11,545 bases of DNA, taken from a virus. Its lineage: Duplodnaviria; Heunggongvirae; Uroviricota; Caudoviricetes. Each line of letters begins with the position of its first letter. The first letter of the stretch is position 1. The DNA lies in the IMG/VR virus record IMGVR_UViG_2713896785_000013, one strand, 5' to 3'. Both the position numbers and the translations under genes were made by a program. This document shows, piece by piece, positions 1 to 11,545 of this stretch. Under the pieces are notes generated by a model. It saw only the letters and a program-made list of their open reading frames with translations, made no database searches and was not told the origin of the DNA.

Positions 1-158
1 AACACTTTTGTGGCAAAGCATGGTGCCGGGTGCCTCCCGGTGAATTCAGTATCAGCACCTGAATCCGCGATTATCCCATATACCTGGTTGCTGATCGCCC
101 CTCCGCACAGGGGGATTCACCATGCAGAAGTGTTTTTAATAAACAGCAAACAAAAAAA

Positions 159-326
159 TCAAGCATTATGCAGGCTGTTTCTTTTTATCACCGGCCACAG
201 CAATACCANAATGCCGCAGACCAGCACCCCATCCGCCAGCACCGACATGATTCTGCTGGTGAAATCCACCATCACCACCAGAAACAGCAGGAGTGCAGCC
301 ACAGCCAGGCGCAGTTTTACCGTCAC
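159..326 (-). CDS. Small hydrophobic protein (about 55 aa, two predicted TM segments), translationally coupled to the upstream TerB-like gene
   Basis: GTG start overlaps the TGA of the upstream gene (GTGA). Translation VTVKLRLAVAALLLFLVVMVDFTSRIMSVLADGVLVCGIxVLLWPVIKRNSLHNA is hydrophobic. Ambiguous base at 209. Below the 60-aa ORF-track cutoff, found by manual translation. Confidence 0.3.
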   Translation of the reverse strand: MTVKLRLAVAALLLFLVVMVDFTSRIMSVLADGVLVCGIXVLLWPVIKRNSLHNA

Positions 327-755
327 AGGTGATTCTCCAGACGAAGACCCAGAACACCGGCAATCTCTTCCAGCACCTTGCGCTCTTCCGGCTCAATTTC
401 GCCGTCTGCCTCCGCAATGGCCACCGCCACATCCAGCACATCTTCCGCTTCACGCGTATCGTGTTTCACATCCTCGATCTCACGTAACGCCGCACGACGA
501 CCAGTTTTAAAGTTCGTATCCAGCTGACCGATAATGGTTGCGCTAATCGCATTAATTTCTGACGTAAACGCGGACAGCGCAGGCTGATTACGCAGTACCT
601 GTTCGATCTTCGCTTTCTAGGAAGCCTCACATTCACCATCTGCATAGGCCACCAGGTAGGCGGCGTTAATCACCACCTGTGCCAGATCGCGTTTTTCAAA
701 CTTTTTAATTTCCGTTGCCGCTCTGCGGGCTTTTTTTACCAAAAATACCAAACAT
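323..755 (-). pseudogene. TerB-family (tellurite-resistance TerB-like) protein gene, apparently disrupted by a frameshift and an in-frame amber codon
   Basis: ATG at 755 preceded by AAGGAA. Manual translation gives MFGIFGKK then, after a +1 frame slip in the T7 run at 731-737, ...AYADGECEAS*KAKIEQVL...AEADGEIEPEERKVLEEIAGVLGLRLENHL with repeated acidic ADGE motifs typical of TerB. In-frame TAG at 617-619, stop TGA at 323-325. Confidence 0.45.
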
Positions 756-889
756 CGTGACGTTCCTTTGGGTGGGTGAGCCAACGCCCGGGAGCGATCT
801 GCCCACAGAGAAAGTCACACTGACCACTCCGTAAGCTCCCCCCCCCGAAAGGCTCTGTGGTTGGTATGCGCCGGGCGTGGCGCAGATAC

Positions 890-913
890 AAAAAAGGCCC
901 GCAAAAGCGAGCC
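890..913 (-). terminator. Rho-independent terminator downstream of the tRNA cluster
   Basis: On the minus strand, GGCTCGC-TTTT-GCGGGCC hairpin (7 bp including one G-U pair) followed by a TTTTTT run. Confidence 0.5.
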
Positions 914-929
914 GGGAAAATAAGTGTAG

Positions 930-1003
930 CGCGTTGTACTGGAGTCGAACCAGTGACCGATTGCTTAGAAGGCAATTGCTCTGTCCTGCTGAGCTAACAA
1001 CGC
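930..1003 (-). tRNA. tRNA-Arg (anticodon UCU), phage-type rare-codon tRNA; CCA not encoded
   Basis: Manual cloverleaf: acceptor GCGTTGT/ACAACGC, D-arm GCTC...GAGC, anticodon stem ATTGC/GCAAT with loop CTTCTAA, T-arm ACTGG-TTCGACT-CCAGT. Confidence 0.8.
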
Positions 1004-1016
1004 AGAATACCGATAA

Positions 1017-1092
1017 TGGACCACCACCGGGGACTCGAACCTCGCACACTCAACTTAAAGGGTTGACGCTCTTTCCTGATGGCTAGTGGCGG
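1017..1092 (-). tRNA. tRNA-like element, probably degenerate (apparent anticodon UUU with C at position 33, weak D-stem)
   Basis: Acceptor stem CCGCCAC/GTGGTGG, anticodon stem TCAAC/GTTGA with loop CCTTTAA, T-loop TTCGAGT with one T-stem mismatch, 3' CCA present. D-stem forms only two pairs. Confidence 0.35.
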
Positions 1093-1093
1093 T

Positions 1094-1143
1094 TGGTGGC
1101 CCTTGCTGGATTTGAACCAGCGACCTGGCGATTATGAGTCGCT
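1094..1143 (-). tRNA. tRNA with CAU anticodon (Ile2/lysidine-type or Met, ileZ-like), 3' two-thirds only; 5' part lost in the assembly gap
   Basis: 3' end ...GGTCGCTGGTTCAAATCCAGCAAGGGCCACCA and anticodon loop CTCATAA closely resemble E. coli ileX/ileY as recalled. Sequence runs into the N stretch at 1144. Confidence 0.7.
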
Positions 1144-1193
1144 NNNNNNNNNNNNNNNNNNNNNNNNNNNNNNNNNNNNNNNNNNNNNNNNNN
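1144..1193. other. Assembly gap (50 N)
   Basis: Run of exactly 50 n; true length unknown. Confidence 0.95.
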
Positions 1194-1240
1194 TCTCCTC
1201 CACCAGCGCATTCACCATGTCTATCCGAGATAAGTGGCAC

Positions 1241-1263
1241 AAAAAAACCCGCTTGTGGGCGGG
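1241..1263 (-). terminator. Candidate tR'-like intrinsic terminator just downstream of Q
   Basis: Hairpin CCCGC-CCACAA-GCGGG followed on the minus strand by TTTTTTT (A7 at 1241-1247 on plus). A weaker T-run also follows on the plus strand. Confidence 0.5.
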
Positions 1264-1311
1264 TTTTGTTTGCTTTTGCCATCACGTACAAAATCGGCAA
1301 AATATCAGATT

Positions 1312-1347
1312 TGCATGAAATATATGCCTTTCAATCTACTTTTGCAA
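1312..1347 (-). promoter_or_regulatory. Candidate late promoter (pR'-like) overlapping the 3' end of Q
   Basis: On the minus strand TTGCAA (1347-1342), 17-nt spacer, TATATT (1324-1319). Position immediately after Q and about 50-70 nt before the hairpin fits the lambdoid pR'/qut/tR' layout. Confidence 0.3.
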
Positions 1348-2020
1348 CACTTTGCTTTGAAAATGCCGCCTTTTGTTTTGAACGTGTTCTCATTACAAAT
1401 AATAAAGCCTCACTATCCAGTCGGTGAAAAATGTGTTTCATTGCAACCCAGTGACGAGTAAATGTTTTGGACCAGTTTTTAGTTGTCACTCCCGCCAGTA
1501 ATGCCAGCTCCTGATATTCATAACCTTCCCCACCAAAAAGTTCTGCTTTTACTGCCTGCGCCGCCAGCCAGATTAATTTTTTCAGGCGTTCCTGCGTTTT
1601 CCCAGCAATTTTTCTGGTACCGGATTGAGTATTAAATTCATTCCACGCCCACTGTGTTATCGCGATCTGATATTCCCAACAAATACTCCCGCTGTAACAC
1701 CACAACAACCAGGCTTTATGATGTTCTTCAAGAGACAGAACAGCCCGCCGCCACGATGATGTCGAAAACTCAACCGGACTGACCAGAGGAATTGACGTCA
1801 CCTTCGCCAGCGATTGCTTTCCCGGGATTGGTGGATTATCCCGCGTTATCATTTTTCCAGTCACTTCATCGCGGTACCGGATTTTTTTTCGCCTGTAACG
1901 CCCTGTATCGAACATGGCATTCTCCTGCCAGGCTTCAAGCTGACCTTTTGTTGCCCCACTCAAATCAGCGGTGGCGATAATGAGCTGCTCACGCACAAAC
2001 TGTAAATAGTGGTTATTCAT
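1331..2020 (-). CDS. Late antitermination protein Q (large Qin/QuuQ-type)
   Basis: About 229 aa from an ATG that overlaps the rusA stop (ATGA). Sits directly downstream of rusA and upstream of the tRNAs and promoter/terminator pair; size matches the roughly 250-aa Q class. Confidence 0.7.
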   Translation of the reverse strand: MNNHYLQFVREQLIIATADLSGATKGQLEAWQENAMFDTGRYRRKKIRYRDEVTGKMITRDNPPIPGKQSLAKVTSIPLVSPVEFSTSSWRRAVLSLEEHHKAWLLWCYSGSICWEYQIAITQWAWNEFNTQSGTRKIAGKTQERLKKLIWLAAQAVKAELFGGEGYEYQELALLAGVTTKNWSKTFTRHWVAMKHIFHRLDSEALLFVMRTRSKQKAAFSKQSVAKVD

Positions 2021-2382
2021 GCGCACTCCAGTTCTGTGATTTTTATCCCCAGCCGCCCACCAGGAACGAGCTGACCGCGCACAATATTGATTTCATCAAA
2101 CTGCTCGTCGTCTATGAGAAGTCCGGCATGCGTCAGCACATCCAGTGGTGCTTTCAGGATATTGTCCAGGTCACGACGGCGCTTATCCGGTGGCTCTGCA
2201 ATAATCTTTATCACCAGCCTTCCGGACAGGTTTAATTTCAGCCGCTGCTGGCGAACAATTAGCGCCACATCACGGCGATAACGCTTTCCGGCTTCCGAGA
2301 TGAAATACGTATTGCCATGACGTCGCCAGTAGGTATTCACCGTCGGCGGGTAAGGCAAAACAAATTCTATCCGTTCAGTCAT
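2017..2382 (-). CDS. rusA: Holliday junction resolvase RusA
   Basis: 121-aa product MTERIEFVLPYPPTVNTYWRR...PPDKRRRDLDNILKAPLDVLTHAGLLIDDEQ... carries the RusA catalytic Asp motif region and the expected size and position upstream of Q. Confidence 0.9.
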   Translation of the reverse strand: MTERIEFVLPYPPTVNTYWRRHGNTYFISEAGKRYRRDVALIVRQQRLKLNLSGRLVIKIIAEPPDKRRRDLDNILKAPLDVLTHAGLLIDDEQFDEINIVRGQLVPGGRLGIKITELECA

Positions 2383-2724
2383 TCATGCTTTCCACTTCAG
2401 GACACCCGAATTTCTCGCGTGCATTAAAAAACGAATCAGCAACAACAGCTGGCTGCCGTGTTTTTCTTCAAAATCTTTTACCCCGGCGTGCAGTTCGTTA
2501 TGACATTTACGGCACAGCGGAATAACAAACAAATCATCAGCCTTTGTTCCCATCCCTCCCAGTCCATGACCAATGATGTGATGCGGATCATCTGCCTGAT
2601 TACCGCACGTCATGCATTTCTGCGTTTTTACCCAGCGCGTGTATACAGGCATCTCTTCCCGTTGTGGTTTCTGGCGCTGGAGATACTGAGCCGGTGACTC
2701 CGGATCAACGGCAATGCTGACCAC
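2383..2724 (-). CDS. YbcO-like (DUF1364-type) zinc-binding nin-region protein, putative nuclease
   Basis: Cys/His pattern C-x2-C ... HH ... C-x2-CH in the product, placed immediately upstream of rusA as ybcO is in DLP12. Start is GTG at 2724 (SD AGGAAAAG) or an internal ATG at 2652. Confidence 0.55.
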   Translation of the reverse strand: MVSIAVDPESPAQYLQRQKPQREEMPVYTRWVKTQKCMTCGNQADDPHHIIGHGLGGMGTKADDLFVIPLCRKCHNELHAGVKDFEEKHGSQLLLLIRFLMHARNSGVLKWKA

Positions 2725-3439
2725 CGTCTTTTCCTGTGGCGGGTTTTGCTGGTGGGCGTGAGGCAGCGGCGCAAGATTTTTTTGTGCGCTGCTTCAGTAT
2801 GATGGTGGCGGTCTGCTCTCCCGGTACGATGTCGCTTTCACGGTACATTGAGCGGATTTTTTCCGCACGCAACCCCAGCGAACGACGTAATACCGCTTCC
2901 GGTTGCGCGTCCGCCACCTGATTGCGGACCGCCCACCAGGATAATTCAGCCAGAGATAATTCACGCTCCTGCGTACCGCTTATTGCGTGACCGATGACGT
3001 CAATCATCCATGCTGACAGGTTTTGATGAGCAAGTTGCTCGAGTGATTCGGATGTCTGGTCACGCAGCTGGTTGTCGCAGTGCCAGCACAACACCATTGC
3101 GCCGGTACCATAACGGTGAATAACGGTTTCACTGTGATGATAGTCACCATGAGGCCACTGGCAGGATTTGACATGACGCAACAGCCAGTCAGACAGTGCA
3201 CCAGCGCCACCAACAGCACGAATCACACGCTCATTGCTGAAAAACGGCAGTAATGATTTATCCTCCGCCAGCGGCTGGCGAACGGCAGGGACGATGCCGG
3301 ACGGCAGACCGCGCATGCTTTTCGGTTCCGGCTCCACAAGCACTCGAGGGTTATGGAATACCTGCATGGATTCACGGCCTGGTTTAAGGACCTCCAACCC
3401 AAGTTCCGGTACCGGAACAGGTCGAAGTAATACCCGCAC
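2705..3439 (-). CDS. DUF968-like (YdfU-like) phage protein
   Basis: Long ORF with a His/Cys-rich core (WPHGDYHH...LCWHCDNQL). GTG start at 3439 preceded by GGAGG, which overlaps the upstream stop; an internal ATG at 3367 is an alternative start. Confidence 0.5.
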   Translation of the reverse strand: MRVLLRPVPVPELGLEVLKPGRESMQVFHNPRVLVEPEPKSMRGLPSGIVPAVRQPLAEDKSLLPFFSNERVIRAVGGAGALSDWLLRHVKSCQWPHGDYHHSETVIHRYGTGAMVLCWHCDNQLRDQTSESLEQLAHQNLSAWMIDVIGHAISGTQERELSLAELSWWAVRNQVADAQPEAVLRRSLGLRAEKIRSMYRESDIVPGEQTATIILKQRTKKSCAAASRPPAKPATGKDGGQHCR

Positions 3440-3440
3440 G

Positions 3441-3719
3441 TTACCTCCAGATGCGTTGCTGGAATGTGCGGGACGGACGCGGTGGGCGCTCGGAGTACGG
3501 CAGCCTGACGTAGATTATCCAGTGACGATAATCGAGGCTGAGGGCTTTCCTAAACTCATACCCACGTCTGCGGTAGTTCTGAATCAGCCATTCGGCCTGT
3601 TCTTCAGTGCATGGGGCGTGCCGGAACCAGTCAGATTTGAATGCATGAGAACGCCGCCCGTGCCTGCTGGCAAAGACGGCTGAATTATCAGAATTGTGTA
3701 GTCTGGAATTTTGCGCCAT
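3441..3719 (-). CDS. Hypothetical phage protein (92 aa), possibly the N-terminal part of a YdfU-like protein
   Basis: ATG at 3719 with SD GGAGA at 6-nt spacing. Abuts the DUF968-like ORF in a different frame. Confidence 0.45.
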   Translation of the reverse strand: MAQNSRLHNSDNSAVFASRHGRRSHAFKSDWFRHAPCTEEQAEWLIQNYRRRGYEFRKALSLDYRHWIIYVRLPYSERPPRPSRTFQQRIWR

Positions 3720-3788
3720 CGGCTTTCTCCGGTGGCACAGTGTTACTCAACAGGGGTTCAGCCCTGCGCTGAATTGTAGATGAATTCA

Positions 3789-4049
3789 CTAATCTTCAAA
3801 AGCAGAAAAACCAGCCTTAATCCCAGCTTCTTTCAGAGACGGCAACGATGTGACAAATTCATTTGCACGCAAAATAAAACCATCCGTCACAAGCCCATCC
3901 ACAAAATGAATTAACGCAGCTCCACTCTTCCTTTGTTGAGACTGTAAACATTTAATACGGCAGTGGCTGACAATAGCGCCCTTCTCAACGCGCACAGTAT
4001 AGAGGCCATCTTCACTAAAAATTTCACGTAATTCTTCGATTCTCATCAA
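3789..4049 (-). CDS. Hypothetical small protein (86 aa), Rem-like by position only
   Basis: ATG with GGAAGGA upstream. Lies between hok and the DUF968-like gene, where rem (83 aa) lies in Qin. No sequence-level recognition. Confidence 0.45.
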   Translation of the reverse strand: MMRIEELREIFSEDGLYTVRVEKGAIVSHCRIKCLQSQQRKSGAALIHFVDGLVTDGFILRANEFVTSLPSLKEAGIKAGFSAFED

Positions 4050-4171
4050 CAGAATCCTTCCAGATAAATAGCACTCCCCTGTTCGGGGTCCATCCCTCTT
4101 CTCCCTGCGCGCTACTTAAGTATTTTTGATTCTATTCCGGCGCCGTCCGGAACTTCAAACGCGTTGAAAAT

Positions 4172-4197
4172 AAAAACAAAAACCCGCCGAAGCGGGT
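4172..4197 (-). terminator. Rho-independent terminator at the 3' end of the hok transcript
   Basis: Minus strand ACCCGC-TTCG-GCGGGT hairpin followed by TTTTTGTTTTTATTTT. Confidence 0.6.
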
Positions 4198-4266
4198 TAA
4201 GTGCGGGTGCGTTGAGGATGCCTGACACATCAGAGGTGGCGAGGGATTTCTCCCCCGCCTGGTCTC

Positions 4267-4392
4267 TTACTCCTCAGGTTCGTAAGCTGTGAAGACNNNN
4301 NNNNNNNNNNNNNNNNNNNNNNNNNNNNNNNNNNNNNNNNNNNNNNAACAGATGACGATCAGGGCGATTAACATCGCCTTTTGCTGCTTCAT
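4267..4392 (-). CDS. hokD: Hok/Gef-family membrane toxin (HokD/RelF-like), interrupted by an assembly gap
   Basis: N-terminus MKQQKAMLIALIVIC and C-terminus VFTAYEPEE match recalled HokD. SD AAGGAG upstream of the ATG at 4392. The middle of the gene is the 50-N gap, so length and frame across it are unreliable. An in-frame upstream ATG at 4449 is in the mok position. Confidence 0.8.
   Translation of the reverse strand: MKQQKAMLIALIVICXXXXXXXXXXXXXXXXXVFTAYEPEE
4297..4346. other. Assembly gap (50 N) inside hok
   Basis: Run of exactly 50 n. Confidence 0.95.
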
Positions 4393-4584
4393 AGCCTGCT
4401 TCTCCTTGACCTTTCGGTCCGTAAGAGGCAATCTATATGTGACGAGCATATAGGGGCCTCACTTCGATTTATAGTCGGGTGGGGCTTTTATCTATCTGCC
4501 GTTGGTGTTCATGCCCGAGGCAGATAGCCTCAAGCACCCGCAGCAATCCTACTTAACTCTGCCGTTACAGCAAACCGTTTTCGC

Positions 4585-4608
4585 CCGATATGGGAATTCC
4601 CATATCGG
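4585..4608. repeat. Perfect 24-bp palindrome CCGATATGGGAATTCCCATATCGG
   Basis: Exact reverse-complement symmetry read directly. Lies between the binding-protein gene stop (4728) and the hok leader. Confidence 0.6.
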
Positions 4609-4727
4609 AATGAATTCAGTTCACCTGGCGAGGCTTAGCGTACAATTTTTTCCGTTTTGTGAGCTGCCCCTACATGCCGCTGGCGCGGCATCCGGAAAAA
4701 GAATCCACGTCCTGAAGGACGAGGATG

Positions 4728-5486
4728 TCAAGTGCCTTTCCTGGTCCAGCCATATTTTTTGAATGCAGGCGCCGCTTCATCGGTTTGTAGCCATTCTGCA
4801 AATCGACGGGTTTCATCATTTGCATCCTGACGTACTGTAATGTTCATATCACGCCATATCACGTAGTCTGGCGCTATTTCCACGACATCACCAATTTCTG
4901 GATTACTGGCTGCCCAGTCAGCCCAGGTTATCCAGACATCTGCTCCAGGCTGATTCTCAAGAGCCTTACGTGCAGTTCCGCTATTGGGCGCATATAAAAT
5001 AATATTTTTTCGGATTGCGGCGACAGTTTCTATATTCCCTTTACGTCCGGCAATATCTTCCCAGACGCCAGTGCCTGATGTATTACTGGTACCACCACCA
5101 TCATTAACAATTACGCCAATCCCAGGTCTGGTCAGGTCGTCAATACTCCGGATATTTTTAGGATTACCTTTCTTTACCAGTAAAATACTTTTTCGCAGAT
5201 AAAGAGGCTGAATATCTTTTTCACTGAAGCTGTCTTTATGGTCCCGAATGATAGCCAGAGCAGATTGTTCTGATGCGCCAAACAAGATATCTGCATTTTT
5301 TTTGGCATCTTCATTCCATTTGTTCTGTGGGCCGTAATGAACGTTCACTATAATACCTGTTTTTTCGGCATAAAGTTTGGCTGCATCAAGCAAGGCTGTA
5401 TGCGGGCCACCAGGACCATACAGATTGATATCAGCATAAGCAGCAGAAGACAGGAATATTAAAAAACCTGCCATTATGTTCCTCAT
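4728..5486 (-). CDS. Secreted periplasmic substrate-binding protein, ModA-like (molybdate/tungstate-type PBP fold), orphan
   Basis: Strong SD AAGGAG and signal peptide MRNIMAGFLIFLSSAAYA. GIIVNVHYGPQ...ADILFGASEQS and the C-terminal FKKYGWTRK resemble recalled ModA segments. Gene and upstream region are visibly AT-rich; no permease or ATPase gene nearby. Confidence 0.65.
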   Translation of the reverse strand: MRNIMAGFLIFLSSAAYADINLYGPGGPHTALLDAAKLYAEKTGIIVNVHYGPQNKWNEDAKKNADILFGASEQSALAIIRDHKDSFSEKDIQPLYLRKSILLVKKGNPKNIRSIDDLTRPGIGVIVNDGGGTSNTSGTGVWEDIAGRKGNIETVAAIRKNIILYAPNSGTARKALENQPGADVWITWADWAASNPEIGDVVEIAPDYVIWRDMNITVRQDANDETRRFAEWLQTDEAAPAFKKYGWTRKGT

Positions 5487-5650
5487 AAAAAACTCCTTTT
5501 ATTGGTTATCATGAAATAAAGTTATAAACACTACAAATAATATATATTACATCCAGATAAACTTATCCGACTTTACCTCGTGCATAGCTTGTTATTTAAA
5601 GTCAACAAAATAAGGAAAATTATACGCATATTGAAGAGTATAAACCTTAC

Positions 5651-5678
5651 ATGTTGATTACATTTTTGTAATCAACAT
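5651..5678. repeat. 28-bp palindrome ATGTTGATTACA-TTTT-TGTAATCAACAT in the AT-rich region upstream of the binding-protein gene
   Basis: Perfect 12-bp inverted arms with a 4-nt spacer, about 165 nt upstream of the gene start. Confidence 0.5.
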
Positions 5679-5904
5679 CCTGTTTGGAATAGCCAGCCTT
5701 TAATGGATAACTATTTCTGACAATGCAATGAGTATAATCAAGTCCATCTTCCACTGAGAATTAGAGGCGGCATGCTTTTTCCGGCTCTTGCCGGATATCC
5801 GTAATTGTCCATAATCTGCAGATTTATACCTTCTGCATGACCTGTCAGCGAAAATTTGTCCGGTGTTTCTACGGGAATGACATCAAAAGTTACACGCACT
5901 CGCG

Positions 5905-6216
5905 TTACCGTGTAGACCTACTTTCCTGCACTTGCAAGATCACAGTGGTGTAACCGTAACAGGAATTTATTCTCTGGACCGGCAGTAAATCCCTGAGTGG
6001 CGTGGTTCCCATATCAATTTCCCGCCAGGCAGCCTCCATTGCCAGCGTACAGGCTGGAGCCATGACCTGCCCTTTAAATCTGGCCCGACCATCCCACCGG
6101 ACGTGTTCTTCTCCCCTGAACTTAGGTACAGTCATCTCCAGTGGCACAAAAGTGTCAGCGCCATAATTTTTGACCGTTATCGCGCTACGGATATTTTGTT
6201 GACTGGTGAAAATCAC
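5905..6216 (-). CDS. Hypothetical ORF, possibly a gene remnant
   Basis: ORF-track frame only; GTG start, no convincing RBS and no recognisable family. Confidence 0.25.
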   Translation of the reverse strand: MIFTSQQNIRSAITVKNYGADTFVPLEMTVPKFRGEEHVRWDGRARFKGQVMAPACTLAMEAAWREIDMGTTPLRDLLPVQRINSCYGYTTVILQVQESRSTR

Positions 6217-6345
6217 CCCGCAGAATCAGGCTTATTCCCTTAACCCGGGCTTTCATCCTGACCGCCGCCTCACTACGACCAATCAGACTGCCGATGCATT
6301 TTACCTTCATTGTTAGTATCATGATTTCAGGCCTGCACCATCCGC

Positions 6346-11545: not shown

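Follow-up and report, generated by a model that had tools for sequence, protein, structure and literature searches.

Layout of the locus

The window, the whole 11,545-nucleotide stretch of viral DNA analysed here, carries on its minus strand a TerB-family gene of the tciA type and a small overlapping gene of the tciB type, placed behind the late antiterminator gene Q and a short tRNA cluster. Read against the window sequence, the features and coordinates of the preliminary description of this DNA proved exact. In the prophage the order is pR', tR', tRNAs, terminator, tciA, tciB, STnc100, sialate esterase and lysis genes, and the elements that matter here are the following.

1331..2026, minus strand: late antiterminator Q (Pfam PF06323, E 1e-90)
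1319..1347, minus strand: pR'-like sigma-70 promoter, TTGCAA-17-TATATT, at the end of Q (found by scan; putative role, from position)
1244..1267, minus strand: tR'-like hairpin with a T run after it on the minus strand (putative tR'; the scan reported the plus strand, and the minus-strand reading is taken from the sequence)
1093..1193, minus strand: 3' part of a tRNA with anticodon CAT (alignment with L001; PGAP tRNA-Ile in L001 and L004)
1017..1092, minus strand: degenerate tRNA, a derivative of the argN tRNA (ARAGORN: Lys(TTT))
929..1003, minus strand: tRNA-Arg, anticodon TCT, argO-like (ARAGORN; Rfam tRNA, 68 bits)
896..913, minus strand: intrinsic-terminator-like hairpin plus T run between tRNA-Arg and tciA (terminator scan)
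838-846, plus strand: G9 run between the 896..913 hairpin and the AGGA element (sequence)
763..766, minus strand: AGGA, a Shine-Dalgarno-like element 8 nt from the ATG and 12 nt from the TTG (sequence; putative function)
323..754, minus strand: tciA-like TerB-family pseudogene, ancestral ATG at 754..752 and TGA stop at 325..323 (Pfam, PHROG, PDB, PGAP)
749..751, minus strand: TTG in the TerB frame, the PGAP start of the A7 allele (MVFLVKKARR...; P0009, P0015 and P0058 begin likewise)
731..737, minus strand: A7 run on the coding strand (T7 on the plus strand) where intact alleles have A6 (alignment with JLK-2012)
617..619, minus strand: amber TAG at codon 46 (CTA on the plus strand) in place of GAG (sequence, alignments)
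335..338, minus strand: GGAG, 8 nt ahead of the tciB GTG (sequence)
323..326, minus strand: GTGA overlap of tciA stop and tciB start (sequence)
159..326, minus strand: tciB-like DUF3927 gene, 55 aa, GTG start, two hydrophobic segments (Pfam, PHROG)
1..154, minus strand: STnc100 sRNA family match, cut by the window end (Rfam RF02076, 100.4 bits; gathering score 47)

The window is a draft-quality sequence. A gap of 50 N at 1144-1193 hides the remainder of the CAT-anticodon tRNA, and an 'n' at 209 falls within tciB, where relatives have an A (Met codon). The degenerate tRNA scores under the Rfam tRNA threshold and carries no PGAP annotation; relatives have a tRNA-Arg(TCG) at its position. The STnc100 match starts 5 nt past the tciB stop, and the DUF968 gene is split in the window. 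A 166-aa open reading frame on the opposite strand (10..510, plus) was considered and set aside as spurious, having no Pfam match and lying antisense to two conserved genes.

A simple consensus scan, liable to miss a weak or non-sigma-70 promoter, found no promoter of tciA's own on the minus strand from 895 to 755, a result of modest weight. Given this result and the terminator upstream of tciA, the pair is probably transcribed late, from the Q-antiterminated transcript. The preliminary description had pictured a late-expressed accessory module now decaying: decay is borne out by the derived lesions described below, whereas late expression stays at the level of probability, resting on the terminator and the promoter scan. 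It had also contrasted the gene in the slot behind Q and the tRNAs with the lysis or toxin cargo usual there; the position is as described, but the description missed that this is a named and annotated tciA/tciB pair, known from P1 and many lambdoid phages, so that the slot is nothing out of the ordinary.

Identity and conservation of the pair

With both lesions corrected, the repaired tciA product is 143 aa long. It matches the Pfam TerB family (PF05099; 57.6 bits, threshold 24.4, E 1.9e-15), PHROG 632 'tellurite resistance' (E 1.4e-68) and, over nearly its full length (residues 15-137 against 21-144), the Klebsiella TerB structure 2JXU (E 4.2e-7), so that the assignment to TerB, made at first from the letters alone, is confirmed by profile and structure databases alike. 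An AF2 model made on an intact allele (P0001, 98% identical to the reconstructed protein) has six helices and a pLDDT of 85. Its top Foldseek match in the PDB, and the sole confident one, is 2h5n, which we take to be a member of the TerB-like fold (probability 1.0, TM 0.52-0.56, E only 0.013); 2JXU is absent from the top of the Foldseek list for this model. TciA also contains duplicated acidic D-G-x5-E motifs, D39-G40-x5-E46 and D117-G118-x5-E124, whose six named residues are invariant or nearly so in the homologue alignments, E46 being an invariant column in alignments reaching to 51% identity. The window does not retain both motifs intact, as its codon 46 is TAG. Judged by these sequence comparisons, the window gene is a TerB-family gene by descent, one that no longer encodes a complete TerB protein.

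The overlap with a 55-aa protein with two membrane segments through a GTGA junction was correctly described: the TGA of tciA occupies 325..323 and the GTG of tciB 326..324, and both products have Pfam matches. The 55-aa protein scores 60 bits against DUF3927 (PF13064; threshold 25) and matches PHROG 1470 'TciB-like' with E 1.3e-29, and its two hydrophobic segments were read off the sequence. The tciB gene of the window is intact and has a GGAG-GTG start of its own, from which TciB may still be produced.

The pairing is well conserved. Of the 85 E. coli-type loci fetched, all but one share the GTGA junction, and in 76 of these 84 the product is 54-55 aa long. Farther afield, 37 species-level loci were compared: in 32 of them tciA is followed, at a spacing of -8 to +2 nt, by a hydrophobic open reading frame of 49-59 aa, and in three a different small protein takes its place; the genomes include Pantoea, Pseudescherichia, Franconibacter, Buttiauxella, Serratia, Pectobacterium, Aeromonadaceae, Oceanisphaera, Pseudomonas and Xanthomonas. 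Most partner reading frames in these species-level loci share a D-F/S-x-S ... S ... D motif, the homologous ones have a mean Kyte-Doolittle hydropathy of mostly 0.7-1.6, and Pfam confirms DUF3927 in the Pseudomonas, Serratia and Aeromonadaceae versions. Pairwise dN/dS among intact tciA alleles is 0.02-0.10, at dS values of 0.2 to 2.4. Together with the conserved DUF3927 pairing, these ratios indicate that the tciA family is functional when intact and is held under strong purifying selection.

Relatives of TciA are encoded in 131 sequenced-phage records, and TciB adjoins TciA in P1, the N4-like phage Pollock, FSL SP-058, Shigella phage B2 and Fostie. Pollock has been described as presumably lytic (PMC4319500). 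In a sample consisting of close relatives, chosen by similarity to TciA, a tRNA cluster is followed by tciA on the same strand in 60 of 80 IMG/VR loci, and the same arrangement is found in L001, L002, L004 and phage JLK-2012. A universal link between tciAB and tRNA genes was nonetheless rejected: E. coli lambdoid prophages and P1 show it, and the Pseudomonas, Pectobacterium, Serratia and other loci do not.

Two inherited lesions in tciA

The two lesions attributed to the TerB frame, a +1 slip in the T7 homopolymer at 731-737 and an in-frame TAG at 617-619, both lie exactly there. The A7 run is a one-base insertion relative to A6, and it leaves the TerB frame displaced by +1 relative to the ATG at 754..752, which now opens a 16-codon reading frame (MFGIFGKKSPQSGNGN). 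In identical complete genomes (L001, L002 and L004), PGAP calls no frameshift, because the TTG at 751..749 sits in the TerB frame, and reports the internal stop only; it labels the gene 'tellurite resistance TerB family protein, pseudogene, internal stop' and the next one 'DUF3927 family protein'. Both A7 and TAG recur in the complete genomes NZ_AP027159, NZ_CP027546 and NZ_CP027544, the last of which is the best match to the whole window, at 99.9% identity, with the prophage beside ompW. Since exactly this A7 and this TAG are shared by many independent complete genomes, both lesions are real, inherited mutations and not sequencing errors. The thought that a corrected sequence might yield one intact reading frame no longer applies to lesions that recur in this way.

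The frequency of the alleles at codon 46 was determined in 5426 complete E. coli genomes by allele-specific megablast with 46-nt queries, designed so that every 28-base seed spans the codon.

Codon 46 TAG: 1005 places, 577 genomes, up to 5 per genome
Codon 46 gcatcc-GAG: 1374 places, 578 genomes
Codon 46 tca-GAG: 165 places, 148 genomes
Codon 46 tcc-GAG: 164 places, 159 genomes
Codon 46 TGG: 0 places, 0 genomes

The amber allele thus makes up about 37% of at least 2708 counted copies, where the counts take in four sequence contexts of codon 46 and run too high because O157:H7 and other Shiga-toxin producers have been sampled clonally. The amber-bearing rows listed are largely from Shiga-toxin-producing strains, and some genomes appear on both the amber and the GAG lists. 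A TGG (Trp46) 'revertant' was considered and rejected, as it is represented by two database proteins yet is absent from all 5426 complete genomes. For the 91-nt haplotype around the A run, the exact A7 form is found in 549 records and the exact A6 form in 3, and the fragment encoded after the TAG forms a protein cluster of its own at NCBI (P0091, 462 members). That the amber allele is very common while the frame downstream is still open could reflect either recent spread or residual use of the locus. For annotation, the consequence is practical: the stop and the shifted start of this tciA allele mark a pseudogene and should not be 'corrected'.

Intact homologues of the pair, which the preliminary description had proposed to look for in other prophages, were found, among them JLK-2012, L003 and the IMG/VR loci L006-L008. 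L003 and L006-L008 carry intact A6 and GAG alleles, and L006-L008 do so while sharing the window's 5' sequence, that is, the N-terminal region. The homologues from Klebsiella, Salmonella, Pantoea, Serratia and jumbo Erwinia phages mostly begin with MFG or a close variant and have Glu at position 46. Comparison with the intact alleles accordingly indicates that A7 and TAG are both derived. In the AF2 model the stop falls in the loop past helix 1, leaving one of the six predicted helices, so that the product of the A7/TAG allele would be a peptide of 44-45 residues at most; and since the TTG lies 12 nt from the AGGA, it appears to be a weak start, from which translation would be reduced.

The two lesions have also travelled separately. 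The protein database holds many alleles that combine A7 with E46 (P0009, P0015 and, with 847 members, P0058), and in L079 the amber sits behind a 5' haplotype that is in frame. The lesions can therefore be separated, and recombination has reshuffled them. Other copies carry unrelated damage. A G is deleted in ATGTTTGG in L055, L058 and L068, the N-termini of P0013, P0031 and P0041 are frame-shifted, and P0007 is a TciA-TciB fusion. In the sibling prophage L004 the tciB start is mutated as well, from GTGA to GTTA, and in the sibling locus, 99.9% identical to the window, the genes for DUF968, a DnaT-like protein, a fimbrial protein and the large terminase are pseudogenes. With these sibling pseudogenes, the split DUF968 and the degraded middle tRNA, the prophage context fits decay.

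Overall, we consider it highly probable that the window contains a phage gene pair, tciA-tciB, within the late region of a lambdoid E. coli prophage undergoing decay, its tciA pseudogenised by two inherited lesions. TciA would be a stand-alone cytoplasmic protein of the TerB fold and TciB a two-helix DUF3927 membrane protein, encoded within the late transcript of a lambdoid prophage integrated beside ompW. The change from A6 to A7 displaces the ancestral ATG and leaves only the weak in-frame TTG, and the change from GAG to TAG removes the invariant Glu46 and truncates TciA past helix 1, with tciB staying intact. Clonal descent, together with recombination from one prophage to another, may then have carried the lesions through the E. 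coli prophages, which would explain how a genome can hold up to five amber copies beside intact ones. Where a prophage can no longer finish its lytic cycle, or where redundant copies are present in the genome, the module could decay freely.

Several other readings of the same locus deserve consideration. The best of them, which we still regard as unlikely, is that the split locus remains in use, with tciB alone or a C-terminal TerB fragment under selection and the loss of TciA adaptive, for example by removing a cost to the lysogen. It is favoured by an intact tciB with a GGAG of its own, and by recurrent loss, about one third of the counted copies being amber and several 5' lesions being independent, which could reflect selection against the protein; clonal oversampling, however, explains the high counts without selection, amber-bearing genomes also hold intact copies, and the altered tciB start of L004 counts against this reading, which the data do not require. 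As to the fragment, an internal GTG at 469..467 (minus strand) would start a 48-aa C-terminal piece of TerB, and a 48-aa family, PHROG 3920, matches TciA residues 96-143 exactly. The GAGGA ahead of this GTG is only 1 nt away, a poor spacing, and PHROG 3920 is most simply a by-product of calling open reading frames in broken tciA genes.

Programmed recoding, in which +1 ribosomal or transcriptional slippage on A7 together with amber read-through would supply a low, regulated amount of full-length TciA, is more improbable still. In its favour, runs such as A7 are prone to slippage, the allele is both frequent and stable, the frame past the TAG is open, and the W46 variants P0010 and P0012 show that the TAG can revert to a sense codon. 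At the same time, the TGG allele has no representative among the complete genomes; uninterrupted A6/GAG alleles are common, including those of L006-L008 on the window's own 5' sequence; the homologues listed from other genera have neither the frame shift nor the stop at codon 46; and the unrelated 5' frameshifts of other copies look like random decay. Suppression of the amber by a neighbouring phage tRNA was considered and rejected, the anticodons of the cluster being CAT, TTT (degenerate) and TCT; no tRNA with a CTA anticodon lies in the adjacent cluster or in the rest of the window. The least credible reading, raised in the preliminary description and given some colour by error-prone homopolymers and by the undetermined bases of a low-quality record, is that sequencing or assembly introduced both lesions into a gene that is really intact, and it fails on the identical A7 and TAG of independently sequenced complete genomes, NZ_CP027544 with its 99.9% identity among them, on the internal stop that PGAP places there and on the 462 members of the post-TAG cluster.

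Proposed role and comparison with known systems

TerB proteins have been reported as membrane-associated. In the intact module the two genes may be translated together, and TciB might tether or partner TciA at the inner membrane, where the acidic D-G-x5-E sites could bind or sense a cation or some other membrane-proximal signal. The occurrence of the pair in N4-like phages, its place in a C1-repressed operon of P1 and its position behind two terminators suggest a role in the lytic cycle. The module would then act during lytic growth, through protection of the envelope of the infected cell or through exclusion of phages or colicins, either of which is plausible, and would not be a function of lysogenic conversion. 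Taken as a whole, the idea of TciA-TciB as an ancient, translationally coupled inner-membrane module of lytic growth, serving superinfection or colicin exclusion or the sensing of envelope integrity, is a tentative one, which we think less probable than not. The pair is found in temperate as well as N4-like phages. If the idea is true, the repeated, independent inactivation of the module in E. coli prophages, largely those of Shiga-toxin-producing strains, would mark prophages that have abandoned their lytic programme; another possibility is that lysogens are selected against keeping the module. Across the loci surveyed, TciA-TciB is a widespread and tightly coupled phage module that is often broken in E. 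coli prophages.

As a finding, the window itself is ordinary and brings nothing biologically new: public annotation already records the pair, where it lies and its internal stop, and the module is already known. The names tciA and tciB are based on homology only (PMC4319500, PMC9603915), and the tci genes of P1 were non-essential in a CRISPRi screen (PMC10695390). The pair is the counterpart of tciA and tciB of P1. There, a TerB-family protein of about 142 aa is followed directly by a DUF3927 protein of about 54 aa, as in the window, and the tight P1-type spacing of the two genes on one strand is found in the window as the GTGA overlap. In tblastn comparisons with P1, TciA is 41-51% identical, the value varying with the P1 record used, and TciB is 55% identical over 31 residues. 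Like the window pair, the P1 pair is flanked by tRNA genes, the P1 order being tRNA-Asn, tRNA-Thr, tciA, tciB, tciC, tRNA-Ile. The two differ in that the window has no third gene like tciC, nor any small reading frame after tciB, and in their control, the P1 tci genes belonging to the C1-repressed ban operon and the window pair probably to a Q-dependent late transcript. Among lambdoid phages, JLK-2012 has intact genes, annotated as tciA and tciB, in the same slot behind Q and three tRNAs.

With the TerB of the terZABCDE cluster (2JXU), phage TciA shares the Pfam family and an alignment over nearly the whole protein; its modelled fold is all-helical and carries the duplicated D-G-x5-E motifs. 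The partner in the window is the 55-aa DUF3927 protein, not TerC as in the ter cluster, and neither the window nor the annotated sibling locus of 23.6 kb contains terC, terD, terE or terZ.

TerB domains are also part of the anti-phage systems Bunzi, Shango and Dionysus, for which membrane surveillance has been proposed (bioRxiv 10.1101/2022.05.11.491447; 10.1101/2025.09.30.679545). The TerB domains of these systems work with membrane components, and in this they would resemble TciA-TciB; their helicase, pore-forming and MAEBL partners, however, are absent from the tci pair, which, unlike them, is carried by phages themselves, N4-like ones included. Against the PADLOC models, TciA matched only PDC-S48 (E 0.0087, 13 bits) and TciB had no match, and membership of a catalogued defence system was rejected for want of a significant PADLOC match.

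The architecture around the pair is that of the Stx phages. These share the order of Q, pR'/tR', tRNAs of the ileZ/argN/argO type, cargo, sialate esterase and lysis genes, and in them stx occupies the cargo slot; in the window, by contrast, the cargo is tciA-tciB and there is no toxin. Going by sequence relationships, the locus is a P1-type tciA/tciB module, of TerB family by descent and standing outside the ter operon, set in the late-region framework of a lambdoid phage.

Codon 46 and the tciA-tciB junction

Codon 46 of the TerB-family pseudogene tciA is amber (TAG). Among database proteins, two alleles (P0010 and P0012) encode Trp (TGG) there, in the A7 background. TGG lies one step away from TAG, and with it the frame would reopen. 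The TGG allele at codon 46 was found in none of the 5426 complete genomes.

The junction with the DUF3927 gene, tciB, differs in NZ_CP027544 (L004), which is the closest complete genome. In its sibling prophage GTGA has become GTTA through a C-to-A substitution at the equivalent of window position 324, so that the tciA stop and the GTG start of tciB are both lost; with GTTA in place, PGAP calls a 47-aa DUF3927 protein. In three loci from Pseudomonas and Paracoccus (L099, L103 and L115), the gene after tciA encodes not DUF3927 but another small protein, membrane-anchored and 67-72 aa long, that carries the motif CSxYG...VGC and has no match in Pfam.

The tciA leader and the tRNA cluster

Three features lie upstream of tciA:
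838-846: homopolymer of the tciA leader, C9 on + and G9 when read in the coding direction
1017-1092, - strand: middle tRNA of the cluster, degraded; called Lys(TTT) by ARAGORN, with weak D and T arms
1144-1193: run of 50 N, which masks the anticodon-CAT tRNA over its 5' half

The leader G tract is G5 in 63 of the fetched relatives and 6 to 11 in the rest, which indicates that the tract has expanded and become length-variable in the lineage of the window. Spacing also differs: in a subset of prophages (L016, L017, L019, L021-L027 and others) about 767 nt separate tciA from the tRNA cluster upstream of it, as against about 170 nt, implying an insertion of about 600 bp in that subset.

Within the cluster, the middle tRNA scores under the Rfam tRNA threshold and carries no PGAP annotation. 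Relatives have tRNA-Arg(TCG) at this position, and at many loci no tRNA is detectable there. The tRNA with anticodon CAT is annotated as tRNA-Ile in relatives. The N run that partly hides it, together with a lone 'n' at 209, marks the record as one of draft quality.

Other prophage genes and small RNAs

Further features of the prophage:
2383-3439, - strand: DUF968 gene, split in two ORFs (2705..3439 and 2383..2724)
4390-4539, - strand: sok antitoxin RNA (Rfam, 103.9 bits)
4728-5486, - strand: 252-aa ORF; its counterpart in the sibling locus is paa, for the AcfC family adhesin Paa
1-154, - strand: STnc100 sRNA family match (Rfam, 100.4 bits against a gathering score of 47)

The split DUF968 gene agrees with the 'frameshifted' DUF968 pseudogene of the 99.9% identical prophage in NZ_CP027544. 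The paa ORF, which this ompW-integrated prophage carries in its early region, is cargo associated with virulence; a fimbrial pseudogene adjoins it. In the sibling locus, the gene adjoining sok carries the annotation HokD, a type I toxin.

The STnc100 match begins 5 nt past the tciB stop and is truncated at the window end. STnc100 hits are reported to be frequent near the prophage sRNAs PasA, PasC and PasD (2026 preprint on Pas sRNAs, 10.64898/2026.05.13.724894).

Follow-up and report, generated by a model that had tools for sequence, protein, structure and literature searches.

The gene carried by this stretch of viral DNA (IMG/VR record IMGVR_UViG_2713896785_000013, 11,545 nucleotides, hereafter the window) is paa, also named adfO. 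It is an established lysogenic-conversion gene, carried by a Qin-like lambdoid prophage of the PPompW/OI-57 type found in STEC, EHEC and EPEC. Together with a piece of a defunct fimbrial gene, it was inserted into the slot between a DUF1627 gene and hokD. Judged from its sequence, the encoded protein carries a Sec signal and belongs, among class-II substrate-binding proteins, to the AcfC/PEB3/Paa clade. On balance we lean towards the reading that Paa is a periplasmic anion receptor whose effect on adherence would be indirect.

Comparison with sequenced genomes identified the gene. Positions 1194-11545 of the window are 100% identical to E. coli 2013C-3264, save for a 50-nt masked run (4297-4346), and a megablast of positions 4500-6300 against 5426 complete E. 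coli genomes gave 100% identity in many STEC/EHEC chromosomes. RefSeq annotates the gene on the identical DNA as "paa: AcfC family adhesin Paa" (WP_001449026.1), the other features there being a fimbrial protein and a hypothetical protein. Records of the PPompW prophage (LC5678xx) match at 99.8-99.9% identity and name the product [quoted passage not shown]. The paa coding sequence is present in 611/5426 of the complete E. coli genomes, with 582 places on chromosomes and 36 on plasmids; 564 of the paa records from these genomes are at least 99% identical. Copies of paa in E. coli sit on prophages or plasmids.

The adfO gene is z2053 of the O157 O-island OI-57 and never occurs without ckf (z2054), the gene of a phage cell-killing factor (PMC8565820). 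The ckf gene of the O157 literature is the hokD gene that adjoins paa in the window. We take the gene in the window to be z2053 of O157:H7 EDL933 O-island 57, the porcine attaching-and-effacing associated protein. An earlier note on this DNA, made from the letters alone, had implied that the gene was new; this does not hold, as the name paa/adfO and work on the gene date from 1999-2003, and it is a virulence marker in routine STEC, EPEC and ETEC typing. Its product is well known as a factor of adherence and colonisation in Shiga-toxin-producing and pig-pathogenic E. coli. The locus is already known, and is the name-giving E. coli member of the AcfC/PEB3/Paa family. The OI-57/PPompW context of paa is published, and the analysis has no discovery value beyond confirming a genuine moron.

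To place the insert, we aligned the window with three paa-less prophages (L006, L007 and L008, the last being K-12 Qin) using MAFFT, and the borders drawn from these alignments were later confirmed. On the hokD side, the window matches the backbone of the paa-less prophages as far as about 4583-4631; on the DUF1627 side, the match picks up at about 6179. The region between the two is a variable cargo slot, holding relBE in L008, QueH and DUF977 in L007, and DUF4406 in L006. In the window, the slot and its flanks contain the following features.

4632..6178, minus strand: inserted cassette of ~1.5 kb (fimbrial remnant, paa and terminators), with approximate boundaries from the alignment with paa-less prophages.
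5647..6180, minus strand: remnant of a dead fimbrial minor-subunit gene directly 5' of paa, with both ends missing and with 5-bp and 10-bp deletions.
4237..4392, minus strand: hokD, a type I toxin gene, as annotated by RefSeq on identical DNA (N-masked at 4297-4346).
6346..7080, minus strand: DUF1627 gene (Pfam DUF1627, E = 8.4e-93), with which the conserved part of the flank on the replication side ends, kept in the paa-less L006 and L007.

The fimbrial remnant is described in RefSeq as "fimbrial protein, frameshifted; internal stop", and over positions 5688-6144 it is 86% identical to an intact 195-aa fimbrial gene from a plasmid chaperone-usher operon. Comparison with K-12-type Qin, where the order at the slot is hokD-relE-relB, confirmed the earlier proposal that the gene, flanked by the replication module and hokD, takes the position where Qin has relBE. 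The proposal that it is an AT-rich moron was borne out as well. Only some of the prophages that are otherwise collinear carry the gene, which lies at a module boundary, and its base composition deviates: the paa coding sequence has 43.9% GC in a window of 48.6% GC, its GC3 is 34.8% versus 44-65% for the neighbouring phage genes, and the 205-nt spacer 5' of the gene has 26.3% GC. At the cassette borders we found no target-site duplications or IS ends; short two-copy matches and one 13-nt inverted pair occur there. A palindrome at 4585-4608, considered as a junction scar, belongs to the backbone common to other lambdoid prophages.

Within the cassette, paa is an intact, self-contained unit with its own ribosome-binding site, a terminator-like hairpin at its 3' side and a conserved AT-rich upstream region.

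4728..5486, minus strand: paa/adfO coding sequence, an intact ORF for a 252-aa precursor of 27.7 kDa (mature protein 234 aa, 25.8 kDa).
5433..5486, minus strand: Sec-type signal peptide, residues 1-18 (MRNIMAGFLIFLSSAAYA), with cleavage predicted after AYA.
5493..5498, minus strand: Shine-Dalgarno sequence AAGGAG, 6 nt 5' of the paa ATG, kept in the plasmid copies L004 and L005.
5487..5691, minus strand: AT-rich upstream region (26% GC) that holds a candidate promoter.
5619-5624, minus strand: perfect TATAAT, conserved across the prophage and plasmid copies of paa.
5651-5678, minus strand: 12+12 palindrome ATGTTGATTACA-n4-TGTAATCAACAT, whose core ATTACAAAAATGTAAT is conserved in the plasmid copies of paa.
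4698..4721, minus strand: terminator-like hairpin CGTCCTTCAGGACG with a U-run, beginning 7 nt past the paa stop (MFE -29.7 kcal/mol, z = -2.4).
4674-4691, minus strand: second hairpin, ATGCCGC-GCCA-GCGGCAT, 3' of paa.

The -35 element that goes with the TATAAT at 5619-5624 is poor, which suggests that the candidate paa promoter is regulator-dependent. A consensus promoter scan of positions 4400-6400 returned 4 sites versus 4.3 expected and did not pick up this TATAAT. Homology to the plasmid copies of paa spans positions 4660-5672, which comprises the gene with ~186 nt upstream and ~68 nt downstream, and both downstream hairpins are kept in plasmid pE105-3. The Paa proteins encoded on plasmids are 93% identical in porcine ETEC and 74-87% identical elsewhere, and their genes adjoin IS elements or IncF repA and, in the copies examined, no ABC genes. 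The picture is that of a plasmid-borne virulence cassette that was probably captured by a lambdoid phage.

The earlier description of a secreted protein with a strong ribosome-binding site agrees with the intact ORF, the AAGGAG and the predicted signal peptide. The N-terminus of Paa, MRNIMAGFLIFLSSAAYA followed by DINLYGPGGPH, combines one basic residue, a hydrophobic core and an A-x-A motif as judged by inspection and hydropathy, and inspection of the same segment revealed no lipobox Cys. The mature PEB3 chains in crystal structures (2hxw, 3fj7) start at the residue aligned with Paa residue 19. A single-sequence AlphaFold2 model of Paa was unusable (mean pLDDT 41, pTM 0.31).

The Pfam family SBP_bac_11 covers Paa residues 20-247 at profile positions 1-226 of 227 (E = 5.5e-34). 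A phmmer search against all PDB sequences placed C. jejuni PEB3 best (3fir, 3fjg, 2hxw, 3fj7; E = 1.2e-81, 52.5% identity) and also returned V. cholerae AcfC (4jb7; E = 3.5e-81, 51% identity). These two alignments extend over Paa residues 11-248 and 16-248, that is, over the whole mature length. The SNTSGTG loop is intact in Paa, with T136/S137 equivalent to PEB3 T138/S139 (numbering checked against the K135E crystal sequence), and Paa residues 168-173 read SGTARK, an instance of the SG[ST]ARK segment common to PEB3. Min et al. in 2009 reportedly assigned the PEB3 ligand site to T138/S139 in the SNTSGTG loop together with the S171-Q180 segment; the SG[ST]ARK segment of PEB3 turns helical upon phosphate binding. 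As far as sequence can test them, every defining feature of the AcfC/PEB3/Paa family is found in Paa.

The earlier label "ModA-like" stands at the level of the Pfam family, SBP_bac_11, and fails below it, the true family being AcfC/PEB3/Paa. Assignment of Paa to ModA was rejected on the curated NCBIfam models (TIGR01256, 18.3 bits vs a cut-off of 62.5; NF002920, 17.7 vs 470), and modB and modC are absent from the window, both from its ORFs and from the RefSeq annotation. Assignment to Sbp/CysP was rejected likewise (NF008022, 22.6 bits vs 288; TIGR00971, 21.5 vs 155.5; NF008106, 19 vs 308). The sulfate-binding proteins 1sbp, 6ddn and 5um2 match Paa weakly (E 1e-4 to 1e-3) over a central part that includes the anion-binding loop: the structures align at Paa residues 95-212, and the NCBIfam sulfate models at short stretches within 93-146.

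That the gene has no permease or ATPase partner in the window, as the earlier note had remarked, is confirmed, with no ABC permease or ATPase gene among the ORFs or among the RefSeq features of the identical DNA. ABC genes adjoining clade members were likewise not found in 10 other loci, from E. coli, Salmonella, Sulfitobacter, Agrobacterium, Acinetobacter and Paraburkholderia.

Four distant homologues on plasmids (37-48% identity; Sulfitobacter, Agrobacterium, Acinetobacter and Paraburkholderia) are orphans as well. In this small sample the genes are flanked by LysR regulators and by TDT-family, chloride or fluoride anion transporters. Because the distant homologues are orphans beside LysR regulators and anion transporters, there is a hint that the AcfC/PEB3/Paa clade works without ABC importers.

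The published work on paa bears on its function in the host. A role in lysogenic conversion, one of the possibilities raised in the earlier note, is supported by published adherence phenotypes and by induction in the bovine gut (PMC8565820, PMC10562709, PMC8524897). Paa/AdfO is described as an adherence and attaching-effacing-associated factor whose mutants form fewer attaching-effacing lesions (PMC8565820, PMC10562709; reviews). An adfO mutant showed reduced adherence to HeLa cells and secreted fewer other proteins (PMC8565820), and the EDL933 paa homologue, called acfC in that study, was induced in the rumen and rectal contents of cattle (PMC8524897). Among the relatives, AcfC fractionates to the periplasm, binds sulfate, steers chemotaxis to mucin and has no adhesion role (PMC5976639). 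PEB3, whose ligands include 3-phosphoglycerate (3-PG) and further phosphates, is seen as a transport protein for 3-PG, and its "adhesin" label has been questioned (PMC12469816, PMC3417527).

In the reading that we lean towards, Paa would be exported to the periplasm and there close around a small gut metabolite that carries phosphate or sulfate. It would then pass the ligand, or information about it, to a partner encoded on the host chromosome, for example a chemoreceptor or transporter, and the adherence phenotype would be indirect rather than the work of Paa as a surface adhesin. An indirect effect of adfO on adherence is suggested because the mutant changes the secretion of other proteins. 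Two points count against a periplasmic receptor: the literature labels Paa an adhesin, and E. coli has no AcfB-type partner adjoining paa. It is possible, if rather less likely, that Paa is a genuine adhesin, which after Sec export would reach the surface or the medium (by type 2 secretion or at the outer membrane, for example), bind sulfated host glycans or mucin, and mediate a first attachment step before intimin-Tir. Batisson and colleagues, in the original characterisation of Paa in 2003, are said to have described a direct part in early adhesion, and both RefSeq and the phage records name the protein an adhesin or adherence factor. Adherence and attaching-effacing lesions are lost in paa/adfO mutants (PMC8565820, PMC10562709), and an ELISA showed binding of recombinant AcfC to heparin, chondroitin sulfate and mucin (PMC5976639). 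Against this stand the soluble periplasmic binding-protein fold of Paa, which has no anchor, lipobox or autotransporter domain, and the behaviour of its relatives: AcfC is periplasmic and deletion of acfC leaves adhesion unchanged (PMC5976639), and the adhesin role of PEB3 is doubted, with PEB3 behaving as a 3-PG binding or transport protein (PMC12469816, PMC3417527). The altered secretion of other proteins in the adfO mutant (PMC8565820) also speaks against direct adhesion.

We regard as improbable that Paa serves a chromosomally encoded ABC importer such as ModBC or CysUWA as an additional binding protein, widening or competing for the importer's substrate range, which corresponds to the host-transporter interference suggested in the earlier note. 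The SBP_bac_11 family shared with ModA points this way, as does a weak local resemblance, at or around the anion-binding loop, to Sbp/CysP and sulfate-binding structures, and PEB3 mutants reportedly lose the growth benefit of 3-PG (Min and colleagues, 2009). The scores, however, are far below the curated cut-offs (modA 18.3 vs 62.5; Sbp 22.6 vs 288), and no examined member of the clade adjoins ABC genes. More improbable still is that Paa is a factor of phage exclusion or superinfection defence, or a functionless, decaying relic. As a moron in a prophage that adjoins a hok toxin gene, with a PHROG family (11834) that has no assigned function, paa has some traits that such a reading would predict. 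The exclusion function put forward in the earlier note nevertheless found no PADLOC match at E <= 0.01, and the published phenotypes concern host colonisation. Decay is opposed by the intact ORF, which shows at least 99% identity across ~564 genomes and is retained on plasmids together with its upstream region; purifying selection and regulated expression count against a relic.

A broader proposition, and a doubtful one at this stage, is that the members of the AcfC/PEB3/Paa clade are ABC-independent periplasmic oxyanion receptors that dock on a host chemoreceptor or secondary anion transporter, and are not adhesins. If true, a phage or plasmid would re-tune the sensing of the gut niche with a single gene. 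The interest that remains in the locus is mechanistic, as this "adhesin" is built, in fold, signal peptide and ligand loop, as a soluble anion-binding protein of the periplasm, and the two relatives with solved structures, PEB3 and AcfC, behave as metabolite or sulfate receptors. Deciding between adhesin and receptor would make it clearer how EHEC colonises the gut better with a prophage cargo of one gene.

Compared with Paa/AdfO of E. coli, the gene in the window shows no difference: the DNA is identical, the neighbours (hokD/ckf, the fimbrial pseudogene and DUF1627) are the same, and so is the prophage type. With relBE of K-12 Qin, QueH, DUF4406 and DUF977, paa shares the slot between the replication module and hokD; the genes and their functions are otherwise unrelated, and the insertion slot is all that they have in common. 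ModA, Sbp and CysP share the Pfam family or clan SBP_bac_11 with Paa, along with local similarity at and around the anion-binding loop, but Paa is ~60-80 residues shorter than Sbp/CysP and has no modBC or cysUWA partner.

The likeness to PEB3 extends to the mature N-terminus, D-[IV]-NLYGPGGPH, which is the same in both proteins, and PEB3, like Paa, has no adjacent ABC genes. PEB3 differs in being chromosomal and in being N-glycosylated at a DFNVS sequon, whereas Paa has no sequon at that position; PEB3 K135 corresponds to T133 in Paa, and known ligands (3-PG, PEP, phosphate) set PEB3 apart. AcfC differs in that its gene follows acfB, which encodes a chemoreceptor and has no counterpart beside paa, and in having a mucin-chemotaxis phenotype and no adhesion phenotype, whereas paa mutants are reported to be adherence-defective. 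AcfC is nevertheless of the same fold family and, as an orphan binding protein and colonisation factor encoded on a mobile virulence island (VPI-1, ToxT regulon), resembles Paa in this respect.

Comparison with three prophages that lack paa (L006, L007 and L008) shows that Qin-like prophages carry variable cargo in the slot between the DUF1627 gene and hokD, a type I toxin gene (window about 4583-6179). The slot is occupied by relBE in K-12 Qin, by QueH and DUF977 in strain Dog168, by DUF4406 and hypothetical genes in JNE12-007, and by paa in the window prophage. The paa gene is accompanied in the slot by a fimbrial remnant, and several repeats and a promoter-like element lie in or around this cassette:

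5647-6180, minus strand: dead fimbrial minor-subunit gene, immediately upstream of paa
5651-5678, minus strand: perfect 12+12 palindrome, ATGTTGATTACA-n4-TGTAATCAACAT, about 27 nt upstream of the TATAAT
5619-5624, minus strand: perfect TATAAT with a poor −35, upstream of paa
5600-5612 and 6192-6204: 13-nt perfect inverted repeat (AGTCAACAAAATA / TATTTTGTTGACT) flanking the fimbrial remnant
4585-4608: 24-bp perfect palindrome, CCGATATGGGAATTCCCATATCGG, between hokD and paa

The fimbrial remnant has an intact counterpart, at 86% identity, in a plasmid chaperone-usher operon (L003, 6963-7550); the remnant carries deletions of 5 bp and 10 bp and is missing both ends. This resemblance of a dead gene to a member of a plasmid operon suggests that the paa cassette was derived from a virulence plasmid. 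One arm of the 13-nt inverted repeat lies in the paa upstream region and the other in the prophage backbone, and the repeat could be due to chance or could be a relic of the recombination event by which the cassette entered the prophage. The palindrome between hokD and paa was considered as a junction scar and ruled out, as it sits in backbone sequence common to other lambdoid prophages of E. coli genomes. The core of the palindrome upstream of paa and the TATAAT are both kept in three of the five aligned plasmid copies of paa, and this palindrome is a candidate operator for some regulator.

Distant plasmid homologues of Paa from Sulfitobacter, Agrobacterium, Acinetobacter and Paraburkholderia, at 37-48% identity, are likewise orphan binding proteins. 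A LysR regulator is encoded within about 3 kb of the homologue at all four loci, with a TDT-family transporter close by at two; chloride-channel genes (2/4), UDG-family genes (2/4) and a CrcB fluoride-efflux gene (1/4) are also found nearby. DUF305 occurs in the neighbourhood at both the Agrobacterium locus and E. coli plasmid pE105-3. That these distant homologues are orphans with LysR and anion-transport neighbours hints at an anion-related, ABC-independent role for the whole Paa clade.

The window prophage is probably defective. Its damaged genes, each a pseudogene in the identical RefSeq record, are listed with the tRNA cluster and masked stretches:

254-688 (approximate), minus strand: TerB-family gene with an internal stop
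2383-3439, minus strand: frameshifted DUF968/ydfU gene
7568-8128 (approximate), minus strand: frameshifted, partial DnaT-like replication gene
929-1092, minus strand: tRNA cluster downstream of Q
1144-1193 and 4297-4346: two 50-nt N runs, the first hiding some of the tRNA region and the second some of hokD

ARAGORN identifies tRNA-Arg(tct) and tRNA-Lys(ttt) in the cluster. This stretch is annotated as Arg, Lys and Met in the PPompW phage record and as Arg and Ile only in the RefSeq record of strain 2013C-3264; at its left end the window matches that strain at 98.9% identity, not 100%.

Paa itself contains a bacterial N-glycosylation sequon:

4842-4856, minus strand: D-M-N-I-T, Paa residues 213-217

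As E. coli is not known to have the pgl system, this sequon is probably irrelevant in that host. In PEB3, the structurally solved Campylobacter jejuni relative, the glycosylated sequon is DFNVS, whereas the D-M-N-I-T of Paa sits at another position.
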